In this document: piece by piece, positions 1 to 64,000 of the stretch
How the letters are laid out: every line of letters begins with the position of its first letter
Numbering within the stretch: the stretch's first letter is position 1
Origin: Escherichia phage Ge15
Sequence record: PP359696.1
Length of the DNA: 64,000 nucleotides
Strand: one strand, 5' to 3'
Notes under the pieces: model-generated
Seen by the model: the letters and a program-made list of their open reading frames with translations, nothing else
Told to the model about the DNA's origin: nothing
Databases searched by the model: none
Program-made: the position numbers and the translations under genes

Positions 1-263
1 TCTAAAAAATGACCATAAACTCTAGTTCCTTCTACCGGACCAGTAACGGAGCCTCCAATTCCAGACATTGCTGCAGAAGTTATAGGTTGAATAACTGACA
101 TCCATGGTAATTTATCAGTTGGAATACCCATTACATCGCCTTGGGCTCTTTGAGGTGGATGCAAACCAACCACACGAACACGAACACGACCTAATTTTAA
201 TGGGTCCATTCTATCTTCAACAACACCAACAAACCAATTAAGGTTATTACTTATCATTTCCAT
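1..263 (-). CDS. 5: baseplate hub subunit / tail lysozyme gp5, N-terminal fragment (gene continues past window start)
   Basis: Minus-strand ATG at 263 giving MEMISNNLNWFVGVVEDRMDP..., recognised as T4 gp5 N-terminus; overlaps 3' end of gene 53. Confidence 0.8.
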   Translation of the reverse strand, partial: MEMISNNLNWFVGVVEDRMDPLKLGRVRVRVVGLHPPQRAQGDVMGIPTDKLPWMSVIQPITSAAMSGIGGSVTGPVEGTRVYGHFL

Positions 264-837
264 AAGATTTCTCCATTATACGTATAAGGTCGTTCATAAA
301 TGAATTGATGTCTGATTTTGCTATTATTTTTATTTGACGAAGTTTTTCATTTTCAAGAACAGCAGCTTCATACGTATCTACCGCAGCAAGTGCTCCTTCA
401 TATTGAGGATATTTTCTAGCTTTATCGCCTTTGTCATACCAAACATATGGATTATCATCATATGATATTAAATTATAAAATTTTTCACCGTTCTCATTCA
501 CATGATATACTATTTGGTCTCCACCTACGTTTTTGTATTTTTGTATAGATGCTTGATAAGCAGCTTCTTGCGAAGTAATCCATCCATAATACGGATCATA
601 ATTATCATTACACATCAATAAAACCCAATACAACTGCGGATTTCCATATATAGCATTTGCTAATTCTTCAGGGCGTGGTGAACCTTTAATATAATAAGTA
701 CGTAAGCGGTATCCCGCAAGAGCACGTTTGAAATAGTCTTTATAGTTTCTAAAAATATCTGTCATAGGAATAGTCGGCGCGTTTTTATTCACCGTTTTGG
801 CCGCATATTCAATCGGATCAAAAAATGTAAAGAGCAT
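247..837 (-). CDS. 53: baseplate wedge subunit gp53
   Basis: 196-aa minus-strand ORF; size and position upstream of gene 5 and divergent from gene 4 match T4 gp53. Confidence 0.8.
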   Translation of the reverse strand: MLFTFFDPIEYAAKTVNKNAPTIPMTDIFRNYKDYFKRALAGYRLRTYYIKGSPRPEELANAIYGNPQLYWVLLMCNDNYDPYYGWITSQEAAYQASIQKYKNVGGDQIVYHVNENGEKFYNLISYDDNPYVWYDKGDKARKYPQYEGALAAVDTYEAAVLENEKLRQIKIIAKSDINSFMNDLIRIMEKSYGNDK

Positions 838-850
838 GGGCCCTCCTGTT

Positions 851-858
851 TATAAATA
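851..858 (+). promoter_or_regulatory. late promoter TATAAATA for gene 4
   Basis: Exact TATAAATA about 27 nt upstream of gene 4 ATG. Confidence 0.6.
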
Positions 859-866
859 TATTATCT

Positions 867-874
867 ATTTATAA
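867..874 (-). promoter_or_regulatory. late promoter (TATAAATA on minus strand) for gene 53
   Basis: Reverse complement of TATTTATA lies about 30 nt upstream of gene 53 start. Confidence 0.5.
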
Positions 875-884
875 GGAGAATCCA

Positions 885-1337
885 ATGGCATATTCTGGAA
901 AATGGGTTCCTAAAAATATATCAAAATATAGAGGTGACCCTAAAAAAATTACGTATAGATCAAATTGGGAAAAATTCTTTTTTGAATGGTTAGATAAAAA
1001 TCCAGAAATTATTGCATGGGGTAGTGAAACAGCAGTAATTCCTTATTTTTGTAATGCAGAAGGGAAAAAACGTAGATACTTCATGGATATTTGGATGAAA
1101 GATTCTTCTGGACAAGAATTTTTTATTGAAATAAAACCTAAAAAAGAAACACAACCACCAGTTAAACCGGCACATCTAACAACCGCAGCGAAGAAAAGAT
1201 TTATGAATGAAATTTATACATATTCCGTTAATACTGATAAATGGAAAGCAGCGCAAGCTTTAGCTGAAAAGCGTGGAATAAAATTTAGAATTCTAACAGA
1301 AGATGGATTAAGAGCTCTTGGCTTTAAGGGGGCATAA
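885..1337 (+). CDS. 4: head completion protein gp4
   Basis: 150-aa ORF; length and synteny (53 | 4-2-3-1) match T4 gp4. Confidence 0.85.
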
Positions 1338-2161
1338 TGGCTATTTTTCAAATAATTAATGAAAGCACTCCCCAAGTTCCAAAGGTTAAGCAATCATTAA
1401 ACGAAAAGAAATGGATTCAGATAGGTCTTGAATACAGAAAGGCCAAAGCAAAAGGAATGACAGGAAAGCAATTTGCTGAAGAAAGAGGAATCAAATACTC
1501 TACGTTTACTTCGGCAATGTCAAAATATGCTTCAGGAATTAAAACGGCTGAAAAGATTCAAAAGCTTGAATCAAAACCAATGAATAAACTCAATAAGCAA
1601 GAAAGACAACTGCTTATGATAAATTCATTCAGGCAAACATTGCGTGATAAAATTCGTAATGAAGGTGCAGCAATTAATAATAAAACCAGAAAGTGGTTTG
1701 CTGAAACTATTAAGCAAGTAAAAGGACATAAAGTTGTTCGCCCGCAGCCGGGACGAATATATGCTTTTGCTTATGATGCTAAACACAAGGAAACTCTTCC
1801 TTATTGGGATAAATTTCCTTTGATAATTTACCTTGGTTTAGGTAAACATAATTTAATGTACGGATTGAACTTGCACTATATTCCACCTAAAGCTCGTCAG
1901 CAATTTCTAGAAGAGCTTTTAAAGCAATATTCAAATACACCTACTATTACTAATAAAACGAAATTAAAAATTGATTGGAGTCAAGTGAAAGGATTTAGGG
2001 GTGCAGACCAAATGATTAAGGCATATATACCTGGTAATATTATGGGTAGCCTCGTTGAAATCGCCCCGAAAGACTGGGCGAACGTTGTGTTAATGCCACT
2101 TCAGCAGTTCGTTTCAAAAGGAAAACGTTTCTCTGCAAACAAAGTCTGGTCAAATATCTAA
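1337..2161 (+). CDS. 2: DNA end protector protein gp2
   Basis: 274-aa ORF, start overlaps gene 4 stop; T4 gp2 size and position. Confidence 0.85.
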
Positions 2162-2267
2162 TTCTATTATCTTCCATTCTTTTCTATTGTTTGTTCTAAT
2201 TGGAATTGAATGGAAGGGACTTAGACCCATTATACCACCAACATTTATGAAGCATTATGAGGAATAT

Positions 2268-2798
2268 ATGTCGCAAGCACTACAACAAATTTTTAACCAA
2301 GCAAATACAACTAACTTTGTAGTATCAATACCGCATAGTAATACTACATCCGCTTTTACTTTAAATGCTCAGTCAGTTCCTATTCCGGGAATTAGGATAC
2401 CTGTTACTGATACCGTGACTGGGCCGTTTGGACTAGGCCGAGCACAACGTCCAGGTGTTACATTTGAGTACGACCCACTCATCGTGAGATTTATAGTTGA
2501 TGAAGAGCTTAAGTCGTGGATAGGAATGTATGAATGGATGCTAGGAACTAGTAACTATCTTACAGGCGAAAATACTGCCCAAAAAACAGGTCCTGAATAC
2601 ATTACGCTTTACATTTTAGATAATAGTAAAACTGAAATCGTGATGTCAATAAATTTTTATAAGCCCTGGGTTTCTGACCTGTCTGAAGTAGAATTTAGCT
2701 ACACAGAAGATTCAGACCCAGCCTTAGTATGCACAGCAACGATTCCTTATACGTATTTTCAAGTAGAAAAAGATGGAAAAATTATAGCAGAAGTTTAA
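2268..2798 (+). CDS. 3: tail completion / sheath stabiliser gp3
   Basis: Start chosen at ATG 2268 preceded by GAGGAA, giving 176 aa as in T4 gp3; the longer track ORF from 2187 lacks an RBS. Confidence 0.75.
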   Translation: MSQALQQIFNQANTTNFVVSIPHSNTTSAFTLNAQSVPIPGIRIPVTDTVTGPFGLGRAQRPGVTFEYDPLIVRFIVDEELKSWIGMYEWMLGTSNYLTGENTAQKTGPEYITLYILDNSKTEIVMSINFYKPWVSDLSEVEFSYTEDSDPALVCTATIPYTYFQVEKDGKIIAEV

Positions 2799-2847
2799 TG
2801 CTTCAGTTTCATGTGTTATAATCTTAACTAAATTTGAGGAGAAACAT

Positions 2848-3560
2848 ATGAAACTAATCTTTTTAAGTGGTGTAAAGCGTAGTGGAAAAGATACTACTGC
2901 AGATTTTATTATGAATAATTATTCTGCAGTTAAATATCAACTTGCTGGTCCTATTAAGGATGCATTGGCTTATGCATGGGGTGTATTTGCAGCAAACACT
3001 GACTATCCTTGTTTAACTCGTAAAGAGTTTGAAGGAATTGACTATGATCGTGAAACTAATTTAAATCTGACTAAATTAGAAGTAATTACGATTATGGAAC
3101 AAGCATTTTGCTATCTTAATAGTAAAAGCCCAATTAAAGGTGTGTTTGTTTTTGATGACGCAGTTAATTTCGTAGCATTTAACAAGATTGCTGACGTTAT
3201 AAATAATATTGAAGATCAATGGTCAGTCCGTCGTCTGATGCAAGCCCTAGGTACGGATTTGATTGTTAATAACTTCGACCGCATGTATTGGGTAAAATTA
3301 TTTGCTTTAGATTATCTTGATAAATTTAACTCAGGTTATGATTATTATATCGTTCCTGATACTCGTCAAGATCATGAAATGGATGCGGCTAGGGCGATGG
3401 GTGCTACAGTAATTCATGTAGTTCGTCCTGGTCAAAAATCCAATGATACACATATTACAGAAGCTGGATTGCCAATTCATGATGGCGATTTAGTAATTAC
3501 AAACGATGGTTCTCTTGAAGAACTTTTTTCTAAAATTAAAAATACACTAAAGGTACTATA

Positions 3561-3561
<1 letters not shown>
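2848..3561 (+). CDS. 1: deoxynucleoside monophosphate kinase gp1
   Basis: 237-aa ORF with P-loop GVKRSGKDT; sequence recognised as T4 dNMP kinase. Confidence 0.9.
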
Positions 3562-4258
<697 letters not shown>

Positions 4259-4261
4259 TTT

Positions 4262-4312
4262 CACAAAGTTGTTTACATACTGATGAGGTAGTGATACTAT
4301 TACCTCATCAAA
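4262..4312 (+). promoter_or_regulatory. early promoter embedded in stem-loop (PeSL-like cassette)
   Basis: TTCACAAAGTTGTTTACA -35 region, GTGATACTAT -10 region, flanked by inverted arms TGATGAGGTA / TACCTCATCA. Confidence 0.6.
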
Positions 4313-4330
4313 ATTAATTAGGAAAATAAA

Positions 4331-4588
4331 ATGAAAACTTTCAAAGAGTTTGCTACAAAAACTACTATCACTGAATCTTCCCACGGTATGGAAGTAAAGC
4401 TTGGAATGGCTTTAGCTGAAGCTGAGCGTCTTTTCTCTCGTATTAAAGAACTTGCTGCTGCAGTCGATCCTTCATCTTTTAAAGGAGACCAAACTAAAGT
4501 TAAAGCACTTTTAGCATTATGCTCAGATGCAGGAGAAATTGCTAAAAATGGTTCTAAGATGAAGAAACGATTAGAAGATTTAAAATAA
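4331..4588 (+). CDS. internal-protein-like small protein with capsid-targeting-like N-terminus (IPI locus)
   Basis: 85-aa ORF starting MKTFKEFATKTTITE, in the position of T4 ipI next to 57B. Confidence 0.6.
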   Translation: MKTFKEFATKTTITESSHGMEVKLGMALAEAERLFSRIKELAAAVDPSSFKGDQTKVKALLALCSDAGEIAKNGSKMKKRLEDLK

Positions 4589-4591
4589 TTT

Positions 4592-4645
4592 CACAAAGTT
4601 GTTTACACAGGGTTTTAGTAGTGATACTATTACTCTATCAAAACA
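4592..4645 (+). promoter_or_regulatory. early promoter / stem-loop cassette (second copy)
   Basis: Near-identical TTCACAAAGTTGTTTACA ... GTGATACTATTAC core as at 4262. Confidence 0.55.
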
Positions 4646-4664
4646 AAACCAAATGGAAATCAAA

Positions 4665-4898
4665 ATGAAAACTTTCAAAGAGTTTATCGCTGAATCTTCT
4701 GATGTAAAAGTTGAGTTTATTTACACCGGCAAGAAAGATAAAATGGGTGAAATGCCTCATGGAGTTCTTCGTGATGCATTAGATAATTTCGGTCAACTCG
4801 CCGCAGAAGATTACGGTGATAAAATTGTTGTTACTGGTCCTGCTGCAGTTATTGAAAAATGGGCAGCAGAAAATAAATCAATTTTTCGTAAAAAATAA
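4665..4898 (+). CDS. internal-protein-like small protein with capsid targeting sequence
   Basis: 77-aa ORF from ATG 4665, N-terminus MKTFKEFIAE matches the T4 internal-protein CTS consensus. Confidence 0.6.
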   Translation: MKTFKEFIAESSDVKVEFIYTGKKDKMGEMPHGVLRDALDNFGQLAAEDYGDKIVVTGPAAVIEKWAAENKSIFRKK

Positions 4899-4940
4899 GT
4901 TTACTTTTAGATAGGGTAGTGATACTATTACCCTATCAAC
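4899..4940 (+). promoter_or_regulatory. early promoter / stem-loop cassette (third copy)
   Basis: GTTTAC then GATAGGGTA-GTGATACTAT-TACCCTATC inverted repeat around the -10. Confidence 0.55.
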
Positions 4941-4956
4941 TACCGAGGAGAATAAA

Positions 4957-5142
4957 ATGAAACGTTGTGAATTAATTCGAAATGTTGCTATTGCAATTTC
5001 TGCTTCCGCTTTTAGTTTTTCAATGTTTGTTGGATTTATATGCGGATTATTGACTACAGCAGAAAATGTGTTTTCACTTGTAGTAGCATTTTTAATTGGT
5101 TTAATTGCTATCGTTATGGATAAAATTTCTAAAGGTGAATAG
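4957..5142 (+). CDS. small membrane protein, unknown function
   Basis: 61-aa ORF with GAGGAG RBS, two hydrophobic helices. Confidence 0.5.
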   Translation: MKRCELIRNVAIAISASAFSFSMFVGFICGLLTTAENVFSLVVAFLIGLIAIVMDKISKGE

Positions 5143-5143
5143 A

Positions 5144-5524
5144 ATGTACAAAGTGTATGCGGATTATCAGGCTAATCCATCTGAAAAGCCAGGTTGTCAA
5201 ATTGGATGGGCTCATGATACTTTGCTTGAAGCAGTAGATGCTGCTCAAAAATTGGGATATAAATATGTAGAGATTGTTCAACCGTCAGGAAAGGTTATTA
5301 CTCTTGAAGAGTTCAATAACATTAAACCAAACTTTTTACTTTTTGCAGGTGATAATTATTATCCTCGTGGTGGATATGCTGATTTAATCGCGAAAGCCGC
5401 TACCGAAGATGAACTCCGTGATATTATCAAAGAAAATGAAAACAAACCAGATTATGGTTCTAATCGCTTTGATTGGTGGCAAATTGTAAATGCCAATACG
5501 CATACTATTGTTGATGAAGGTTGA
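5144..5524 (+). CDS. hypothetical protein
   Basis: 126-aa ORF from ATG 5144 preceded by AGGTGA; co-directional early array. Confidence 0.55.
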   Translation: MYKVYADYQANPSEKPGCQIGWAHDTLLEAVDAAQKLGYKYVEIVQPSGKVITLEEFNNIKPNFLLFAGDNYYPRGGYADLIAKAATEDELRDIIKENENKPDYGSNRFDWWQIVNANTHTIVDEG

Positions 5525-5814
5525 TAATGATTCTTTACGCGAAAGTATCATCCATTGAAAATGGATATAAATATGATCAAGACGCGGCTAAAGCCTTGAT
5601 TGATGATTATGGCATTTTAACATATTTTGAAGTTGAAAAGGTTTACATTGACCGTTCATCTTCACAAGTTAAATTAGTGAAGGAAGACCGTAAATTTAAT
5701 ACAGTAAATTTTGATTTCTTTATCGAAACAGAAAAAGGTCCTCTTGAATATGATATTTTCAAGAATCCTTTGGGTCTTGAATGTATCGTAAATATGTATC
5801 ATCATAAATGGTAA
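5521..5814 (+). CDS. hypothetical protein
   Basis: 97-aa ORF overlapping upstream stop (coupled). Confidence 0.5.
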   Translation: MIMILYAKVSSIENGYKYDQDAAKALIDDYGILTYFEVEKVYIDRSSSQVKLVKEDRKFNTVNFDFFIETEKGPLEYDIFKNPLGLECIVNMYHHKW

Positions 5815-5911
5815 ATATGCTTTAAGAATTATTTGTTATTATTAATTCATACCGCACTGATTAATACCCTCTATCATCAAGGGTTCTTGTTTGAGAGCCT
5901 TTGTTAATAAT

Positions 5912-5984
5912 TGGGAATTAGCCAAGTTGGTAAGGCACTGGATTTTGATTCCAGGATGCAAAGGTTCGAGTCCTTTATTCCCAG
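5912..5984 (+). tRNA. tRNA-Gln (anticodon UUG)
   Basis: Cloverleaf by eye: acceptor TGGGAAT/ATTCCCA, anticodon loop TTTTGAT, T-arm GGTTCGAGTCC; abuts tRNA-Leu as a dimeric precursor. Confidence 0.85.
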
Positions 5985-5985
5985 C

Positions 5986-6073
5986 GCGAGAATGGTCAAA
6001 TTGGTAAAGGCACAGCACTTAAAATGCTGCGGAATTATTTCCTTGTGGGTTCGAGTCCCACTTCTCGCACCAA
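5986..6073 (+). tRNA. tRNA-Leu (anticodon UAA)
   Basis: Acceptor GCGAGAA/TTCTCGC, anticodon loop CTTAAAA, long variable arm, encoded CCA. Confidence 0.85.
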
Positions 6074-6077
6074 ATTT

Positions 6078-6151
<74 letters not shown>

Positions 6152-6155
6152 ATTT

Positions 6156-6806
6156 ATGACTCGTCGTGAGACGCTCAGTTCTTTATTAGGGACTGATATG
6201 CATTTTTATCTTTATAAAATAACAAATAAAATTAATAATAAAATTTATATTGGTGTGCATTCTACCGAAAATTTAGATGATGGATATATGGGTTCTGGTA
6301 AATTATTAAAAAGAGCCCAAGATAAATATGGTATAGAAAATTTTTCTAAAGAAATATTAGAGTATTTTGATGATAAAGAATCTATGCTTGAAGCCGAGAA
6401 AAATATTGTCACAGAAGAGTTTTTAAATAGACCAGATGTGTATAATTTAAAACTTGGAGGTGAAGGTGGATGGGACCATATAAATAATTATCCTATGACA
6501 GATCAGCAACGCGAATTAATTTCATTGGGTGTTAAAAAGGCACATTCTAACGGAAAATTAAAAGGATGGTCTTCAAATGGATTAATGAAGAATGGCTTTA
6601 CTGGTAAAACTCATTCTCAAGAAGCTAAACGTAAAATAGCAAAAGCAAACGAAGCAAAAGTTTCTGCGGATGAAAGAAAAAGAAGAATAGAAATTTCTAA
6701 ATTATATGATTTTTCTAAGCGTGGTGAATTATCTAAATATGCTAAGCATATTGGCGTAAGTCATACTCAAGCAAAAAGAATTCTAAATCAAATTAACAAT
6801 ATATAA
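6156..6806 (+). CDS. segB: GIY-YIG homing endonuclease SegB-like
   Basis: GIY-YIG motifs (YLYKITNKINNKIYIGVH ... YMGSG) in an ORF embedded in the tRNA cluster as T4 segB; true start may be ATG 6198. Confidence 0.75.
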   Translation: MTRRETLSSLLGTDMHFYLYKITNKINNKIYIGVHSTENLDDGYMGSGKLLKRAQDKYGIENFSKEILEYFDDKESMLEAEKNIVTEEFLNRPDVYNLKLGGEGGWDHINNYPMTDQQRELISLGVKKAHSNGKLKGWSSNGLMKNGFTGKTHSQEAKRKIAKANEAKVSADERKRRIEISKLYDFSKRGELSKYAKHIGVSHTQAKRILNQINNI

Positions 6807-6812
6807 ATATTT

Positions 6813-6902
6813 GGAGGCGTGGCAGAGTGGTTTAATGCACCGGTCTTGAAAACCGGCAGTCGCTCCGGCGACTCATAGGTTCAAATCCTATCGCCTCCGC
6901 CA
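6813..6902 (+). tRNA. tRNA-Ser (anticodon UGA)
   Basis: Acceptor GGAGGCG/CGCCTCC, anticodon loop CTTGAAA, long variable arm, CCA encoded. Confidence 0.85.
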
Positions 6903-6908
6903 GTTTTT

Positions 6909-6984
6909 GCTGATTTAGCTCAGTAGGTAGAGCAACTCACTTGTAATGAGAAGGTCGGCGGTTCGATTCCGTCAATCAGCACCA
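6909..6984 (+). tRNA. tRNA-Thr (anticodon UGU)
   Basis: Acceptor GCTGATT/AATCAGC, anticodon loop CTTGTAA, T-arm GGTTCGATTCC. Confidence 0.8.
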
Positions 6985-6985
6985 A

Positions 6986-7060
6986 GGCCCTGTAGCTGGA
7001 AGGTTCAAGCAAGCGACTCATAATCGCCAGATGGTGGTTCAATTCCACCCAGGGCCACCA
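6986..7060 (+). tRNA. tRNA with CAU anticodon (Ile, lysidine-type as in T4, or Met)
   Basis: Acceptor GGCCCTG/CAGGGCC, anticodon loop CTCATAA, T-arm GGTGGTTCAATTCCACC. Confidence 0.75.
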
Positions 7061-7066
7061 AATTAA

Positions 7067-7153
7067 GGGGAGTTATCCCGTAGAGGTAGCGGTGTGGACT
7101 GTAAATTCATTGTCATTGCGACTCGGGTGGTTCGACTCCACCACTCCCCACCA
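7067..7153 (+). tRNA. tRNA-Tyr (anticodon GUA)
   Basis: Acceptor GGGGAGT/ACTCCCC, anticodon loop CTGTAAA, long variable arm resembling E. coli tRNA-Tyr, T-arm GGTGGTTCGACTCCACC, CCA. Confidence 0.7.
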
Positions 7154-7157
7154 ATTT

Positions 7158-7232
7158 GGATGTGTAGCTCAATGGCAGAGCGATCGCCTGTTAAGCGATT
7201 GGTTATAGGTTCGAATCCTATCACGTCCGCCA
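7158..7232 (+). tRNA. tRNA-Asn (anticodon GUU)
   Basis: Acceptor GGATGTG/CACGTCC, anticodon stem ATCGC/GCGAT with loop CTGTTAA, T-arm GGTTCGAATCC. Confidence 0.8.
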
Positions 7233-7346
7233 AATTTGTGACAACTGTCACATTAATATCTACTTGACGCGATTATAGGGGTTGAACTGATCACTCTTCT
7301 CTTAATTTCGTGTGAAGACATCTTGATTGTTGGAGTAGGTATTAAT

Positions 7347-7422
7347 GTGGCCGTAGTTCAGTTGGTAGAACTCGAGATTGTGATTCTCGTAGTCATGGGT
7401 TCGACTCCCATCGGTCACCCCA
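7347..7422 (+). tRNA. tRNA-His (anticodon GUG)
   Basis: Extra 5' G, anticodon stem CGAGA/TCTCG with loop TTGTGAT, T-arm GGTTCGACTCC, CCA. Confidence 0.8.
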
Positions 7423-7426
7423 ATTA

Positions 7427-7502
7427 CGGGGCATAGCTCAGAAGGAAGAGCAAGGACCTTCTAAGTCCTAGGTCGTAGGTTCGATCCCTACTGCCTCGAC
7501 CA
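7427..7502 (+). tRNA. tRNA-Arg (anticodon UCU)
   Basis: Acceptor CGGGGCA/TGCCTCG, anticodon stem AGGAC/GTCCT with loop CTTCTAA, CCA. Confidence 0.85.
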
Positions 7503-7520
7503 ATTATAAGTGAGGAAAAT

Positions 7521-7871
7521 ATGAAAGGTAATGTTTATTTAGTAGTTCATGATTTAACATTTTACTTCAATGAATATGAAAAACATATCTCATTTCGTGA
7601 AATTAATTTACTTTATCAACATGCGGATTATATTTATATTCAAAACGAATTTGGTCATTGGCAATTTCTCAAAAATCGTTCATTTGGCTTAGATGGTTAC
7701 GAATACTTTGAACGTAAAGACCTTTTAGATAAAATTCCGTTATCTACGCAATATCAAAATCACAAATCTTTATATAAATGCCGTCCAATTCGAAATGTTG
7801 AATCCGCGTATGAAGCAATTGATTTATGGCGTGAACGCCGTAAACAGATTGATGCTTTAAAAGAATATTAA
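7521..7871 (+). CDS. hypothetical protein
   Basis: 116-aa ORF with GAGGA RBS immediately after tRNA-Arg. Confidence 0.55.
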   Translation: MKGNVYLVVHDLTFYFNEYEKHISFREINLLYQHADYIYIQNEFGHWQFLKNRSFGLDGYEYFERKDLLDKIPLSTQYQNHKSLYKCRPIRNVESAYEAIDLWRERRKQIDALKEY

Positions 7872-7874
7872 GAA

Positions 7875-8180
7875 ACCGGGTCGCTACCGGTAAGTCGTCG
7901 GACTGATGTTCCCTGAGTAAGGAATTGCGTTAATAATCTTTGCGTTTATTGATGCCCTCTTACATCACAGCAGAAACGGCGCACCGAATTATCGATTCGA
8001 GGAAATATCTTTGCCGTAAGCCGAGTAGCGTTTTTGACGGAACGTTCGGATATGGTCGAGATATGGCCTTTTAAAAATATTGAGTAGCGTCAACTGCTTA
8101 ATAACCGGGTTCGAATCCCGGCGTTTCGTACAAACACTTGCCTTAGCAGGTGGAACCCCGACAAGGTTGCCGCAAGGCTT
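7875..8180 (+). ncRNA. structured non-coding region, candidate stable small RNA(s) (possibly T4 rnaC/rnaD analogues)
   Basis: About 300 nt with no plausible ORF, GC-rich local hairpins and a tRNA-like T-arm CCGGGTTCGAATCCCGG; ends at a terminator. Confidence 0.25.
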
Positions 8181-8181
8181 A

Positions 8182-8208
8182 GCCCCAGCCGAAAGGTTGG
8201 GGCTTTTT
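8182..8208 (+). terminator. rho-independent terminator
   Basis: Hairpin GCCCCAGCC-GAAA-GGTTGGGGC followed by TTTTT. Confidence 0.7.
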
Positions 8209-8210
8209 AG

Positions 8211-8218
8211 TATAAATA
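8211..8218 (+). promoter_or_regulatory. late promoter TATAAATA
   Basis: Exact TATAAATA about 37 nt upstream of ATG 8255. Confidence 0.6.
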
Positions 8219-8254
8219 AGTATATTAAAACCACGAATTAAAACAGGAAATAAG

Positions 8255-8728
8255 ATGAAATCATATGCTCAATTTTTAAATGAAGCGGTGTTAAATGAAG
8301 CATCTAGCACCGAAATTCAAGCTGTCGCAAAAGCTGCCATTGCCGCGGGTAAATATTCCTATAAAGATGCTTCCGATGAATCACGATTCCAATTTGCTCG
8401 TGATATGAAAGCCGAAGGATTTACAGGGAATGCAGTTAGTATGGCTTGGAAAAGTTTAGTTGCTACTGGAGCTGCTTTTGCAAAGGCTTCAGGTAAACCT
8501 GCTCCTAAGGCTGACCCTAAAGCAGCACAAGAGAAAAATATTGTTAAAGGAATTATCTCCAAATATGAAGCTATCCTTAAAGAGCTTTTAGTAATCAAAA
8601 CTGAAGGCCAAAAACTAGCTCGTGCTTATAGTTTCAAAGATAACCCACATGCTCACTCTCTTGAGTATGTTGAAGACATTCAAAAAATTATTAAAGACCG
8701 CATTTGGTCTGCTAAACAAATCAAATAA
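8255..8728 (+). CDS. internal-protein-like late protein with capsid targeting sequence
   Basis: 157-aa ORF, N-terminus MKSYAQFLNEAVLNEA resembles the internal-protein CTS with L-x-E cleavage sites; late promoter upstream; terminators on both sides. Confidence 0.6.
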   Translation: MKSYAQFLNEAVLNEASSTEIQAVAKAAIAAGKYSYKDASDESRFQFARDMKAEGFTGNAVSMAWKSLVATGAAFAKASGKPAPKADPKAAQEKNIVKGIISKYEAILKELLVIKTEGQKLARAYSFKDNPHAHSLEYVEDIQKIIKDRIWSAKQIK

Positions 8729-8735
8729 CATTCTT

Positions 8736-8763
8736 AGCCCTAGCCGAAAGGTTGGGGCTTTTT
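8736..8763 (+). terminator. rho-independent terminator
   Basis: Hairpin AGCCCTAGCC-GAAA-GGTTGGGGCT then TTTTT; near-copy of the 8182 terminator. Confidence 0.7.
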
Positions 8764-8898
8764 GGTATCTAGGCCTTTCCAGGCCTCTCTAGACATCATT
8801 TAGTTTCTACCCTTTATAATATATTATCCTATCCTTTGATTTCCCCTCCCTGCCCTAGAATTCCCCAAAACTTTTTAAAAATTTTTTTTCACAAAACG

Positions 8899-8928
8899 GT
8901 TTACATCCTTGTCCTTCCATGGTACTAT
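8899..8928 (+). promoter_or_regulatory. early promoter (GTTTAC -35, TGGTACTAT -10)
   Basis: T4 early-promoter-like element; core TGGTACTATACAACTATCAAC recurs at 20759, 24331, 26032 and 51373. Confidence 0.55.
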
Positions 8929-8971
8929 ACAACTATCAACTACTGATACAGAAAACAACTTGGAGAATGAA

Positions 8972-9235
8972 ATGGATAATTACGGCGAACTGTTCAACTT
9001 CTTTATGAAATGTGTTTCAGAAGATTTTGGTCGTACAGTGAATGATATTAAAGTTATCGGTCCTGATCATCCGATGTTTGAAACTTATGCAGTAATGGGT
9101 AATGAAGATGGTCAGTGGTATACTGTAAAGGTTGTAATTAATATGTTCACGGCAGAAGGTTATGTTAAACTGTCTTCTAAAGTTTACCATGATAACGACG
9201 AAATCGCAGAAGAATATTTCAATAATATGAAATAA
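8972..9235 (+). CDS. hypothetical protein
   Basis: 87-aa ORF from ATG 8972 with GGAGAA RBS; the longer track ORF is read-through of the promoter. Confidence 0.55.
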   Translation: MDNYGELFNFFMKCVSEDFGRTVNDIKVIGPDHPMFETYAVMGNEDGQWYTVKVVINMFTAEGYVKLSSKVYHDNDEIAEEYFNNMK

Positions 9236-9291
9236 GTTTACACAGGCTCATGATTGAGATATTATGAGCCTATAACTTTGAGGAGAACATT

Positions 9292-9627
9292 ATGAAACGT
9301 AACTTTAGTAAAGCTTTTTGTAATAGAAATTATTATCCTGAAGAGCTTTTTGAATCTAAGGACTTTAAAGAGTTTAACGAACGTTCTCAAAACATGCCTG
9401 TACAATGGGTGTTAGATTATGCCAAACGTATCTTTGAAGGTGTACGTTGGTTCAGTCCTGATGATGAAGCCCCATATTTTCAAAGGGCATGGTCTATAGT
9501 CAATCAAGCTTATATTGATGCTTTAGAAAATATTAATATTATGGATGATGATGATGCTTTGTTAATCATCGATGAGTCTATTAATAGTAGTATCGATAAA
9601 TTTATTGATGAATTGGACGAAGAATAA
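9292..9627 (+). CDS. hypothetical acidic protein
   Basis: 111-aa ORF, GAGGAG RBS, acidic C-terminal tail. Confidence 0.55.
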   Translation: MKRNFSKAFCNRNYYPEELFESKDFKEFNERSQNMPVQWVLDYAKRIFEGVRWFSPDDEAPYFQRAWSIVNQAYIDALENINIMDDDDALLIIDESINSSIDKFIDELDEE

Positions 9628-9658
9628 GTTTACAAACTCTTGGGAGTAGAGTATAATA
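9628..9658 (+). promoter_or_regulatory. early promoter with stem-loop (GTTTAC ... TATAAT)
   Basis: GTTTACAAACTCTTGGGAGTAGAGTATAAT with GGGAGTA/TACTCCC inverted repeat bracketing the -10. Confidence 0.65.
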
Positions 9659-9701
9659 CTCCCACGGATTATAAAACCCTTAATTAACTAAAGGAAATGC
9701 T

Positions 9702-10295
9702 ATGAACATGCTGAAGAAAATTGTTGAGTTTATTCGCACTAAACTTGGTTCTGCTATGGCTAAAAATTTATCTGTTGAAGAACAGTATACTGCTGCGGCA
9801 GCAAAACTACTTGATAAGATTAAAGATCTAAAAACTGCTTCTGTTAAATCTATTAATGAAGAAAAACGTATTCGTGAACTTATTGTCGAAAAGAATCGAC
9901 AGGCCGAATCAAAAGAGCGTGAAATTCGCAAGCTTCTTTCTGAAGGTCAAGATGTAACAATGCATGCTAAACTCGGCTTGCTATATCGTCGAACAGCTGA
10001 ACAGTTGACTACTAAAGCTGATGGTTATGCTGAAATGCGAATTGAAATCGCCAAGAAAGTAGTTGAATTGGATGATGCTCGCCAAGAACTTGCAGTTAAA
10101 TTGGAATATATCCGTGAAACTCGTGCAGCAAATGCCCTTGGAATTAGTACTGCTGATGATGTAGTTGAAATTGCAGCGCTAACTAAAGTTGATATTGAAG
10201 ATACTCTCGCCCGAGTTGAAACCTTTAATGGTAATATTTCTGGGGTTGAAACTACCTCTGCCGATGTTCAGGAATATATTAATTCTCTGAAATAA
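9702..10295 (+). CDS. coiled-coil protein, unknown function
   Basis: 197-aa ORF, strongly helical and charged heptad-like composition; function not assignable by eye. Confidence 0.55.
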
Positions 10296-10300
10296 TGATA

Positions 10301-10316
10301 AGGGGCTTCGGCCCCT
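10301..10316 (+). terminator. GC hairpin with UUCG tetraloop (terminator / RNA-stability element)
   Basis: AGGGGCTTCGGCCCCT; downstream U-tract is weak. Confidence 0.45.
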
Positions 10317-10336
10317 ATTACTTGGAGTAAGTAGGA

Positions 10337-10942
10337 ATGAAAATGCAAAGTGATTTCAATTCAATGTTTGAAGAGTTCCAAAGACAGGTTGATGTTCCAG
10401 ACCAATTACTAAATGCTCTTAAACGCATGGCAGAAGGACGTAATTACTATTGGGGGTCTTCATATGAAACTGATGAAAGTCTTTCTGGATTTTATAAAGG
10501 TAAAAAGTCTTTAATACGTCCTGGAATACTTATTAACAGTATTGAATCAATTCATTCATTGACATGTGATTTTGATGTTGAATTTACTGATTTCATTTCT
10601 CCTGAATGGACGGTTTGTTATTTAAACGACGATTATGATTATCTTGGCGTTTATAGTTTAAGTGACGCATGGTTTAAACGTAATTTACAAAAGTCAAATT
10701 TATTCTATATTGATACTACTGTAAAATTTCAGGGCAAGAAATATTTCTTTACTCTTATAGTTGATTCTGAAACGAAGCATGAAAATAAACGTATTCTTAG
10801 TAAAAAGAATATCTTAACTATTGTCGATGATCTTTTTGATAAATTCGTAGAAAATCCTAATTTTGAAAGCGATTTATTATTAGAAAAATTTGTTAAGGAA
10901 TGTAGAGAATATGTCAAAGCCATCACTATACCTTCCAAGTGA
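10337..10942 (+). CDS. hypothetical protein (C-terminus shares the FVKECR tail with downstream paralogs)
   Basis: 201-aa ORF ending KFVKECREYVKAITIPSK. Confidence 0.55.
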   Translation: MKMQSDFNSMFEEFQRQVDVPDQLLNALKRMAEGRNYYWGSSYETDESLSGFYKGKKSLIRPGILINSIESIHSLTCDFDVEFTDFISPEWTVCYLNDDYDYLGVYSLSDAWFKRNLQKSNLFYIDTTVKFQGKKYFFTLIVDSETKHENKRILSKKNILTIVDDLFDKFVENPNFESDLLLEKFVKECREYVKAITIPSK

Positions 10943-11303
10943 ACCTGTGAAGTATGAACTAAAGCGTCAGCTAATTCCTACTGATGTATTAATAGGTCCT
11001 GTGACAGCTATATCATTTGTAATTCTATTGATTGTTGGAATGGTTATAGACTTTATGACTGATATTGAATCTGACGTAATATTTTTGTTAGTATTAATTC
11101 TTCCATTAGTAGTTCCATTTTTATTGGTACCTGTAAATTGGGTAGGATATTGGTATCAAGGAAGGCATTATCGTAAACGTGTACGTGAATGGAAAGCTCA
11201 GTGTAAAAAGATTAAAAAGGAACACCAGCTTAAACTAAATATGTATGAATTTAATGAAATTATGAAATTTGTTAAGGAATCACGATGCAAAAGCCAAAAC
11301 TAA
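10911..11303 (+). CDS. small membrane protein, paralog family member
   Basis: 130-aa ORF from ATG 10911, two predicted TM helices, basic tail ending MKFVKESRCKSQN. Confidence 0.55.
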   Translation: MSKPSLYLPSEPVKYELKRQLIPTDVLIGPVTAISFVILLIVGMVIDFMTDIESDVIFLLVLILPLVVPFLLVPVNWVGYWYQGRHYRKRVREWKAQCKKIKKEHQLKLNMYEFNEIMKFVKESRCKSQN

Positions 11304-11659
11304 ATAAAGTCAAATATTCTTTTTCTGAGTCATTTTTAATTTTTGCTGTGGCGTTGGCTGCAGCTCTTGCTGGTAGTCTTATTGGATTAATGATTGACTG
11401 TATTATTTTAAACATCCGCAGTAACGTCAGCGGTATAGTAGATATAATAGAAGTTTGGAGTGAACTTCATTATACTATAGCAATTTCATTATTTTCATTC
11501 TTTAGTATCATTTTATATTTTCATTATGATAATTTTAAAATAAATTGGCAAAGAAAAAAGGATTACAAAATACAATTAAAAGAATATAATAACTACATGT
11601 CTTATATTGAAAATGAATCAATGAAAGAATTCGTGAATGATTGTAGGAAAATCAAATGA
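11285..11659 (+). CDS. small membrane protein, paralog family member
   Basis: 124-aa ORF, TM helices, tail ending KEFVNDCRKIK; stop overlaps next start. Confidence 0.55.
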   Translation: MQKPKLNKVKYSFSESFLIFAVALAAALAGSLIGLMIDCIILNIRSNVSGIVDIIEVWSELHYTIAISLFSFFSIILYFHYDNFKINWQRKKDYKIQLKEYNNYMSYIENESMKEFVNDCRKIK

Positions 11660-12144
11660 TTTTAAAAACTCGCTGGTATGATTTAGATGATGGGGACGAT
11701 GGCATTTCAGTCGATAGAGTTGACTGGAGCGGCTGTTCTGAAGATACAAAGAAACGATTAATTAGGGAGTTTAGAATGGGATATCAAGCAGTTAAGCCAT
11801 CTACTGTAACAGATGATAAATTCGTGTGTATTCAAAATGGTCGTGCTAAGTTAACGAACGCTGATTGGTTCACAGATAAGAAGGTTATTCTGTGGTATAT
11901 TATTAGTTTTCCTGTGACATCATTTGTATTTTGCTTCTTTGGAGAAAGTCCAGTAGGCAGAACGGAAGATTGGATTCTTTTAATTATACTTGTTAATATT
12001 TTTACAGCAGCAGTACTATCAGGAATATGGTGCGTGTTCATTGAAATGCCATGGCGGTTACGTAGGCAGCAAAAGATTTTTGATGAAAAGAAATATACTC
12101 AAAATTTAAATAATTTTATCACTGAATGCAGGAAATTAAAATGA
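11656..12144 (+). CDS. membrane protein, paralog family member
   Basis: 162-aa ORF, TM helices, tail ending NNFITECRKLK. Confidence 0.55.
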   Translation: MILKTRWYDLDDGDDGISVDRVDWSGCSEDTKKRLIREFRMGYQAVKPSTVTDDKFVCIQNGRAKLTNADWFTDKKVILWYIISFPVTSFVFCFFGESPVGRTEDWILLIILVNIFTAAVLSGIWCVFIEMPWRLRRQQKIFDEKKYTQNLNNFITECRKLK

Positions 12145-12581
12145 AAACATTATCAGCTGGTATTATCTTTATGACAGAAGATAAAGATTTATTTATGGGA
12201 CGAGTTACTGGTTCTCGTAAGCCTGGAATGATGGCACATCGCTGGGATATTCCAAAGGGGCGTGTAGAAAATTCTGATTTAAGCGCATTAGATGCAGCAC
12301 GAAGAGAATGCTCAGAAGAGACTGGTTTTAACAATTATAATCCAGACCTTCTAGAAGACCTAGGTGTATTTAAATATTCTAGTAATAAAGACTTACAGTT
12401 ATTTTATTATACGATTCCAGTAGAGCATGAGATGTTCAGAAATTGCCATTGCGAGTCTTATTTTGAAAATAAAGATGGTGTTATGATTCCAGAGATGGAT
12501 GCTTTTGCCCTTATTCCTCGTACTCAGTGGCAATATGTGATGGGTCCTTCACTTTACCGAATAATGAACAGCCTCTTTTAA
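12126..12581 (+). CDS. nudE: Nudix hydrolase NudE
   Basis: 151-aa ORF with Nudix box GRVENSDLSALDAARRECSEETG directly upstream of e, as T4 nudE. Confidence 0.85.
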   Translation: MQEIKMKTLSAGIIFMTEDKDLFMGRVTGSRKPGMMAHRWDIPKGRVENSDLSALDAARRECSEETGFNNYNPDLLEDLGVFKYSSNKDLQLFYYTIPVEHEMFRNCHCESYFENKDGVMIPEMDAFALIPRTQWQYVMGPSLYRIMNSLF

Positions 12582-13112
<531 letters not shown>

Positions 13113-13116
13113 AGTT

Positions 13117-13146
13117 GTTTACTTTCTCCTAGAACTGTGATAGTAT
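13117..13146 (+). promoter_or_regulatory. early promoter with stem-loop
   Basis: GTTTAC, 18-nt spacer, TAGTAT; inverted repeat ACTGTGA/TCACAGT brackets the -10. Confidence 0.5.
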
Positions 13147-13171
13147 ATTCACAGTTACTTGGAGGGATAAA

Positions 13172-13588
13172 ATGACTCGTATTAATTTGACTTTAGTATC
13201 TGAACTTGCTGATCAGCATTTAATCGCAGAATACCGTGAATTGCCACGTGTTTTTGGTATAGTTCGTAAACACGTGGCAAATGGTAAGCGGGTTAAAGAT
13301 TTTAAAATATCTTCCGAGTTTATTTTAGGTTCTGGTCATGTTACGTTCTTTTACGATAAGTTAGAATTTTTGCGAAAGCGTCAATCAGACATTATAACGG
13401 AATGCTTAAAACGTGGGTTTAGTATAAAAGATACTGAAGTTCCTGACATCAGTGATATTCCAGCAGAATGGAAAAATGATTATAATCCATGCAAATCAGC
13501 TATTAAATTGAGTCAACAACGACTCGATGAAAAAATTTTAATGAAGCCACACTGGTACAAGTATTACGGCAAAAATATTTACATTTAA
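13172..13588 (+). CDS. denV: endonuclease V (pyrimidine dimer DNA glycosylase) DenV
   Basis: 138-aa [32 protein letters not shown]..., recognised as T4 endonuclease V. Confidence 0.95.
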
Positions 13589-13597
13589 AGGAAACAT

Positions 13598-13915
13598 ATG
13601 AAAACGTATAAAGAATTTATTGCAGAATCTGCCGCAGGACAACGTGTAGAAGGCGGTTATATTTGGATTGAAGAAGTTGAGCCACCTAGTCGTACTTCTA
13701 CTGGTAAATGGAAAATTACTGTCGATGGTCCTGGCGGAAAACGCAGAACTTTAAAAGAAATTAATGGATATTATAGTGAAGCTCTTTCAGACGCGGGCAC
13801 TTATATGATGCAAATTATGATTAAAAATCCAGAAAATCGTTTTGCAGCTAGAGTTTTCCGCCGCATTGGAAATAAACTTTACGATGCATATTCTAAAAAT
13901 TTTCCTAAAGCATAA
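13598..13915 (+). CDS. internal protein (IPII-like) with capsid targeting sequence
   Basis: 105-aa ORF with N-terminus MKTYKEFIAE, the canonical T4 CTS. Confidence 0.7.
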   Translation: MKTYKEFIAESAAGQRVEGGYIWIEEVEPPSRTSTGKWKITVDGPGGKRRTLKEINGYYSEALSDAGTYMMQIMIKNPENRFAARVFRRIGNKLYDAYSKNFPKA

Positions 13916-13931
13916 AAATTAAAGGAAACAT

Positions 13932-14405
13932 ATGAAAACATATCAAGAATTTATTACTGAAGCAGCTATTAATTCTCAAATTATTGCTGAATCTTTTACT
14001 GATCTTTTGAAATTTAAAAAAGGTCAAAAAATCACTGCTGTATTGGATGATGGTACAGAAGTTGAGATGGATGTACAGGGATATAATTATGCAGTAGATG
14101 GAAAACTGTATAATAAATCTCATGCTAAATTTGATTCATTTGACGACTTTGTTAATACAGTTGAAGATGAAAAAACTCGTAGATCCATTGCAACTGGTGA
14201 TGCTAAGGTTCTTATGGCACACGGCCATGAACGCATTCGCGCTAAGCAGAATAAAATGGGCGAAGATAATTTCGCATTAGTTGGTTATCAATCTGGTAAA
14301 CAAACTTATGGTTATCAGCGTACTGCTACCATGTATAACAAAAATGGTAAAATCGCTTTCGTGAATAGTAAAGGTTCTGTTCAGTACGTTAAATCGTTCA
14401 AATAA
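13932..14405 (+). CDS. internal protein (IPIII-like) with capsid targeting sequence
   Basis: 157-aa ORF with N-terminus MKTYQEFITE; shares upstream AAAGGAAACATATG element with the preceding gene. Confidence 0.7.
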   Translation: MKTYQEFITEAAINSQIIAESFTDLLKFKKGQKITAVLDDGTEVEMDVQGYNYAVDGKLYNKSHAKFDSFDDFVNTVEDEKTRRSIATGDAKVLMAHGHERIRAKQNKMGEDNFALVGYQSGKQTYGYQRTATMYNKNGKIAFVNSKGSVQYVKSFK

Positions 14406-14540
14406 TATGGGAACAGCCTGGACCTCATTTGAGGTATTCCCGCCAACCTGTGATAAGGTCGAGCCAAAGCGCGGTAATGGGTAATGCAGGAATGGACAAC
14501 TCATGTGCCATGGAATGGCCCAAAAATTAAGAGAGAAAAT

Positions 14541-15083
14541 ATGAAAACATTTTTAACTGGCCCGTATCTATCCCTGATGAATGCTTTTACACACCATTCT
14601 GATGCTAGAGTAGAAGAAATTTGTAAAAACGAATATATCCCGCCATTTGAAGAATTACTTAAACAGTACTGTACACTTCGTATAGATGGTGGACGTCAAT
14701 CCGGTAAATCACTTGCTGTGACTAACTTTGCTGCTAATTGGCTGTATGATGGCGGAACAGTTATTGTTCTATCTAATACTTCAGCTTACGCTAAAATTTC
14801 TGCAAATAACATTAAAAAGGAATTTTCGCGTTATTCTAATGATGATATACGTTTTCGTTTATTTACTGATTCTGTGCGCAGTTTTATTGGTAATAGAGGT
14901 AGCAAGTTCAGAGGTTTATCGCTTTCACGAATTTTGTATATAATTGATGAGCCTGTTAAATCTCCTGATATGGATAAAATTTACGATATTCATATTGAAA
15001 CTGTGCAACACTGTTGTCGAAGCTATAATGCTGAAACAGGTGAAACAGTTCGTCCTCAATTTTTTGTGATTGGAATGCAATGA
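14541..15083 (+). CDS. P-loop NTPase-like hypothetical protein
   Basis: 180-aa ORF from ATG 14541 (RBS GAGAGA); Walker A-like GGRQSGKS and Walker B-like ILYIIDEP. Confidence 0.5.
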   Translation: MKTFLTGPYLSLMNAFTHHSDARVEEICKNEYIPPFEELLKQYCTLRIDGGRQSGKSLAVTNFAANWLYDGGTVIVLSNTSAYAKISANNIKKEFSRYSNDDIRFRLFTDSVRSFIGNRGSKFRGLSLSRILYIIDEPVKSPDMDKIYDIHIETVQHCCRSYNAETGETVRPQFFVIGMQ

Positions 15084-15409
15084 TGACAGACACACAGCTT
15101 TTCGAATATCTTTATTTTTCGCCAAAAACTATTAAAAATAAATTGGTGAATCATTTTGAAATTTTGGCAAATAACAACGTCTTGAGCGAATTTTATCCTA
15201 AGCAATACAAATTACAAAAAGGCGTATTCAAAGGATGCAGAGTTTTGTGTACTGCTCCTAACGCGCAGTTAATGAATAAAATTCCATATTTTACCATGGA
15301 ATTTATTGATGGACCTTTTAAAGGACTAATCACCCAAAGTTTAATGGCATATGATTCTGAGCCATTTTTAATTAAAGAACAATCTTGGATAAATTTATTT
15401 TCTAATTGA
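15080..15409 (+). CDS. hypothetical protein
   Basis: 109-aa ORF, start overlaps upstream stop. Confidence 0.5.
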
Positions 15410-15416
15410 GGTTTAT

Positions 15417-15779
15417 ATGAAAGCATATCAAATTCTTGAAGGCACACATAAAGGTACTATTTATTTTGAAGATGGTATTCAAGCACGAATTATTGTCTCT
15501 AAAACCTTTAAAGAGGACTCTTTTGTAGACCCAGAAATTTTCTATGGTTTGCATGCCCGTGAAATTGAAATTGAGCAACAGCCTACAGTTAAAATTGAAG
15601 GTGGTCAACACCTGAACGTTAACGTTCTGCGTCGCGAAACTTTGGAAGATGCAGTTAAGCATCCGGAAAAATATCCGCAGCTGACCATCCGTGTATCCGG
15701 TTATGCAGTTCGCTTTAACTCTCTGACTCCGGAACAGCAGCGCGACGTTATTGCTCGTACCTTTACTGAGAGTTTGTAA
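15417..15779 (+). CDS. autonomous glycyl radical cofactor (GrcA/YfiD-like; T4 Y06I homolog)
   Basis: 120-aa ORF whose C-terminal ~60 aa ([59 protein letters not shown]) match E. coli GrcA including the RVSGY glycyl-radical motif. Confidence 0.85.
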
Positions 15780-16000
15780 TGGCAAAGATAATTATTGAAG
15801 GTTCTAAAGATGTGCTAAATGCTTTCGCCGAGTGGTTTAGTAATTCAGGCGAACAGCAATTTAATGAAGCCTGGAATATGGGTGATATTGATGGAATTTA
15901 TCCTACGACAGAAATTTCTGTTCAAGGATATGGCATTCATGAACCTATTCGTTTAGTTGAATATGATTTATGTACTGGTGAGGAAGTCAAATATGATTGA
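15779..16000 (+). CDS. hypothetical protein
   Basis: 73-aa ORF, start overlaps upstream stop. Confidence 0.5.
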   Translation: MAKIIIEGSKDVLNAFAEWFSNSGEQQFNEAWNMGDIDGIYPTTEISVQGYGIHEPIRLVEYDLCTGEEVKYD

Positions 16001-16259
16001 AGACATTAAAGGTTATAAGCCGCATACTGAAGAGAAAATCGGTAAAGTGAATGCTATTAAAGACGCTGAAGTTCGTTTAGGACTTATCTTTGACGCTTTA
16101 TACGATGAATTCTGGGAAGCACTAGATAATTGTGAAGATGATGAACTCGCGAAGAATTATGCTGAAAGCCTCGATCAGTTAACTATTGCTAAAACGAAAC
16201 TCAAAGAAGCCAGTATGTGGGCTTGTCGTGCAGTGTTCCAACCAGAGGAAAAATACTAA
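15993..16259 (+). CDS. hypothetical protein; by synteny possibly the vs.4/Acb2-type anti-CBASS sponge
   Basis: 88-aa ORF from ATG 15993 (RBS GAGGAAG); position between the GrcA-like gene and regB corresponds to T4 vs.4; not verified by sequence. Confidence 0.4.
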
Positions 16260-16537
16260 TGGCTCAATTAAGTGCAGGGTTTGGTTATGAGTATTATACT
16301 GCACCTCGTCGTGTATCTGCCGCTCCTAAGAAAATTCAAAGTCTTGATGACTTCCAGGAAGTAGTCCGTAAAGCTTTTCAGGACTATGCACGTTATCTTA
16401 AAGAAGATTCACAGGACTGTCTCGAAGAAGATGAAATTGCTTACTATGAGCAGCGTCTTGAACAGCTTAAAAACTTACATGAGGTTCGTGCAGAAGTTTC
16501 AAAGTCTATGAATAAATTGATTAGATTTAAAGAATAA
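16259..16537 (+). CDS. hypothetical protein
   Basis: 92-aa ORF from ATG 16259. Confidence 0.5.
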
Positions 16538-16539
16538 CT

Positions 16540-16569
16540 GTTTACTTTTCCTCTTGACTGTGGTATAAT
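16540..16569 (+). promoter_or_regulatory. early promoter (GTTTAC ... TGGTATAAT)
   Basis: -35 GTTTAC, 18-nt spacer, extended -10 TGGTATAAT upstream of regB. Confidence 0.65.
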
Positions 16570-16596
16570 TTTTCTATCAGTTAAGAGGAGAATAAC

Positions 16597-17058
16597 ATGA
16601 CTATCAACACAGAAGTTTTTATCCGTCGAAATAAGCTCCGTCGTCACTTTGAGTCGGAGTTTCGTCAAATTAACAATGAGATTCGTGAGGCATCAAAAGC
16701 AGCAGGGGTCTCATCGTTTCATCTAAAATATTCTCAGCATCTTCTTGATCGTGCAATTCAACGGGAGATTGATGAGACATATGTTTTTGAATTATTCCAT
16801 AAAATAAAAGATCATGTTTTAGAAGTTAATGAATTCCTGAGTATGCCTCCGCGTCCTGACATTGACGAGGATTTTATTGATGGGGTTGAATATCGTCCTG
16901 GACGTTTAGAAATCACAGATGGAAATCTTTGGCTTGGATTTACAGTTTGTAAGCCTAATGAGAAGTTCAAAAACCCGTCACTTCAATGCAGGATGGCAAT
17001 TATCAACAGTCGTCGTTTACCAGGAAAGGCTTCTAAAGCAGTAATTAAAACTCAATGA
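16597..17058 (+). CDS. regB: endoribonuclease RegB
   Basis: 153-aa ORF MTINTEVFIRRNKLRRHFESEFRQ..., recognised as T4 RegB. Confidence 0.95.
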   Translation: MTINTEVFIRRNKLRRHFESEFRQINNEIREASKAAGVSSFHLKYSQHLLDRAIQREIDETYVFELFHKIKDHVLEVNEFLSMPPRPDIDEDFIDGVEYRPGRLEITDGNLWLGFTVCKPNEKFKNPSLQCRMAIINSRRLPGKASKAVIKTQ

Positions 17059-17065
17059 GGTAAAC

Positions 17066-17611
17066 ATGAGAAAAGCACTACTCGCTGGTCTATTGGCCAT
17101 TTCAATGATGGCACATAGCTCCGAGCATACTTTCAGTAATGTCCAACTCGATAACATGCGTTACGCGTATCAATTCGGGGAACAATTTTCTAAGGATGGA
17201 AAATATAAAACACACAAAAATATCCACAAGAGCGGATTAGGTCATATAATGGCTGCCATTTTATGGCAAGAAAGCTCTGGCGGAGTTAATTTAAAATCTA
17301 AACCAAAGCATCACGCCTACGGAATGTTCCAAAATTATTTGCCTACTATGCGAGCAAGAGTTAAGGAACTTGGTTATAATATGACCGATGCTGAAATAAA
17401 AAGAATGTTGAATAAACGGTCCAATTCAGCTTCCTGGGCGTACATTGAACTTTCTTATTGGTTAAATATACATAAGGGCGATATAAGAAAAGCAATATCC
17501 TCTTATAATTCGGGATGGAATGTTAAAGCAGGTTCTAAATATGCTTCTGAAGTCCTAGAAAAGGCTAATTACCTTAAAAATAATAAACTTTTGGAAATAG
17601 TAAATGACTAA
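17066..17611 (+). CDS. secreted lytic-transglycosylase-like protein (vs.1-like)
   Basis: 181-aa ORF with signal peptide and SLT-like motif LWQESSGG ... AYGMFQ. Confidence 0.65.
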   Translation: MRKALLAGLLAISMMAHSSEHTFSNVQLDNMRYAYQFGEQFSKDGKYKTHKNIHKSGLGHIMAAILWQESSGGVNLKSKPKHHAYGMFQNYLPTMRARVKELGYNMTDAEIKRMLNKRSNSASWAYIELSYWLNIHKGDIRKAISSYNSGWNVKAGSKYASEVLEKANYLKNNKLLEIVND

Positions 17612-17945
17612 AATTTTGGTTTTATGTATAGGATTAATTTCATTTTCTGCGTTAGCAGATACATCATATACTGAAATTAGAGAGTATGTAAACCGTACTG
17701 CAGCGGATTATTGCGGGAAAAATAAAGCATGCCAAGCTGAATTTGCGCAGAAATTAATATATGCATATAAAGACGGAGAAAGAGATAAATCAAGCAGATA
17801 CAAAAATGATACATTGTTAAAACGATATGCTAAAAAGTGGAATACCTTAGAATGTTCAGTTGCGGAGGAGAAAGATAAAGCCGCTTGTCATTCAATGGTT
17901 GACCGTTTGGTAGATTCTTATAATCGAGGATTGAGTACTAGATGA
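17604..17945 (+). CDS. periplasmic protein with signal peptide (in the vs position)
   Basis: 113-aa ORF, N-terminal signal peptide MTKILVLCIGLISFSALA. Confidence 0.5.
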   Translation: MTKILVLCIGLISFSALADTSYTEIREYVNRTAADYCGKNKACQAEFAQKLIYAYKDGERDKSSRYKNDTLLKRYAKKWNTLECSVAEEKDKAACHSMVDRLVDSYNRGLSTR

Positions 17946-18421
17946 TTGTAAAATATATCAAGGGCGATATTGTCGCCCTCTTTCTTGAAGGTAATATTAT
18001 TGCGCACGGGTGCAATTGTTTTCATACAATGGGCAGTGGTGTAGCTGGTCAATTAGCAAGAGCCTATCCCAAAATTTTAGAAATAGATAAGACCACAACT
18101 GAATATGGTTCGCGTGAAAAACTCGGTGATATGTCTATTGTTTTTAAACATAAACCTAATGGTTTTGGCATATGTTATAACTTGTATACGCAATACGAAC
18201 CAGGTCCTAATCTTGATTATGGTGCTTTAGTAAACTGCATGATAGAATTAAATCTACAGGCAGAAACCCTTTTGTTTAAACCGGTAATTTACATTCCACG
18301 CATAGGTTGTGGTATTGCTGGCGGCGATTGGGATAAGGTTTCTAAATTAATCGACATGTTTACTCCTGATATTGATTTAATAGTGGTGGATTATGAAAGT
18401 GCATTACCCGCATCCGTTTGA
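17942..18421 (+). CDS. macro-domain protein (putative ADP-ribose binding / de-ADP-ribosylating enzyme)
   Basis: 159-aa ORF with macro-domain hallmarks GDIVALF...IAHGCNCFHTMGSGVAGQL and IGCGIAGGD. Confidence 0.65.
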   Translation: MIVKYIKGDIVALFLEGNIIAHGCNCFHTMGSGVAGQLARAYPKILEIDKTTTEYGSREKLGDMSIVFKHKPNGFGICYNLYTQYEPGPNLDYGALVNCMIELNLQAETLLFKPVIYIPRIGCGIAGGDWDKVSKLIDMFTPDIDLIVVDYESALPASV

Positions 18422-18605
18422 TCCTAAAAACAAAGCAGTAATTATTCGTCAATGGGAACGCATTTGCCGTACTAAATGTCCAATTAATAGTCCACATGAT
18501 GTAGATAAAGACTACATTGGAACATTCGTTGAATATACCTTTATTGATAAGAAAGGTCGTAAACAACATGTAGAAGAATATTGCTTAAAGGTTACATGGT
18601 TATGA
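18393..18605 (+). CDS. hypothetical Cys-containing small protein
   Basis: 70-aa ORF with GGTGGA RBS. Confidence 0.45.
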   Translation: MKVHYPHPFDPKNKAVIIRQWERICRTKCPINSPHDVDKDYIGTFVEYTFIDKKGRKQHVEEYCLKVTWL

Positions 18606-18626
18606 GCCAAACTAGTATTCTTAAAA

Positions 18627-18809
18627 ATGCCCACTGTGAAAAGTGTAAGTGGCCGGTTGTTTTTTGCTTTATGCAACGATGAAATGGCTTGTGATTTCGA
18701 TTATTGGTGCTATTGTTCTAATAAAGGATGCATCAATCATAAAGGTGAAGGATTTTATTCAGGATTTTACCCTTATCCTGATTTCGTTAAAGAAGGTAAA
18801 CCAAAATGA
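18627..18809 (+). CDS. hypothetical Cys-rich small protein
   Basis: 60-aa ORF with seven Cys (CDFDYWCYCSNKGCINH); possible zinc-binding. Confidence 0.45.
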   Translation: MPTVKSVSGRLFFALCNDEMACDFDYWCYCSNKGCINHKGEGFYSGFYPYPDFVKEGKPK

Positions 18810-18982
18810 ATGATGATTTAAAATATCAATTATTACGTGAACTTGATGTTTTGATTGAACTTTCTGCACAAAAAGGATTTATAATTGGATCGGGTCAAAA
18901 AGACCCCAACGGTCATTCAATCGTAGCGGTTATGAATCAGAAACGAGTCATTTTAAAACTTTTGGGGATTGACATACTGTGA
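18806..18982 (+). CDS. hypothetical small protein
   Basis: 58-aa ORF (below track cutoff) from ATG 18806, coupled to neighbours. Confidence 0.4.
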   Translation: MNDDLKYQLLRELDVLIELSAQKGFIIGSGQKDPNGHSIVAVMNQKRVILKLLGIDIL

Positions 18983-19164
18983 GCCTAAGCAAAGAACAAA
19001 AAGATAAATTGTTTGAGCTTATCCATGAACTTCTAGATGAGCATGCAGAAGCAAACACCTTTTATGATGAATACGGCCCGCTATCTCCCGAACAGCAGGA
19101 AGAATTTGCTGATCGGTTTGATAAGAAAGAAAATGAATTAATAGCTTATGTGAATACGCTTTAA
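18979..19164 (+). CDS. hypothetical acidic small protein
   Basis: 61-aa ORF, GTG start overlapping upstream stop. Confidence 0.45.
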   Translation: MSLSKEQKDKLFELIHELLDEHAEANTFYDEYGPLSPEQQEEFADRFDKKENELIAYVNTL

Positions 19165-19173
19165 GAAGGTGAT

Positions 19174-19755
19174 ATGGCGAGTTTAATTTTTACTTATGCA
19201 GCAATGAATGCTGGAAAATCTGCTTCTCTTTTGACTGCTGCACATAATTATAAAGAACGTGGAATGAGTGTATTAGTTCTTAAGCCTGCTATTGATACTC
19301 GCGATTCTGTCTGTGAAGTTGTTTCTCGCATTGGAATTAAACAGGAAGCGAATATTATTACAGATGATATGGATATTTTCGAGTTCTATAAATGGGCTGA
19401 AGCACAAAAAGATATTCATTGCGTATTTGTAGATGAAGCTCAGTTTTTAAAAACTGAACAGGTGCACCAATTAAGCCGAATTGTTGATACATATAATGTT
19501 CCTGTTATGGCTTATGGATTAAGGACTGATTTCGCTGGAAAATTGTTTGAAGGTTCTAAAGAACTTTTAGCGATTGCAGATAAACTTATTGAACTAAAGG
19601 CAGTTTGTCATTGCGGCAAAAAAGCGATTATGACAGCTCGATTAATGGAAGATGGAACACCAGTTAAAGAAGGTAATCAAATCTGTATTGGTGATGAAAT
19701 TTATGTTTCTTTGTGCAGAAAACATTGGAATGAATTAACTAAAAAGCTTGGTTAG
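19174..19755 (+). CDS. tk: thymidine kinase
   Basis: 193-aa ORF with P-loop AAMNAGKSASLL and zinc ribbon CHCGKK...CRKH; T4 Tk. Confidence 0.9.
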   Translation: MASLIFTYAAMNAGKSASLLTAAHNYKERGMSVLVLKPAIDTRDSVCEVVSRIGIKQEANIITDDMDIFEFYKWAEAQKDIHCVFVDEAQFLKTEQVHQLSRIVDTYNVPVMAYGLRTDFAGKLFEGSKELLAIADKLIELKAVCHCGKKAIMTARLMEDGTPVKEGNQICIGDEIYVSLCRKHWNELTKKLG

Positions 19756-19764
19756 TGCAAAAGT

Positions 19765-19772
19765 TATAAATA
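19765..19772 (+). promoter_or_regulatory. late promoter TATAAATA
   Basis: Exact TATAAATA upstream of the rI cluster. Confidence 0.5.
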
Positions 19773-19797
19773 GGTTTATCTAACTAAAGGGGTATAT

Positions 19798-20010
19798 ATG
19801 CTACAATTAACTGAAAAGCAACTTCGCAATCTTACTGTGCTTCAATTAGATGAAATTCGTAGGGAAGTTGGAAATATCATTTCAGCTTTGCGTCGAGAAG
19901 TATCACTCAACCAATCTCCGGCAGACTATACTAGATTGCGAAATTTTGAAAAATACCTTGATAAAGTTAAGGCCGTGCATCGGCATAAAGTAAATACAGG
20001 ACAAAAATGA
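19798..20010 (+). CDS. hypothetical protein (rI.-1 position)
   Basis: 70-aa ORF upstream of rI. Confidence 0.55.
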
Positions 20011-20022
20011 TAGGAGGCCTTT

Positions 20023-20316
20023 ATGGCCTTAAAAGCAACGGCACTATTTGCCATGCTAGGATTGTCATTTGTTTTATCTCCATCGATTGAAGCGAATGTC
20101 GATCCTCATTTTGATAAATTTATGGAATCTGGTATTAGGCACGTTTATATGCTTTTTGAAAATAAAAGCGTAGAATCGTCTGAACAATTCTATAGTTTTA
20201 TGAGAACGACCTATAAAAATGACCCGTGCTCTTCTGATTTTGAATGTATAGAACGAGGCGCGGAGATGGCACAATCATACGCTAGAATTATGAACATTAA
20301 ATTGGAGACTGAATGA
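20023..20316 (+). CDS. rI: lysis inhibition regulator RI
   Basis: 97-aa ORF with N-terminal signal-anchor MALKATALFAMLGLSFVLSPSIEA; recognised as T4 RI. Confidence 0.85.
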   Translation: MALKATALFAMLGLSFVLSPSIEANVDPHFDKFMESGIRHVYMLFENKSVESSEQFYSFMRTTYKNDPCSSDFECIERGAEMAQSYARIMNIKLETE

Positions 20317-20699
20317 AATTCAGCGACTTTTCACAAAGTGGAAAACCTTCAAAGGCAGATGAATACTTAGGTTTATTAATGGCTGCACAAGCTTATTTTC
20401 ATTCTGCACATTTTGAAACTAAAAGTTATGCTAGACACAAAGCATACGATTTTATTTTCTCCGAGTTGCCAGATTTGATTGATAAATTTGGTGAGCAATA
20501 TTTGGGGTATTCTGGTAGAAAATACACACCTTCAATTCCAGATGCCAGTAAACTTCCTACCGACACAATTAAAATGATTGATCACATACTAGACCAATCT
20601 AACAGCATTTATAAAGAAATGCCTCCAGCCATCCAAAGCACGATAGATGATATTACTGGAATGTTTTACCAGAGTAAGTATCTTCTTTCCCTCGAATAA
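20313..20699 (+). CDS. hypothetical protein (rI.1 position)
   Basis: 128-aa ORF overlapping rI stop. Confidence 0.55.
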
Positions 20700-20703
20700 C
20701 ATT

Positions 20704-20727
20704 AGTCTCCTTCGGGAGACTTTTTTC
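20704..20727 (+). terminator. rho-independent terminator
   Basis: AGTCTCCTTCGGGAGACT hairpin then TTTTTT. Confidence 0.75.
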
Positions 20728-20736
20728 ATTTTACCG

Positions 20737-20766
20737 GTTTACTTTCCGTTTGAGCTGTGGTACTAT
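20737..20766 (+). promoter_or_regulatory. early promoter (GTTTAC ... TGGTACTAT)
   Basis: Shares upstream TTTTCATTTTACCGGTTTACTTTCC with the promoter near 61565. Confidence 0.55.
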
Positions 20767-20794
20767 ACAACTATCGGATAAAGAGGAGAACATC

Positions 20795-20983
20795 ATGAAA
20801 ATTGAAGCACTCAATCAAGAAGGAAATATCTACGTCATCATTAATGGTGATTTTTTCGTCGACATGGATGAAGTTACTAGTGAAGAACTTGTAGAATTTC
20901 TTAAGAAACGTTATAATATGTGTGATGAAGTTGCAACTCACATGGCGTGTGCAATATTCTCTCTTTCATATGTGGTGGAATAA
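20795..20983 (+). CDS. hypothetical protein
   Basis: 62-aa ORF from ATG 20795 with GAGGAGAA RBS. Confidence 0.5.
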
Positions 20984-21186
20984 TGATTAGTATCGAACAA
21001 GCGGATAAAATTAAGGAATTGGTAGCTTTAATTCGTAAAGCAGATGAGGAACTTAGTGACTTTGCTTGGTTTTCGTCAGGCATTGCAAATAAAAGTATTG
21101 AAGAACTTGAAGCTAAAGTTGATAATGCTTTAGAAGCGTTAGATATGTTTCTTGATGAAATTATCGATCATAATACGAGAGTTTAA
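20983..21186 (+). CDS. hypothetical protein
   Basis: 67-aa ORF from ATG 20983 overlapping upstream stop. Confidence 0.5.
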   Translation: MISIEQADKIKELVALIRKADEELSDFAWFSSGIANKSIEELEAKVDNALEALDMFLDEIIDHNTRV

Positions 21187-21188
21187 TT

Positions 21189-21383
21189 ATGCTAACACGT
21201 GAACAGTTTGAAAAAATCATTAAATTAGCACGTGATATTGAAATAGATTCATATCAATTAGCAGTTGAGCATTGTGAAGGATATTCATACGACGGTATAG
21301 AAGCAGCTAAAAGAGATTTGGATAAATCCAAAGCTAAGTTAGTTCAATATCTTGAAATGATTAGGTGGAATAATGAAAACTGA
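21189..21383 (+). CDS. hypothetical protein
   Basis: 64-aa ORF. Confidence 0.5.
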   Translation: MLTREQFEKIIKLARDIEIDSYQLAVEHCEGYSYDGIEAAKRDLDKSKAKLVQYLEMIRWNNEN

Positions 21384-21546
21384 AAAGCAGATGTTTTTAA
21401 TGAAGCTAATTGAAGAATATGCTAATGCAGTTTCTGACTATGAGTATTCTGCTCGGGAAAGAGGTACAGCTTTCGCAAAAGAAGAAATGAAAATCATGGT
21501 TGATGCTCACACAAAGCTTCAGAATTTTATTGAAAACGTCATTTAA
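21373..21546 (+). CDS. hypothetical small protein
   Basis: 57-aa ORF (below track cutoff) overlapping upstream gene end. Confidence 0.4.
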   Translation: MKTEKQMFLMKLIEEYANAVSDYEYSARERGTAFAKEEMKIMVDAHTKLQNFIENVI

Positions 21547-21710
21547 TGGTTTACAAGTTGGCAAGGTTATGGTATAGTAATCTTGTCAACTGCCAAGGAG
21601 AAGAGAATGAAAGTTTTGTTTGTTGTGTATGTGGTGATTCAATATAATTACCCAATGTTTACTTATAATCTGGTGAACAACATTATTGATATGATTCAGA
21701 GGAGTATGTA

Positions 21711-22256
21711 ATGACGGTAGCGGCGAAACGATTAGTATTAGAAGTTAGTTCACTTTTTGGTGAATTGGCTATAGAAAAAGTAAATAATATGTATCGTTTG
21801 ACACAAGAAGACGATATGCTGTATTTTACGCCTAGTGAAATCATTCATTTAACCAAAATTGAAAATCCTTATACTGATAAAATTGTAAGCATTAATGATG
21901 AGCATAAAATTCATTTTTATTCTTCATGCCCAGGATTTAATATTGAAAGCGAGTCAATATGCTTATCAGTTATCCATTGGGATAGTTTTATAGATAAGAT
22001 TAAATATTTTTATTATTCTAATGAAAGAAAACATAGTTTAAAATGGTTTAAAAATTGCAATGCTATTATTACTAACGCTTGCAATCAGAATGATGAAACT
22101 GTTTTAAACGTATCAAAATGTTATGAAGATGGAGATGTCTTAACTATTCGTCAAATTGATGATTTTCGAGCACATATTGTCACATTTACCAAAGACGAAG
22201 CTATTGCACTAAAGACTTATCTTGATTCTGTCATTCCAACTATGATTTCAAAGTGA
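21711..22256 (+). CDS. hypothetical protein, paralog A
   Basis: 181-aa ORF; shares GFNIE and C-terminal TKDEAIALKTYLDSVIPTM motifs with the next gene. Confidence 0.55.
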   Translation: MTVAAKRLVLEVSSLFGELAIEKVNNMYRLTQEDDMLYFTPSEIIHLTKIENPYTDKIVSINDEHKIHFYSSCPGFNIESESICLSVIHWDSFIDKIKYFYYSNERKHSLKWFKNCNAIITNACNQNDETVLNVSKCYEDGDVLTIRQIDDFRAHIVTFTKDEAIALKTYLDSVIPTMISK

Positions 22257-22262
22257 GGAAAT

Positions 22263-22784
22263 ATGTTTATTTCAAGTGAAAGTGGTTTAATTCGTGTTGA
22301 ATTTAAAAATGACATCTTTCTTATTCAAGGAGATGATATTATTAAAATGAGTTATGACGAAATCAAGAAAATTTGTCATGCTCTTGAAAGTCATGGAAAA
22401 GTGAACGCTGTTATTGATATTGGCGATTTATGGGTGACACTTTATGAAGTATCCGAAGGATTTAACATTGAAGATGAAAATAACATTTTAGCTATTGATA
22501 AAAGAACTGATTTGCTTGATGTGTTAAAAGTTTATGAACAGTCAAACGGTGGAAGAAAAGCTGTATTGATTTATCAAAAACCGCATTCATGTGGAACTGC
22601 TTCAATCATTTCAAATATTGAAGGCGAAGTTGATACTTATATGTGTGTTTTAAAAGCTGGTGGTGACCGTCATCCGGATTTTATTTCTATTCGTCAAAAC
22701 AATGGAGAAATTTCATTATCAAAATCAGAAGCTGAAGCTATGATTAAGTATTTAACAACCGTTACGCCTTCAATGAAAGGATAA
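22263..22784 (+). CDS. hypothetical protein, paralog B
   Basis: 173-aa ORF; C-terminus SKSEAEAMIKYLTTVTPSM parallels paralog A. Confidence 0.55.
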   Translation: MFISSESGLIRVEFKNDIFLIQGDDIIKMSYDEIKKICHALESHGKVNAVIDIGDLWVTLYEVSEGFNIEDENNILAIDKRTDLLDVLKVYEQSNGGRKAVLIYQKPHSCGTASIISNIEGEVDTYMCVLKAGGDRHPDFISIRQNNGEISLSKSEAEAMIKYLTTVTPSMKG

Positions 22785-22786
22785 TT

Positions 22787-23248
22787 ATGATTATTAATGA
22801 AAACTCTTGGCACTATAAATTATTCAAATTGTTTAACGATGAATGGCAACGACCTAAGACATTATGCGCATATTTTTGGTCTATTGCCATTCCTACATTT
22901 TTCGTTTCTATTTTTGGATGTGTTATACTCGTAGGGCTAACAATTATTTGTGCAGAAAGCCTACAACGTTGGCTTATTTTCGGTAGTTTATGGACTCTTC
23001 TTCCATCGGCATTTATACTTGCACTTTTGGTTGTTTTACTTATTATCGGTTCATTTGTTATTCCTGCACATTTGCGTGAAAAATATAAAGATTATAAATG
23101 GAAAAAGGATTATGCTTTACACGTAGAAAATATTGATAGGGCGTATAAAGGTTTACCTCCTATTCAACCCAAGAAATCGGTTATCGTTGAATTTTTAAAA
23201 GCTCGTAAAGCTAAAGTATGTCCTGTTATTGAATATAAGGCTGAATGA
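22787..23248 (+). CDS. membrane protein, unknown function
   Basis: 153-aa ORF with two or three predicted TM helices. Confidence 0.55.
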   Translation: MIINENSWHYKLFKLFNDEWQRPKTLCAYFWSIAIPTFFVSIFGCVILVGLTIICAESLQRWLIFGSLWTLLPSAFILALLVVLLIIGSFVIPAHLREKYKDYKWKKDYALHVENIDRAYKGLPPIQPKKSVIVEFLKARKAKVCPVIEYKAE

Positions 23249-24258
23249 TGAAAACAGTAATGAAAAGCTATTTTGGTAGTCATCTTTATGGAACTTCTAC
23301 CCCAGAATCTGATGTAGATTTTAAAGAAATCTTTGTTCCTCCTGCTCGTGATATTCTTATCGGAAATGTTAAAGAGCATATGAGTAAAAATACCAACAAC
23401 ACATCATCTAAAAACACTAAAGATGATATTGACCACGAATTGTATAGTCTTAAGTATTTCTTTAAATTAGCAGCAGATGGTGAAACTGTAGCATTAGATA
23501 TGCTTCACACTCCACCTGAACTAGTGGTTAAATCTGATTTGCCTGATGTGTGGAAGTTTATTCAAGACAACCGTTCTCGTTTTTATACGACTAACATGAA
23601 ATCCTATTTAGGATATGTCCGCAAGCAAGCTTCTAAATACGGTGTCAAGGGTTCTCGTTTGGCTGCATTACGCGATGTATTGAAAGTAGTTAATCAAATC
23701 CCTGAGCAATGGGTTGATTACCAAGAAGACGGTTCCATTAAGCAGCGTCGTACTAAAGTTGAAGATATTAAGCATCGTCTTCCAGAAAACGAATTCTGTG
23801 AATGGGTGTTCCATAATCATGAGAAAACAGGTCCACAAACGTTCTATACAGTGCTGGGTCGTAAATATCAGACAACGCTTTCTCTTATTGAGCTTAAGCA
23901 GTCACTGAACAAATTAGATGCTGAATATGGTGAACGTGCTCGTAAAGCCGAAGCTAATGAAGGTATTGATTGGAAAGCACTAAGTCATGCTTGTCGTGGT
24001 GGACTTCAACTATTGGAAATTTACAAAACTGGCGACTTGATTTATCCACTCCAAGATGCTCCATTTATTCTCGACGTGAAGTTGGGTAAACATCCATTTA
24101 AAACAGTTCAAGAGTTTTTGGAAGATGTGGTCGATCAAGTAGAAGCAGCATCTACTGAAGCTTCTAAGAACGGTATGCAGCAAAAAGTAGACATGGGTTT
24201 CTGGGATGACTTCCTTGAGAAGGTCTATCTTGAAAACCACCGAAGTTATTATAAATGA
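23245..24258 (+). CDS. Pol-beta-superfamily nucleotidyltransferase-like protein
   Basis: 337-aa ORF with N-terminal motif YFGSHLYGTSTPESDVDF (GS-x9-D-x-D). Confidence 0.6.
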   Translation: MMKTVMKSYFGSHLYGTSTPESDVDFKEIFVPPARDILIGNVKEHMSKNTNNTSSKNTKDDIDHELYSLKYFFKLAADGETVALDMLHTPPELVVKSDLPDVWKFIQDNRSRFYTTNMKSYLGYVRKQASKYGVKGSRLAALRDVLKVVNQIPEQWVDYQEDGSIKQRRTKVEDIKHRLPENEFCEWVFHNHEKTGPQTFYTVLGRKYQTTLSLIELKQSLNKLDAEYGERARKAEANEGIDWKALSHACRGGLQLLEIYKTGDLIYPLQDAPFILDVKLGKHPFKTVQEFLEDVVDQVEAASTEASKNGMQQKVDMGFWDDFLEKVYLENHRSYYK

Positions 24259-24260
24259 TA

Positions 24261-24284
24261 GGGAGCCTTCGGGCTCCCTTTTTT
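24261..24284 (+). terminator. rho-independent terminator
   Basis: GGGAGCCTTCGGGCTCCC hairpin then TTTTTT. Confidence 0.75.
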
Positions 24285-24308
24285 ATTTCAAAAATTTTTC
24301 ACAAAGTT

Positions 24309-24338
24309 GTTTACAAGCATAAAGCTTTATGGTACTAT
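24309..24338 (+). promoter_or_regulatory. early promoter (TTCACAAAGTTGTTTACA ... TGGTACTAT)
   Basis: Same upstream element and -10 core as other early promoters in the window. Confidence 0.55.
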
Positions 24339-24376
24339 ACAACTATCAAAACAAATGAGTAAATTGGAGATACAAA

Positions 24377-24577
24377 ATGACTACTTTGAATAAACGTTTC
24401 GGTAAAGCTAAATCTGGGTGTGCAGCTGAACGTCGTTATGTTTTCGCTCAGTTAGAAGATGTAGAGTATCAGATTAATCAAGTTCACATTACTGGTATCG
24501 AGCCTATGTGTGGCCTTGAAGCTCTTCGTGAAGTTCGTGACGGGTATCGTCGTGACATCGAAGAAATGTCAAAATAA
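24377..24577 (+). CDS. hypothetical protein
   Basis: 66-aa ORF with GGAGA RBS. Confidence 0.5.
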   Translation: MTTLNKRFGKAKSGCAAERRYVFAQLEDVEYQINQVHITGIEPMCGLEALREVRDGYRRDIEEMSK

Positions 24578-24634
24578 GTATACAAACTGATAGGACTATG
24601 TTATAGTAGTCCTATCAAATCAAAGGAGAATAAA

Positions 24635-25603
24635 ATGAAAACTGTAACTATCAATAAGGGTATCTACTTTGGCAAAGAAATCTCTGGAACTTTTGAGCTC
24701 TTAGGCGAATGGTTCCCAGATAATGCTCCGGTAGATGCACAAGGAGATGGTAAAGTTTTTGTTGAAATTGACGGTAAACGTCGCGGTGTTTGGGTTTACA
24801 AATCAGATATTTCATATGATGGTGTAAAAGTTGAAGAAGTTAAAGAATCGTATGAAGATATGAAAACCCGCATTAATAAAAGATTTAATGTTATGGGAAT
24901 GATGACGAATGGTATTATTAATGGAAATATTCGTTCATTAATTATCTCTGGCGCAGCAGGTATTGGTAAAACGTATTCTTTAGATAAAGCTTTAAATAAA
25001 GCAAATGATATTGGATACATTGAATATAAAAGCATTAATGGTAAAATCTCTGGTATCGGTCTTTATGAACAGCTTTGGAATAATCGTGAAGAGAATTCTG
25101 TCCTTTTGATTGATGATGTGGATGTTTTCTCTGATATGGACATTCTTAATCTTCTGAAAGCTGCTCTGGACACCGGAGAGACCCGCAAAGTCTGCTGGAG
25201 CACTGCATCTTCTTACTTAGAAGAAAAAGGCATTGAGCGTGAGTTTGAATTTAAAGGAACGATTGTTTTTATCACAAACGTTGACATTGACCGCGAATTA
25301 GACCGTGGTACTAAACTTGCTCCACATTTACAAGCATTAGTTTCCCGCTCGGTTTATTTAGATTTGGGTGTTCACACTAATGAAGAAATTATGGTCAGGG
25401 TTGAAGATGTTATTCTTTCAACTGACATGATGCAAAAACGCGGTCTTTCTGATGAAGAAACTTATAAAGCATTATCATGGATGAAAGTCAATGTTAATCG
25501 TTTACGCAATGTTTCACTGCGTACTGCACTTTATCTTGCTGACTTTATTATGACCGACAAAAACGGTTGGGAAGAAATCGCTGAGGTTACTCTTCTGAAA
25601 TAA
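24635..25603 (+). CDS. AAA+/P-loop ATPase, unknown function
   Basis: 322-aa ORF with Walker A ISGAAGIGKTY and Walker B VLLIDDVD. Confidence 0.65.
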   Translation: MKTVTINKGIYFGKEISGTFELLGEWFPDNAPVDAQGDGKVFVEIDGKRRGVWVYKSDISYDGVKVEEVKESYEDMKTRINKRFNVMGMMTNGIINGNIRSLIISGAAGIGKTYSLDKALNKANDIGYIEYKSINGKISGIGLYEQLWNNREENSVLLIDDVDVFSDMDILNLLKAALDTGETRKVCWSTASSYLEEKGIEREFEFKGTIVFITNVDIDRELDRGTKLAPHLQALVSRSVYLDLGVHTNEEIMVRVEDVILSTDMMQKRGLSDEETYKALSWMKVNVNRLRNVSLRTALYLADFIMTDKNGWEEIAEVTLLK

Positions 25604-25692
25604 TTCATAAGAGGCCTTCTATGACAAAAAGGCAGTTCAGAAATAGATTATATGGACTGCCATCAAAAAGATGACTAGAATTAAACTAGTAA

Positions 25693-26007
25693 ATGGAGGT
25701 AATGATGTTATACTCAAAGGCTCGTGAAATTTACGAAACTAAAATTAAAGAAGCAGTATTTCAGTTCGCAACAACGATGCGATGGACAAATGACTGGGAG
25801 TATTCAAAAAATCATAAGAAGCCCTTGGTGACAAGAAAGGCTCATATGTTAGTGTTAATAGACCGTGAGCAGATTAAAGCCCGAGAAGCCCTCCAGAATC
25901 ATAAAAAGGCTGCCTTTGAATGGTTTATGGATAATACTGCTCCTGAGACTAAGAAAGCGGTCAGCGCATGGTTCAGTGGAAAAAATTGTGAAAGAAGTTT
26001 CTTTTAG
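25693..26007 (+). CDS. hypothetical protein
   Basis: 104-aa ORF; true start may be ATG 25702 or 25705 after GGAGG. Confidence 0.5.
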   Translation: MEVMMLYSKAREIYETKIKEAVFQFATTMRWTNDWEYSKNHKKPLVTRKAHMLVLIDREQIKAREALQNHKKAAFEWFMDNTAPETKKAVSAWFSGKNCERSFF

Positions 26008-26009
26008 TT

Positions 26010-26039
26010 GTTTACAAGACCGTTCCTCTGTGGTACTAT
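26010..26039 (+). promoter_or_regulatory. early promoter (GTTTAC ... TGGTACTAT)
   Basis: Upstream arm GTTCCTC is complementary to the downstream RBS GAGGAAC. Confidence 0.55.
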
Positions 26040-26067
26040 ACAACTATCAACTACGGAGGAACACAAA

Positions 26068-26595
26068 ATGAACGCTAAAGATATTTTCAACCTGGTAAAT
26101 TACAACGATGGTAAATTTAAATCAGAAGCACAAAGCAAGTTCTTTAATGACATCTCAATCGGAGGTGAAATCACGGTTGATGGAGGACAAATTTACAAAT
26201 CCCGTTGGAATTGGATCGTTATTATTGATGAGATTGGTATCGTAGAAATTTATAAAAATACGAATAAAAATCGTACATTACACTGGTCTCGTGATACTAA
26301 CGAACAGTACAAAAAGGATAAAGCATCTAAATTATCTCGTGTAACTCAAGAAGATATTGAGTTCATCAAGAAAGATATTTTGATGTATGATAACTTAATT
26401 GCTGAAGAGCAAGCTGTTATTGATAAATTTGACGAGATTAAAGCTTCTCGTGAAATTCCTGATTTTATGAAAGAATCAGTAAATGAACGATACACTCTCA
26501 TTTCAGAGCGTATTGAAACTTACAAAAAGCAAAGAGCTGAACGCCAGAATACTCTTCGGAAGTTTGAAGAACGGTTAAAGACGGTACTCGCATAA
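26068..26595 (+). CDS. hypothetical protein with C-terminal coiled coil
   Basis: 175-aa ORF from ATG 26068; track ORF extension is promoter read-through. Confidence 0.55.
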   Translation: MNAKDIFNLVNYNDGKFKSEAQSKFFNDISIGGEITVDGGQIYKSRWNWIVIIDEIGIVEIYKNTNKNRTLHWSRDTNEQYKKDKASKLSRVTQEDIEFIKKDILMYDNLIAEEQAVIDKFDEIKASREIPDFMKESVNERYTLISERIETYKKQRAERQNTLRKFEERLKTVLA

Positions 26596-26650
26596 CCGCT
26601 TTATACCAAGGATGGTATAATGGTTCTAAGCCCTTTTAATTGAGATTATT

Positions 26651-27052
26651 ATGAAACAGTTGATAATTAAAAGATTGAATTTATTGATATGTTGTTTATG
26701 TATAGTAATTGCATATGGTTATTACGTAATTAATGATTATATGCATTATAAAGATTATGATGTTACTGTAGTTAATACCATTACAGGAACACAAGGAAAA
26801 GGGTCTAGTTTATCGTTTATTGCTGTATATGAACTCAAAGACGGTTATAGATTTAGTGAATATATTTCCCCAGAGATGTATTCTTCAATAGAAAAAGGTG
26901 ATAATATTACTGTAAGTTTACGTCCTTTCGACGTAAAACAGACATGGTTTGATAATATTGTTTGGTTCTTTGGAATGGCATTAGTTCAGTCTATATGTGG
27001 TACTTATATAGTTTGTTCAATCTTATTCCGCGTAATTAATAAAATTGAGTGA
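26651..27052 (+). CDS. membrane protein, unknown function
   Basis: 133-aa ORF with N- and C-terminal TM helices. Confidence 0.55.
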   Translation: MKQLIIKRLNLLICCLCIVIAYGYYVINDYMHYKDYDVTVVNTITGTQGKGSSLSFIAVYELKDGYRFSEYISPEMYSSIEKGDNITVSLRPFDVKQTWFDNIVWFFGMALVQSICGTYIVCSILFRVINKIE

Positions 27053-27059
27053 GGAAAAT

Positions 27060-27947
27060 ATGTCAGTAGTAATTAATAATGTCAATGCAGTAATTAAATC
27101 TTTAGTTAATAAAAAATTGAATGAATGGACTGTACTTCGTCGTGGAGAGCCAGATAAATTTTTTCATAGATTTAACCCAACTTTGGATTTGAATGTTATT
27201 GACAGAGATGTTCATGCTGAAATTTTAGATAAATTTAAAGTTGATATTGGGTTTGGATTAGATAAACATTTACAACGAACAAACGGGTCTGGAATGGGTT
27301 TATCTAATCGCATTATGAAAGCCCTTAATAAAATTGGAGCATTGTCTCGTATTAACGCGAGTGAAATCCTTCGTAATTATAATAAAGGATATGACCTTTA
27401 CGGTCGACTAATGCCGAAATTATCATTTGACCAAATGATCGCAGATTTGTGGGAAAATCAACGACGATTATTAGCATTAGGCGCTAGATTAGCTAAAGGT
27501 CTAGATAAACAAATGATTTTTAAGACCAATAATACAGAAGACCTTAAATGCTTTAAATTTAGTATTCGCGGCGATGATTATTACGTCAGAGCTCGCTCTA
27601 CAGATTATGTTAATATGGGGCATCATCTCTGTTTAGCTTTTGAAGTTTTAAAAGAAGCCGGAACATTAGAATATGTGTCTGGTGCTAAATGCCCGATTGG
27701 TTCAAGTTGTATTTTAATTTATCGCCCGGATGAATCCAGTTTAACTAAATTGCCTACAAAACCTGTACCAGTTCGTAGTAATGAAAAATATTCCGAGCAA
27801 ATTGATTATTTTAATAAGCAAATTGAAGAGCTGAATATTTCTATTCAACAGTATGACGATGAAATTTTCAGACTATCTGGATTGAGTAGTAAAGCTAAAT
27901 CTGAGCGTGAAAAATTAATTAAAATTGTTGATTTACTTAAATCTTAA
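27060..27947 (+). CDS. hypothetical protein with C-terminal coiled coil (array member 1)
   Basis: 295-aa ORF from ATG 27060 (RBS GAGGAAAA); last ~50 aa heptad-like. Confidence 0.55.
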   Translation: MSVVINNVNAVIKSLVNKKLNEWTVLRRGEPDKFFHRFNPTLDLNVIDRDVHAEILDKFKVDIGFGLDKHLQRTNGSGMGLSNRIMKALNKIGALSRINASEILRNYNKGYDLYGRLMPKLSFDQMIADLWENQRRLLALGARLAKGLDKQMIFKTNNTEDLKCFKFSIRGDDYYVRARSTDYVNMGHHLCLAFEVLKEAGTLEYVSGAKCPIGSSCILIYRPDESSLTKLPTKPVPVRSNEKYSEQIDYFNKQIEELNISIQQYDDEIFRLSGLSSKAKSEREKLIKIVDLLKS

Positions 27948-27955
27948 GGAACACT

Positions 27956-28981
27956 ATGAAAACTCGTTCTCAAATTGAAGATATGGTTCGTAATGCCAGC
28001 TATACCCGTAATGTTATGACATTTTTGTGCCAAAATAATTTAGACCCTGATAAAGTTAATCGTGATATTCACTTTAAGTATATGAATAGCAGTGAATGGT
28101 TACGTCATTTTAATGAAGCAGGGTATATTACTCAAATGACTGCTCGTGAGCAGCTCACCGATTTCTGTAAAACTATTGATTATAAAAATCCTCTATTTGT
28201 TCAAGGCGTTGGTCAAAGTAAGGTCGATTTATCATCTGGATTTTTCAATCCGAATCATTATCGTATTGAATGGAGATTTATTGCTCTGTTCCGTAGACAA
28301 TTAAAGCAAATTTTGTCTACTGCTAGTCGATTAAAAGGCTCTGATATTAACTTAAAGAACCTGAAATTTGATGGTTATACTCTTCAGATGGAAGTAAGAC
28401 CATTAAAAGAAAATAATAGAACTGCACGAATTAGCTTTAAACCTAATACAAAAAATTCTCTTTCAATTTGTGAATGCCTTAAATCACAGTTGACAGAAGC
28501 ATTTAAGTATATGGATGTTGTTGCTGCTGTTCAATCTAAGATTTTACCTCGTTTTGAACGATTTAAGTTAGATACAACATCATATGAACTTGATATGATC
28601 GTTTCATTTAAATACGATTTTTTGAGAAAGGACGAAGTCCCGCAAGAGAAAAAGCAGGAAGTACAAGATAACTTAAATTTAAATTTATCCAATTACTTAT
28701 CAAACGATCCTAAATTTTGGATGTATAGTTCAGGTAATAAAGATGCATGGAAATTTAATAAAGTGAATTTTCTTCCTATTGAAAATCCGAGTCTTAAACC
28801 TGTTGAAAAATGGCATGCAGATGCAATTGAGAAGTCTATCAAGGCAGTAGATGATGAACTCGTTAAAGCAACTAATGAAGTGCTAGAAGCTGAAAAGATG
28901 TTGGAAAAAGCTCAAGAAAAAGTCAAAAATCTTACGAAGCAACGTTCTAAACTGAACAATGCACTAAATGCACTGAACTAG
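27956..28981 (+). CDS. hypothetical protein with C-terminal coiled coil (array member 2)
   Basis: 341-aa ORF; C-terminus KATNEVLEAEKMLEKAQEKVKNLTKQRSKLNNALNALN. Confidence 0.55.
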   Translation: MKTRSQIEDMVRNASYTRNVMTFLCQNNLDPDKVNRDIHFKYMNSSEWLRHFNEAGYITQMTAREQLTDFCKTIDYKNPLFVQGVGQSKVDLSSGFFNPNHYRIEWRFIALFRRQLKQILSTASRLKGSDINLKNLKFDGYTLQMEVRPLKENNRTARISFKPNTKNSLSICECLKSQLTEAFKYMDVVAAVQSKILPRFERFKLDTTSYELDMIVSFKYDFLRKDEVPQEKKQEVQDNLNLNLSNYLSNDPKFWMYSSGNKDAWKFNKVNFLPIENPSLKPVEKWHADAIEKSIKAVDDELVKATNEVLEAEKMLEKAQEKVKNLTKQRSKLNNALNALN

Positions 28982-29038
28982 TTTACATTGCCACAAGGAT
29001 GTGGTATAATGTTCTTACTTTCTACTGAGGAGATTATT

Positions 29039-30040
29039 ATGACTCGTAACGAATATATCAAATCATTCAATAGCGTTATTGATGATAAAGCTATACCGAT
29101 GTTTGGTCAAAATATCATTCTTTCTATTATCAATCAATGGCTCAATAGTGTTGATGCAAGTATTGTTTCTTCTGCTAAATTTATTCATGAAATTCGTAAA
29201 ATTTCTAGCCGTGTAGATAAAGATGTTATCAAGAAAACTTTTAAAGAGTCTCGTCTTCTTTCATATTTGGTTAATCGGGATATTCTTGGTAATTTTGGGA
29301 AAGAAATTAAACGAACCAAAGATGTAGTAGGATATAATTGGTTCGGTGATGTTAATTCTTATCATCTTAATAATAAAGAAGACCCTGAGAATATTTTTAC
29401 TCGTCGTTGGATTAGTAATTTCAGACTTTTCAAAGGACAAATTCTAAAATCAGCTTCTAAATTATGTTATGGCGATTATCGTCAAATTCATCCTTTGGCT
29501 TCTGATATGATTATCGTAAAAGAATATGAGCTTGATGAAAATAAAGTAGCTATTTTTGTGAATTATGGATTTTTTACACCAAACGCTAACCAAAAGAATA
29601 TTAATAAATTTTTCTCAATTGCTAGCACTATAACTCGTCAGTTAGAGACTGCATTACTTTGTATGGAAACAGTAGAAAATATTCATACATATCCTTTTAA
29701 GAATATATGCGGATGGGAAGGATATAAAATTATAATTAGCCTTCGTGAAGTGAAACGTACGTACTCACCGACTGATAAAGAAATTTACCAACAAAAATGT
29801 GATGAAATTGTGAATACTCCTAAAGAAGAAACTACCCTTGAAGAACTAATGGAATGTCTTGACGATTCGCCTGAACCGATAGAAATTCGTCCAGAAGTTA
29901 TTGCACTAGAAAAAGCTTATAAAGAAGTTCTAGAAATTTCTAATAAAGCGCAGAAAGAATATGAGAAGGCTAAAAGGATTTGGGAAGAATCTGTTAATCG
30001 CCTTGATCGTTTGGAACAAGCTTTACAGTTAATTAAGTAA
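29039..30040 (+). CDS. hypothetical protein with C-terminal coiled coil (array member 3)
   Basis: 333-aa ORF from ATG 29039 (RBS GAGGAG) after a TGGTATAAT promoter. Confidence 0.55.
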   Translation: MTRNEYIKSFNSVIDDKAIPMFGQNIILSIINQWLNSVDASIVSSAKFIHEIRKISSRVDKDVIKKTFKESRLLSYLVNRDILGNFGKEIKRTKDVVGYNWFGDVNSYHLNNKEDPENIFTRRWISNFRLFKGQILKSASKLCYGDYRQIHPLASDMIIVKEYELDENKVAIFVNYGFFTPNANQKNINKFFSIASTITRQLETALLCMETVENIHTYPFKNICGWEGYKIIISLREVKRTYSPTDKEIYQQKCDEIVNTPKEETTLEELMECLDDSPEPIEIRPEVIALEKAYKEVLEISNKAQKEYEKAKRIWEESVNRLDRLEQALQLIK

Positions 30041-30092
30041 TTTAAAGCCAAGGATGGCTCGGAGTATAAATCATTAACCAAGTGAGAAGAAC

Positions 30093-31022
30093 ATGAAAAC
30101 TCGTAAACATTATATTGATTATTTTGACAGTCTTATTATTAAACACCGTAATTATCAGATCGGACACAGAGCAGTAATCAATAATATTCTTCGTGATTTC
30201 CTTCAATATGTTGGCCAGGAAAATCATATCTGTAAAGATACTCAAAACGCTTATTCTCATTCGTTGGGCAATTTGCTTCAATGGTTTAAACGTTCTCGTA
30301 TGTTATCTTCTACTGTAGCTCGCGATAACATTAAAAACTTTATGAAGCCGAGCTTTATTAAATCTGAGACATCTATAACTGATTTGGTTGAATTTACTAT
30401 TGTTAACGATGTTAAAAAGACCCATTTGGCTGATTGGTTATCTACCATTCCTGAAACTAAATTTGCTGATAAATTTGCTTGTCAATTCAATGACCAAGTG
30501 AATATGCTTTTTAAGCATGCTCGCAAACTATTTACCGCGGGCGATGACCGTACAAATACAGTTCATGTTAAGGACTGGGTTATTGCTGATGAAGTAACAC
30601 ACAAGCCAGGTGGTTCATCAGTATTAATTAATATCCAGGTTCCTTATTATTACTCACGTAATCTCGGCACCATGAACTCTAGAGAAATTAATAAGCACAA
30701 CAAAACTATTCGTTCGTTATCTTATAAACTCCGCATGATGTTAAAAATCATGGACGTAGTAGAAATGTATGACGAAACCGAAGATAATGGTTCAATGTTA
30801 TACAGTTCACGCATTTTAATTAAACTGAAGAACCCTAATACATATAAGACAGTTGTAAAAGAGCCTAAAGTAGAAAAGATTGATAACTTGAGCGAAGAAC
30901 GTGAATACCTCAAATCTCGACTAGTTGAAGTTGAAGCTCAGATTGCCGAACACACTAAATTGTTAAAAGCTCTTAATGCAAAAGCAAATGGTTTACGTAA
31001 TGCTATTGAGGTATTGAAATGA
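30093..31022 (+). CDS. hypothetical protein with C-terminal coiled coil (array member 4)
   Basis: 309-aa ORF; C-terminus [44 protein letters not shown]. Confidence 0.55.
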   Translation: MKTRKHYIDYFDSLIIKHRNYQIGHRAVINNILRDFLQYVGQENHICKDTQNAYSHSLGNLLQWFKRSRMLSSTVARDNIKNFMKPSFIKSETSITDLVEFTIVNDVKKTHLADWLSTIPETKFADKFACQFNDQVNMLFKHARKLFTAGDDRTNTVHVKDWVIADEVTHKPGGSSVLINIQVPYYYSRNLGTMNSREINKHNKTIRSLSYKLRMMLKIMDVVEMYDETEDNGSMLYSSRILIKLKNPNTYKTVVKEPKVEKIDNLSEEREYLKSRLVEVEAQIAEHTKLLKALNAKANGLRNAIEVLK

Positions 31023-31408
31023 AAAAGCGTCTATTAGAAGATATTGCAGCTTCAAGTAATTCCAGTCTAATTAAAATTATTATGGCTGGTGAAGAAGACG
31101 ATCTGGAAATGCGCGGAAAGATTCATGGTTGTGATGATTTAGATTTTAAACCTCCAGCCTGGGATGCTATTATGGTTATGGTTGAACGTCGCGAAAGGGC
31201 TTCTAAAAACGTTCCTAATTGTCCTGAATGCGGTACTGAACAAGTTCAATTGATTAACTGGCGTAAACCGGAACTTGAATATAAATGCCGTCATTGCAAA
31301 CATAAATTTAGTAAGCATGCTCCGGAAATGGTTAAATTACCTGACTCTACTGAGTTCTTTAAAGAACTTGCGAGTGTTCAACCAATGCCTAATAATATTT
31401 TGGATTAA
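31019..31408 (+). CDS. hypothetical zinc-ribbon protein
   Basis: 129-aa ORF with CPECG ... CRHCKH. Confidence 0.5.
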
Positions 31409-31409
31409 A

Positions 31410-31652
31410 ATGACAAAGCGTAAAGAATATATGGAGACTGCTGAAAAGGCAGTCCGTGAATTAGCAATAGCGTATTATAATGAACATGGTAAATTTCCTG
31501 ATAGATATAGCGTGCTTAAATCTGCTTTAACTCGTTCATATAAAAATATGCTATCAGAAGTAAGTGATATTATATACAAACATAAAGAACAAACAGGTCA
31601 AAGTCTTGATTACGACGAGACTTTTAAACAAGTACTAGGAATTAAGGAATAA
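31410..31652 (+). CDS. hypothetical protein
   Basis: 80-aa ORF from ATG 31410. Confidence 0.5.
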
Positions 31653-31653
31653 T

Positions 31654-31917
31654 ATGTTTAAAGTATATGGTTATGATAGCAACATCCATAAATGTGTGTA
31701 TTGCGATAATGCAAAACGTCTCTTGACTGTGAAGAAACAGCCATTTGAATTTATCAACATTATGCCGGAAAAAGGTGTTTTTGATGATGAGAAAATCGCT
31801 GAGCTTCTGACGAAACTAGGTCGTGATACTCAAATTGGTTTGACAATGCCACAAGTATTTGCTCCTGATGGAAGTCATATTGGTGGATTTGACCAACTGC
31901 GAGAATATTTTAAATGA
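31654..31917 (+). CDS. nrdC: glutaredoxin (thioredoxin) NrdC
   Basis: 87-aa ORF MFKVYGYDSNIHKCVYCDNAKRLL... with CVYC active site; T4 NrdC. Confidence 0.92.
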   Translation: MFKVYGYDSNIHKCVYCDNAKRLLTVKKQPFEFINIMPEKGVFDDEKIAELLTKLGRDTQIGLTMPQVFAPDGSHIGGFDQLREYFK

Positions 31918-32129
31918 TGCTCGAAGGAAATGACTATATTCATGATTACCGCGGAAGCGCGGTATATGTAGGTGATGAAGTTGCAGTTTATTATGGGTAT
32001 GGAACTTTGATGACAGCAAAGGTTATTCAAATTAAAAATAATCGTGCTAAACTCGAAGTTTATTATTCTAATGGTGAAAAGTCTATTTCTAAGTGGAAAT
32101 ACGGCGATTGTATGGTTAAATTGGGGTAA
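31914..32129 (+). CDS. hypothetical protein
   Basis: 71-aa ORF overlapping nrdC stop. Confidence 0.5.
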   Translation: MMLEGNDYIHDYRGSAVYVGDEVAVYYGYGTLMTAKVIQIKNNRAKLEVYYSNGEKSISKWKYGDCMVKLG

Positions 32130-32131
32130 AT

Positions 32132-32302
32132 ATGATTTACGATATTAATGTATCACGAGCTCCGTCAATGGTTACTATTCCTGCTGAAGAACTAGATCGT
32201 CTTCATAAAATTGAAGAACTTCTTTGGGAAATTGAATGTGCCCTGCCATCAGGACTAGAATCCTGGATTGATGATGAAGAACTTAATAAATTGCGAAATT
32301 AA
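32132..32302 (+). CDS. hypothetical small protein
   Basis: 56-aa ORF (below track cutoff). Confidence 0.4.
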   Translation: MIYDINVSRAPSMVTIPAEELDRLHKIEELLWEIECALPSGLESWIDDEELNKLRN

Positions 32303-32312
32303 TTGGTGAAAA

Positions 32313-32633
32313 ATGACTATTGAAAATAAATTAGATGTTGATGCAGTTCTGAGCGAAATCATTGAAGACCATGATGCATTTTCGGAAAACTATGATTTCG
32401 ATTTTTCCGATTATCTTAAACCTGTCGAAATAGAAGACTGGGTGCAAGATGGTAAATGTCAATATCGTCAGTGTGTTTACTTTAGTCCAAAACATAATGT
32501 ACATGTGGCTGTAAATGAATCTCGCTCAGGTTCTTACCATTCTGACTGGTATTATGCAGTTCCGACTGTTGAACTAGTCGAGCCCCATGAACGTGTAGTA
32601 ACTCAGACAGTACGAGAATGGATTACGCTATAA
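32313..32633 (+). CDS. hypothetical protein
   Basis: 106-aa ORF. Confidence 0.5.
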   Translation: MTIENKLDVDAVLSEIIEDHDAFSENYDFDFSDYLKPVEIEDWVQDGKCQYRQCVYFSPKHNVHVAVNESRSGSYHSDWYYAVPTVELVEPHERVVTQTVREWITL

Positions 32634-32756
32634 AACCTTGGTGGGCGGCTAGATGGGAAACTGTAGAGCCAGAGCCGGAAGAACCGGTTTACACTGATGA
32701 AGAAACAATATATAATGAACCAACGATAAATGACTTAATTGATATGGAGATGGGAC

Positions 32757-33242
32757 ATGATTACAGTAGATAAGTGGTTTAGAATTAATCGTGCTGATAC
32801 AGGGCTGTGTAATTACTGGCCGGAACTTAGTGCAGGTACTGTCTTTAAAGTTCGTGAACTTGCAAAAGAATGTGAAGATGATATAGAGCCTGATACTGGA
32901 ATTATTGAAATTGAACTTTCTGATGGAAAGATTATTAACATCTACGATAAGCCAATTACGTATTGGTGCTTGTGGAATACTGAATCAGTAGAAAATGGCG
33001 AAATTGAAGAAGTTGTAGATAGAACTAATCAAGTTGTTCAGAAGCCTAAAGCTGATTTTCAAGGTGAACGTATTTCATATGCATTAGCTAAATTAGCTGC
33101 ACAAGAAAATAACGATGGCTATGAAGGAAATTTGATGCAAGCTGCGGCAGAATATATTGAATGGCTTGAAACCCAAATTTCTTTTTCTGACCAAAAGATT
33201 CGGCAATATAAGCGATTGAATCAAATGTTTTACAATACTTGA
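32757..33242 (+). CDS. pin: Pin-like protein (host protease inhibitor)
   Basis: 161-aa ORF from ATG 32757, directly upstream of gene 49 as T4 pin; the track ORF begins at an upstream TTG. Confidence 0.6.
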   Translation: MITVDKWFRINRADTGLCNYWPELSAGTVFKVRELAKECEDDIEPDTGIIEIELSDGKIINIYDKPITYWCLWNTESVENGEIEEVVDRTNQVVQKPKADFQGERISYALAKLAAQENNDGYEGNLMQAAAEYIEWLETQISFSDQKIRQYKRLNQMFYNT

Positions 33243-33283
33243 AAATAATAAATACCCTTATCTATTTAAGGTAAGGGTTTATT

Positions 33284-33757
33284 ATGTTATTGACTGGCAA
33301 ATTATACAAAGAAGAAAAACAGAAATTTTATGATGCACAAAACGGTAAATGCTTAATTTGCCAACGAGAACTAAATCCTGATGTTCAAGCTAATCATCTT
33401 GATCATGACCATGAATTAAATGGACCAAAAGCAGGAAAGGTGCGTGGATTGCTTTGTAATCTCTGCAATGCCGCAGAAGGTCAAATGAAACATAAATTTA
33501 ATCGTTCTGGCTTAAAGGGGCAAGGTGTTGATTATCTTGAATGGTTAGAAAATTTACTTACTTATTTAAAATCCGATTACACCCAAAATAATATTCATCC
33601 TAACTTTGTTGGAGATAAATCAAAGGAATTTTCTCGTTTAGGAAAAGAGGAAATGATGGCTGAGATGCTTCAAAGAGGATTTGAATATAATGAATCTGAC
33701 ACTAAAACACAATTAATAGCTTCATTCAAGAAGCAGCTTAGAAAGAGTTTAAAATGA
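33284..33757 (+). CDS. 49: endonuclease VII (Holliday junction resolvase) gp49
   Basis: 157-aa ORF with zinc-binding CLICQ ... CNLCN motifs; T4 endo VII. Confidence 0.9.
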   Translation: MLLTGKLYKEEKQKFYDAQNGKCLICQRELNPDVQANHLDHDHELNGPKAGKVRGLLCNLCNAAEGQMKHKFNRSGLKGQGVDYLEWLENLLTYLKSDYTQNNIHPNFVGDKSKEFSRLGKEEMMAEMLQRGFEYNESDTKTQLIASFKKQLRKSLK

Positions 33758-35571
33758 CAATTGAAAAAGAAATTGAAGGATTGATTCATAAAACTAATAA
33801 AGACCTTTTAAACGAGAATGCTAATAAAGATTCTCGTGTTTTTCCAACTCAACGGGACCTTATGGCTGGTATTGTGTCTAAACACATTGCCAAAAATATG
33901 GTCCCGTCTTTTATTATGAAAGCGCATGAAAGCGGAATTATTCATTTCCATGATATTGATTATTCCCCTGCTCTTCCATTTACTAATTGCTGTTTAGTAG
34001 ATTTAAAAGGAATGCTTGAGAACGGATTTAAGCTTGGTAATGCACAGATTGAAACTCCTAAATCAATTGGCGTTGCTACTGCAATTATGGCACAAATTAC
34101 TGCACAGGTTGCTTCCCATCAATACGGCGGAACGACTTTTGCTAATGTAGATAAAGTACTTTCTCCTTATGTTAAACGCACCTATGCAAAACATATTGAG
34201 GATGCAGAAAAATGGCAAATCGCTGATGCGTTGAATTATGCTCAATCTAAAACAGAAAAAGATGTATACGATGCATTCCAAGCTTATGAATATGAAGTAA
34301 ATACTCTCTTTAGTTCAAACGGACAAACACCTTTTGTAACAATTACATTTGGTACAGGAACTGACTGGACTGAACGAATGATTCAGAAAGCAATTCTGAA
34401 AAATCGTATTAAAGGTCTCGGTCGTGATGGGATAACTCCTATTTTCCCTAAGCTTGTTATGTTCGTTGAAGAAGGTGTTAATCTTTATAAAGACGATCCG
34501 AACTACGATATTAAGCAGCTTGCTCTAGAGTGCGCAAGCAAAAGAATGTATCCTGATATTATTTCAGCTAAGAACAATAAAGCTATCACCGGCTCATCTA
34601 TTCCTGTTTCTCCAATGGGTTGCCGTAGTTTCTTGAGCGTATGGAAAGATTCGACTGGTAATGAAATTCTTGATGGACGTAATAATCTCGGTGTTGTAAC
34701 ACTGAATCTTCCTCGTATCGCATTAGATTCTTATATTGGAACACAGTTCAATGAACAGAAATTTATCGAATTATTTAATGAACGAATGGATTTATGTTTT
34801 GAAGCTTTGATGTGTAGAATTAGTTCCTTAAAAGGAGTTAAAGCTACTGTTGCTCCTATTCTTTACCAAGAAGGTGCATTCGGGGTTCGTCTTAAACCTG
34901 ATGACGACATAATTGAGTTATTTAAAAACGGTAGAAGTTCAGTGTCTTTAGGATACATTGGTATCCACGAATTGAATATTCTTGTCGGACGTGATATTGG
35001 ACAAGAAATTTTAACTAAAATGAATGCTCTTCTTAAACAATGGACTGAAAGAACTGGGTTTGCTTTTAGCTTGTATTCTACACCTGCTGAAAACTTGTGT
35101 TATCGCTTCTGTAAACTCGATACAGAAAAATATGGAAGTGTAAAAGATGTTACAGATAAAGGCTGGTACACTAATAGTTTCCATGTTTCAGTAGAAGAAA
35201 ATATTACTCCGTTTGAAAAGATTTCTCGTGAAGCGCCATATCATTTCATTGCGACAGGTGGTCACATTTCTTATGTTGAACTTCCTGATATGAAAAATAA
35301 CTTAAAGGGTCTTGAGGCCGTATGGGATTATGCTGCACAACATTTAGATTATTTTGGTGTTAATATGCCAGTAGATAAATGTTTTACATGTGGAAGTACT
35401 CATGAAATGACTCCTACTGAAAACGGATTTGTTTGTTCTATTTGTGGAGAAACTGATCCTAAAAAGATGAACACAATAAGAAGAACATGTGGTTATTTGG
35501 GAAATCCGAACGAACGCGGATTTAATCTCGGTAAAAATAAAGAAATCATGCATAGGGTTAAACACCAATGA
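33754..35571 (+). CDS. nrdD: anaerobic ribonucleoside-triphosphate reductase NrdD (uninterrupted)
   Basis: 605-aa continuous ORF with C-terminal glycyl radical motif RRTCGYLG and zinc ribbon CFTCGS...CSICG. Confidence 0.95.
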   Translation: MTIEKEIEGLIHKTNKDLLNENANKDSRVFPTQRDLMAGIVSKHIAKNMVPSFIMKAHESGIIHFHDIDYSPALPFTNCCLVDLKGMLENGFKLGNAQIETPKSIGVATAIMAQITAQVASHQYGGTTFANVDKVLSPYVKRTYAKHIEDAEKWQIADALNYAQSKTEKDVYDAFQAYEYEVNTLFSSNGQTPFVTITFGTGTDWTERMIQKAILKNRIKGLGRDGITPIFPKLVMFVEEGVNLYKDDPNYDIKQLALECASKRMYPDIISAKNNKAITGSSIPVSPMGCRSFLSVWKDSTGNEILDGRNNLGVVTLNLPRIALDSYIGTQFNEQKFIELFNERMDLCFEALMCRISSLKGVKATVAPILYQEGAFGVRLKPDDDIIELFKNGRSSVSLGYIGIHELNILVGRDIGQEILTKMNALLKQWTERTGFAFSLYSTPAENLCYRFCKLDTEKYGSVKDVTDKGWYTNSFHVSVEENITPFEKISREAPYHFIATGGHISYVELPDMKNNLKGLEAVWDYAAQHLDYFGVNMPVDKCFTCGSTHEMTPTENGFVCSICGETDPKKMNTIRRTCGYLGNPNERGFNLGKNKEIMHRVKHQ

Positions 35572-36038
35572 ATTACGATAGATTTTATCCCTGTGATTTT
35601 GTGAATGGCCCTGGATGCAGGGTCGTTCTTTTCGTTACAGGTTGTTTGCATAAATGCGAAGGGTGTTATAATAAATCGACATGGAATGCTAGAAATGGTG
35701 TTCCATTCACTGGTGAAACACTAGAACAATTAATTGAATGTTTGAATAATGATTATATAGAAGGATTGACTATAACCGGAGGTGACCCTCTCTATCCTGA
35801 TAACAGAGACGTGATTCACTCTGTGGTTCAAACTATTAAAAATCTTTATCCCAATAAAAGCATTTGGTTGTGGACAGGATATAAGTTTGAAGATATTAAA
35901 CAACTAGAAATGCTTAAATATGTTGATGTTATTATTGATGGGAAGTATGAGAAAAATCTTCCGACCAAAAAGCTGTGGCGAGGATCAGATAATCAGCGAC
36001 TTTGGTCAAATACCGATGGGGTGTGGACACATGATTAA
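35568..36038 (+). CDS. nrdG: anaerobic RNR activating enzyme NrdG (radical SAM)
   Basis: 156-aa ORF with Cys cluster CLHKCEGC, coupled to nrdD. Confidence 0.9.
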   Translation: MNYDRFYPCDFVNGPGCRVVLFVTGCLHKCEGCYNKSTWNARNGVPFTGETLEQLIECLNNDYIEGLTITGGDPLYPDNRDVIHSVVQTIKNLYPNKSIWLWTGYKFEDIKQLEMLKYVDVIIDGKYEKNLPTKKLWRGSDNQRLWSNTDGVWTHD

Positions 36039-36153
36039 ATTGAATTACATTATGGATACTATAAATGATATGATTTTTCATTTTGGTCCAGAATTTTATT
36101 CGCAATATAGTTTAGTGCTTATCAATGCTTGGTTAATCAATTAAGGGTAAAAT

Positions 36154-36369
36154 ATGTATAAATTTCGTAAAGGTTTAGCTGATTTTCTTACAACTGTAAC
36201 GTTCTTTTTGTTTATGGCAGTTGGTGCTATTTTTCTTATTCCTTTTATTGCTATATTTTTCGTGATTAGCTTAATTTCTCCAGAAAAAGGCTTATCTTCT
36301 AGCGAGTTCAATGAGCGTCTGGATAAAATTACTAACAAACTGAATGCTGTTCTTGATAAAAAGGCCTAA
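36154..36369 (+). CDS. small membrane protein
   Basis: 71-aa ORF with one or two TM helices. Confidence 0.5.
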   Translation: MYKFRKGLADFLTTVTFFLFMAVGAIFLIPFIAIFFVISLISPEKGLSSSEFNERLDKITNKLNAVLDKKA

Positions 36370-36371
36370 TT

Positions 36372-36683
36372 ATGATTAGTTTTGAGCGATATGTGGTAGA
36401 GAGTTGGAAGGGTTTTGATATGTTCGGTAATGACTATTATTTCTATGAATGTAGTCTAAATCCTAGTTTTTGGGCTGGACGAGAACGAGAACTTGAAGAA
36501 ATTAATAACCGTGCTGAATTGTTAGGTGAATTACCTACGGTTTATTTTACCTTTGATGCATCTGGATTTGTTATCCAGGTTTATTTTCCTGAAGAAAATT
36601 CTGGCGATGATTCTGTTAACCCGCCATACTGGGCTTATCAAGGAATTATTTCTCGTGGAACAAAACTCGAACTTAAAGAATAA
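36372..36683 (+). CDS. hypothetical protein
   Basis: 103-aa ORF. Confidence 0.5.
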   Translation: MISFERYVVESWKGFDMFGNDYYFYECSLNPSFWAGRERELEEINNRAELLGELPTVYFTFDASGFVIQVYFPEENSGDDSVNPPYWAYQGIISRGTKLELKE

Positions 36684-36978
36684 GATTGAAGTCTATGGAA
36701 TTCCAGATGAAGTAGGTCGTTGTCCTGGATGTCAATCAGTTACAAAACTTCTAAAGGAGCTTAATGCTCCTTTTACTTTCTATAAAGTTCTTACAAATAA
36801 TGGTAAGATTGAGTATGATCGTCCACTGATTGTATCTCTTGCTAAACGCGCTGGATTCACATCTCTTAACATTCGTTATCCAGTCATTTTCATCAATGAT
36901 TCTAGACAAAAGAACATTAAACACTTCAAAGAAACTCTCATTTCACTTGGATATGATAGAGATATCATAGAAGACTAA
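36655..36978 (+). CDS. nrdH: glutaredoxin/thioredoxin-like redoxin (NrdH-like)
   Basis: CPGC motif (YGIPDEVGRCPGCQ); start inferred at GTG 36655 with AAGGA RBS, 29-nt overlap with upstream gene; no in-frame ATG near the domain. Confidence 0.55.
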   Translation: MEQNSNLKNKIEVYGIPDEVGRCPGCQSVTKLLKELNAPFTFYKVLTNNGKIEYDRPLIVSLAKRAGFTSLNIRYPVIFINDSRQKNIKHFKETLISLGYDRDIIED

Positions 36979-37003
36979 GGCGGGCCCTCTGGGCCTTTCT
37001 TTC
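36979..37003 (+). terminator. rho-independent terminator
   Basis: GGCGGGCCC-TCT-GGGCC hairpin then TTTCTTTC. Confidence 0.6.
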
Positions 37004-37136
37004 TTACATTCTGTATATTACCATTCTAAGCTATCGTTCCTTTCTTATCATTCCCTAAAATATTTTTCACAAAGTTGTTTACAACAAGCTCAAACTGTGG
37101 TATTATTAACACATGAATTGCCTTTGAGGAATTGAT

Positions 37137-37319
37137 ATGGTTGTGGTTGATAAAGAAATTAAAAAGGGGCAGTATTATCTCATTAATGGTAATGCTGTTC
37201 GTGTTACTCATGTAAATAGTTTTGAAGTTTGCTATATTATACTCAAGTTACATAAACGCATGATTTGCGATCGTGCTGCATTTAGTTCAGTTGCTAAGGA
37301 AATTAAACTCCATGGGTAA
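37137..37319 (+). CDS. hypothetical protein
   Basis: 60-aa ORF after a TGGTATTAT promoter. Confidence 0.45.
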   Translation: MVVVDKEIKKGQYYLINGNAVRVTHVNSFEVCYIILKLHKRMICDRAAFSSVAKEIKLHG

Positions 37320-37605
37320 AACGTATCGTCGTAAAGATTTAAAAGTACGTGATTATGACTATTTCGGAAAGCGTAAAGCTCCTGATGGGGTAAGTCATAA
37401 AGATATGGTTGAAAACATTTTTCGCTCAGATAAATGGCGTAGAATGAAAGGTATTGATTCAGAAGTTAAAGATGAGCTAAATCGCCAATTACGTGGTGAA
37501 GTAAGAAAGTTGAAAAAATCAGTTTACATTGACGATGATTTTGATTATAATACTTCTCAACGAGTTGCTAAACGTAAATCAAACGAGTGTTATCGTTACA
37601 GCTGA
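37312..37605 (+). CDS. hypothetical basic protein
   Basis: 97-aa ORF from ATG 37312, Lys/Arg-rich. Confidence 0.5.
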   Translation: MGKTYRRKDLKVRDYDYFGKRKAPDGVSHKDMVENIFRSDKWRRMKGIDSEVKDELNRQLRGEVRKLKKSVYIDDDFDYNTSQRVAKRKSNECYRYS

Positions 37606-37612
37606 GGAAATT

Positions 37613-37744
37613 ATGAATATCAAACGAATGCTTTTTAAGCAGGGGTTATACACTTTAAATGTTACTCCAAAAGGTGATACAACTAAGTGGTCAGTAAATG
37701 ACTGGATTAAATTTATTGATGAAAACGGTAACTGGAAAATTTAA
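37613..37744 (+). CDS. hypothetical small protein
   Basis: 43-aa ORF from ATG 37613 with GAGGAAA RBS. Confidence 0.4.
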   Translation: MNIKRMLFKQGLYTLNVTPKGDTTKWSVNDWIKFIDENGNWKI

Positions 37745-37945
37745 ATGAATCCTGAATCTAAATTATCACAACGAATTGCCGAATCTCGTCGTCAGTTCTT
37801 TGAAAATATGATAGCCCAAGGTATTGATGATGAAGTTTTTCTAAACTGGTTTTGGAATCACAAATATTCAAGTTGCTCAGGAGCAATATTAATATCAGCC
37901 GCAATGATGTATGAAGGCTGGAAGGGTGCCAAACAGTTTAGCTAA
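37745..37945 (+). CDS. hypothetical protein
   Basis: 66-aa ORF followed by a terminator. Confidence 0.5.
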   Translation: MNPESKLSQRIAESRRQFFENMIAQGIDDEVFLNWFWNHKYSSCSGAILISAAMMYEGWKGAKQFS

Positions 37946-37962
37946 GGGCTTCGGCCCTTTTT
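37945..37962 (+). terminator. rho-independent terminator
   Basis: AGGGCTTCGGCCCT hairpin then TTTTT. Confidence 0.75.
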
Positions 37963-37997
37963 GGATAATAAAATTTTAACGCAATTGAGGATAATGT

Positions 37998-38324
37998 ATG
38001 ACTATTCAAATTAAAAACGCCATCAATTCTTATGCATATGATAAAGTAGTCTCTTTGCTAGAAAAAGGCAATATTGTAACTCCTCAAATTTTGGATAAAT
38101 GGGAAAAAGAGCTTCATCAGACGATGAAACAGAATGATCAGAAAATTGGGCGCAATACTGTCCGTGAATTGTTGGTTCAATATATCTTGTCAGAATTTGA
38201 TGTTAAAGCTTTTGGTGTAGAATCTAAAGCTTATCAAAAGCATGAAATTTCCGATAAAACTATTCGTCGTATGAAAAACCAACGCAAGAAAAAATTTGCT
38301 GACCTGAAAATTGCTAAGGTATGA
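37998..38324 (+). CDS. hypothetical protein
   Basis: 108-aa ORF with GAGGA RBS. Confidence 0.5.
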   Translation: MTIQIKNAINSYAYDKVVSLLEKGNIVTPQILDKWEKELHQTMKQNDQKIGRNTVRELLVQYILSEFDVKAFGVESKAYQKHEISDKTIRRMKNQRKKKFADLKIAKV

Positions 38325-38542
38325 ATATGAACGAAGCTCTTATTAACGATTTACGTCTTGCCGGATATGAAGTAAATACAAATGGCATTGGTTTAACTCA
38401 AATTGAGGGAAATGGATTCATCCTTGAGTATGAATTTAGCCAATGGTGGTTATATGCCAATTACGGCGAATTGATTGAATACGTTGACCAATTTGATTCA
38501 CTAGATGCAGCTCTTGAAGCGGCTAAGTTGATGAATGTATGA
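38321..38542 (+). CDS. hypothetical protein
   Basis: 73-aa ORF coupled to upstream gene. Confidence 0.5.
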   Translation: MNMNEALINDLRLAGYEVNTNGIGLTQIEGNGFILEYEFSQWWLYANYGELIEYVDQFDSLDAALEAAKLMNV

Positions 38543-38808
38543 AATTTATTAATATTTCTATTACTATTGAAAATTATGGCATTTTCTATGTTGACCAATA
38601 CATGAAAATTTCATTTTTCCCAAATAAGACTGGTGTTGGATATTGGGAAAGCCATGTTTCTGAATTAAATGAAAGTGAATATGTTAGTACACATGAAAAG
38701 TTTTTAGACTTTTTATATCATGCTGATCTAACTAGTCATTATATAGATATTCATGAATTTAAAAAGATGATGGAGAAAGTGTTTCAAGCATACTGTTTAC
38801 TTAGATAA
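38539..38808 (+). CDS. hypothetical protein
   Basis: 89-aa ORF coupled to upstream gene. Confidence 0.5.
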   Translation: MKFINISITIENYGIFYVDQYMKISFFPNKTGVGYWESHVSELNESEYVSTHEKFLDFLYHADLTSHYIDIHEFKKMMEKVFQAYCLLR

Positions 38809-38886
38809 CTGATATCCTCTATGCTTTAAGATAGATCTTCAAATATTATGATATAATAGATCTATGAATTGAGCTAAGAGGTGAAA

Positions 38887-39444
38887 ATGTCAGAAACTAA
38901 GCCTAAATATAATTACGTAAACAATAAAGAGCTTTTACAAGCTATTATTGATTGGAAAACAGAATTAGCAAATAATAAAGACCCAAATAAAGTAGTTCGT
39001 CAGAATGATACTATCGGATTAGCCATTATGCTTATTGCAGAAGGCTTATCTAAACGTTTCAACTTTTCAGGATACACCCAGTCTTGGAAACAAGAAATGA
39101 TTGCAGATGGTATAGAAGCTTCTATTAAGGGGCTTCACAATTTTGATGAAACGAAATATAAAAACCCACATGCATATATAACTCAAGCTTGTTTTAATGC
39201 ATTCGTCCAGCGTATTAAAAAAGAACGTAAGGAAGTTGCAAAGAAATATAGTTACTTCGTTCACAATGTCTATGACAGCCGTGACGACGATATGGTTGCG
39301 TTAGTAGATGAAACTTTTATTCAAGACATCTATGATAAAATGACGCATTACGAAGAATCAACCTATAGAACACCGGGGGCTGAAAAGAAAAGTGTTGTAG
39401 ACGATTCTCCTAGTTTGGATTTTTTATATGAGGCTAACGATTAA
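38887..39444 (+). CDS. 55: late-transcription sigma factor gp55
   Basis: 185-aa ORF from ATG 38887; sequence recognised as T4 gp55. Confidence 0.9.
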
Positions 39445-39646
39445 CCTCTCCGGATTCTTGGAAGAAATACCTGAAGTTGAAGCTATTCCCTATTTACTTA
39501 AAATGTATCTCAGGGAAGTTTTAGCTCTTGACATTGATATTGATCCAGAAAATCCGTATGATACCGCTTTTAAATCTAATGGTGTAGAATTAAACTATCG
39601 GTATCATTTAACAGATGATGATTTTTATTTTATATTAGAGAAATAA
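39428..39646 (+). CDS. hypothetical protein
   Basis: 72-aa ORF. Confidence 0.5.
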
Positions 39647-39647
39647 T

Positions 39648-39965
39648 ATGACTGATAAACCCGAAATTAATGATGAAGTGGAAAAGCTTATTTCTTCTAT
39701 TGAAGAAAAGAACCGTCTTGAAGCAGAAAGAAAAGCAAATAAGTTATTGTCTAAAAACAAACGCGAATTGAACCGTCTTTATAAGCACGCTCAGATTGCA
39801 GCTGAAAACAATAATTTTGCTCAATACGAATATGCTATCAAGAAAAGTCGGGATATTCTAAAACAGCCATATAACGATGAACTCATTAGTATTCTTTGGA
39901 AGACTACTAGATCGCAGATTGAGGATATGATTGATGCTTACACACGTAAAATTCAAGCGTCTTAA
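39648..39965 (+). CDS. hypothetical protein
   Basis: 105-aa ORF. Confidence 0.5.
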   Translation: MTDKPEINDEVEKLISSIEEKNRLEAERKANKLLSKNKRELNRLYKHAQIAAENNNFAQYEYAIKKSRDILKQPYNDELISILWKTTRSQIEDMIDAYTRKIQAS

Positions 39966-40137
39966 AATTAATGCAGGATTTACTGAATCTTTGAATGGTC
40001 ATCTTTGTGTGAAAATTTCTGAAAAAGAATACCATGATAGTTCAATTAAAGAAGTTAATCCTCCTATTGTAAGAGCAGACCCTAATATGAAAGTGTGGGT
40101 TGATTCTTATCAAGTTAAAAAATGGTGGCAACTGTGA
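39934..40137 (+). CDS. hypothetical protein
   Basis: 67-aa ORF from ATG 39934. Confidence 0.45.
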   Translation: MLTHVKFKRLKINAGFTESLNGHLCVKISEKEYHDSSIKEVNPPIVRADPNMKVWVDSYQVKKWWQL

Positions 40138-40140
40138 AAG

Positions 40141-40314
40141 ATGAACATCCAGACTTCTGAAATAGATTATAATAAAATTCGTTCCTCTAAAGTAGAAATG
40201 ATGAGACTCTTTAAAGAGTCTCATGATAAAGCTAAAGCAGAAGGAACTATAACATATAAGCGTATAAAATTTAGAAGCTCTAATGAGCCTCTGTATGGTG
40301 TATTATGCGGATAG
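40141..40314 (+). CDS. hypothetical small protein
   Basis: 57-aa ORF (below track cutoff). Confidence 0.4.
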   Translation: MNIQTSEIDYNKIRSSKVEMMRLFKESHDKAKAEGTITYKRIKFRSSNEPLYGVLCG

Positions 40315-40330
40315 GAGCTTCGGCTCCTAT
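40312..40330 (+). terminator. GC hairpin with UUCG loop (terminator-like)
   Basis: TAGGAGCTTCGGCTCCTA. Confidence 0.5.
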
Positions 40331-40380
40331 ATTGCTTTATAAATTTTTGGTAAAATAAACCAAAACAATGAGGATATTAA

Positions 40381-41583
40381 ATGAAAGTATGTATTTTTAT
40401 GGCTCGAGGTCTTGAAGGTTGCGGCGTAACTAAATTTTCTCTCGAGCAGCGTGATTGGTTTATTAAAAATGGTCATGAAGTAACTTTGGTTTATGCTAAA
40501 GATAAATCATTTACTCGTAATTGCGCGCATGATTATAAATCATTTTCAATTCCGGTTTTATTGGCAAAAGAATACGATAAAACACTTAAGCTGGTAAATG
40601 ATTGTGATATTCTAATTATCAATTCAGTTCCTGCTACTTCAGTAGAAGAAGACACTATTAATAACTATAAAAAAATTATTGATAACATTAAACCTTCGGT
40701 TCGTGTTGTAGTTTATCAACATGACCATTCTTCTCTTTCTTTGCGCCGAAATTTGGGATTAGAAGAAACTGTTCGTCGAGCTGATGTTATTTTTAGTCAT
40801 TCTGATAATGGCGATTTTAATAAAGTTTTGATGAAAGAATGGTATCCAGAAACAGTTTCTCTGTTTGATGATATTGAAGAAGCACCGACTATATACAACT
40901 TTCAGCCTCCTATGGATATTGCGAAGGTTCGATCAACATACTGGAAAGATGTTTCTGAAATTAATATGAATGTCAACCGTTGGATTGGTCGTACGACTAC
41001 ATGGAAAGGCTTTTATCAGATGTTTGATTTTCATGAAAAACATCTTAAACCTGCAGGACTAAGTACTATTATGGAAGGTCTGGAACGTTCTCCAGCGTTC
41101 ATTCCTATTAAAGAAAAAGGAATTCCATACGAGTATTATCGTCTTCATCAAGTAGACCAAATTAAAATTGCTCCTAATTTACCAACGCAAATTCTCGATC
41201 GTTATGTAAATAGCGAAATGCTTGAACGTATGAGTAAATCCGGATTTGGTTATCAGTTGAGTAAGTTGGATAAAAAATATCTACAACGTTCTTTAGAATA
41301 TACTCATCTCGAGCTTGGTGCATGTGGAACAATTCCGGTATTTTGGAAATCTACTGGCGAAAATTTAAAATTCCGTGTTGATAATACTCCTTTGACCTCG
41401 CATGATAGCGGTATCATTTGGTTTGATGAAAATGATATGGAATCAACATTCGAGCGTATTAAAGAACTGTCATCTGACCGAGCTCTTTATGACCGTGAGC
41501 GAGAAAAAGCGTATGAATTTTTGTATCAACATCAAGATTCAAGCTTCTGCTTTAAAGAACAGTTTGACATTATTACAAAATAA
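40381..41583 (+). CDS. agt: DNA alpha-glucosyltransferase
   Basis: 400-aa ORF MKVCIFMARGLEGCGVTKFSLEQRDWFIKNGHEVTLVYAKDKSF..., recognised as T4 Agt. Confidence 0.95.
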   Translation: MKVCIFMARGLEGCGVTKFSLEQRDWFIKNGHEVTLVYAKDKSFTRNCAHDYKSFSIPVLLAKEYDKTLKLVNDCDILIINSVPATSVEEDTINNYKKIIDNIKPSVRVVVYQHDHSSLSLRRNLGLEETVRRADVIFSHSDNGDFNKVLMKEWYPETVSLFDDIEEAPTIYNFQPPMDIAKVRSTYWKDVSEINMNVNRWIGRTTTWKGFYQMFDFHEKHLKPAGLSTIMEGLERSPAFIPIKEKGIPYEYYRLHQVDQIKIAPNLPTQILDRYVNSEMLERMSKSGFGYQLSKLDKKYLQRSLEYTHLELGACGTIPVFWKSTGENLKFRVDNTPLTSHDSGIIWFDENDMESTFERIKELSSDRALYDREREKAYEFLYQHQDSSFCFKEQFDIITK

Positions 41584-41599
41584 AGGGCTTCGGCCCTTT
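41582..41599 (+). terminator. rho-independent terminator
   Basis: AAAGGGCTTCGGCCCTTT hairpin. Confidence 0.65.
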
Positions 41600-41622
41600 A
41601 GCTTTATATGGAGTTTGATATA

Positions 41623-41763
41623 ATGATATTTCTTGGATATGTGATACTTTTTCTTGCATTTTATCTATTCACTAGAGCGTGCTGGATTGGGTTCTTTAGC
41701 ACACCAGATGGGTTTATTTCAATAATTTTATTTTGCATTTCAATGACGGTTCTTGATATATGA
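41623..41763 (+). CDS. small hydrophobic protein
   Basis: 46-aa ORF (below track cutoff), stop overlaps gene 47 start. Confidence 0.4.
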   Translation: MIFLGYVILFLAFYLFTRACWIGFFSTPDGFISIILFCISMTVLDI

Positions 41764-42779
41764 AAATTTTAAATTTAGGTGATTGGCATTTAGGCGTTAA
41801 AGCCGATGATGAGTGGGTTCAATCCATTCAGTTGGATGGAATTAAACAAGCAATAGAATATTCTAAGAAAAATGGAATTACTACCTGGATTCAATACGGC
41901 GATATTTTTGATGTGCGAAAAGCAATCACACATAAAACTATGGAGTTTGCTCGTGAAATAGTTCAAATGCTTGATGATGCTGGTATTACCCTACATACTG
42001 TTGTAGGAAACCATGATATGCACTTTAAAAATACTTTAACTCCAAATGCCTCTACTGAGCTTTTGGCTAAATATCCTAATGTTAAAGTATATGATAAGCC
42101 TACTACAGTCGATTTTGACGGATGTTTAATTGATTTAATTCCTTGGATGTGCGAAGAAAATACTGGTGAAATTCTTGAGCACATCAAAACTTCATCTGCT
42201 TCTTTTTGTGTTGGTCACTGGGAACTGAATGGATTTTATTTTTATAAAGGAATGAAATCTCACGGTCTTGAACCTGATTTCCTTAAGACTTATAAAGAGG
42301 TGTGGTCTGGTCACTTCCATACTATCTCTGAGGCTGCTAACGTCAGATATATTGGGACACCATGGACACTAACTGCAGGTGACGAGAATGACCCTCGTGG
42401 GTTCTGGATGTTTGATACAGAAACAGAACGAATGGAATTTATTCCAAACAATACTACCTGGCATCGTAGAATTCATTATCCATTTAAAGGAAAAATTGAC
42501 TATAAAGATTTTACAAATCTATCAGTACGTGTTATAGTAACTGAGGTAGACAAAAATCTGACGAAGTTCGAATCTGAACTAGAAAAAGTTGTGCATTCAT
42601 TACGAGTTGTGTCAAAAATTGATAACTCTGTCGAGTCAGATGAAAGTGAAGAAGTTGAAGTTCAATCTCTTCAGACGTTGATGGAAGAATACATTAATGC
42701 AATTCCAGACATCACTGATTCTGACCGTGAAGCACTTATTCAATATGCGAATCAGCTATATGTAGAGGCAACACAATGA
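41760..42779 (+). CDS. 47: recombination endonuclease subunit gp47 (Mre11-like)
   Basis: 339-aa ORF with phosphoesterase motifs (GDWH, GDIFD, GNHD); T4 gp47 size. Confidence 0.92.
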   Translation: MKILNLGDWHLGVKADDEWVQSIQLDGIKQAIEYSKKNGITTWIQYGDIFDVRKAITHKTMEFAREIVQMLDDAGITLHTVVGNHDMHFKNTLTPNASTELLAKYPNVKVYDKPTTVDFDGCLIDLIPWMCEENTGEILEHIKTSSASFCVGHWELNGFYFYKGMKSHGLEPDFLKTYKEVWSGHFHTISEAANVRYIGTPWTLTAGDENDPRGFWMFDTETERMEFIPNNTTWHRRIHYPFKGKIDYKDFTNLSVRVIVTEVDKNLTKFESELEKVVHSLRVVSKIDNSVESDESEEVEVQSLQTLMEEYINAIPDITDSDREALIQYANQLYVEATQ

Positions 42780-43039
42780 CTTTTGATGAATTTAAAAATG
42801 TTATGATGAGTCAGCATTTTGAATGCGAAGTAAAAGATGATATTGGGCATAAAGAAATTATTGAATATTGGTTTGAACCGCTAGAGGTTGAAGATAATTG
42901 TATTAAAAAGGTCACGGTCTGCACTGACTGGGCTGTATCTTTTAACTTCAACATTTTAGATAATGACACACCTAAATCATTACAAGATATGGCTGTATCT
43001 TGTATTAAGGATGCATACTGTGAAGTTTTCGACATTTGA
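42776..43039 (+). CDS. hypothetical protein (46.x position)
   Basis: 87-aa ORF coupled to gene 47. Confidence 0.5.
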   Translation: MTFDEFKNVMMSQHFECEVKDDIGHKEIIEYWFEPLEVEDNCIKKVTVCTDWAVSFNFNILDNDTPKSLQDMAVSCIKDAYCEVFDI

Positions 43040-43226
43040 CATTAACGATGAATTCATAGCAAATATTGATTACACCGAAGAAGATTCTAGATATGTTGGA
43101 ATAATTTATATCACATCAAAAGCAGCACAAGGTGTTGTTTGCATGGCTGAATTTGATGAATACTTTTTAGATTATGATGATATGATAGAATGGTCTAAAA
43201 GATACATTAAAAGGAATCTTTTGTGA
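43011..43226 (+). CDS. hypothetical protein (46.x position)
   Basis: ORF ending at gene 46 start; start codon uncertain (ATG 43011 or upstream 42963). Confidence 0.4.
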   Translation: MHTVKFSTFDINDEFIANIDYTEEDSRYVGIIYITSKAAQGVVCMAEFDEYFLDYDDMIEWSKRYIKRNLL

Positions 43227-44905
43227 AGAATTTTAAACTAAACCGAGTTAGGTATCAAAATATAATGTCAGTAGGTGGAAATCCTATTGACATTCAACTA
43301 GATAAGGTTCAAAAAACTCTTATTACTGGACGAAATGGCGGTGGTAAGTCTACTATGTTAGAAGCCATCACATTTGGGCTTTTTGGCAAGCCATTTCGTG
43401 ATGTAAAGAAAGGTCAATTAATAAACAGCACAAATAAGAAAGAACTTTTAGTTGAACTGTGGATGGAATATGATGAGAAAAAGTACTATATCAAAAGAGG
43501 ACAAAAACCAAACGTTTTCGAAATCACCGTTAACGGTACACGTCTTAATGAATCTGCCAGCAGTAAAGATTTCCAAGCAGAATTTGAACAGCTTATCGGA
43601 ATGTCATATGCCAGTTTCAAGCAGATTGTTGTCCTTGGTACAGCAGGGTATACCCCTTTCATGGGTTTGTCGACCCCTGCGCGAAGAAAGCTTGTGGAAG
43701 ACCTGCTCGAGGTAGGAACATTAGCTGAAATGGATAAGCTTAATAAAGCACTAATACGTGAATTAAATTCACAAAACCAAGTGCTTGACGTTAAAAAAGA
43801 TAGTATTATCCAACAAATTAAAATATATAATGATAACGTTGAACGCCAGAAAAAATTAACCGGTGATAACCTTACTCGTCTGCAGAATATGTATGATGAT
43901 TTGGCTAAAGAAGCACGTTCATTAAAGTCCGAAATAGAAGAAGCCAATGAAAGATTAGTTAATATTGTTTTGGATGAAGACCCGACTGATGCATTCAATA
44001 AAATAGGTCAAGAAGCATTTTTAATTAAATCAAAAATTGACTCATATAATAAAGTCATTAATATGTATCACGAAGGTGGATTATGTCCAACCTGTTTGTC
44101 ACAATTAAGTTCCGGTGATAAAGTTGTTTCTAAAATTAAAGATAAAGTTTCTGAATGCACACATTCGTTTGAACAGCTTTCAGCACACCGTGATAATTTA
44201 AAAGTTCTTGTTGATGAATATCGAGATAATATCAAGACTCAGCAGTCATTGGCAAATGATATTCGCAATAAAAAGCAAACTTTAATTACTACAGTCGATA
44301 AAGCTAAAAAAGTTAAAGCAGCTATAGAAAAAGCATCTTCTGAGTTTATTGACCATGCTGATGAAATAGCACTGCTTCAAGAAGAACTTGATAAAATTGT
44401 TAAGACAAAAACTAATTTAGTAATGGAAAAATACCACCGAGGAATTTTGACTGATATGCTCAAAGATTCTGGTATTAAAGGTGCTATTATTAAAAAGTAC
44501 ATTCCATTATTTAATAAGCAGATTAACCATTATCTTAAAATAATGGAAGCGGATTATGTGTTTACATTAGATGAAGAATTTAATGAGACAATTAAATCCC
44601 GTGGTCGTGAAGATTTTAGTTATGCTTCATTTAGTGAAGGTGAAAAGGCAAGAATTGATATTGCTCTTTTATTTACTTGGCGTGATATTGCTTCTATTGT
44701 ATCTGGTGTTAGTATTAGTACATTAATACTCGATGAAGTGTTTGATGGGTCATTTGACGCCGAAGGTATTAAAGGTGTAGCTAATATTATAAATTCAATG
44801 AAAAACACTAATGTTTTTATAATTTCGCATAAAGACCATGACCCGCAAGAATATGGTCAGCATCTTCAAATGAAGAAAGTTGGTCGATTTACTGTAATGG
44901 TTTAA
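43223..44905 (+). CDS. 46: recombination endonuclease subunit gp46 (Rad50-like ATPase)
   Basis: 560-aa ORF with Walker A GRNGGGKST, zinc hook CPTC, coiled coil and Walker B LILDEVFD. Confidence 0.93.
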   Translation: MKNFKLNRVRYQNIMSVGGNPIDIQLDKVQKTLITGRNGGGKSTMLEAITFGLFGKPFRDVKKGQLINSTNKKELLVELWMEYDEKKYYIKRGQKPNVFEITVNGTRLNESASSKDFQAEFEQLIGMSYASFKQIVVLGTAGYTPFMGLSTPARRKLVEDLLEVGTLAEMDKLNKALIRELNSQNQVLDVKKDSIIQQIKIYNDNVERQKKLTGDNLTRLQNMYDDLAKEARSLKSEIEEANERLVNIVLDEDPTDAFNKIGQEAFLIKSKIDSYNKVINMYHEGGLCPTCLSQLSSGDKVVSKIKDKVSECTHSFEQLSAHRDNLKVLVDEYRDNIKTQQSLANDIRNKKQTLITTVDKAKKVKAAIEKASSEFIDHADEIALLQEELDKIVKTKTNLVMEKYHRGILTDMLKDSGIKGAIIKKYIPLFNKQINHYLKIMEADYVFTLDEEFNETIKSRGREDFSYASFSEGEKARIDIALLFTWRDIASIVSGVSISTLILDEVFDGSFDAEGIKGVANIINSMKNTNVFIISHKDHDPQEYGQHLQMKKVGRFTVMV

Positions 44906-44960
44906 TTTATAAGAGATTATGCTTTAATTTATTAGAGTATAATCTCTATGGAGGAAAAAC

Positions 44961-45149
44961 ATGGAATATTCAACTGGACAGCATTTATTAACTTTTCCTG
45001 AAATAAAACGATATATTCTGAGAAATAATTTTTCTAATGAAGAGCATATAGTTACTGAATCTATGCTTAGGAATGCATTTAAAGCAGAATATACAAAAAT
45101 AATGTCCAATAGAAATGAAGCTTGGACTGTTACTGATTATTATGACTAA
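44961..45149 (+). CDS. 45.2: gp45.2
   Basis: 62-aa ORF between 46 and rpbA; size matches T4 45.2. Confidence 0.7.
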   Translation: MEYSTGQHLLTFPEIKRYILRNNFSNEEHIVTESMLRNAFKAEYTKIMSNRNEAWTVTDYYD

Positions 45150-45158
45150 AGGTGTATT

Positions 45159-45548
45159 ATGACTAAAATTACTGTGAATTATACTGTTGATGTAAAAGAT
45201 ATTCAGCCAAAACACGTGCGTTCTGAATCAAATCCACAAAACCAAAATAAAATTCGTCGCGCATGGGTTTTGTCTCTTTCTGATAACGCAATGGAAGTTA
45301 TTCAGAACAAAATTAAATCTGCACCTGCTCGTCATGCGTATTATGAAGCTATCGATCGTGAAGTAAGTAATAAATGGATTGAACTAATGCGCAAACATAC
45401 TGCAGAATCCCTAAACGCCGGTGCTAAATTTATTATGACTTCATGTGGTGAACGCCTTGAAGATGAATATTGCGGTAATGCAGATGAACGCCTAATTGTT
45501 GCTGCTCAAATTGTTGCTGAAACAATTGCGGCTGATTTTAATCGTTAA
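45159..45548 (+). CDS. rpbA: RNA polymerase binding protein RpbA
   Basis: 129-aa ORF immediately upstream of gene 45. Confidence 0.8.
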
Positions 45549-45603
45549 TTGCTTTATTAAATTAGTTATAAAATTAAATCTCATTTGAATTGAAGGAAAT
45601 TAC

Positions 45604-46290
45604 ATGAAACTGTCTAAAGATACTACTGCTTTGCTTAAAAATTTCGCTACTATTAACTCCGGTATTATGCTTAAATCTGGTCAATTTATTATGACTCGTG
45701 CAGTTAATGGTACAACTTATGCGGAAGCAAATATTTCTGACGTTATTGATTTTGATGTAGCAATTTACGATTTGAACGGTTTTCTCGGTATTCTGTCGCT
45801 AGTTAATGATGATGCAGAAATTTCCCAGTCAGAAGATGGAAATATTAAAATTGCTGATGCTCGTTCAACAATTTTTTGGCCAGCAGCCGATCCGAGTACA
45901 GTAGTTGCTCCTAATAAACCAATTCCATTTCCGGTAGCATCTGTTGTTACTGAAATTAAAGCTGAAGACCTTCAACAACTGTTGCGTGTATCTCGTGGTC
46001 TGCAAATTGATACAATTGCTATCACGGTAAAAGAAGGTAAAATCGTAATTAACGGTTTTAATAAAGTAGAAGATTCTGCTCTGACCCGTGTTAAATATTC
46101 TTTGACTCTTGGTGATTATGATGGTGAAAATACATTTAATTTCATTATCAATATGGCAAATATGAAAATGCAACCAGGAAATTATAAACTTCTGCTCTGG
46201 GCAAAAGGTAAACAAGGTGCTGCTAAATTTGAAGGTGAACATGCGAATTATGTAGTAGCTCTTGAAGCTGATTCTACCCACGATTTTTAA
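45604..46290 (+). CDS. 45: sliding clamp gp45
   Basis: 228-aa ORF, T4 gp45 size and position. Confidence 0.92.
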   Translation: MKLSKDTTALLKNFATINSGIMLKSGQFIMTRAVNGTTYAEANISDVIDFDVAIYDLNGFLGILSLVNDDAEISQSEDGNIKIADARSTIFWPAADPSTVVAPNKPIPFPVASVVTEIKAEDLQQLLRVSRGLQIDTIAITVKEGKIVINGFNKVEDSALTRVKYSLTLGDYDGENTFNFIINMANMKMQPGNYKLLLWAKGKQGAAKFEGEHANYVVALEADSTHDF

Positions 46291-46293
46291 TAG

Positions 46294-46307
46294 AGGGCTT
46301 CGGCCCT
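46294..46307 (+). terminator. GC hairpin with UUCG loop (terminator-like)
   Basis: AGGGCTTCGGCCCT after gene 45. Confidence 0.55.
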
Positions 46308-46341
46308 TTATAATTTACACTAAAACTTGAATGAGGAAATT

Positions 46342-47301
46342 ATGATTACCGTAAATGAAAAAGAACACATTCTTGAACAGAAATATCGTCCATCTACTAT
46401 CGATGAATGTATTCTTCCCGCCTTTGATAAAGAAACCTTTAAATCTATTACAAGTAAAGGTAAGATTCCACATATTATTCTTCATTCTCCTTCTCCAGGA
46501 ACAGGTAAAACAACTGTAGCAAAAGCATTGTGTCATGATGTAAATGCTGATATGATGTTTGTAAATGGATCAGACTGTAAAATTGATTTCGTTCGTGGTC
46601 CTTTAACTAATTTTGCGAGTGCAGCTTCATTTGATGGTCGTCAAAAAGTAATCGTTATTGATGAATTTGACCGCTCAGGTTTAGCAGAATCTCAGCGACA
46701 TCTTCGTTCCTTTATGGAAGCTTATAGTTCAAACTGTAGTATTATTATTACTGCTAACAATATTGATGGTATTATTAAACCACTTCAGTCACGCTGCCGA
46801 GTTATTACGTTCGGTCAACCGACCGATGAAGATAAAATTGAAATGATGAAGCAGATGATTCGTCGATTGACTGAAATCTGTAAACATGAAGGTATTGCTA
46901 TAGCTGATATGAAAGTTGTAGCAGCTTTGGTTAAAAAGAATTTTCCTGATTTTCGTAAAACTATTGGCGAGCTCGATAGTTATTCATCTAAAGGTGTTTT
47001 GGATGCTGGTATTTTATCACTGGTTACTAACGATCGTGGTGCTATTGATGATGTTCTTGAGTCTCTCAAAAATAAAGATGTTAAACAACTCAGAGCTTTA
47101 GCACCAAAATATGCGGCTGATTATTCGTGGTTCGTTGGTAAACTTGCCGAAGAAATCTATACACGCGTAACTCCACAAAGTATTATTCGTATGTATGAAA
47201 TTGTTGGTGAAAATAACCAGTATCACGGAATTGCGGCTAATACGGAATTACATTTAGCATATCTTTTCATTCAATTGGCATGCGAAATGCAGTGGAAGTG
47301 A
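46342..47301 (+). CDS. 44: clamp loader large subunit gp44 (AAA+)
   Basis: 319-aa ORF from ATG 46342 (RBS GAGGAAA); Walker [11 protein letters not shown], Walker B VIVIDEFD. Confidence 0.92.
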
Positions 47302-47302
47302 T

Positions 47303-47866
47303 ATGAGCTTATTTGAAGATGATATTCAATTAAACGAGCATCAAGTTGCTTGGTATTCAAAAGATTGGACAGCTGTCCAATCTGCTGCTGATTCTTTTAA
47401 AGAAAAAGCTGAAAATGAGTTTTTTGAAATAATTGGAGCTATTAATAATAAAACTAAATGCTCTATTGCTCAAAAAGATTATTCAAAATACATGGTTGAG
47501 AATGCATTATCACAATTTCCTGAATGCATGCCAGCTGTATATGCTATGAATTTAATTGGATCAGGTTTAAGCGATGAAGCCCATTTTAATTACCTGATGG
47601 CTGCTGTTCCTCGGGGTAAAAGATATGGTAAATGGGCAAAACTGGTCGAAGATTCTACTGAAGTATTGATTATTAAGTTACTTGCTAAGCGGTATCAAGT
47701 TAATACAAATGATGCAATTAACTATAAATCAATTCTTACTAAAAATGGAAAACTTCCTTTAGTATTAAAAGAACTAAAAGGTTTAGTCACGGATGATTTT
47801 TTAAAAGAAGTGACTAAGAATGTAAAAGAACAGAAACAACTCAAAAAACTAGCATTGGAATGGTAA
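47303..47866 (+). CDS. 62: clamp loader small subunit gp62
   Basis: 187-aa ORF between 44 and regA. Confidence 0.9.
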
Positions 47867-47867
47867 A

Positions 47868-48236
47868 ATGATTGAAATTACTCTTAAAAAACCTGAAGAT
47901 TTTCTGAAAGTAAAAGAAACTTTGACTCGTATGGGAATTGCTAATAATAAAGATAAAGTTCTGTATCAGTCCTGCCACATTCTTCAGAAAAAAGGACTAT
48001 ACTATATCGTTCATTTTAAAGAAATGCTTCGTATGGATGGCCGTCAGGTTGAAATGACAGAAGAAGATGAAGTTCGTCGTGATTCGATTGCGTGGCTGTT
48101 AGAAGATTGGGGACTGATTGAAATCGTTCCTGGTCAAAGAACTTTTATGAAAGATTTAACCAATAACTTCCGAGTTATTTCTTTTAAACAAAAACATGAA
48201 TGGAAACTCGTTCCTAAATATACGATTGGTAATTAA
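47868..48236 (+). CDS. regA: translational repressor RegA
   Basis: 122-aa ORF, T4 RegA size and position. Confidence 0.9.
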   Translation: MIEITLKKPEDFLKVKETLTRMGIANNKDKVLYQSCHILQKKGLYYIVHFKEMLRMDGRQVEMTEEDEVRRDSIAWLLEDWGLIEIVPGQRTFMKDLTNNFRVISFKQKHEWKLVPKYTIGN

Positions 48237-48237
48237 T

Positions 48238-48459
48238 ATGACTGCTATAACTCCGCAAGAATACATGGCGTCTCTTAAAGAAAAATATAATCTTTCTGCA
48301 ACAGAAACACTTTTTGATTTACCAGAAAACCTCCAACTAAAATTTCAGGTAGAATTTCAAAAATTAGTTCACCCAGAACAAAAACACTTTACCGCAGTGG
48401 TTAAGTCAATTAATGCAGATGGATTAACAATTTTTCACCGACAACTGGTATTAATTTAA
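48238..48459 (+). CDS. hypothetical protein between regA and gene 43
   Basis: 73-aa ORF from ATG 48238, followed by a terminator hairpin. Confidence 0.45.
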   Translation: MTAITPQEYMASLKEKYNLSATETLFDLPENLQLKFQVEFQKLVHPEQKHFTAVVKSINADGLTIFHRQLVLI

Positions 48460-48461
48460 GC

Positions 48462-48479
48462 AAGGGGCTTCGGCCCCTT
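48462..48479 (+). terminator. GC hairpin with UUCG loop (terminator)
   Basis: AAGGGGCTTCGGCCCCTT. Confidence 0.65.
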
Positions 48480-48499
48480 ATTTGGAGTATAATATATCA

Positions 48500-48537
48500 A
48501 GAGCCTAATAACTCGGGCTATAAACTAAGGAATATCT
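48500..48537 (+). promoter_or_regulatory. gene 43 translational operator (autoregulatory hairpin plus SD)
   Basis: GAGCCTAATAACTCGGGCT hairpin followed by AAGGAA RBS; gp43 is known to repress its own translation at such a site in T4. Confidence 0.5.
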
Positions 48538-51234
48538 ATGAAAGAATTTTATATCTCTATTGAAACAGTCGGAAATAACATTGTTGAACGTTATATTGAT
48601 GAAAACGGAAAGGAACGTACCCGTGAAGTAGAATATCTTCCGACTATGTTTAGGCATTGTAAGGAAGAGTCAAAATACAAAGACATCTATGGTAAAAACT
48701 GCGCTCCTCAAAAATTTCCATCAATGAAAGATGCTCGAGATTGGATGAAGCGAATGGAAGACATCGGTCTCGAAGCTCTCGGTATGAACGATTTTAAACT
48801 CGCTTATATCAGTGATACATACGGTTCAGAAATTGTTTATGACCGAAAATTTGTTCGTGTAGCTAACTGTGACATTGAGGTTACTGGCGATAAATTTCCT
48901 GACCCAATGAAAGCAGAATATGAAATTGATGCTATCACTCATTACGATTCAATTGATGATCGTTTTTATGTTTTCGACCTTTTGAATTCAATGTACGGTT
49001 CAGTATCAAAATGGGATGCAAAGTTAGCTGCTAAGCTTGACTGTGAAGGTGGTGATGAAGTTCCTCAAGAAATTCTTGACCGAGTAATTTATATGCCATT
49101 CGATAATGAGCGTGATATGCTCATGGAATATATCAATCTTTGGGAACAGAAACGACCTGCTATTTTTACCGGTTGGAATATTGAGGGATTTGACGTTCCG
49201 TATATCATGAATCGCGTTAAAATGGTTCTCGGTGAACGTAGTATGAAACGCTTCTCTCCAATCGGTCGAGTAAAATCTAAATTAATTCAAAATATGTACG
49301 GTAGCAAAGAAATTTATTCTATTGATGGCGTATCTATTCTTGATTATTTAGATTTGTACAAGAAATTCGCTTTTACTAATTTGCCGTCATTCTCTTTGGA
49401 ATCAGTTGCTCAACATGAAACCAAAAAAGGTAAATTACCATACGACGGTCCTATTAATAAACTTCGTGAGACTAATCATCAACGATACATTAGTTATAAC
49501 ATCATTGACGTAGAATCAGTTCAAGCAATTGATAAAATTCGCGGGTTTATCGATCTAGTTTTAAGTATGTCTTATTACGCTAAAATGCCTTTTTCCGGTG
49601 TAATGAGTCCTATTAAAACTTGGGATGCTATTATTTTTAACTCATTGAAAGGTGAACATAAGGTTATTCCTCAGCAAGGTTCGCATGTTAAACAGAGTTT
49701 TCCGGGTGCATTTGTGTTTGAACCTAAACCAATTGCTCGTCGATATATTATGAGTTTTGACTTGACGTCTCTGTATCCGAGCATTATTCGTCAGGTTAAC
49801 ATTAGTCCTGAGACTATTCGTGGACAGTTTAAAGTTCATCCAATTCATGAATATATCGCAGGAACAGCTCCTAAACCGAGCGATGAATATTCTTGTTCTC
49901 CGAATGGATGGATGTATGATAAGCATCAAGAAGGTATCATTCCAAAGGAAATCGCTAAAGTATTTTTCCAACGTAAAGATTGGAAAAAGAAAATGTTCGC
50001 TGAAGAAATGAATGCCGAAGCTATTAAAAAGATTATTATGAAAGGCGCAGGGTCTTGTTCAACTAAACCAGAAGTTGAACGATATGTTAAGTTCAATGAT
50101 GATTTCTTAAATGAATTATCGAATTACACTGAATCTGTTCTTAATAGTCTGATCGAAGAATGTGAAAAAGCAGCTACACTTGCTAACACAAATCAGCTAA
50201 ACCGTAAAATTCTTATCAACAGTCTTTATGGTGCTCTTGGTAATATTCATTTCCGTTACTATGATTTGCGAAATGCTACTGCTATCACAATTTTCGGCCA
50301 AGTTGGTATTCAGTGGATTGCTCGTAAAATTAATGAATATCTGAATAAAGTATGCGGAACTAATGGCGAAGATTTCATTGCAGCAGGTGATACTGATTCG
50401 GTATATGTTTGTGTAGATAAAGTTATTGAAAAAGTTGGTCTTGACCGATTCAAAGAGCAGAACGATTTAGTTGAATTCATGAATCAATTCGGTAAGAAAA
50501 AGATGGAACCTATGATTGATGTTGCATATCGTGAGTTATGTGATTATATGAATAACCGCGAGCATCTGATGCATATGGACCGTGAAGCTATTTCTTGCCC
50601 TCCACTTGGTTCAAAGGGCGTTGGCGGATTTTGGAAAGCGAAAAAGCGTTATGCTCTGAACGTATATGATATGGAAGATAAGCGATTTGCTGAACCGCAT
50701 CTAAAAATCATGGGTATGGAAACTCAGCAGAGTTCAACGCCTAAAGCGGTCCAAGAAGCTCTCGAAGAAAGTATTCGTCGTATTCTTCAGGAAGGTGAAG
50801 AGTCTGTCCAAGAATATTACAAGAACTTCGAGAAAGAATATCGTCAACTTGACTATAAAGTTATTGCTGAAGTAAAAACTGCGAACGATATAGCGAAATA
50901 TGATGATAAAGGTTGGCCAGGATTTAAATGTCCGTTCCATATTCGTGGTGTGCTAACTTATCGTCGAGCTGTTAGCGGTTTAGGTGTAGCTCCAATTTTG
51001 GATGGAAATAAAGTAATGGTTCTTCCATTGCGTGAAGGAAATCCATTTGGTGACAAATGCATTGCTTGGCCGTCGGGTACAGAACTTCCAAAAGAAATTC
51101 GTTCTGACGTACTGTCTTGGATTGACTACTCAACTTTGTTCCAAAAATCGTTTGTTAAACCGCTTGCAGGCATGTGTGAATCGGCTGGTATGGACTATGA
51201 AGAAAAAGCTTCGTTAGACTTCCTGTTTGGCTGA
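48538..51234 (+). CDS. 43: DNA polymerase gp43
   Basis: 898-aa family B polymerase with exonuclease and polymerase motifs (DIE, YGDTDS); exact T4 gp43 length. Confidence 0.97.
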   Translation: MKEFYISIETVGNNIVERYIDENGKERTREVEYLPTMFRHCKEESKYKDIYGKNCAPQKFPSMKDARDWMKRMEDIGLEALGMNDFKLAYISDTYGSEIVYDRKFVRVANCDIEVTGDKFPDPMKAEYEIDAITHYDSIDDRFYVFDLLNSMYGSVSKWDAKLAAKLDCEGGDEVPQEILDRVIYMPFDNERDMLMEYINLWEQKRPAIFTGWNIEGFDVPYIMNRVKMVLGERSMKRFSPIGRVKSKLIQNMYGSKEIYSIDGVSILDYLDLYKKFAFTNLPSFSLESVAQHETKKGKLPYDGPINKLRETNHQRYISYNIIDVESVQAIDKIRGFIDLVLSMSYYAKMPFSGVMSPIKTWDAIIFNSLKGEHKVIPQQGSHVKQSFPGAFVFEPKPIARRYIMSFDLTSLYPSIIRQVNISPETIRGQFKVHPIHEYIAGTAPKPSDEYSCSPNGWMYDKHQEGIIPKEIAKVFFQRKDWKKKMFAEEMNAEAIKKIIMKGAGSCSTKPEVERYVKFNDDFLNELSNYTESVLNSLIEECEKAATLANTNQLNRKILINSLYGALGNIHFRYYDLRNATAITIFGQVGIQWIARKINEYLNKVCGTNGEDFIAAGDTDSVYVCVDKVIEKVGLDRFKEQNDLVEFMNQFGKKKMEPMIDVAYRELCDYMNNREHLMHMDREAISCPPLGSKGVGGFWKAKKRYALNVYDMEDKRFAEPHLKIMGMETQQSSTPKAVQEALEESIRRILQEGEESVQEYYKNFEKEYRQLDYKVIAEVKTANDIAKYDDKGWPGFKCPFHIRGVLTYRRAVSGLGVAPILDGNKVMVLPLREGNPFGDKCIAWPSGTELPKEIRSDVLSWIDYSTLFQKSFVKPLAGMCESAGMDYEEKASLDFLFG

Positions 51235-51247
51235 TAGAATAAATCTA

Positions 51248-51268
51248 GGGACCTCCGGGTCCCTTTTT
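51248..51268 (+). terminator. rho-independent terminator
   Basis: GGGACCTCCGGGTCCC hairpin then TTTTT. Confidence 0.75.
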
Positions 51269-51350
51269 CATACAAGTAATATAAATCTATACTTATGAAA
51301 AACAGATGATTCTGGACCTTTAGAATTCCCTAAAAAATTTTCACAAAACT

Positions 51351-51380
51351 GTTTACAAGACTGTTCTTCCATGGTACTAT
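51351..51380 (+). promoter_or_regulatory. early promoter (GTTTAC ... TGGTACTAT)
   Basis: TTTTCACAAAACTGTTTACA upstream element and shared -10 core. Confidence 0.55.
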
Positions 51381-51414
51381 ACAACTATCAACTAATACGG
51401 ATTTGGAGAATAAA

Positions 51415-51651
51415 ATGAAAATTGTTATGGGATGCTTAGCAGTTTGTTTAGTTGCATTAGCAGCAGTTCCATTTGTTAGTGTTGAAAATGATACTCAACC
51501 TGTGATTGAATCTAGCACCGTTATTCACACTAATGGTAAAATATCAGTTAAAATTGATGATAATCTTCATGTGAATACAAATGGATCTTTAGGTGTGCAA
51601 ATGGGTAATACCTGCATAAGCACTACTGGAGTAATTACTACTTGCATTTGA
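51415..51651 (+). CDS. small secreted or membrane-anchored protein
   Basis: 78-aa ORF from ATG 51415 with hydrophobic N-terminus MKIVMGCLAVCLVALAAVPFVS. Confidence 0.5.
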   Translation: MKIVMGCLAVCLVALAAVPFVSVENDTQPVIESSTVIHTNGKISVKIDDNLHVNTNGSLGVQMGNTCISTTGVITTCI

Positions 51652-51661
51652 GGAAATTATT

Positions 51662-52042
51662 ATGAAAATCGCTATTTTGGTTATTGCATTAGGTCTTACT
51701 GGTTGTGTAGCTCAAGGACCGGTAGTAAATCAGTCTGATGTAGGAAAAATTGTAAACTGTTCAAGCAAATTTTATAATCCTAATGTCAAGTGTTATAAAG
51801 AAGCTCCAAAACAGACAGTAGAACAGATGCAGGCGAATTTTGACGAAGCTATTCGCCCAGATGAATCTGCTCAAGCATATCGTAATTCAGATGTAATTAC
51901 ACGCGAAGAAAAAATTGAAAACTACTGCGCTGAGCTTTGGGCCAATTGGGCTAATAATTACCAATGGCGTACAGGTAAAAATGCTCCGATGGAGTATGTA
52001 GTGAATTCTTATAATTCATGTGTAAAAAATTTGACTAAGTGA
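51662..52042 (+). CDS. predicted lipoprotein
   Basis: 126-aa ORF with signal peptide and lipobox MKIAILVIALGLTGC. Confidence 0.6.
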   Translation: MKIAILVIALGLTGCVAQGPVVNQSDVGKIVNCSSKFYNPNVKCYKEAPKQTVEQMQANFDEAIRPDESAQAYRNSDVITREEKIENYCAELWANWANNYQWRTGKNAPMEYVVNSYNSCVKNLTK

Positions 52043-52049
52043 GGAAAAC

Positions 52050-52301
52050 ATGGAAACTTTAGTAGCAGGTTCAATTTTTATGGTTTTAGTTTCAGGCGTG
52101 TTGGCTATTATTATATACATGCTTCCGTGGTTCATCGCCTTGATGCGTGGGTCAAAATCGACAGTAGGAATCTTTTTCACATCTTTACTGTTTAACTGGT
52201 CAATCATTGGTTGGTTTATTACTTTTATTTGGTCAATTGCGGGTGAAACTAAAAAATCTGTACAGCAAAATCAAGTAATTATCATCAGAGAGAAGGAATG
52301 A
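52050..52301 (+). CDS. imm: superinfection immunity protein Imm
   Basis: 83-aa two-TM membrane protein, T4 Imm size and position between 43 and 42. Confidence 0.85.
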   Translation: METLVAGSIFMVLVSGVLAIIIYMLPWFIALMRGSKSTVGIFFTSLLFNWSIIGWFITFIWSIAGETKKSVQQNQVIIIREKE

Positions 52302-52447
52302 AAAGCAAAATTTTAGCAGTATTGCTTTTAATCTTGATGATTATAATAAGTATATACTATAGCGTAACAGTTCCTCTTATGATTCCGCCACTTATTATAG
52401 GTTGGAGTTTATTACTGTTACAAATTAAATATGAATGCATCAATTGA
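52298..52447 (+). CDS. small hydrophobic membrane peptide
   Basis: 49-aa ORF (below track cutoff) overlapping imm stop; almost entirely hydrophobic. Confidence 0.4.
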   Translation: MKSKILAVLLLILMIIISIYYSVTVPLMIPPLIIGWSLLLLQIKYECIN

Positions 52448-52454
52448 GGTTTAA

Positions 52455-53195
52455 ATGATTAACGATTATATGACAGTTGAAGAAATCCGTCTTCATTTGG
52501 GGCTTGCATTAAAGGAAAAAGATTTCGTAGTTGATAAAACTGGCGTTAAAACTATTGAAATTATTGGCGCATCATTTGTAGCAGATGAACCATTTATTTT
52601 TGGCGCTCTTAATGATGAATACATTCAGCGTGAACTTGAATGGTATAAATCTAAAAGTTTGTTTGTTAAAGATATTCCAGGTGAAACACCGAAGATTTGG
52701 CAACAGGTAGCATCTTCTAAAGGCGAAATTAACTCGAATTATGGTTGGGCCATCTGGTCAGAAGATAACTATGCCCAGTATGATATGTGTTTAGCTGAAC
52801 TTGGTCAAAATCCTGATTCTCGACGCGGTATCATGATTTATACTCGTCCATCCATGCAGTTTGACTACAATAAAGATGGTATGTCAGATTTCATGTGTAC
52901 GAATACAGTACAGTACCTGATTCGTGATAAGAAAGTCAATGCAGTAGTGAGCATGCGTTCAAATGACGTTGTCTTCGGATTCCGTAATGATTATGCATGG
53001 CAAAAATACGTACTAGATAAATTAGTATCTGATTTGAATGCAGGTGATTCAACTCGTCAGTATAAAGCAGGTTCTATTATATGGAATGTTGGAAGTCTTC
53101 ATGTATATTCTCGTCATTTTTACTTGGTTGATCATTGGTGGAATACTGGCGAAACTCATATTGTGAAAAAAGATTATAATGGTGAGTGGAAATGA
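52455..53195 (+). CDS. 42: dCMP hydroxymethylase gp42
   Basis: 246-aa thymidylate-synthase-like ORF, T4 gp42 size and position. Confidence 0.92.
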   Translation: MINDYMTVEEIRLHLGLALKEKDFVVDKTGVKTIEIIGASFVADEPFIFGALNDEYIQRELEWYKSKSLFVKDIPGETPKIWQQVASSKGEINSNYGWAIWSEDNYAQYDMCLAELGQNPDSRRGIMIYTRPSMQFDYNKDGMSDFMCTNTVQYLIRDKKVNAVVSMRSNDVVFGFRNDYAWQKYVLDKLVSDLNAGDSTRQYKAGSIIWNVGSLHVYSRHFYLVDHWWNTGETHIVKKDYNGEWK

Positions 53196-54034
53196 TTCAA
53201 TTCGTAATTCCAAGCTATCAACGCGTAGGGGCAGTTTCTGCCCTTGATATGTTTCCGACTGATTATGAACCTCATATTGTAGTACGTGAACACGAAGAAA
53301 AAGCTTATTATGACGCTTACGGGTCTAAAGCCAAAATTATAACTATTCCTGATGATGTTAATGGAATTGCTGGTACTCGTAAAGCAATTACTGATATGTA
53401 TGCAGGTCAACGAATCTGGATGATTGATGATGATACTACTATTCGTATGAGTTCAATGCGAAAGAAAGATGATCGTCGCTGTGTAGATAAAATTAATCAA
53501 TTAACTCGTGAACAGTTCTATGAATTGATTCAATACGTTGAAGATGCCATGGATTGTGGGTATTATCATGGTCATGCTCGTTTACCAATTTTTAAAATTA
53601 CTTCATCTTGGGGTAATTATCGTGAAAATTCATATGGATTCACGAATACTTGGTATGACCTTGGAAAACTTACGACAGAACAAATTGGGTATGGAAAAAT
53701 TGATTTATGCGAAGATATGTATGCATTTCTCAATTTAATTAATCAAGGTTATCCGCATTTGGCCTTGTTCAAATATCTAGTTGTATCTGGAAAAGCACAA
53801 GCTCCTGGCGGGTGTAGTTCAATTCGTAGTAATTCTAAACATAATAGAGCGCTTGAGCAAATCAATAGAGAGTTTCCAGAGCAAGCTCGTTGGAAAACAT
53901 CGAATATTGAAAAACGAAAATCGTTGGGTGAAGAAGATGAACCACTAAAGGTTCTTCGCATGTGTGTTTCGCGTAAAGAAAAATCAGAAGCATTTCATAA
54001 GTTTAATGCTATTCATCCAATAGCAGTTGATTAA
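53186..54034 (+). CDS. DXD-motif (GT-A-like) glycosyltransferase in the bgt locus; candidate T2/T6-type beta-alpha-glucosyltransferase
   Basis: 282-aa ORF with RIWMIDDDTTI; does not resemble the 351-aa T4 Bgt sequence I know. Confidence 0.55.
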   Translation: MEMIQFVIPSYQRVGAVSALDMFPTDYEPHIVVREHEEKAYYDAYGSKAKIITIPDDVNGIAGTRKAITDMYAGQRIWMIDDDTTIRMSSMRKKDDRRCVDKINQLTREQFYELIQYVEDAMDCGYYHGHARLPIFKITSSWGNYRENSYGFTNTWYDLGKLTTEQIGYGKIDLCEDMYAFLNLINQGYPHLALFKYLVVSGKAQAPGGCSSIRSNSKHNRALEQINREFPEQARWKTSNIEKRKSLGEEDEPLKVLRMCVSRKEKSEAFHKFNAIHPIAVD

Positions 54035-54111
54035 TGCCTAAATTTATTGTGTTATAATTACTCTATCTTTAACCAGTGAGGAAAATATAATGATGCCTAT
54101 GGAAAAAATGA

Positions 54112-55293
54112 ATGTCTATTGCAGATTTAAAATCCCGTTTGATTAAAGCTTCCACTTCTAAAATGACTGCTGAACTGACTACATCTAAATTCTTTAATGA
54201 AAAGGATGTAATCCGTACAAAAATCCCAATGCTTAATATCGCTATTTCTGGTGCGATTGATGGTGGTATGCAGTCTGGTTTAACCATTTTTGCAGGTCCT
54301 TCTAAACACTTTAAATCAAATATGTCTTTGACTATGGTTGCGGCGTATTTGAACAAATATCCTGACGCGGTTTGTCTATTCTATGATAGCGAATTTGGTA
54401 TTACTCCAGCTTATTTGCGATCCATGGGAGTTGACCCGGAACGAGTAATTCATACACCAATCCAGTCAGTTGAACAACTGAAAATTGATATGGTGAATCA
54501 GCTTGAAGCTATTGAGCGCGGTGAAAAAGTTATTGTATTCATCGACTCAATTGGTAATATGGCTTCTAAGAAAGAAACGGAAGATGCCTTGAATGAAAAA
54601 TCTGTGGCAGATATGACTCGTGCTAAATCACTGAAGTCATTATTCCGTATTGTTACTCCTTATTTTAGCATTAAAAATATTCCATGCGTTGCGGTTAACC
54701 ATACAATTGAAACAATTGAAATGTTTAGTAAAACCGTGATGACAGGTGGTACAGGCGTAATGTATTCGGCTGATACTGTATTCATTATCGGTAAACGCCA
54801 GATTAAAGATGGTTCTGATCTTCAGGGGTATCAATTTGTTCTAAATGTAGAAAAATCTCGTACCGTTAAAGAAAAAAGTAAATTCTTTATTGATGTTAAA
54901 TTTGACGGCGGTATCGATCCTTATTCTGGATTGTTAGATATGGCTCTTGAATTAGGATTTGTAGTAAAACCTAAAAATGGCTGGTATGCTCGTGAATTTC
55001 TTGATGAAGAAACCGGCGAGATGATTCGCGAAGAAAAATCTTGGCGTGCAAAAGATACCAACTGTACTACATTCTGGGGTCCTTTATTTAAGCATCAACC
55101 ATTCCGAGATGCTATTAAACGTGCTTATCAGTTAGGTGCTATTGATAGTAATGAAATTGTTGAAGCTGAAGTTGATGAATTGATTAACTCAAAGGTTGAA
55201 AAATTTAAATATCCAGAAAGTAAAAGTAAATCAGCAGCTGATTTAGAAACTGACCTAGATCAGTTAAGTGATATGGAAGAATTTAATGAATAA
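54112..55293 (+). CDS. uvsX: RecA-like recombinase UvsX
   Basis: 393-aa ORF with Walker A GPSKHFKS; recognised as T4 UvsX. Confidence 0.95.
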   Translation: MSIADLKSRLIKASTSKMTAELTTSKFFNEKDVIRTKIPMLNIAISGAIDGGMQSGLTIFAGPSKHFKSNMSLTMVAAYLNKYPDAVCLFYDSEFGITPAYLRSMGVDPERVIHTPIQSVEQLKIDMVNQLEAIERGEKVIVFIDSIGNMASKKETEDALNEKSVADMTRAKSLKSLFRIVTPYFSIKNIPCVAVNHTIETIEMFSKTVMTGGTGVMYSADTVFIIGKRQIKDGSDLQGYQFVLNVEKSRTVKEKSKFFIDVKFDGGIDPYSGLLDMALELGFVVKPKNGWYAREFLDEETGEMIREEKSWRAKDTNCTTFWGPLFKHQPFRDAIKRAYQLGAIDSNEIVEAEVDELINSKVEKFKYPESKSKSAADLETDLDQLSDMEEFNE

Positions 55294-55630
55294 AGATGAT
55301 TTGGATTTAGATCTAGAAATTATCGACGAATCCCCCTCTTCGGAGGGGGAAGAAGAAAGAAAAGAACGTCTTTTTAATGAATCTCTTAAGATAATTAAAT
55401 CTGCCATGGAAAATGTTATCCAGGAGATTGTCATTAAACTAGAAGACGGTTCTACACACATTGTGTATGTGACAAAATTAGATTGGGTTGATGGAAAAGT
55501 CGTAATGGACTTTGCTGTTCTTGACCAAGAAAGAAAAGCTGAGTTAGCTCCTCATGTAGAAAAATGTATTACAATGCAACTACAAGATGCATTTAATAAA
55601 AGGTCAAAGAAAAAATTTAAATTCTTTTAA
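55286..55630 (+). CDS. 40: head vertex assembly chaperone gp40
   Basis: 114-aa ORF between uvsX and 41. Confidence 0.7.
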   Translation: MNKDDLDLDLEIIDESPSSEGEEERKERLFNESLKIIKSAMENVIQEIVIKLEDGSTHIVYVTKLDWVDGKVVMDFAVLDQERKAELAPHVEKCITMQLQDAFNKRSKKKFKFF

Positions 55631-55639
55631 GGAGTAAGT

Positions 55640-57067
55640 GTGGTAGAAATTATTCTTTCTCATCTCATATTTGATCAAGCTTATTTTTCAAAAGTTTGGC
55701 CATATATGGATTCAGAATATTTTGAAAGTGGTCCAGCTAAAAATACATTCAAATTAATTAAATCTCATGTTAATGAGTACCATAGCGTTCCATCTATTAA
55801 TGCGTTAAATGTTGCATTAGAAAATAGTTCATTTACTGAAACAGAATATTCTGGTGTAAAAACACTTATTTCAAAACTAGCCGATTCTCCGGAAGACCAT
55901 AGTTGGTTAATAAAAGAAACAGAAAAATATGTTCAGCAAAGGGCGATGTTTAACGCCACATCTAAAATAATTGAAATTCAAACTAATGCTGAGCTTCCTC
56001 CGGAAAAACGAAATAAGAAAATGCCGGATGTTGGTGCTATTCCTGACATCATGCGCCAAGCATTATCAATTTCATTTGATAGTTACGTTGGTCATGATTG
56101 GATGGATGACTACGAAGCACGTTGGCTATCTTATATGAATAAAGCTCGTAAGGTTCCATTTAGACTCAAAATTCTAAATAAAATTACTAAAGGCGGAGCT
56201 GAAACTGGAACACTGAACGTTTTAATGGCTGGTGTTAACGTTGGTAAGTCATTAGGATTGTGTTCATTGGCAGCAGATTATTTGCAGCTTGGTCATAACG
56301 TTCTTTATATCTCCATGGAAATGGCAGAAGAAGTCTGCGCTAAACGTATTGATGCTAATATGCTCGATGTTTCTCTTGACGATATTGATGATGGACATAT
56401 TTCTTACGCCGAGTATAAAGGAAAAATGGAAAAATGGCGTGAGAAATCTACTCTCGGTCGTTTAATCGTTAAACAGTATCCTACTAGTGGAGCAGACGCT
56501 AATACATTCAGGTCTCTCTTGAATGAATTGAAGCTCAAAAAGAATTTTGTTCCAACAATCATTATTGTTGACTATCTAGGTATTTGTAAATCTTGCCGCA
56601 TCAGAGTTTATTCAGAAAATAGTTACACAACTGTTAAAGCTATTGCAGAGGAATTGCGTGCTCTGGCTGTTGAAACCGAAACCGTTCTTTGGACTGCAGC
56701 ACAGGTTGGTAAGCAAGCTTGGGACTCTTCTGATGTTAACATGAGCGATATTGCAGAATCTGCCGGGCTTCCAGCAACAGCCGATTTTATGCTTGCGGTC
56801 ATTGAAACCGAGGAGCTAGCAGCTGCTGAACAACAACTAATTAAGCAAATCAAATCACGATATGGTGATAAGAATAAATGGAATAAGTTTTTGATGGGTG
56901 TTCAAAAAGGAAATCAGAAATGGGTAGAAATTGAACAAGATTCTACTCCAACTGAAGTGAGTGAAGTAGCAGGTTCACAGCAGATTCAGGCTGAACAGAA
57001 TCGCTATCAAAGAAACGAATCTGCTCGAGCCCAGTTAGATGCTTTGGCAAATGAATTAAAATTTTAG
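55640..57067 (+). CDS. 41: replicative DNA helicase gp41
   Basis: 475-aa ORF with GTG start, MVEIILSHLIFDQAYFSKVWPYMD..., Walker A GVNVGKS; recognised as T4 gp41. Confidence 0.96.
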   Translation: MVEIILSHLIFDQAYFSKVWPYMDSEYFESGPAKNTFKLIKSHVNEYHSVPSINALNVALENSSFTETEYSGVKTLISKLADSPEDHSWLIKETEKYVQQRAMFNATSKIIEIQTNAELPPEKRNKKMPDVGAIPDIMRQALSISFDSYVGHDWMDDYEARWLSYMNKARKVPFRLKILNKITKGGAETGTLNVLMAGVNVGKSLGLCSLAADYLQLGHNVLYISMEMAEEVCAKRIDANMLDVSLDDIDDGHISYAEYKGKMEKWREKSTLGRLIVKQYPTSGADANTFRSLLNELKLKKNFVPTIIIVDYLGICKSCRIRVYSENSYTTVKAIAEELRALAVETETVLWTAAQVGKQAWDSSDVNMSDIAESAGLPATADFMLAVIETEELAAAEQQLIKQIKSRYGDKNKWNKFLMGVQKGNQKWVEIEQDSTPTEVSEVAGSQQIQAEQNRYQRNESARAQLDALANELKF

Positions 57068-57096
57068 TTTACAAGCCGACAAGACTATGGTATAGT
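57067..57096 (+). promoter_or_regulatory. early promoter with stem-loop (GTTTAC ... TGGTATAGT)
   Basis: Inverted repeat ACAAGACTA/TAGTCTTGT brackets the -10. Confidence 0.55.
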
Positions 57097-57125
57097 AGTC
57101 TTGTTGGTTAAATGAGGAGATTGTT

Positions 57126-57308
57126 ATGGAATTGGTAAAGGTAGTTTTTATGGGGTGGTTTAAGAATGAAAGCATGTTTACTAAAGAAATCACAATGATG
57201 AAAGATGACGTTCAATGGGCTACTACTCAATATGCTGAAGTTAATAAAGCATTAGTTAAAGCTTTCATTGATGACAAGAAAGTGTGCGAAGTGGATTGCC
57301 GAGGATAA
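57126..57308 (+). CDS. dmd: Dmd (inhibitor of RnlA/LsoA toxins)
   Basis: 60-aa ORF immediately downstream of gene 41; T4 Dmd size and position. Confidence 0.85.
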   Translation: MELVKVVFMGWFKNESMFTKEITMMKDDVQWATTQYAEVNKALVKAFIDDKKVCEVDCRG

Positions 57309-57309
57309 T

Positions 57310-57567
57310 ATGCATATTGTTTTATTTAAACCTACTCCGTATAACGTCAGGAAAAATACTCAATTCAAAGCACTTATTGCAGATACGTGGGAATTGGTGT
57401 TAGATATTCCAGCAGAAGAAAGTCCTCCATTTGGTCGAGTGGAATTTATTAAGTTTGCTGTACGTCCTACGAAGAGGCAGATTCGTCAGTATAAAAGGTA
57501 TTTTCGTAAAATCGTTAAGCTAGAGAAACATTTTGTAACATGTGATTACGCAGAAGTTTTAAAATAA
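57310..57567 (+). CDS. gp61.4-like protein (position of the ToxN-inhibitor tifA locus, as I recall it)
   Basis: 85-aa ORF from ATG 57310 (RBS GAGGATAA) between dmd and sp. Confidence 0.5.
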   Translation: MHIVLFKPTPYNVRKNTQFKALIADTWELVLDIPAEESPPFGRVEFIKFAVRPTKRQIRQYKRYFRKIVKLEKHFVTCDYAEVLK

Positions 57568-57627
57568 CTGTTTACTTTTGTTGGAAATTGAGATACTATA
57601 TAAACATAAACTACTGAGGAGATTATC

Positions 57628-57921
57628 ATGAAAAAATTTATCTTTGCTACAATTTTTGCTTTAGCTTCTTGTGCTGCTCAGCCTGCTATGGCAGGTTATG
57701 ATAAAGATTTGTGCGAATGGTCTATGACTGCTGATCAGACTGAGGTTGAAACTCAAATTGAAGCGGATATTATGAATATTGTTGAGCGCGATCGTCCTGA
57801 AATGAAAGCTGAAGTGCAAAAACAGCTTAAGTCTGGTGGTGTAATGCAGTATAATTATGTTCTGTATTGCGATAAAAACTTTAATAACAAAAATATCATC
57901 GCTGAAGTGGTAGGTGAATAA
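57628..57921 (+). CDS. sp: spackle periplasmic protein Sp
   Basis: 97-aa ORF with signal peptide MKKFIFATIFALASCAAQPAMA; T4 Sp size and position. Confidence 0.85.
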   Translation: MKKFIFATIFALASCAAQPAMAGYDKDLCEWSMTADQTEVETQIEADIMNIVERDRPEMKAEVQKQLKSGGVMQYNYVLYCDKNFNNKNIIAEVVGE

Positions 57922-58547
57922 TGCTTTATCAAATGCACAAGTGCAAAGATACATACAAATATAAAGGTGCCCAGTGTTATATCATTAATCGTGAAAACGC
58001 GGGTCCAGGTCATTCGCATCAATCACGGTTTGTATTCGTTAAAAACAATGAAATTATAGCAGTTGCTAATTACATGCTTGTGACTAATGATGTTAATCCG
58101 GTGCCTTTTACATATTATAATCTAATGGATTTGGCGTACGATTATAATTGGTTTAATCATGACACTTTGGCTCATATCGAAGGCGTAGGATTTGACATCT
58201 CTTATTCTAGTTACTCGTTGTGTCCTATGAGCCGAGCTCATAAAGAGCCTGAATATTTTTCATTTCGTCGGCGTGTAGACTTTAAACGCAGTACAGAGTA
58301 TGTCGGTGGAATATTTGTTAAAGATAATCGAATTACTCGCATTATTTATCCTTTGGGCTGTGGTCAAAAAGATATTGATGTTGATTTAGACTTTACTGAA
58401 AACATCATTAATCATATTGCTTCTGTGTATTTTGATATTGATCACAAAATTGTGATATGTGGATATGAATTACCATCAGAAAAACAGTCTAAAGTAAATG
58501 TTTCTATTGATGACCAAATTTTTAATGCTTTTATGAATAAAGGTTAA
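57921..58547 (+). CDS. gp61.2-like protein (position of the anti-DarTG factor adfA, as I recall it)
   Basis: 208-aa ORF after sp; C-terminus SIDDQIFNAFMNKG repeated in the next gene. Confidence 0.55.
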   Translation: MLYQMHKCKDTYKYKGAQCYIINRENAGPGHSHQSRFVFVKNNEIIAVANYMLVTNDVNPVPFTYYNLMDLAYDYNWFNHDTLAHIEGVGFDISYSSYSLCPMSRAHKEPEYFSFRRRVDFKRSTEYVGGIFVKDNRITRIIYPLGCGQKDIDVDLDFTENIINHIASVYFDIDHKIVICGYELPSEKQSKVNVSIDDQIFNAFMNKG

Positions 58548-58551
58548 TATG
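58503..58551 (+). repeat. 49-bp direct repeat copy 1 (gene 3' end plus next-gene start junction)
   Basis: TCTATTGATGACCAAATTTTTAATGCTTTTATGAATA[A/G]AGGTTAATATG occurs at 58503 and again at 58861 with one mismatch. Confidence 0.85.
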
Positions 58552-58905
58552 TATAGTTCTGAATTTTCATATTTAAAAATGGAAAAAATTTCATACGATT
58601 TTATAGATGAAAAGGTTTATTACAGTTTCCATGAACCACGTTTTAATAGTGAGGTTGGGTTTATTGTAGTAAAAGACAATTTCATTTTAAAGATATATTC
58701 AGCATTAAAGGATTTTCACTACGAAAATATTAACCTAAAATTTGATAAAGAAAACGTTCGTAATTGTGCAGTAACAATTACAGGAAATAAAGGCACATGT
58801 GTTATGCTATCTGATGAAATTAATGATTTGCTAAATGATGCCGAAAAGGTTGCTATTCCATCTATTGATGACCAAATTTTTAATGCTTTTATGAATAGAG
58901 GTTAA
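58549..58905 (+). CDS. gp61.1-like hypothetical protein
   Basis: 118-aa ORF ending SIDDQIFNAFMNRG. Confidence 0.55.
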   Translation: MYSSEFSYLKMEKISYDFIDEKVYYSFHEPRFNSEVGFIVVKDNFILKIYSALKDFHYENINLKFDKENVRNCAVTITGNKGTCVMLSDEINDLLNDAEKVAIPSIDDQIFNAFMNRG

Positions 58906-58909
58906 TATG
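58861..58909 (+). repeat. 49-bp direct repeat copy 2
   Basis: Second copy of the junction repeat, 358 bp downstream of the first. Confidence 0.85.
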
Positions 58910-59071
58910 AAAACATATAAAGAATTTATTAAAGAAGATATGGTAGCTGGAGATTCAGGTGGTAATCCTGAAAATATCTCTACTGGAACAACGTCAGGTG
59001 CTGTAGTAAATAAAGGTCCTGAACAGATTCCTAAAAAGAAAAAAGAGGAATCTAAAGAAAAAGAAGAGTAA
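58907..59071 (+). CDS. mini-protein with capsid-targeting-like N-terminus
   Basis: 54-aa ORF (below track cutoff), MKTYKEFIKEDMVAG..., Lys/Glu-rich tail, immediately upstream of primase. Confidence 0.45.
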   Translation: MKTYKEFIKEDMVAGDSGGNPENISTGTTSGAVVNKGPEQIPKKKKEESKEKEE

Positions 59072-59073
59072 AA

Positions 59074-60102
59074 ATGTCATCAATACCTTGGATTGATAAT
59101 GAGTTTGCATACCGTGCATTGGCTCATTTACCTAAATTCGCACAAGTAAATAATAGTTCAACTTTTAAATTACGGTTTAGATGCCCTGTTTGTGGAGATT
59201 CAAAAACCGACCAAAATAAAGCCCGTGGATGGTATTATGGTGATAATAATGAAGGAAATATTCATTGTTATAACTGTAACTATCATGCACCAATCGGAAT
59301 ATATTTAAAGGAGTTTGAACCTGATTTATATCGTGAGTATATCTTTGAAATAAGAAAAGAAAAAGGTAAAAGTCGTCCAGTAGAAAAACCTAAAGAACTT
59401 CCTAAACAACCCGAGAAGAAAATAATTAAATCTCTTCCGTCATGTGTTAGATTAGATAAACTGACGGAAGACCATCCAATTATAAAATACATAAAAGCTC
59501 GCTGTATTCCAAAGGATAAATGGAAATATCTTTGGTTTACAACTGAATGGCCTAAATTAGTTAATAGCATAGCGCCGGGAACATATAAAAAGGAAATACC
59601 TGAGCCTCGTCTTGTTATTCCAATTTATAATGCTAATGGAAAAGCTGAGTCGTTTCAAGGACGTGCATTAAAGAAAGATGCTCCTCAAAAATATATCACC
59701 ATCAAAGCTTATCCTGAAGCAACAAAAATCTATGGAGTCGAACGGGTTAAAGATGGTGATGTATATGTTCTAGAAGGACCTATAGATTCACTTTTTATTG
59801 AAAATGGTATAGCTATTACGGGTGGTCAATTAGACCTAGAAGTTGTTCCATTTAAAGATAGACGCGTGTGGGTTTTAGATAATGAACCTCGTCACCCTGA
59901 CACTATTAAGCGAATGACTAAATTAGTTGATGCAGGAGAAAGGGTTATGTTTTGGGACAAATCTCCCTGGAAATCAAAAGATGTTAATGATATGATTAGA
60001 AAGGAAGGTGCAACCCCTGAACAAATTATGGAATATATGAAAAATAATATTGCGCAGGGGTTGATGGCTAAAATGCGGCTATCTAAATATGCTAAGATTT
60101 AA
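59074..60102 (+). CDS. 61: DNA primase gp61
   Basis: 342-aa ORF with zinc ribbon CPVCGDS...CYNC and TOPRIM region; T4 gp61 size. Confidence 0.93.
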   Translation: MSSIPWIDNEFAYRALAHLPKFAQVNNSSTFKLRFRCPVCGDSKTDQNKARGWYYGDNNEGNIHCYNCNYHAPIGIYLKEFEPDLYREYIFEIRKEKGKSRPVEKPKELPKQPEKKIIKSLPSCVRLDKLTEDHPIIKYIKARCIPKDKWKYLWFTTEWPKLVNSIAPGTYKKEIPEPRLVIPIYNANGKAESFQGRALKKDAPQKYITIKAYPEATKIYGVERVKDGDVYVLEGPIDSLFIENGIAITGGQLDLEVVPFKDRRVWVLDNEPRHPDTIKRMTKLVDAGERVMFWDKSPWKSKDVNDMIRKEGATPEQIMEYMKNNIAQGLMAKMRLSKYAKI

Positions 60103-60299
60103 ATTAACCCAACTAAAGCAAATGCTAAATCTACGAATGTATCAAGAGTAATTACTGGAATATTAACACCATGAGCAATAGCAATTGGTGATAAAACAAA
60201 ATTCCAGAGTAAAATTCCTACCATAGCAGAAATAGTAAAAGCTATACGTTTTTTATTACCTTTTATGGCATTAACAAGTGCCATTAATTTTTGTACCAT
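60099..60299 (-). CDS. small membrane protein on the opposite strand
   Basis: 66-aa minus-strand ORF with strong SD (AAGGAGGA then ATG) and two hydrophobic segments, in the 61-56 intergenic space. Confidence 0.45.
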   Translation of the reverse strand: MVQKLMALVNAIKGNKKRIAFTISAMVGILLWNFVLSPIAIAHGVNIPVITLDTFVDLAFALVGLI

Positions 60300-60370
60300 A
60301 TGTCCTCCTTATTGCTTTATATATTTATTGTATAATTAATCTACTAACCCATGAATTGAAAGGAAAAATA

Positions 60371-60889
60371 ATGGCATACTTTAATGAATGTTCACAACTG
60401 ATCGAAGGCGCTGATAAAGCTCAAAATGAATACTGGGATATTCTCGGTGATGAAAAAGACCCACTACAGGTTATGCTTGATATGCAGAAATCTTTGCAGG
60501 TTCGTTTAGCTAAAGATAAACCTGAATATAACCGTCATCCTGATGATTTGGCTACTGCAGGCGAAGTTGTTGATTGGCTGCGTAATCAAAAAGATTATAT
60601 TGACGATGAATTCCGTGAACTTCTGACTTCTCTTGGCGGCATGAGCAATGGTGAAAAAGATGCATCTGCTGTATGGAAGCCTTGGAAAGCTCAACATGGT
60701 GAACGCCGTGAAACTCTAATTACTGATTTGTCTCCGCAAGATCAGTTGGAAATTAAATTCGAAATGATTGATATTCTTCATTTCGTTCTGAACATGTTCC
60801 AAGGTCTTGGTCTTACGGCTGAAGAAATCTTTAAACTTTATTATCTGAAAAATGCTGAAAACTTCGCTCGTCAAGACCGAGGTTATTGA
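60371..60889 (+). CDS. 56: dCTPase/dUTPase gp56
   Basis: 172-aa ORF from ATG 60371, MAYFNECSQLIEGADKAQNEYWDILG...; recognised as T4 gp56. Confidence 0.9.
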   Translation: MAYFNECSQLIEGADKAQNEYWDILGDEKDPLQVMLDMQKSLQVRLAKDKPEYNRHPDDLATAGEVVDWLRNQKDYIDDEFRELLTSLGGMSNGEKDASAVWKPWKAQHGERRETLITDLSPQDQLEIKFEMIDILHFVLNMFQGLGLTAEEIFKLYYLKNAENFARQDRGY

Positions 60890-61089
60890 TGGCTCGTTTA
60901 AATAAACGCCAGCTTAAGAAAGCCCGCAAGAAACGTATTGACCAGCTATTTAAAAATTATGATAAGGAGCTCGTATGTGAGCTCTTATCTAATCAGCTTC
61001 GTGTGGTTGATTGGGTTGTAGAAGAAGGTCCTGATGAAATTTTTGTCAGCGAAGAAGCCTTAAAATTAATTATAGAACATTCAAAATGA
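60886..61089 (+). CDS. hypothetical basic protein
   Basis: 67-aa ORF coupled to gene 56. Confidence 0.5.
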   Translation: MMARLNKRQLKKARKKRIDQLFKNYDKELVCELLSNQLRVVDWVVEEGPDEIFVSEEALKLIIEHSK

Positions 61090-61259
61090 AAATATCCAAA
61101 GAAGAATTTATTAGACGTCAAAAAGCTTTAATTAATTTATACGAGTGGTATGCTTATCAGCTTAAAGTAGATAGCTCTAATATAAATGCTGTAATGGCTT
61201 TATATAAACAAATTCAAGATGAACACGAATTCCTGGCACAAGTTTTCATTGAAGACTGA
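61086..61259 (+). CDS. hypothetical small protein
   Basis: 57-aa ORF (below track cutoff). Confidence 0.4.
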   Translation: MKISKEEFIRRQKALINLYEWYAYQLKVDSSNINAVMALYKQIQDEHEFLAQVFIED

Positions 61260-61267
61260 TATAAATA
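61260..61267 (+). promoter_or_regulatory. late promoter TATAAATA for soc
   Basis: Exact TATAAATA about 30 nt upstream of soc ATG. Confidence 0.65.
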
Positions 61268-61298
61268 CACCTGTAATTAAACAATAAAGGAGTTTATT

Positions 61299-61535
61299 AT
61301 GGGTGGTTTCGTTAACATCAAGACCTTTACTCATCCAGCAGGTGAAGGCAAAGAAGTTAAAGGTATGGAAGTTTCTGTAGCATTTGATGTATATTCAAAT
61401 GAACACCGTATTGCAGATTCTCATTATCAAATCTTTCCGTCAGAAAAAGCAGCTTATTCTGATGTAGTTTCCGATGCAGCAACTTGGAAAACTAAGAATG
61501 CTGCAATGTTTACACCTACAGAAATAGGTGGTTAA
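61299..61535 (+). CDS. soc: small outer capsid protein Soc
   Basis: 78-aa ORF (FVNIKTF ... HYQIFPSEKAAYS) resembling T4 Soc; late promoter upstream and terminator downstream. Confidence 0.85.
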   Translation: MGGFVNIKTFTHPAGEGKEVKGMEVSVAFDVYSNEHRIADSHYQIFPSEKAAYSDVVSDAATWKTKNAAMFTPTEIGG

Positions 61536-61542
61536 TAATTCA

Positions 61543-61567
61543 AGGACTCCCTAGGGAGTCCTTTTTT
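61543..61567 (+). terminator. rho-independent terminator
   Basis: AGGACTCCCTAGGGAGTCCT hairpin then TTTTTT. Confidence 0.75.
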
Positions 61568-61633
61568 CATTTTACCGGTTTACTTTCCAAAATGAGTATG
61601 GTATAATAGAATTATCTTATAGAGGAGAGCACT

Positions 61634-61840
61634 ATGTTAAATCGTTGGATTAAACCAAATGAAGATTTAGATATTATCATTTCACGGCATGTAATGAAGA
61701 AATATGAACTACAGCCATGGTCTACAGAAGTTGTTGTGCATTCATTTATGATGTACGCAGATGGTTCTGTCGAATTTAATGCAGAGATTCGGTATGATTA
61801 TGGTGAGAAGCAAGTCGAATTCAAAAGAGGCTTTTTGTAA
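61634..61840 (+). CDS. hypothetical protein
   Basis: 68-aa ORF after a TGGTATAAT early promoter. Confidence 0.5.
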   Translation: MLNRWIKPNEDLDIIISRHVMKKYELQPWSTEVVVHSFMMYADGSVEFNAEIRYDYGEKQVEFKRGFL

Positions 61841-62181
61841 TGTTTATCTTTAATTGGTTTAAAAGTTTCTTTACGGATTTTTTCTCTACGACTCCTGGGG
61901 AAGGTGTAGTTCCTATTTCAAATGACTACCTTCCTTTAACTGTAGTTGAATATGTTTATATGGGAGATGGAACAGTAGAAGCAGTTACTATGACTTATGA
62001 AGAAGCCCAAGAATATTATAAAAATCCTTGGCGCTGGTCAACACCTACTACATCATCTAACACACAGAATACACAGTCTAGTTCTGATTCATATGATACA
62101 AATGTTCCTGTTCACGTATGGGCAGGTGATTCATGTGGAAGTTCTTGTGATTCTAGTTGTTCATCTACATCTTGTGATTGA
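61840..62181 (+). CDS. hypothetical protein with Ser/Cys-rich C-terminal tail
   Basis: 113-aa ORF ending [19 protein letters not shown]. Confidence 0.5.
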
Positions 62182-62189
62182 GGAAAATT

Positions 62190-62675
62190 ATGGAAGCAAT
62201 TTTGTTTGAAATGTCTATCAATAGTATTAGTATGGCGTTTGTCAAGGATGTTCCAATTACCGTAGCAGTAATGATTGATAAAAGATATGACAATAACATG
62301 TATCTAGTAGAAGATTTTATTTCAATGCCAGTTCCAGAAGATGTTGAAATAAAACTTAAAAAGATCGGAATTATTGAAACTGTACAAAATTCTCCATTTA
62401 TGGCAATTCAAGCATTTACTAAATCTAACTATATTGATGTTGCTGAAGCATATTATAATAATAAACCATTATCCTTCTATTCATATGATTCAATACATGA
62501 TTGGAAAATAGATAAAGGAAATAAATTTATAATTACAGACGAAAGTGCGCTATCATATTTTATTACCTCTTTATGGAATAATTTAAATCCAAATTTGCTA
62601 AAAATTCATAAATTTGACGATGCTCCTACTGTCGTTTTAGGTAAAACAAATGAAAGTTCTGAAGAAAATACTTGA
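62190..62675 (+). CDS. hypothetical protein
   Basis: 161-aa ORF from ATG 62190 (RBS GAGGAAAA). Confidence 0.5.
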
Positions 62676-62853
62676 ATGGTTTAGTAGACCAAACTCAATG
62701 TACATTGATGATGGTTGGGTTGAACAAGCAAATAAAGAAATGCAGAACGAATCGGAAGAATGGATGAAATCAATGATTAGTGCTGAGAAAGAAAAGAAAT
62801 TAGAACGCTCAGCGCTTAAATTGATGAGAGACATCTATGGTGATAAATCATGA
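62650..62853 (+). CDS. hypothetical protein
   Basis: 67-aa ORF. Confidence 0.45.
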
Positions 62854-63011
62854 ACAAAGATATGACGCTGGAAGAGGCTAAAGCAAAAGCAAATGAAGCC
62901 TTAGATTTGCTTCTTAAAATTGGCAGTAAAATGATGGAAGAAAATGAGAAATATATCCAGGAAAACAAAATTCCTGACGGCCCATTAGTAGGCAAGAGGA
63001 AATCACATGAT
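62850..63011 (+). CDS. hypothetical small protein
   Basis: 53-aa ORF (below track cutoff). Confidence 0.4.
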
Positions 63012-63477
63012 TGAAGTAGCAAAACATTATTCAATAGAATTTATGTCCAAAGAAGGTAAATCAGTAAATACACTTGATAAAAAATGCTCGTTAATTATTC
63101 CTTTAGCAGAAAATCCGGATATTTTAATTAAAGATATAAAAGAAAGAAAATATCCAGAAAATGTTATTCTAATTATAAAGCATACTGAAGATATTTTGCA
63201 GAATACTGATTCACCATTTTCTTCTTCTGAAGCTTTAACTATTAAAGGCTATAAAAGAGCTCATGAATATGGTCTTTTTGACCTGTTTGAAGACGATAAA
63301 GTTAAATTAGTTAGTCAACCTTCTAAAAGTAAAACATTCATTATTGAAGATATTAAAGATATAAATGCATTTGTTAAGATGGTCTGGGCTCATTTTGATG
63401 TTGGACTACGCTGGAGAATGTCCGAAGAAGAAAGAAAGATTATTGAAGCTAATCGTCAATTTGGTTTTTATCGCTAG
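63007..63477 (+). CDS. hypothetical protein
   Basis: 156-aa ORF. Confidence 0.5.
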
Positions 63478-63485
63478 GAATTAAT

Positions 63486-63668
63486 ATGGATTTATTTGAG
63501 ATGTTAGAAGATAATCATTCTACGAATATCCAGAATGATTCTAGTGATTATAAGAAAGAGTACCGTATAGTATTACAGAATTATGGAATTGAAGCCCCAG
63601 ATGCTCTTCTAGAAGAACTAGCTTCATACCATCTTGACCCTCCGCCTTGGGCTCCCTGGGCAAAATAA
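63486..63668 (+). CDS. hypothetical acidic small protein
   Basis: 60-aa ORF. Confidence 0.45.
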   Translation: MDLFEMLEDNHSTNIQNDSSDYKKEYRIVLQNYGIEAPDALLEELASYHLDPPPWAPWAK

Positions 63669-63735
63669 TTCAAAAAGTTGTTTACTTTCCTTCCTAACAA
63701 TGATATGATAGCTTCTGAAGTATATGGAGGCTATC

Positions 63736-64000
63736 ATGATTATTAATCTTGCAGATGTTGAACAGTTATCTATAAAAGCTGAAAGCGTCGATTTTCAATA
63801 TGATATGTATAAAAAGGTCTGTGAAAAATTTACGGACTTTGAACAGTCAGTTCTTTGGCAATGTATGGAAGCCAAAAAGAATGAAGCTCTTCATCGGCAG
63901 TTGAATAAAATCGTTAAAAATCATTTAACTAAATCACCTTATCAGCTATATCGTGGTATATCAAAATCGACAAAAGAACTTATTAAAGATTTACAAGTTG
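63736..64000 (+). CDS. partial ORF, possibly Mod-type ADP-ribosyltransferase (continues past window end)
   Basis: ORF from ATG 63736 after an early promoter; contains LYRGIS, reminiscent of the Arg motif of R-S-E ADP-ribosyltransferases; T4 modA/modB lie in this map region. Confidence 0.3.
   Translation, partial: MIINLADVEQLSIKAESVDFQYDMYKKVCEKFTDFEQSVLWQCMEAKKNEALHRQLNKIVKNHLTKSPYQLYRGISKSTKELIKDLQV

Follow-up and report, generated by a model that had tools for sequence, protein, structure and literature searches.

Predicted RlaP-family nucleotidyltransferase and AAA+ ATPase genes on either side of a putative PeSL site in Escherichia phage Ge15

RNA repair as a means by which viruses counter host defence has its founding example in Pnk and Rnl1 of T4. 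On its own, this pair could be overcome by RloC, which excises the wobble nucleotide (PMC2610378), and the idea of a fill-in step has already been published (Burroughs and Aravind 2016, as relayed in PMC7824862 and PMC12776372). A candidate for such a step, canonical RlaP, has been assayed from Pseudomonas fluorescens and P. aeruginosa (PMC12776372, December 2025 preprint; bioRxiv 10.64898/2025.12.29.696909): in vitro it extends an RNA 3'-OH by one or two NMPs in a Mn2+-dependent manner, prefers a mimic of cleaved tRNA and restores aminoacylation of a tRNA that is short of one nucleotide. Its role in vivo is a proposed one, the proposed target being the broken anticodon loop and not the CCA end (PMC12776372). 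The same work places NrdC.11 of phage T4 in the RlaP family, its assays being on the Pseudomonas enzymes only (PMC12776372), and in jumbo phages the distribution of RlaP mirrors that of RNA ligases (PMC7824862). The Pol-beta nucleotidyltransferase (NTase) fold of NrdC.11 and the AAA+ fold of its neighbour NrdC.10 were already noted in 2006 (PMC1524935). T4 nrdC.11 is deletable under laboratory conditions (PMC9825161), which fits an accessory role. A second described system concerns the DNA between such genes: promoter-early stem-loop (PeSL) elements are sites of small-ORF gain and loss in T4-like phages (Arbiol 2010, PMC2839356; Comeau 2014, PMC4122927).

The locus described here lies in the window, i.e. 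the whole 64-kb stretch of phage Ge15 DNA that was analysed, and is part of the T-even nrdC-mobD hyperplastic region; by DNA comparison, the phage is 97.7% identical to T2-like Tequatrovirus phages. An initial annotation, made from the sequence alone, had described an NTase ORF of 337 aa and a Walker A/B ATPase ORF of 322 aa, both on the + strand, with a terminator, a promoter and a 66-aa ORF between them, and had recognised neither protein as a classical T4 enzyme. The coordinates given for both ORFs are correct, the intervening elements are all present, and the two genes are orthologs of the T4 ORFs nrdC.11 (NP_049709, 98% at the amino-acid level) and nrdC.10 (NP_049708, 99%), not of classical T4 enzymes; the NrdC.11 ortholog is 99% identical to the phage T2 protein. 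The 'thioredoxin' labels carried by many GenBank entries of these genes are annotation errors. The features of the locus are:

22787..23248, + strand: predicted membrane protein, 153 aa (phrog_944), upstream context gene
23245..24258, + strand: nrdC.11 ortholog, RlaP-family Pol-beta NTase, 337 aa (PF10127, T4 identity)
23275-23280, + strand: NrdC.11 G11-S12, catalytic motif
23311-23319, + strand: NrdC.11 D23/D25, DxD motif
23431-23433, + strand: NrdC.11 third carboxylate D63, catalytic motif
23695-23877, + strand: NrdC.11 clade-specific beta-rich insert, aa 151-211
24260..24285, + strand: intrinsic terminator (stem 24260-24279 plus T-run), stem-loop half of the putative PeSL
24310..24338, + strand: early-type promoter, TTTACA-N17-TACTAT with extended -10 TG, promoter half of the putative PeSL
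24377..24577, + strand: 66-aa ORF (phrog_6200, E 1e-35)
24579..24618, + strand: promoter-like sequence TATACA-17-TATAGT and hairpin (24588-24617)
24635..25603, + strand: nrdC.10 ortholog, orphan AAA+ ATPase, 322 aa
24950-24973, + strand: NrdC.10 Walker A
25112-25117, + strand: NrdC.10 Walker B
25277-25279, + strand: NrdC.10 sensor-1 N215
25346-25348, + strand: NrdC.10 arginine finger R238
25520-25522, + strand: NrdC.10 sensor-2 R296

Gene order, strand and the terminator and early promoter between nrdC.11 and nrdC.10 are all alike in T4 and in the window. The two differ upstream, where T4 carries the homing endonuclease gene mobD and Ge15 the membrane protein gene with a second y05I paralog, and in the nrdC.11/nrdC.10 spacer, which measures 115 bp in T4 and here holds the extra 66-aa ORF cassette. 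The stop codon of the membrane protein gene overlaps the nrdC.11 start (ATGA). The 153-aa membrane protein itself gave no PADLOC match and no solved-structure match, HalA included; a Hailong-like pair formed by this protein and the NTase was considered and rejected, there being no HalA-like partner and no PADLOC match.

Judged from its sequence, Ge15 NrdC.11 is a member of the RlaP family predicted to retain an intact catalytic triad (D23, D25 and D63) together with G11-S12. It matches PF10127 (RlaP) at 44.3 bits (E 2.3e-11; Pfam gathering cut-off 23 bits) and phrog_388 at E 1.8e-136, so that the Pol-beta signature first noticed is real, with one correction to its spacing: ten residues, not nine, lie between G11-S12 and D23-V24-D25 (GS-x10-DVD). 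In an alignment of 38 family members reaching down to 34% identity, G11, S12, D23, D25 and D63 are invariant, and PF10127 is matched by all 38 aligned relatives (best E 2.2e-19). The match of NrdC.11 spans positions 23-142 of the 249-position profile, and 23-176 after excision of the insert from the sequence, and hhalign pairs its GS, DxD and D63 with G39/S40, D51/D53 and D84 of canonical RlaP (94% probability, E 9e-8, over 116 columns only). The AF2 model (pLDDT 91) shows an NTase domain and, C-terminal to it, a helical domain, which comes after the insert and carries the invariant residues K244, H248 and R251. Neither single-sequence nor profile searches of the PDB returned anything meaningful for NrdC.11 or NrdC.10. 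The initial annotation had named, as grounds for giving up its reading, conserved T4 nrdC-region proteins of unrelated fold or unconserved DxD residues; half of this was found, both proteins being conserved T4 nrdC-region proteins, with folds as predicted and the DxD conserved.

Other NTase activities were weighed against these matches. NrdC.11 could make a nucleotide or oligonucleotide, either a signal like those of cGAS/DncV enzymes or an oligodeoxyadenylate like that of HalB, which would act as a decoy for host immunity or as a signal opposing it, and HalB of the Hailong system (PDB 9dbh) is indeed its best solved structural neighbour, at 16% identity and with no sequence-profile match. HalB makes an oligo-dA immune signal (review PMC13276650), whereas the NrdC.11 clade occurs in RNA-repair contexts, and profile and fold searches found no CD-NTase (cGAS/DncV-like cyclase) match; we regard a product of this kind as very improbable. 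Alternatively, NrdC.11 might be an MNT/AbiEii/MenT-like enzyme that modifies protein or host tRNA as an antitoxin or a host-takeover toxin. To this reading we give very little credence: the match to the MntA model NF047752 reaches 13.3 bits, where the cut-off is 60, and is confined to the GS..D motif, the adjacent genes encode the membrane protein and the 66-aa ORF and no HEPN or other toxin, E. coli proteins are not labelled by canonical RlaP (PMC12776372), and RNA ligases form the neighbourhood of the family. NCBIfam returned only sub-threshold noise, and PADLOC no match for NrdC.11, the 66-aa ORF, NrdC.10 or five neighbouring proteins. The cyclase and antitoxin functions raised at the outset thus found no match in the searches.

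The context of NrdC.11 relatives points instead to RNA repair. Among 80 cellular loci encoding full-length NrdC.11 relatives (33-53% identity), 13 have RtcB, Pnkp/Hen1, Ro60/TROVE or a T4-type Pnk + Rnl1 within 4 kb. In T4-like phages nrdC.11 does not adjoin rnlA, rnlB or pseT, and the 64-kb window holds no RnlA, RnlB or PseT homolog; in T4 all are in the same genome, with RnlA, RnlB and PseT encoded at 108.6, 134.0 and 136.3 kb of the map and nrdC.11 at 55.4 kb. By analogy with the Pseudomonas enzymes, the most likely role of NrdC.11 would be to refill nucleotides trimmed off cleaved tRNA, ahead of sealing by T4 Pnk and Rnl1. The damage would be done by a RloC-type anticodon nuclease of the host, which would cut the anticodon loop and then trim it, and the 5' half of such a tRNA would be the likely substrate. 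NrdC.11 would extend the 3'-OH of this broken RNA by one or two NMPs, as Pseudomonas RlaP does, probably in the presence of Mn2+ and with no template; the refilled, full-length loop could then be healed and sealed by phage Pnk and Rnl1, the genes of which lie about 80 kb away in T4. In a counter-defence of heal, fill and seal, NrdC.11 would thus be responsible for 'fill' and, if this is true, T-even phages would possess a three-enzyme heal-fill-seal pathway. A related possibility is that NrdC.11 adds CCA to, or otherwise repairs, the 3' ends of phage tRNAs, in keeping with its Pol-beta NTase fold, the 10 tRNA genes of the window and the action of the RlaP family on RNA 3'-OH ends, full-length tRNA also being labelled in vitro (PMC12776372). 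CCA is already encoded by nine of these 10 genes, and the searches gave no match to CCA-adding enzymes, be it to the CCA-adding or poly(A) polymerase head domain or to the tRNA-binding body and tail; we hold this function to be highly unlikely. The original suggestion of tRNA 3'-end repair nevertheless came close, as RlaP acts on mimics of cleaved tRNA; it is the CCA end that is not the proposed target.

The spacer can be compared with PeSL elements part by part. The terminator after nrdC.11 has an 8-bp G+C-rich stem, a UUCG loop and a T-run (-16.2 kcal/mol, z -3.1), and its stem-loop hardly varies among T4 and related loci. The early promoter fits the PST/T4 PeSL consensus TTTACW-N17-TAYWAT (PMC4122927) and is kept in T4 between nrdC.11 and nrdC.10; it is predicted to drive nrdC.10 directly in T4 and, here, the 66-aa ORF and then nrdC.10. 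As in the PeSLs of T4-like phages, the terminator stands just 5' of the early promoter, and a Shine-Dalgarno sequence and start codon come next; the nrdC.11/nrdC.10 gap itself is not mentioned among the PeSL sites in PMC4122927. The 66-aa ORF is absent from T4, was seen at one of 122 related loci and occurs in far fewer phage records (145) than NrdC.11 (1517) or NrdC.10 (1311), and in Mosigvirus FP43 it is 98.5% identical but sits at another site. It appears to be a mobile small-ORF cassette put in between the promoter and nrdC.10. Downstream of it, a 12-bp hairpin without a T-run (-17.7 kcal/mol, z -5.4, equalled by none of 200 shuffles) overlaps the promoter-like sequence, and the CTATCAAA...GGAG junction 3' of this element is the same as the junction after the intact promoter. 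We read positions 24579-24618 as a degraded PeSL that forms the 3' edge of the 66-aa ORF cassette, and the spacer as a whole as a putative PeSL recombination site that holds this mobile cassette in Ge15.

This organization bears on whether the NTase and the ATPase work together, a pairing implied by the initial annotation. The case for a two-gene module, in which the ATPase would for example regulate the NTase or handle the RNA substrate by loading or remodelling it, is that nrdC.10 lies nearby on the same strand and in the same order at 38 of 78 NrdC.11 loci, across several T4-like genera and in Acinetobacter phages too. It is countered by the conserved terminator and separate early promoter between the genes, and by a spacer that takes up various cassettes and ranges from 0.1 to 2.3 kb among loci. 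It is also countered by distribution: no NrdC.10 is found within 10 kb at the other 40 of the 78 loci, all 33 distant NrdC.10 loci are without NrdC.11, about 100 kb separate the two genes in Aeromonas phages 25 and 44RR2.8t, and no AAA+ gene recurs beside the 80 cellular NrdC.11-like genes. Host records differ as well (Klebsiella, 286 for NrdC.11 vs 149 for NrdC.10; Vibrio, 59 vs 121). Since synteny is kept about equally well by the membrane protein gene upstream and by nrdC.10, the adjacency of nrdC.11 and nrdC.10 can be read as conserved gene order. We therefore judge a module unlikely, although adjacency at 38 of 78 loci means that a looser functional link may exist. With separate transcription units, a variable spacer and the genes apart in distant phages, the implied pairing finds no support: nrdC.10 is predicted to be expressed from its own early promoter and would not be a partner of NrdC.11, so annotation should keep the AAA+ neighbour apart from the NTase. 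We consider it reasonably probable that the locus comprises two independent early genes, nrdC.11 for a divergent RlaP performing RNA fill-in and nrdC.10 for an AAA+ protein under its own promoter, with a PeSL and its cassette as the spacer.

NrdC.10 has been rightly called a Walker A/B ATPase, and its motifs predict a catalytically intact AAA+ enzyme: Walker A and B, sensor 1, the arginine finger, sensor 2, an alpha-beta-alpha core and a helical lid are all in place. An N-terminal beta domain (aa 1-61) precedes the AAA+ core (aa 73-245) and the lid (aa 249-321), and the invariant residues W188, T190 and S192 lie in an insert (aa 180-208) that precedes sensor 1. The protein is probably ring-forming. 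It shares the common core AAA+ fold, with an insert between helix 3 and strand 4, with MoxR-type (NorQ, CbbQ) and NtrC-type proteins and HslU; by family scores, clade inserts and partners, it is not assignable to the MoxR, NtrC, clamp loader or DnaA/ORC clades. BFVD matches are all uncharacterised AAA+ phage proteins, with no characterised relative among them. Neighbourhood clustering of the 33 distant relatives showed no recurrent partner, and guilt by association therefore assigns no function.

How far NrdC.11 can be equated with canonical RlaP is a matter of degree. NrdC.11-type proteins exceed canonical RlaPs in length by about 60-80 aa and contain the beta-rich insert at aa 151-211; they score 43-53 bits against PF10127, over the first half of the profile only, where canonical RlaPs score 175-252, and NrdC.11 is about 18-25% identical to the assayed canonical enzymes over some 116 columns of the NTase core alone. 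At 17 bacterial loci an NrdC.11-type gene stands in tandem with a canonical RlaP, which marks the NrdC.11 type as a separate paralogous subfamily and suggests that the two types are not interchangeable; caution is therefore needed in carrying the measured RlaP activity over to NrdC.11. One could imagine an NrdC.11 outside repair, making short HalB-like oligo(deoxy)nucleotides or RNA tails that would serve the phage as decoys or counter-signals and keep nucleotide- or DNA-gated host immune effectors off. If true, the chemistry of the insert-bearing NrdC.11 would be distinct from that of canonical RlaP, which would explain their tandem retention in bacteria; we think this extremely improbable. 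As to the preferred role in tRNA fill-in, both the family membership of T4 NrdC.11 and the repair idea are already known, to which the present finding adds little; a divergent RlaP subfamily, often found beside the canonical type as a tandem in bacterial repair operons, may be its one modest new point. Set beside the RlaPs of P. fluorescens and P. aeruginosa, NrdC.11 belongs to the same Pfam family with aligned GS, DxD and third Asp; its modelled helical C-terminal domain behind an N-terminal NTase domain would match their architecture, and both types are encoded by genes linked to RNA-repair genes.

The window derives from a T2/T4-like Tequatrovirus, and the 2.8 kb around nrdC.11 and nrdC.10 recur at 97.7% identity in Yersinia phage phiD1 and many coliphages. 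The initial annotation had read this region as a Pol-beta nucleotidyltransferase gene and an AAA+ ATPase gene separated by a terminator, a promoter and a small ORF. All of these elements were found, both ORFs lie where it placed them, and both fold calls are correct (PF10127, phrog_388; 2006 assignments); the nucleotidyltransferase signature GS...DVD is present too, with the spacing GS-x10-DVD and not x9. The features are:

5912-7502: ten tRNA genes
21711-22256 and 22263-22784: two y05I-like paralogs in tandem (PF24449/PF24448, putative transcription factors)
23245-24258, + strand: nrdC.11 ortholog, 337 aa, 98% identical to T4 and 99% to T2
24260-24279, + strand: terminator, with a T-run
24310-24338, + strand: early-type promoter, TTTACA-N17-TACTAT
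24377-24577, + strand: 66-aa ORF (phrog_6200)
24635-25603, + strand: nrdC.10 ortholog, 322 aa, 99% identical to T4

Both genes are known T4 ORFs with published family assignments: a 2006 comparison of T4-like genomes placed nrdC.11 in COG3541 (nucleotidyltransferase) and nrdC.10 among the AAA ATPases (PMC1524935). Many GenBank/UniRef records label orthologs of nrdC.10, nrdC.11 and other nrdC.x genes 'thioredoxin', evidently an annotation error copied from the gene-name prefix nrdC; the 'HNH homing endonuclease' label on one NrdC.11 ortholog is also an error. Two partial NrdC.10 sequences, P0126 (100% identity) and P0205 (87%), are listed under Enterococcus faecalis and Escherichia coli and most likely reflect phage contamination of bacterial assemblies. 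Downstream, the mechanical ORF of the nrdC.8 ortholog (26008-26595) has a TTG start and 195 aa, with its PHROG match beginning at residue 21; translation probably begins at an ATG near 26068, giving 175 aa as in T4.

Judged by sequence, NrdC.11 belongs to the RlaP family of nucleotidyltransferases, with 44.3 bits against Pfam PF10127 (cut-off 23) and E 1.8e-136 against phrog_388, annotated as nucleotidyltransferase; an exhaustive search returned 3414 representative relatives. Across 38 aligned relatives, with identity down to 34%, all 38 match PF10127, and G11, S12, D23, D25 and D63 are invariant, as is a C-terminal motif (K244/H248/R251). The AlphaFold model (pLDDT 91) has an N-terminal NTase domain, a C-terminal helical domain and a beta-rich insert at aa ~151-211; once the insert is removed, the Pfam match lengthens through the K244/H248/R251 helix. 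The assignment is not new: a December 2025 preprint named T4 NrdC.11 as an RlaP member (cluster 5) by sequence placement (PMC12776372).

The other functions suggested for this fold are not supported. NrdC.11 falls outside the CCA-adding enzymes, and CCA is already encoded by nine of the ten tRNA genes, the exception being tRNA-Gln (5912-5985), which directly abuts tRNA-Leu. It also falls outside the CD-NTase/cGAS proteins, against nucleotide signalling, and outside the MNT antitoxins. T4 has eight tRNA genes. The region upstream of nrdC.11 (21711-23248) holds the two y05I-like paralogs and a translationally coupled gene for a 153-aa membrane protein. The T4 counterpart (L001 14430-15829) comprises a single y05I gene, mobD.1, together with mobD, which encodes an HNH homing endonuclease; mobD seems to have inserted in place of the second paralog and the gene for the membrane protein. 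A pair resembling the Hailong defence system was considered and rejected, as the membrane protein has no similarity to the channel HalA or in PADLOC and its gene is absent from T4; it is improbable that NrdC.11 is a synthase like HalB.

The evidence also speaks against nrdC.11 and nrdC.10 forming a two-gene system, the pairing that the initial annotation implied. They are separate transcription units because a terminator and an early promoter, conserved in T4, lie between them. Their spacer can be as short as 0.1 kb or as long as 2.3 kb, and NrdC.10 lies downstream in 38 of 78 viral NrdC.11 loci and not in the other 40. The genes lie ~100 kb from each other in Aeromonas phages 25 and 44RR2.8t, and none of 33 distant NrdC.10 relatives (<=58% identity) has NrdC.11 within 10 kb or any recurring neighbour. 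Host distributions differ, and no recurring AAA+ gene accompanies the 80 cellular NrdC.11-type loci.

The gap is a hotspot for insertion at the promoter-early stem-loop (PeSL): the window stem-loop and promoter match the published PeSL of T4-like phages (PMC4122927). In T4 and L044 the PeSL immediately precedes nrdC.10 and the gap is empty; the window carries the 66-aa ORF cassette 3' of the PeSL, L003 (10985-11585) another cassette, and L002 (8585-9495) both in tandem. Each is flanked by promoter-like repeats, then CTATCAAA, and a strong hairpin with a degenerate promoter (24579-24618) marks the cassette's 3' edge. The 66-aa ORF, found in 145 phage records only, is a mobile cassette. Its copy in Mosigvirus FP43 (L204 2501-2701) is 98.5% identical where backbone genes reach only ~78%, and lies outside the nrdC gap, in the e.x region upstream of nudix hydrolase and lysozyme genes, which implies recent lateral movement between genera and sites.

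Full-length NrdC.11-type proteins (33-53% identity) also occur in bacterial and archaeal genomes. In 17 of 80 cellular loci (L127, L129, L142, L144, L145, L150, L153, L156, L172, L174, L175, L181, L187, L193, L195, L197, L200), the NrdC.11-type gene (~320 aa) is directly followed by a canonical RlaP gene (~255-290 aa; for example L156 8004-9746), whose start codon often overlaps the preceding stop codon. The downstream proteins are full-length RlaPs (175-252 bits across the whole profile), and the pairs sit inside RtcB or Pnkp/Hen1 repair operons; the phage DNA examined has the NrdC.11 type only. Because the two types occur in tandem and share the NTase core alone (hhalign 94% probability, 116 columns; scarcely detectable by blastp), NrdC.11 is best classed as a distinct paralogous RlaP subfamily, which bacteria keep beside the canonical one, implying different jobs. 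This caveat may be new.

An RNA-repair gene (RtcB, Pnkp with Hen1, Ro60/TROVE, or T4-type Pnk-Rnl1) lies within 4 kb of the NrdC.11-type gene in 13 of the 80 cellular loci, so that the repair association holds for the NrdC.11 clade, beyond the Pfam family as a whole. The T4-type case, L126, a 4-kb contig that was assigned by binning to a Bathyarchaeota MAG but may be viral, carries NrdC.11-like, PseT-like and RnlA-like genes consecutively on one strand (62-3803) and looks like a compact heal-fill-seal cluster. In the T4-like phages examined, rnlA, rnlB and pseT never adjoin nrdC.11 (~80 kb off in T4). The tRNA repair first suggested is close to the best current hypothesis, by another mechanism and on another target. 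Because NrdC.11 is a distinct subfamily, we only infer that it might share RlaP's measured activity, a biochemical question already raised in the literature. The two assayed Pseudomonas RlaPs extend RNA 3'-OH ends by one or two NMPs, are inactive on DNA or protein, and favour Mn2+ and a cleaved-tRNA mimic; Pseudomonas RlaP followed by T4 Rnl1 restored aminoacylation to a tRNA short of one anticodon-loop nucleotide, and the proposed role is countering cut-then-trim nucleases such as RloC (PMC12776372). Wobble-nucleotide excision by RloC has been argued to be able to defeat T4 Pnk and Rnl1 (PMC2610378), and in jumbo phages the distribution of RNA ligases is mirrored by that of RlaP (PMC7824862).

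Follow-up and report, generated by a model that had tools for sequence, protein, structure and literature searches.

The window analysed here, a stretch of 64,000 nucleotides from Escherichia phage Ge15 (PP359696.1), derives from a Tequatrovirus, a T4-like phage (megablast identity of 97.9% to Tequatrovirus genomes). Comparison of T4 proteins with the window (tblastn) identified four consecutive ORFs, referred to as A to D, as T4 nrdC.6, nrdC.5, nrdC.4 and nrdC.3. The T4 gene order is kept, with the array located between nrdC.7 and nrdC.2:

27060..27947, + strand: ORF A, nrdC.6 (295 aa), 95.8% identical to T4 nrdC.6 over 259 aa; phrog_2257, E = 7.5e-152
27956..28981, + strand: ORF B, nrdC.5 (341 aa), 93.7% identical to T4 nrdC.5; Pfam DUF7235, E = 3e-121
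29039..30040, + strand: ORF C, nrdC.4 (333 aa), 95.2% identical to T4 nrdC.4; phrog_1435, E = 1.4e-166
30093..31022, + strand: ORF D, nrdC.3 (309 aa), 59.7% identical to T4 nrdC.3; phrog_1435, E = 2.6e-115

The similar lengths and close packing described in an earlier note on this DNA were borne out by the coordinates, with gaps of 8 (A–B), 57 (B–C) and 52 nt (C–D) and an overlap of 4 nt between ORF D and the next gene. The nrdC.3 gene is a divergent allele (dS of 1.2), its low identity to T4 contrasting with the 95–100% of the flanking genes. The same note considered the nrdC–tk interval longer than that of T4, which was incorrect: it spans approximately 11.9 kb in the window (end of tk at 19752, start of nrdC at 31654) and approximately 11.4 kb in T4 (NC_000866; 48391 to 59763). 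Because T4 carries all four genes as well, the array is not what lengthens the interval relative to T4. Pfam and NCBIfam searches detected no enzymatic domain in the four ORFs, in agreement with the note, which saw no recognisable catalytic motifs.

Two promoter-like elements precede genes of this region:

26595..26621, + strand: promoter-like element upstream of nrdC.7
28982..29010, + strand: early sigma-70-type promoter (TTTACA-17-TATAAT) for nrdC.4 and downstream genes

The second, a strong element of the sigma-70/T4-early type located 5′ of the third ORF, corresponds to the separate promoter that had been attributed to one of the genes. It has an extended TG and 11 of 12 consensus matches, and it obtained the top score of an 8-kb scan; a promoter is also annotated there in phage Lutter (97.8% identical). 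The first element, which in the window reads ...ctttataccaaggatggTATAATgg, was recognised from the promoter annotated at the equivalent site in Lutter and probably drives nrdC.7, nrdC.6 and nrdC.5; this call is tentative, since the consensus scan gave no score at that position. From these two elements, the array is probably transcribed early in infection.

The relationship between the four proteins was only partly visible by direct sequence alignment. In an all-against-all BLASTP comparison, C and D were the sole significant pair (28% identity over 160 aa, E = 2e-7; hhalign probability 98%), while A and B had no significant match to the others, so that profile comparison was needed. The B profile matched a merged C+D profile with a probability of 90.6% (P = 1.3e-6), colinear over three motifs, and the A profile matched a merged B+C+D profile with a probability of 83.8% (P = 7.9e-6) over two common motifs; these matches spanned motifs at aa 50–220. 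When all window ORFs were searched, B and C+D picked out each other as the best non-self match, and nrdC.8, likewise with a terminal helix, found no support as a fifth member. An N-terminus of the form M(K)TR..YI..F is common to B, C and D. Searches of the BFVD with a model of nrdC.4 (Foldseek) retrieved an nrdC.3-type protein (E = 1.8e-8, probability 1.00) and, over the full length, the model of JS10 nrdC.6 (E = 6.3e-5, probability 1.00), the latter at a low TM-score of 0.37–0.43. The globular heads, considered without the coiled coil, grouped all four ORFs in one superfamily, with the weakest signal for A. We conclude that nrdC.6, nrdC.5, nrdC.4 and nrdC.3 are diverged tandem paralogues of one phage-only family, as the suggestion of a diversified family with related architecture had anticipated. 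The most divergent member is nrdC.6, for which the link is weakest and consists of a grey-zone profile match and one Foldseek match.

Existing family definitions divide the array. ORF B is the orthologue of T4 NrdC.5, occupies the same position and matched DUF7235 (PF23882) over its full length (405 bits against a gathering threshold of 30 bits). No DUF7235 match was obtained for A, C or D up to E = 1, and membership is therefore confined to B. ORFs C and D belong to PF26897/phrog_1435, based on full-length phrog_1435 profile matches and, for PF26897, on precomputed annotation present on all C and D homologues. As defined, this family excludes nrdC.5 and nrdC.6, which were joined to it here solely by profile–profile and fold comparison; the C+D profile gave 10 matches among 1.84 billion protein representatives, none of which was a B- or A-family protein.

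The AF2 model of nrdC.4 (pLDDT 83.2, pTM 0.67) comprised a helical bundle (aa 3–84), an alpha/beta domain (88–235) and a helix (285–332). Accordingly, the proteins of the family are predicted to begin with a helical bundle (~85 aa), followed by an alpha/beta sandwich (~150 aa) and a flexible linker, and to end in an amphipathic helix (48–59 aa). The nrdC.5 model, computed with its own shallow alignment, had a poor middle part (pLDDT 49.6) and was left out of the fold searches. Neither the nrdC.4 fold (Foldseek against the PDB) nor the A, B and C+D profiles (against PDB sequences) gave a significant or meaningful match. The fold did match uncharacterised proteins encoded at the equivalent locus of T4-like phages. 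A, C and D have basic N-terminal domains (pI 9.6–10.1; heads pI 9–10), whereas that of nrdC.5 has a pI of 6.7. In nrdC.3, the N-terminal domain showed a weak resemblance to the SAM-like domain with which tyrosine recombinases bind DNA (NCBIfam PRK00283, E = 0.0013, and XerD, E = 0.014; Pfam Phage_int_SAM_1, E = 0.079). An integrase SAM-like domain was nevertheless rejected, as the scores lay far below the curated cut-offs (13.7 vs. 22.3 bits; 18 vs. 279 bits in NCBIfam) and only 4 of 41 family members matched.

At the C-terminus, each protein ends in a heptad-bearing helix:

27792..27944, + strand: heptad tail of nrdC.6, aa 245–295 (register a: NIIIISRV, d: YFLYLALL), broken by Gly
28802..28978, + strand: predicted coiled-coil tail of nrdC.5, aa 283–341, heptad score 0.9
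29891..30037, + strand: C-terminal helix of nrdC.4, aa 285–333, modelled by AF2 as helix 285–332
30867..31019, + strand: predicted coiled-coil tail of nrdC.3, aa 259–309, continuous heptads (a: IRLILAI, d: KLLVHLLL)

Heptads were evaluated with a crude home-made score against 200 shuffles per protein. Continuous a/d registers were found in B (283–341, equalled by 0 of 200 shuffles) and D (259–309, 2 of 200), and the signal was weaker in C (287–317, 8 of 200) and in A (245–273, 13 of 200), where Gly breaks the helix. AF2 predicted single long helices for B (282–340, pLDDT 70–84) and C (285–332, pLDDT ~79–86). The proposal of a coiled coil of ~50 aa on each protein thus holds for the presence of a heptad helix of 48–59 aa on all four, but less so for the strength of the heptad pattern in A and C. 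At a fixed position relative to the C-terminus, the motif L..[AIV][LIVM].[LAVI][LIM][KN] is present in the four and in no other ORF among the 159 of at least 60 aa in the window, a descriptive count only, because the motif was defined after inspection of the four. In each lineage the heads were less conserved than the tails: the nrdC.4 tail (KKLWEESTNRLDRLEQALELLK) is near-invariant among orthologues whose heads are just 40–50% identical, and divergent orthologue pairs of nrdC.6 had identities of 0.59 in the tail and 0.33 in the head. Tail-only profiles of different paralogues, however, were not significantly similar (hhalign, P = 0.009–0.15), and no tail homology is claimed beyond the common register and end motif. 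The heptads and the lone long helix suggest that the proteins may oligomerise through the tail.

The composition of the array differs between related genera, with 2 to 4 copies. T4 and the window have all four genes, JS98 and Bp7 have A, B and C, JK45 has A, B and D, and ESCO47 has A and D; remote relatives, all uncharacterised proteins, occupy the same locus in T4-like phages (Straboviridae) of Acinetobacter, Klebsiella and Yersinia. This is the opposite of the pattern named beforehand as contradicting a family, namely unrelated folds with each gene universal in T4-like phages. Identity of 99% or more is seen in 482 records for the neighbouring nrdC.10 and in 0 records for nrdC.5 and nrdC.4. 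The dN/dS ratios were 0.15–0.26 in the array, 0–0.13 in most flanking genes and 0.31 in nrdC.7; as the array values are well under 1, they give no signal of gene-wide positive selection. Such variation in copy number, together with allelic replacement, would be expected of accessory genes in an arms race more than of core takeover functions.

A function has been reported for one member. T4 lacking nrdC.5 is blocked by the Dsr1 sirtuin defence of ECOR17, and plasmid-borne nrdC.5 rescues plating (Srikant et al., 2022; PMC9391042). The TPR sensor of Dsr1 is reported to have the major capsid protein as its trigger (preprint PMC12803255). The earlier note had envisaged sensors, adaptors or inhibitors: our analysis gave no evidence for a sensor or adaptor role, and the inhibitor idea stands for nrdC.5 through its published anti-Dsr1 activity. 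Its paralogy with nrdC.5 makes each of nrdC.3, nrdC.4 and nrdC.6 a candidate immune inhibitor. We favour, at a probability of roughly 0.55, the interpretation that the array consists of counter-defence paralogues whose variable heads block sensors and whose conserved tails oligomerise. The variable head would bind and block a host immune sensor, and the conserved tail would form a dimer or higher oligomer, which could provide avidity against oligomeric sensors and hold each paralogue to its own assembly. The target of NrdC.5 would be the Dsr1 sirtuin NADase. Since the trigger of this sensor is a capsid protein, made late, early NrdC.5 would pre-empt Dsr1 by occupying or locking it beforehand; direct binding is a prediction of this scheme, and the published rescue could also be indirect. 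The remaining three paralogues may be tuned to other sensors.

Other interpretations were weighed against this one. That the proteins are unrelated orphans, each with an amphipathic end helix, and the family an artefact of coiled-coil composition is very unlikely and already disfavoured: no significant BLASTP match links A or B to the other proteins, and coiled coils frequently yield spurious profile matches, but the significant matches reside in the heads (hhalign of heads alone: C–D 98.3%, B–D P = 4.9e-4) and not in the tails, the merged-profile matches lie upstream of the terminal helix, and the structure matches extend over the full length. A single machine, in which the four assemble through their similar C-terminal helices into one hetero-oligomeric early complex, would account for the common heptad register of all four tails counted from the C-terminus (end motif L..A[LI]..LK), for co-transcription in two adjacent units and for the strong conservation of tails per lineage, as a specific helix–helix interface would need. 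We consider it improbable, because related phages thrive with two or three of the genes in varied sets (A,B,C; A,B,D; A,D), nrdC.5 alone on a plasmid rescued a T4 clone with deletions, and the tail-only profiles do not match significantly between paralogues.

A comparably low probability was assigned to host-takeover or nucleic-acid-binding early proteins, such as dimeric DNA or RNA binders, with an indirect effect of nrdC.5 on Dsr1. The basic N-terminal domains of A, C and D and the weak recombinase-like resemblance of nrdC.3 point in this direction; against it, the SAM-like matches fall well short of their cut-offs in a small minority of members, nrdC.5 does not share the basic N-terminal domain, and variable copy number with allelic replacement is more typical of an arms race than of host takeover. 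Less likely still, the central alpha/beta domain might mimic a conserved virion protein, the phage tail terminator with its lambda gpU fold, in which case the proteins would be early decoys saturating sensors of structural-protein folds.

The counter-defence array favoured here does not amount to a new kind of system. In the ip locus of T-even phages (IPI, IPII, IPIII), a hyperplastic cassette, diversified accessory proteins carry one short conserved module joined to variable bodies. Its shared module is an N-terminal capsid-targeting sequence, its products are packaged into the phage head, and at least IPI acts in anti-defence, against GmrSD. IPIII was added as an anti-defence protein by Srikant et al. 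(2022; PMC9391042). Both loci thus join a conserved module to variable bodies; in the array, by contrast, a putative coiled coil at the C-terminus takes this place, and the products of these early genes are presumably cytoplasmic. A functional analogy for NrdC.5 may be found in DSAD1 of phage SPbeta, which is reported to bind the SIR2-family defence protein DSR2 and to prevent its activation by a virion-protein trigger; DSR2 senses the tail tube.

Literature on the nrdC.3 to nrdC.7 names or on DUF7235 was sparse, with a single functional report among the texts searched. In that report T4 nrdC.5 stands by itself, as an uncharacterised early gene (PMC9391042), and its kinship with the three neighbours or its domain layout was not discussed in the literature searched. 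The kinship comes from the present comparison; the anti-Dsr1 function was known before (PMC9391042). T4 is the reference lytic phage, and a proven counter-defence gene sits in it among poorly annotated genes; paralogy together with the three-module build provides three concrete candidate counter-defence genes, and the domain map helps to dissect how NrdC.5 stops Dsr1. The family also offers a marker at a conserved T4-like locus for the turnover of accessory arsenals. A broader and more speculative possibility is that the nrdC.3–nrdC.6 array and its Straboviridae relatives upstream of nrdC represent a fast-evolving early "anti-receptor" superfamily, each head tuned to block a different TPR-type pattern-recognition sensor of the host (Dsr1, Avs7-like sensors and relatives detecting conserved virion proteins) and the tail serving as oligomeric scaffold. 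Were this true, copy gain, loss and allelic swapping would be a main determinant of T-even host range.

In current annotation, the four T4 genes (about 4 kb) are labelled as hypothetical or, by mistake, as "thioredoxin".

Mapping of the T4 proteins onto the window, combined with the T4 annotation, identified the four consecutive genes of the array as nrdC.6 to nrdC.3, flanked by nrdC.7 and nrdC.2 as in T4:

27060–27947, ORF A, nrdC.6, 295 aa, 95.8% identity to T4
27956–28981, ORF B, nrdC.5, 341 aa, 93.7% identity to T4
29039–30040, ORF C, nrdC.4, 333 aa, 95.2% identity to T4
30093–31022, ORF D, nrdC.3, 309 aa, 59.7% identity to T4

The four genes are long-known T4 ORFs, one of which has a published counter-defence role, and the 3978-bp segment shares 97–98% identity with many Tequatrovirus genomes. 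The ORF lengths and tight packing described in the earlier note were borne out. Its view of the array as extra DNA relative to T4, together with its figure of 7–8 kb for the T4 nrdC-tk interval, was wrong because T4 carries the full four-gene array and an interval of ~11.4 kb (vs. ~11.9 kb in the window). In many GenBank genomes of T4-like phages, every gene from nrdC.11 to nrdC.1 is labelled 'thioredoxin', and one T6 record labels nrdC.5 'tail sheath stabilizer'; these labels are annotation-propagation errors derived from gene names.

Pfam and NCBIfam detected no enzymatic domain in the four proteins, consistent with the lack of recognisable catalytic motifs noticed earlier. A heptad-patterned segment was found at the C-terminal end of all four, in a common register relative to the C-terminus and with the shared ending L..[AIV][LIVM].[LAVI][LIM][KN], which was absent from all others of the 159 window ORFs (a descriptive result, the motif being derived from the four). 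The heptad signal was strong in nrdC.5 (283–341) and nrdC.3 (259–309), but weaker in nrdC.4 and nrdC.6, the helix of the latter being interrupted by Gly. AlphaFold2 models showed a single unbroken helix in nrdC.5 (282–340) and nrdC.4 (285–332). The nrdC.4 model, built from a merged 41-sequence alignment, was good (pLDDT 83.2, pTM 0.67) and consisted of a helical bundle (3–84), an alpha/beta domain (88–235; three strands followed by a long helix, a hairpin, a second long helix and a second hairpin), an acidic linker modelled with low confidence, and the C-terminal helix. The tails were clearly better conserved than the globular N-terminal heads when divergent orthologues were compared in pairs (identities of 0.59 vs. 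0.33 for A, 0.40 vs. 0.27 for B, 0.66 vs. 0.44 for C, and 0.72 vs. 0.57 for D).

The 275-aa annotation of nrdC.6 in the T4 record NC_000866 (52066–52893; equivalent window region 27830–27947) results from the loss of one base (GAGCTG-ATATT) compared with the window. The coiled-coil tail (ISIQQYDDEIFRLSGLSSKAKSEREKLIKIVDLLKS) is whole in the next frame, with amino acids identical to those of the window, and the nrdC.6 match in another T4 record (MZ375356.1) is continuous through the tail. The deletion reflects a sequencing error or, alternatively, a frameshift that arose recently in a laboratory strain.

The suggestion of a diversified family proved right, although all-against-all BLASTP linked only nrdC.4 and nrdC.3 (28% over 160 aa, E 2e-7; both phrog_1435) and the other pairs were connected only through profiles and structure. 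When family alignments of database homologues and orthologues from other genera were compared by hhalign, nrdC.4 matched nrdC.3 at 98%, nrdC.5 matched the nrdC.4 + nrdC.3 profile at 90.6% (P 1.3e-6), and nrdC.6 matched a merged nrdC.5 + nrdC.4 + nrdC.3 profile at 83.8% (P 7.9e-6). These matches were located in the heads, not the tails, and included F[KN]..r.L[ST]....[RS][DE].L..[FY], a helix that closes with A[SR][RK]L..G.D and, in B, C, and D, a further helix L..AL..MdvVE; the N-terminus M(K)TR..YI..F is also common to B, C, and D. Foldseek searches of predicted viral structures with the nrdC.4 model gave full-length matches (probability 1.00) that included an nrdC.3-type protein (E 1.8e-8) and JS10 nrdC.6 (E 6.3e-5); the model also matched uncharacterised 300–370 aa proteins of T4-like phages of Enterobacter, Pectobacterium, Acinetobacter, Erwinia, Yersinia, Serratia, and Klebsiella. 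We concluded that all four proteins are paralogues that have diverged, nrdC.6 being the least securely placed. No sequence relatives of the array proteins were found in the PDB, and no Foldseek match to a solved structure was significant. A, C, and D have basic N-terminal domains (pI 9.6–10.1). A weak likeness of nrdC.3 aa 30–86 (window 30180–30350) to the SAM-like DNA-binding domain at the N-terminus of XerD/phage integrases (NCBIfam E 0.0013; Pfam E 0.079) failed across the family, and this assignment was rejected.

In the literature searched, functional data on array genes were confined to nrdC.5. After evolution, a T4 clone carrying deletions lost plating on ECOR17 and regained it when dsr1, encoding a bacterial sirtuin defence protein, was deleted from the host; plasmid-borne dsr1 was protective in MG1655, and infection was restored when T4 nrdC.5 was expressed from an inducible construct (Srikant et al., 2022; PMC9391042). 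The TPR sensor domain that Dsr1 has in common with Avs7 is reported to have the phage major capsid protein as its trigger (2026 preprint, PMC12803255). The simplest putative mechanism is that early-made NrdC.5 would bind Dsr1, blocking activation ahead of the late capsid protein; specificity would come from the head and oligomerisation from the coiled-coil tail, and the three paralogues may act likewise on other sensors. Within the literature searched, both the paralogy of the four proteins with their common three-module architecture and their membership of a fold-level superfamily at this locus across T4-like phages appear to be new. Together they nominate nrdC.3, nrdC.4, and nrdC.6 as counter-defence candidates, a directly testable and useful hypothesis in a model phage rather than a new kind of system.

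At the sequence level, the families are limited to E. coli-type T-evens (553–741 phage records each), and among 1.84 billion proteins the nrdC.3 + nrdC.4 profile found just 10 cluster representatives. Array content, classified by HMM, varied:

A, B, C, D: T4 and the window
A, B, C: Dhakaviruses JS98 and Bp7
A, B, D: JK45
A, D: Mosigvirus ESCO47

One to three remote members occupy the same place upstream of nrdC in more distant Straboviridae, each likewise finishing in a helix whose last residues fit L..[AS]L..L, e.g., Acj61 p120 (78.7%), Klebsiella 311F_38 (95.7%), and Yersinia fHe-Yen9-01 gp94 (92.8%). Two further proteins (~262 aa) share motifs at both ends, such as VVLENG.TVYGSLPKS; they seem to represent another conserved family and lie in the slot beside the array member of their phages:

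11257–12045 of the Klebsiella phage locus, 311F_37
11630–12421 of the Yersinia fHe-Yen9-01 locus, gp100

Among Tequatrovirus genomes, evolution is faster in the array than around it: 482 records have an nrdC.10 with 99% identity or more, while none does so for nrdC.5 or nrdC.4. In the comparison of the window with T4, dN/dS was 0.15–0.26 in the array, vs. 0–0.13 in most flanking genes and 0.31 in nrdC.7, reflecting relaxed or diversifying constraint; gene-wide positive selection was not seen in this comparison. The nrdC.3 locus is mosaic through recombination and has alternative alleles, which fall among phage records into discrete identity bands of ~95%, ~76%, and ~60%; the dS of 1.2 between the window and T4 copies, next to genes at 95–100% identity, indicates allelic replacement by recombination. 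Natural deletion chimeras fuse nrdC.5 to nrdC.3 with loss of nrdC.4, in P0111 at non-homologous positions (...KFNKVN|MLFKHARKLF) and in ACG-C40 (NC_019399.1, 47512–47923) with just nrdC.5 aa 1–68 and nrdC.3 aa 238–309 retained. The tail alone is retained for nrdC.6 in phage Pinarejo and for nrdC.4 in phage Manna.

The promoter that the earlier note assigned to one array gene was found directly before nrdC.4, and a second is annotated ahead of nrdC.7 in a near-identical phage. Three intergenic regions contain related copies of an element in which CCA(C)AAGGATG(T)GG precedes TATAA(T/A):

26595–26621, element ahead of nrdC.7
28982–29010, element ahead of nrdC.4; strong early-type promoter, also annotated in the near-identical phage
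30045–30075, element ahead of nrdC.3

The last has a poor -35 and a TATAAAT similar to the T4 late-promoter core TATAAATA. Upstream of the array lie nrdC.11 and nrdC.10 (window 23248–25603). The former is an RlaP-type nucleotidyltransferase (PF10127, E 2.5e-11) with a clean intrinsic terminator hairpin 3' of it (24260–24279), and the latter a P-loop/STAND-like ATPase conserved across 1311 phage records, with jumbo phages among them, a far wider spread than that of the array. The mobile elements around the T4 array are absent from Ge15 (window 22256–23245 and 33754–36038): the window yielded no match to the T4 homing endonuclease mobD, nrdD is one unbroken 605-aa ORF with neither intron nor I-TevII, and the nrdD-nrdG gap is too small for mobC. 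Both tk.4 (58%) and nrdG (79%) are unusually divergent from T4.

What the first reader, a model, noticed from the sequence alone, without database searches (positions are those of the whole stretch)
51415..52447. Envelope module around imm: secreted protein, lipoprotein, Imm and a 49-aa hydrophobic peptide
Between polymerase and dCMP hydroxymethylase are four consecutive envelope-targeted ORFs: a 78-aa signal-peptide protein, a 126-aa lipoprotein with lipobox LTGC, Imm, and an overlapping unannotated 49-aa hydrophobic peptide. Phage lipoproteins near exclusion genes often block receptor use or DNA injection by competing phages.
Basis: partly seen in the sequence, partly recalled or inferred. 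Interest (0 to 1): 0.5.

Follow-up and report, generated by a model that had tools for sequence, protein, structure and literature searches.

The report
Conserved T-even imm envelope gene cluster
These four small genes are the ordinary early "imm" gene cluster of T4-like phages, present in hundreds of sequenced relatives. The one open point is that the lipoprotein Imm.1 always travels with the superinfection-immunity gene imm but has never been given a function.

Summary
Four consecutive + strand ORFs each begin with a hydrophobic segment: ORF-A (51415-51651), imm.1 (51662-52042), imm (52050-52301) and ORF-D (52298-52447). A run this long has p≈0.012 in this window.

The window is a Tequatrovirus, 98.5% identical to phage PP01. 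All four ORFs are known sequence families:
- ORF-A: phrog_4189.
- ORF-B: T4 Imm.1, Pfam DUF5481.
- ORF-C: Imm, PF14373.
- ORF-D: phrog_3610. It is missing only from the T4 reference annotation.

All four are under purifying selection; Imm.1 is the most constrained (dN/dS 0-0.06).

The lipobox Cys is kept in five of six divergent Imm.1 lineages. A lipobox protein lies next to imm in six Tevenvirinae genera, and in Mosigvirus imm.1-imm moved together to sit beside spackle.

Receptor masking is unlikely, because Imm.1 is 98-99% identical in T2 and T4, which use different receptors. In T4, imm.1 is expressed early and is non-essential. A 2026 preprint shows that Imm alone excludes T4 by binding the tape-measure protein.

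My best guess (about 0.4) is that Imm.1 is a periplasm-facing accessory of the Imm injection block. ORF-D and ORF-A are not specifically tied to imm. Known genes, modest interest.

The parts
51247..51264 (+). Intrinsic-terminator-like hairpin (7 bp stem, 5 GC pairs, T-run) directly after gene 43
   Evidence: Identical in T4 apart from one stem base (alignment A1). Annotated as a rho-independent terminator in phage DalCa.
51352..51380 (+). Promoter-like site: TTTACA - 17 nt - TACTAT, with a TG extension and an A-rich upstream stretch. Probably the early promoter of the cluster.
   Evidence: 9/12 match, TG before the -10 hexamer. The sequence is invariant between the window and T4. It resembles the T4 early-promoter consensus (my own knowledge, not tested). 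T4 imm.1 RNA and protein are classed as early.
51415..51651 (+). ORF-A, 78 aa. Predicted secreted or N-terminally anchored small beta-rich protein with a C-terminal Cys67/Cys77 pair. An optional cassette.
   Evidence: MK + hydrophobic core + ALA|AV. phrog_4189, 4e-30, no Pfam match. Present in 325 phage records, all matches in Tequatrovirus-like phages. dN/dS 0.28-0.37. Absent from T4 through a precise 247-bp indel between ATGAAAAT repeats.
51662..52042 (+). imm.1, 126 aa. Predicted lipoprotein (lipobox LTGC, Cys15, Val at +2), with a periplasmic domain carrying Cys33-Cys44 and Cys89-Cys120 pairs.
   Evidence: Pfam DUF5481 5.4e-72 and phrog_1754. 99% identical to T4 Imm.1. Lipobox kept in divergent homologues. 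dN/dS 0-0.06. AF2 is confident only for the helical hairpin at residues 81-125.
52050..52301 (+). imm, 83 aa. Inner-membrane superinfection immunity protein.
   Evidence: PF14373 7.8e-16 and phrog_1039. 3 amino-acid differences from T4 Imm. T4 Imm binds tape-measure protein gp29 (preprint).
52298..52447 (+). ORF-D, 49 aa. Small membrane protein, probably a two-helix hairpin, with the conserved motif PxMIP...W...LQxKYECxN. Its start overlaps the imm stop (ATGA).
   Evidence: phrog_3610 1.9e-24. 498 phage records across several Tevenvirinae genera. Intact but unannotated in T4. Homologues in Mosig-, Dhaka-, Gapriver- and Winklervirus. dN/dS 0.11-0.44.

Best explanation
**What the region is.** It is the conserved early "imm cluster" of T-even phages. 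The order is: gene-43 terminator, an early-type promoter, then ORF-A, imm.1, imm and ORF-D, reading on into gene 42. All four are real genes for exported or membrane proteins.

**Imm.** Imm is the known inner-membrane protein that stops DNA entry from superinfecting phages by binding their tape-measure protein.

**Imm.1 (proposal).**
- It is exported through Sec and lipid-modified at Cys15.
- Because residue +2 is not Asp, it is sorted to the periplasmic face of the outer membrane.
- There it displays a small disulfide-stabilised, partly helical domain.
- I propose it works with Imm as a periplasmic accessory of the injection block. It could engage a conserved part of the incoming tail tip or tape-measure protein, or support Imm. 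It would not mask a receptor.

**ORF-D and ORF-A.**
- ORF-D is a conserved two-helix micro-protein, translationally coupled to whatever gene precedes it at this locus.
- ORF-A is an optional secreted protein.
- Neither is specifically tied to imm.

**Shown versus inferred.**
- Shown: gene reality, family membership, conservation, synteny, and (in T4) early expression and dispensability.
- Inferred: lipidation, outer-membrane sorting, and any role of Imm.1 in exclusion.
For: **Identity and conservation.**
- Family matches.
- 462 phage records cover at least 80% of the region at 90-99% identity.
- Purifying selection on all four genes, strongest on Imm.1.

**Export features.**
- The lipobox Cys is kept at 33-46% identity in four further lineages. 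One lineage swaps it for a signal peptidase I site, so it is still exported.
- The Cys89/Cys120 pair is invariant. Cys33 and Cys44 are present or absent together, as expected for periplasmic disulfides.
- No homologue has Asp at +2.

**Linkage of Imm.1 to imm.**
- imm.1 lies directly upstream of imm in the window, in T4 and in three metagenomic lineages.
- In Mosigvirus the pair has moved together to lie beside spackle.
- DUF5481 occurs in 656 phage records, against 657 Imm hits in the two identity bands assigned here to Tequatrovirus (90% or more) and Mosigvirus (60-80%).
- Gelderland-, Jiaoda-, Dhaka- and Gaprivervirus each have a lipobox protein next to imm. These share the post-Cys motif QGxVVxAS(E/D)VGK and a C-terminal Cys pair.
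- A Skatevirus siphophage has a secreted protein directly upstream of imm.

**Expression and dispensability in T4.**
- imm.1 is early at both RNA and protein level.
- It is non-essential, as expected for a competition gene.

**Fit with the known target.** Imm's target is a conserved virion protein, which fits the near-invariance of Imm.1.
Against: - Imm alone, expressed from a plasmid, excludes T4 and forms a complex with the tape-measure protein without Imm.1.
- No experiment links Imm.1 to exclusion. Literature searches found none.
- T4-like genomes are broadly syntenic, so adjacency may be inherited rather than selected.
- Imm homologues in phages 37P2 and LZ35 have no exported neighbour.
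- Similarity between DUF5481 and the other genera's lipoproteins covers only the N-terminal 35-42 columns. It is weak once the signal peptide is removed (E=5.5e-5, probability 66%).
- The AF2 model is poor (pLDDT 66) and has no fold match.
- A lipobox pattern also occurs in Spackle, which is reported to be a soluble periplasmic protein. The pattern alone therefore does not prove lipidation.
Confidence: 0.4

Rival explanations
1. Imm.1 (with ORF-A and ORF-D) has an envelope role unrelated to Imm. Examples are resistance to lysis from without, lysis-inhibition signalling, countering an envelope-located host defence, or general envelope remodelling. It would sit next to imm only through shared ancestry and shared early expression.
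For: - Imm works without it.
- imm.1 knock-down or disruption has no fitness effect in the laboratory.
- T4-like genomes are broadly syntenic.
- ORF-D shows that a membrane micro-protein can stay at this locus independently of imm.
Against: - imm.1 and imm relocated jointly to the spackle locus in Mosigvirus.
- Gene order is permuted but linkage is retained in Dhaka- and Gaprivervirus.
- Imm.1 and Imm co-occur almost one-to-one in two genera, within a region that otherwise gains and loses ORFs freely.
Confidence: 0.3
2. Imm.1 is a receptor-masking lipoprotein in the manner of T5 Llp or phi80/N15 Cor. This is the first reader's leading idea: it would bind the outer-membrane receptor and stop adsorption or triggering of competing phages.
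For: Predicted outer-membrane lipoprotein of similar size, encoded beside an exclusion gene.
Against: - Imm.1 is 98.4% identical in T2 and 99% in T4. These phages use different protein receptors (established knowledge), and the receptor-binding proteins vary while Imm.1 does not (dN/dS about 0).
- There is no Pfam or PHROG match to any Llp or Cor family.
- In classical T-even exclusion, secondary phages still adsorb and eject DNA into the periplasm (T4 record annotation).
Confidence: 0.05
3. The lipobox is not used. Imm.1 would be a soluble periplasmic protein released by signal peptidase I, like Spackle. This rival concerns anchoring only and is compatible with either functional model.
For: - One natural homologue (P0004) has Phe in place of the Cys and an AHA|S site.
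- The RB69-type protein has GAHG just after the Cys.
- Spackle's signal peptide also contains LASC and aligns with the Imm.1 signal, yet Spackle is described as a periplasmic protein.
Against: - L-[TAV]-G-C is retained at the same position in five Imm.1 lineages, and L-[STA]-G-C in four further genera, at under 40% overall identity.
- The window sequence has no good AxA site after the Cys.
Confidence: 0.15
4. ORF-A and/or ORF-D are chance ORFs in AT-rich intergenic DNA and are not genes.
For: They are short. ORF-D is not annotated in the T4 reference, and no proteomic evidence was found here.
Against: - ORF-D is conserved at 50-63% identity over its C-terminal 30 residues across genera, with an invariant motif.
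- Both have ribosome-binding sites, dN/dS below 0.45 and their own PHROG families.
- ORF-A stays intact in 296 records at full length.
Confidence: 0.03

Closest known systems
T4 imm.1-imm locus (Imm.1 = Pfam DUF5481 / UniProt P18057; Imm = PF14373)
   Same: - Same genes, order, spacing and regulatory signals.
- Imm.1 is 99% and Imm 96% identical to T4.
- The terminator, promoter-like site and ribosome-binding site are almost base-for-base identical.
   Different: - The window has an extra 78-aa ORF-A inserted exactly at the imm.1 start codon (247-bp indel).
- Imm.1 is one residue longer, 7 nt separate imm.1 and imm instead of 11, and the lipobox is LTGC instead of LAGC.
T4 Spackle (gp61.3), the periplasmic inhibitor of the gp5 lysozyme
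   Same: - Small, early, Sec-exported, Cys-containing protein of the T-even exclusion repertoire.
- In Mosigvirus its gene is the immediate neighbour of imm.1-imm.
- Its signal peptide resembles that of Imm.1.
   Different: - There is no similarity beyond the 19-residue signal peptide, and no fold match to Spackle structures.
- Spackle is described as a periplasmic protein, whereas Imm.1 is predicted to be lipid-anchored.
Receptor-blocking exclusion lipoproteins (T5 Llp, phi80/N15 Cor)
   Same: Small phage-encoded lipoprotein, predicted to sit in the outer membrane, made early and associated with exclusion.
   Different: - No sequence family match.
- Imm.1 does not co-vary with receptor specificity.
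- T-even exclusion acts after adsorption.
Imm-adjacent lipoproteins of other Tevenvirinae (Melville gp037, JD18_024, JS98 orf43, VR7ORF049c)
   Same: - Lipobox L-x-G-C, post-Cys motif QGxVVxAS(E/D)VGK, C-terminal Cys...Cys pair, 120-170 aa.
- Located next to imm.
   Different: - They are outside Pfam DUF5481.
- Only the N-terminal ~40 columns align significantly.
- In Dhaka- and Gaprivervirus the gene lies after imm and ORF-D instead of before imm.

Membership tests
Pfam DUF5481 (T4 Imm.1 family) | Match to the family HMM above the gathering score | tested here: met
   239.2 bits against a cut-off of 27, E=5.4e-72, profile positions 1-103 of 103. Also phrog_1754, 5e-44.
Pfam DUF5481 (T4 Imm.1 family) | Position immediately upstream of imm | tested here: met
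   Seen in the window, T4, L006, L007, L009 and Mosigvirus Shf125875.
Bacterial lipoprotein (signal peptidase II substrate, PROSITE PS51257 type) | N-terminal basic residue(s), hydrophobic core, lipobox [LVI][ASTVI][GAS]C within the first ~35 residues | tested here: met
   MK-IAILVIALG-LTGC, Cys15. Both the strict and the PROSITE-like pattern match. The Pfam LPAM_1 hit is only 11.5 bits, below its cut-off of 20.
Bacterial lipoprotein (signal peptidase II substrate, PROSITE PS51257 type) | Lipobox Cys conserved in divergent homologues | tested here: met
   T4 LAGC, P0005 LVGC, P0006/RB69-type LTGC, P0007 TTGC. P0004 is the exception (Phe, with an AHA|S site).
Bacterial lipoprotein (signal peptidase II substrate, PROSITE PS51257 type) | Actual diacylglyceryl modification and LspA cleavage; sorting by the +2 rule | not testable with these tools
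   Residue +2 is Val (never Asp in any homologue), which predicts outer-membrane sorting. SignalP and LipoP were not available. Spackle also carries a lipobox-like LASC, so a pattern match alone is not proof.
Imm_superinfect (PF14373), T4 Imm | HMM match above the gathering score, and near-identity to T4 Imm | tested here: met
   58.1 bits against 27.9. 3 of 83 residues differ from T4.
Receptor-masking exclusion lipoproteins (Llp / Cor type) | Sequence relationship to a known Llp or Cor family | tested here: not met
   Pfam and PHROG scans at E≤1 return only DUF5481/phrog_1754 plus sub-threshold noise.
Receptor-masking exclusion lipoproteins (Llp / Cor type) | Specificity tracks the phage's own receptor | tested here: not met
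   Imm.1 is 98.4% identical in T2 and 99% in T4, although these phages use different receptors (established knowledge). dN/dS is 0-0.06.
Spackle (gp61.3) family | Homology of the mature domain | tested here: not met
   hhalign aligns only residues 1-19, the signal peptide. No Spackle structure appears among the Foldseek hits.
o-spanin (outer-membrane lipoprotein of the lysis cassette) | Adjacent or embedded i-spanin partner, and late expression with lysis genes | tested here: not met
   The neighbours are ORF-A and Imm. T4 imm.1 is early at both RNA and protein level.
PHROG 3610 (ORF-D) and PHROG 4189 (ORF-A) | HMM match over the full profile length | tested here: met
   ORF-D: 1.9e-24, profile 1-47 of 47. 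ORF-A: 4e-30, profile 1-71 of 71.
"imm module" as one co-inherited four-gene unit | All four genes co-occur and move together | tested here: not met
   - ORF-A is in 325 of 656 Imm.1-bearing records and absent from T4.
- ORF-D stays at the gene-43 locus in Mosig- and Winklervirus without imm, and is absent from L006.
- Only imm.1-imm behaves as a unit.

The most novel reading that the evidence does not exclude
Imm.1-type lipoproteins would be a regular second component of the Imm system across Tevenvirinae. This covers DUF5481 and its divergent counterparts in Gelderland-, Jiaoda-, Dhaka- and Gaprivervirus. [quoted passage not shown] T-even superinfection immunity would then be a trans-envelope, multi-protein device rather than a single 83-residue protein.
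Probability: 0.3. Interest if true: 0.6.

Novelty: already known. Interest (0 to 1): 0.3.

Why it matters
T4 Imm was only recently given a mechanism: it binds the tape-measure protein (2026 preprint). That work, and the two T4 genome-wide screens consulted, assign no function to the gene that always accompanies imm.

If Imm.1 contributes to exclusion, it would add a periplasmic or outer-membrane component to a textbook system. It could also help explain why plasmid-borne Imm excludes only partly.

If it does not contribute, the region is simply a well-conserved set of small envelope genes of unknown function. In either case the sequence in this window adds nothing beyond what hundreds of Tequatrovirus genomes already contain.

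Tried and rejected
**Structure and family searches**
- **AF2 of Imm.1.** Run with a 7-sequence alignment. Mean pLDDT was 66, and only the C-terminal helical hairpin was confident.
- **Fold and sequence searches.** Foldseek against the PDB gave nothing below E=1. A profile search of PDB sequences gave nothing.
- **Remote homologues.** The word-indexed search found 3 proteins. The exhaustive HMMER search of 1.84 billion representatives found only 6. The family is narrow and offers no functional lead.
- **NCBIfam.** No meaningful hit.
- **Spackle paralogy.** Rejected, because only the signal peptides align.
- **o-spanin.** Rejected on context and expression timing.

**Tests of the module and function ideas**
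- **Receptor-mask idea.** Rejected because Imm.1 is invariant across phages with different receptors.
- **Whether imm always has an exported neighbour outside Straboviridae.** The answer is mixed. It does in SeSz-2 and does not in 37P2 or LZ35, so no general rule follows.

**Literature**
- Searches for imm.1 or DUF5481 found nothing.
- The T4 genome review (PMC150520) is not held.

**Not run**
- The padloc library was not scanned.
- ORF-A was not modelled, because only a shallow alignment was possible.

Full report
**1. What is in the sequence**

The window is a Tequatrovirus of the T2/T6 type. The 1.2-kb region is 98.5% identical to phage PP01. It is found at 90-99% identity in 515 phage records, and 462 of these cover at least 80% of it.

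On the + strand the order is as follows:
- Gene 43, DNA polymerase, 48538-51234.
- A terminator-like hairpin, 51247-51264.
- A promoter-like site, 51352-51380: TTTACA - 17 nt - TACTAT with a TG extension.
- ORF-A, 51415-51651.
- ORF-B, 51662-52042.
- imm, 52050-52301.
- ORF-D, 52298-52447.
- Gene 42, 52455-53195.
- A 282-aa beta-glucosyl-HMC-alpha-glucosyltransferase, then uvsX.

Each of the four small ORFs has a good ribosome-binding site. The ORF-D start overlaps the imm stop as ATGA.

All four begin with a strongly hydrophobic segment. ORF-B has the lipobox LTGC with Cys15.

With a crude gene call, 14 of 124 genes in the window have a TM-like segment. This is the only run longer than two. 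A run of four or more has p=0.012 by permutation.

**2. Identity of each ORF**

- **ORF-B is T4 Imm.1.** It matches Pfam DUF5481 at 5.4e-72 and phrog_1754, and is 99% identical to T4 Imm.1.
- **ORF-C is Imm.** It matches PF14373 and differs from T4 Imm at 3 residues.
- **ORF-D belongs to phrog_3610**.
  - It is intact in T4 but missing from both T4 records.
  - It is annotated in many relatives and occurs in 498 phage records.
  - It is recognisable in Mosig-, Dhaka-, Gapriver- and Winklervirus through the motif PxMIP...W...LQxKYECxN.
- **ORF-A belongs to phrog_4189** and has no Pfam match.
  - It occurs in 325 records, all matches in Tequatrovirus-like phages.
  - T4 lacks it through a precise 247-bp indel between two ATGAAAAT start sequences. 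As a result T4 imm.1 uses ORF-A's upstream region and ribosome-binding site.

Pairwise dN/dS against the window shows that all four are constrained coding sequences:

| Gene | dN/dS |
|---|---|
| Imm.1 | 0-0.06 |
| Imm | 0.06-0.10 |
| ORF-A | 0.28-0.37 (most divergent pairs) |
| ORF-D | 0.11-0.44 |

**3. Is Imm.1 a lipoprotein?**

The DUF5481 family is very small. The exhaustive search found 6 representatives at 50% identity among 1.84 billion proteins. The profile search found 8 clusters at 90% identity.

Evidence that the lipobox matters:
- At 33-46% identity the lipobox is retained: LAGC, LVGC, LTGC and TTGC.
- One lineage (P0004) replaces the Cys with Phe and has an AHA|S signal peptidase I site. 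That protein is still exported but would be soluble.
- Cys89 and Cys120 are invariant. Cys33 and Cys44 are present or absent together, as expected for periplasmic disulfides.
- Residue +2 is never Asp, which predicts sorting to the outer membrane.

One caveat applies. Spackle in this same window (57628-57921) also carries a lipobox-like LASC in its signal peptide, yet it is described as a periplasmic protein. Lipidation of Imm.1 therefore remains a well-supported prediction, not a demonstrated fact.

**4. Linkage to imm**

- imm.1 lies directly upstream of imm in the window, in T4 and in three metagenomic lineages.
- In Mosigvirus (RB69 type) the pair imm.1-imm is no longer at the gene-43 locus. 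It sits directly beside spackle, the other exclusion gene. The ORF-D homologue remains downstream of gene 43, coupled to an unrelated gene.
- tblastn counts agree. DUF5481 is in 656 records (501 at 95% identity or more, plus 155 below 60%). Imm is in 501 records at 90% or more and 156 at 60-80%, the two bands I assign to Tequatrovirus and Mosigvirus. A further 353 more distant Imm records have no detectable DUF5481.
- Four of those more distant genera were inspected, and each has a lipobox protein next to imm. It lies upstream of imm in Gelderlandvirus Melville and Jiaodavirus JD18. It lies after imm and ORF-D in Dhakavirus JS98 and Gaprivervirus VR7.
- These proteins share a post-Cys motif, QGxVVxAS(E/D)VGK, and a C-terminal Cys pair with Imm.1.
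  - Profile-profile comparison gives E=2.8e-11 over 42 columns.
  - After removal of the signal peptides this falls to E=5.5e-5 at 66% probability. Remote homology is therefore plausible but not secure.
- Outside Straboviridae the picture is mixed.
  - Skatevirus SeSz-2 has a secreted protein directly upstream of imm.
  - 37P2 and LZ35 have no exported neighbour.

**5. Published data for T4**

- imm.1 is early at RNA and protein level (PMC9697503 supplements).
- CRISPRi-ART knock-down of imm.1 scores "Not Fit" (PMC11879866 supplement).
- HIDEN-SEQ finds 31 of 31 insertion sites tolerated in imm.1 and classes it as non-essential, the same as imm (10.1101/2025.11.20.689424 supplement).
- A 2026 preprint (10.64898/2026.03.06.709160) reports the Imm mechanism.
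  - Imm binds the helical-bundle domain of tape-measure protein gp29.
  - Plasmid-borne Imm alone excludes T4.
  - The paper does not mention imm.1.
- No paper in the library discusses imm.1 or DUF5481 functionally.

**6. Mechanism**

Receptor masking is unlikely. Imm.1 is nearly invariant in T2 and T4, which use different receptors. T-even exclusion also acts after adsorption.

The best-supported reading has two parts:
- Imm.1 is an early, non-essential, periplasm-facing lipoprotein, probably anchored in the outer membrane.
- It acts in the same process as Imm, on some conserved element of the incoming injection apparatus or on Imm itself.

I put this at about 0.4. It rests on synteny, and Imm clearly works without Imm.1. 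The main rival, at about 0.3, is an unrelated envelope function whose position is simply inherited.

ORF-D is a genuine conserved micro-protein. It belongs to the gene-43-downstream locus rather than to imm. ORF-A is an optional secreted protein of unknown role.

Structure prediction and fold searches gave no functional lead.

**7. Verdict**

The finding describes real, non-random features. They are the ordinary, already catalogued imm neighbourhood of T-even phages.

The receptor-blocking idea is disfavoured. The injection-blocking idea remains a reasonable, untested hypothesis that is now easy to test given the new Imm-gp29 model.

Noticed in passing
window 57628-57921 (lipobox-like LASC at about 57661-57672): The spackle gene (97 aa) lies 5.3 kb downstream. 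Its signal peptide MKKFIFATIFALASCAAQPAMA contains a lipobox-like LASC and aligns with the Imm.1 signal peptide. This raises two possibilities: lipobox patterns in these phage proteins may not be used, or Spackle processing may deserve another look.
   Followed up: partly
window 51415-51422 and 51662-51669; T4 locus L002 around 4014: ORF-A is gained or lost as an exact 247-bp cassette between two ATGAAAAT start sequences. In T4, imm.1 therefore inherits ORF-A's promoter-proximal leader and ribosome-binding site. ORF-A is also about 3 times more divergent at synonymous sites than imm.1 (dS 0.27-0.40 against 0.08-0.16).
   Followed up: partly
window 52032-52034 (in-frame TGA upstream of imm); T4 L002 3374-3658: T4 has a 94-aa extended imm ORF starting at an upstream ATG, and this form was used for cryo-EM in the 2026 preprint. 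In this window the imm frame is closed by a stop 15 nt upstream of the ATG. The extension is therefore not conserved, and the 83-aa form is the common one.
   Followed up: partly
T4 RefSeq NC_000866 26636-27013; several hits: RefSeq names T4 imm.1 "iduronate sulfatase", and the label has spread to other phage records (JLBYU31, JLBYU24, Kelasse). Nothing in Pfam, PHROG or NCBIfam supports it, so it looks like an annotation error.
   Followed up: partly
L020 (Klebsiella phage 37P2) and L022 (Salmonella phage SeSz-2): In two siphophages the imm homologue sits on the opposite strand to the flanking tail genes, within about 1.1 kb of the tape-measure gene. This placement is notable because the tape-measure protein is reported as Imm's target.
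   Followed up: no
L010 3450-3593 (VR7 gene "42.1"): The VR7 record calls the ORF-D homologue "gp42.1, similar to T4 gp42.1", but neither T4 record lists such a gene in this region. The T4 reference annotation simply lacks this conserved 49-aa gene.
   Followed up: yes
window 53186-54034: A 282-aa beta-glucosyl-HMC-alpha-glucosyltransferase (phrog_842, PF20691 TAGT) replaces T4's beta-gt and segA between gene 42 and uvsX. This marks the phage as T2/T6-like in its DNA glucosylation.
   Followed up: no
L005 1126-1383 (phage ELT1) and L004 909-1746 (phage CT01): ELT1's ORF-A has a 7-residue duplication inside its hydrophobic core (LVALAVV LVALAAV). The CT01 record has a duplicated, chimeric imm.1/ORF-A arrangement that looks like an assembly artefact.
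   Followed up: no
window 51530-51600 (ORF-A residues 39-63): Mature ORF-A contains two similar units, HTNGKISVKI and NTNGSLGVQM. They resemble the repeat motifs of fibrous phage proteins. No database match supports this, and the resemblance is unexplained.
   Followed up: no
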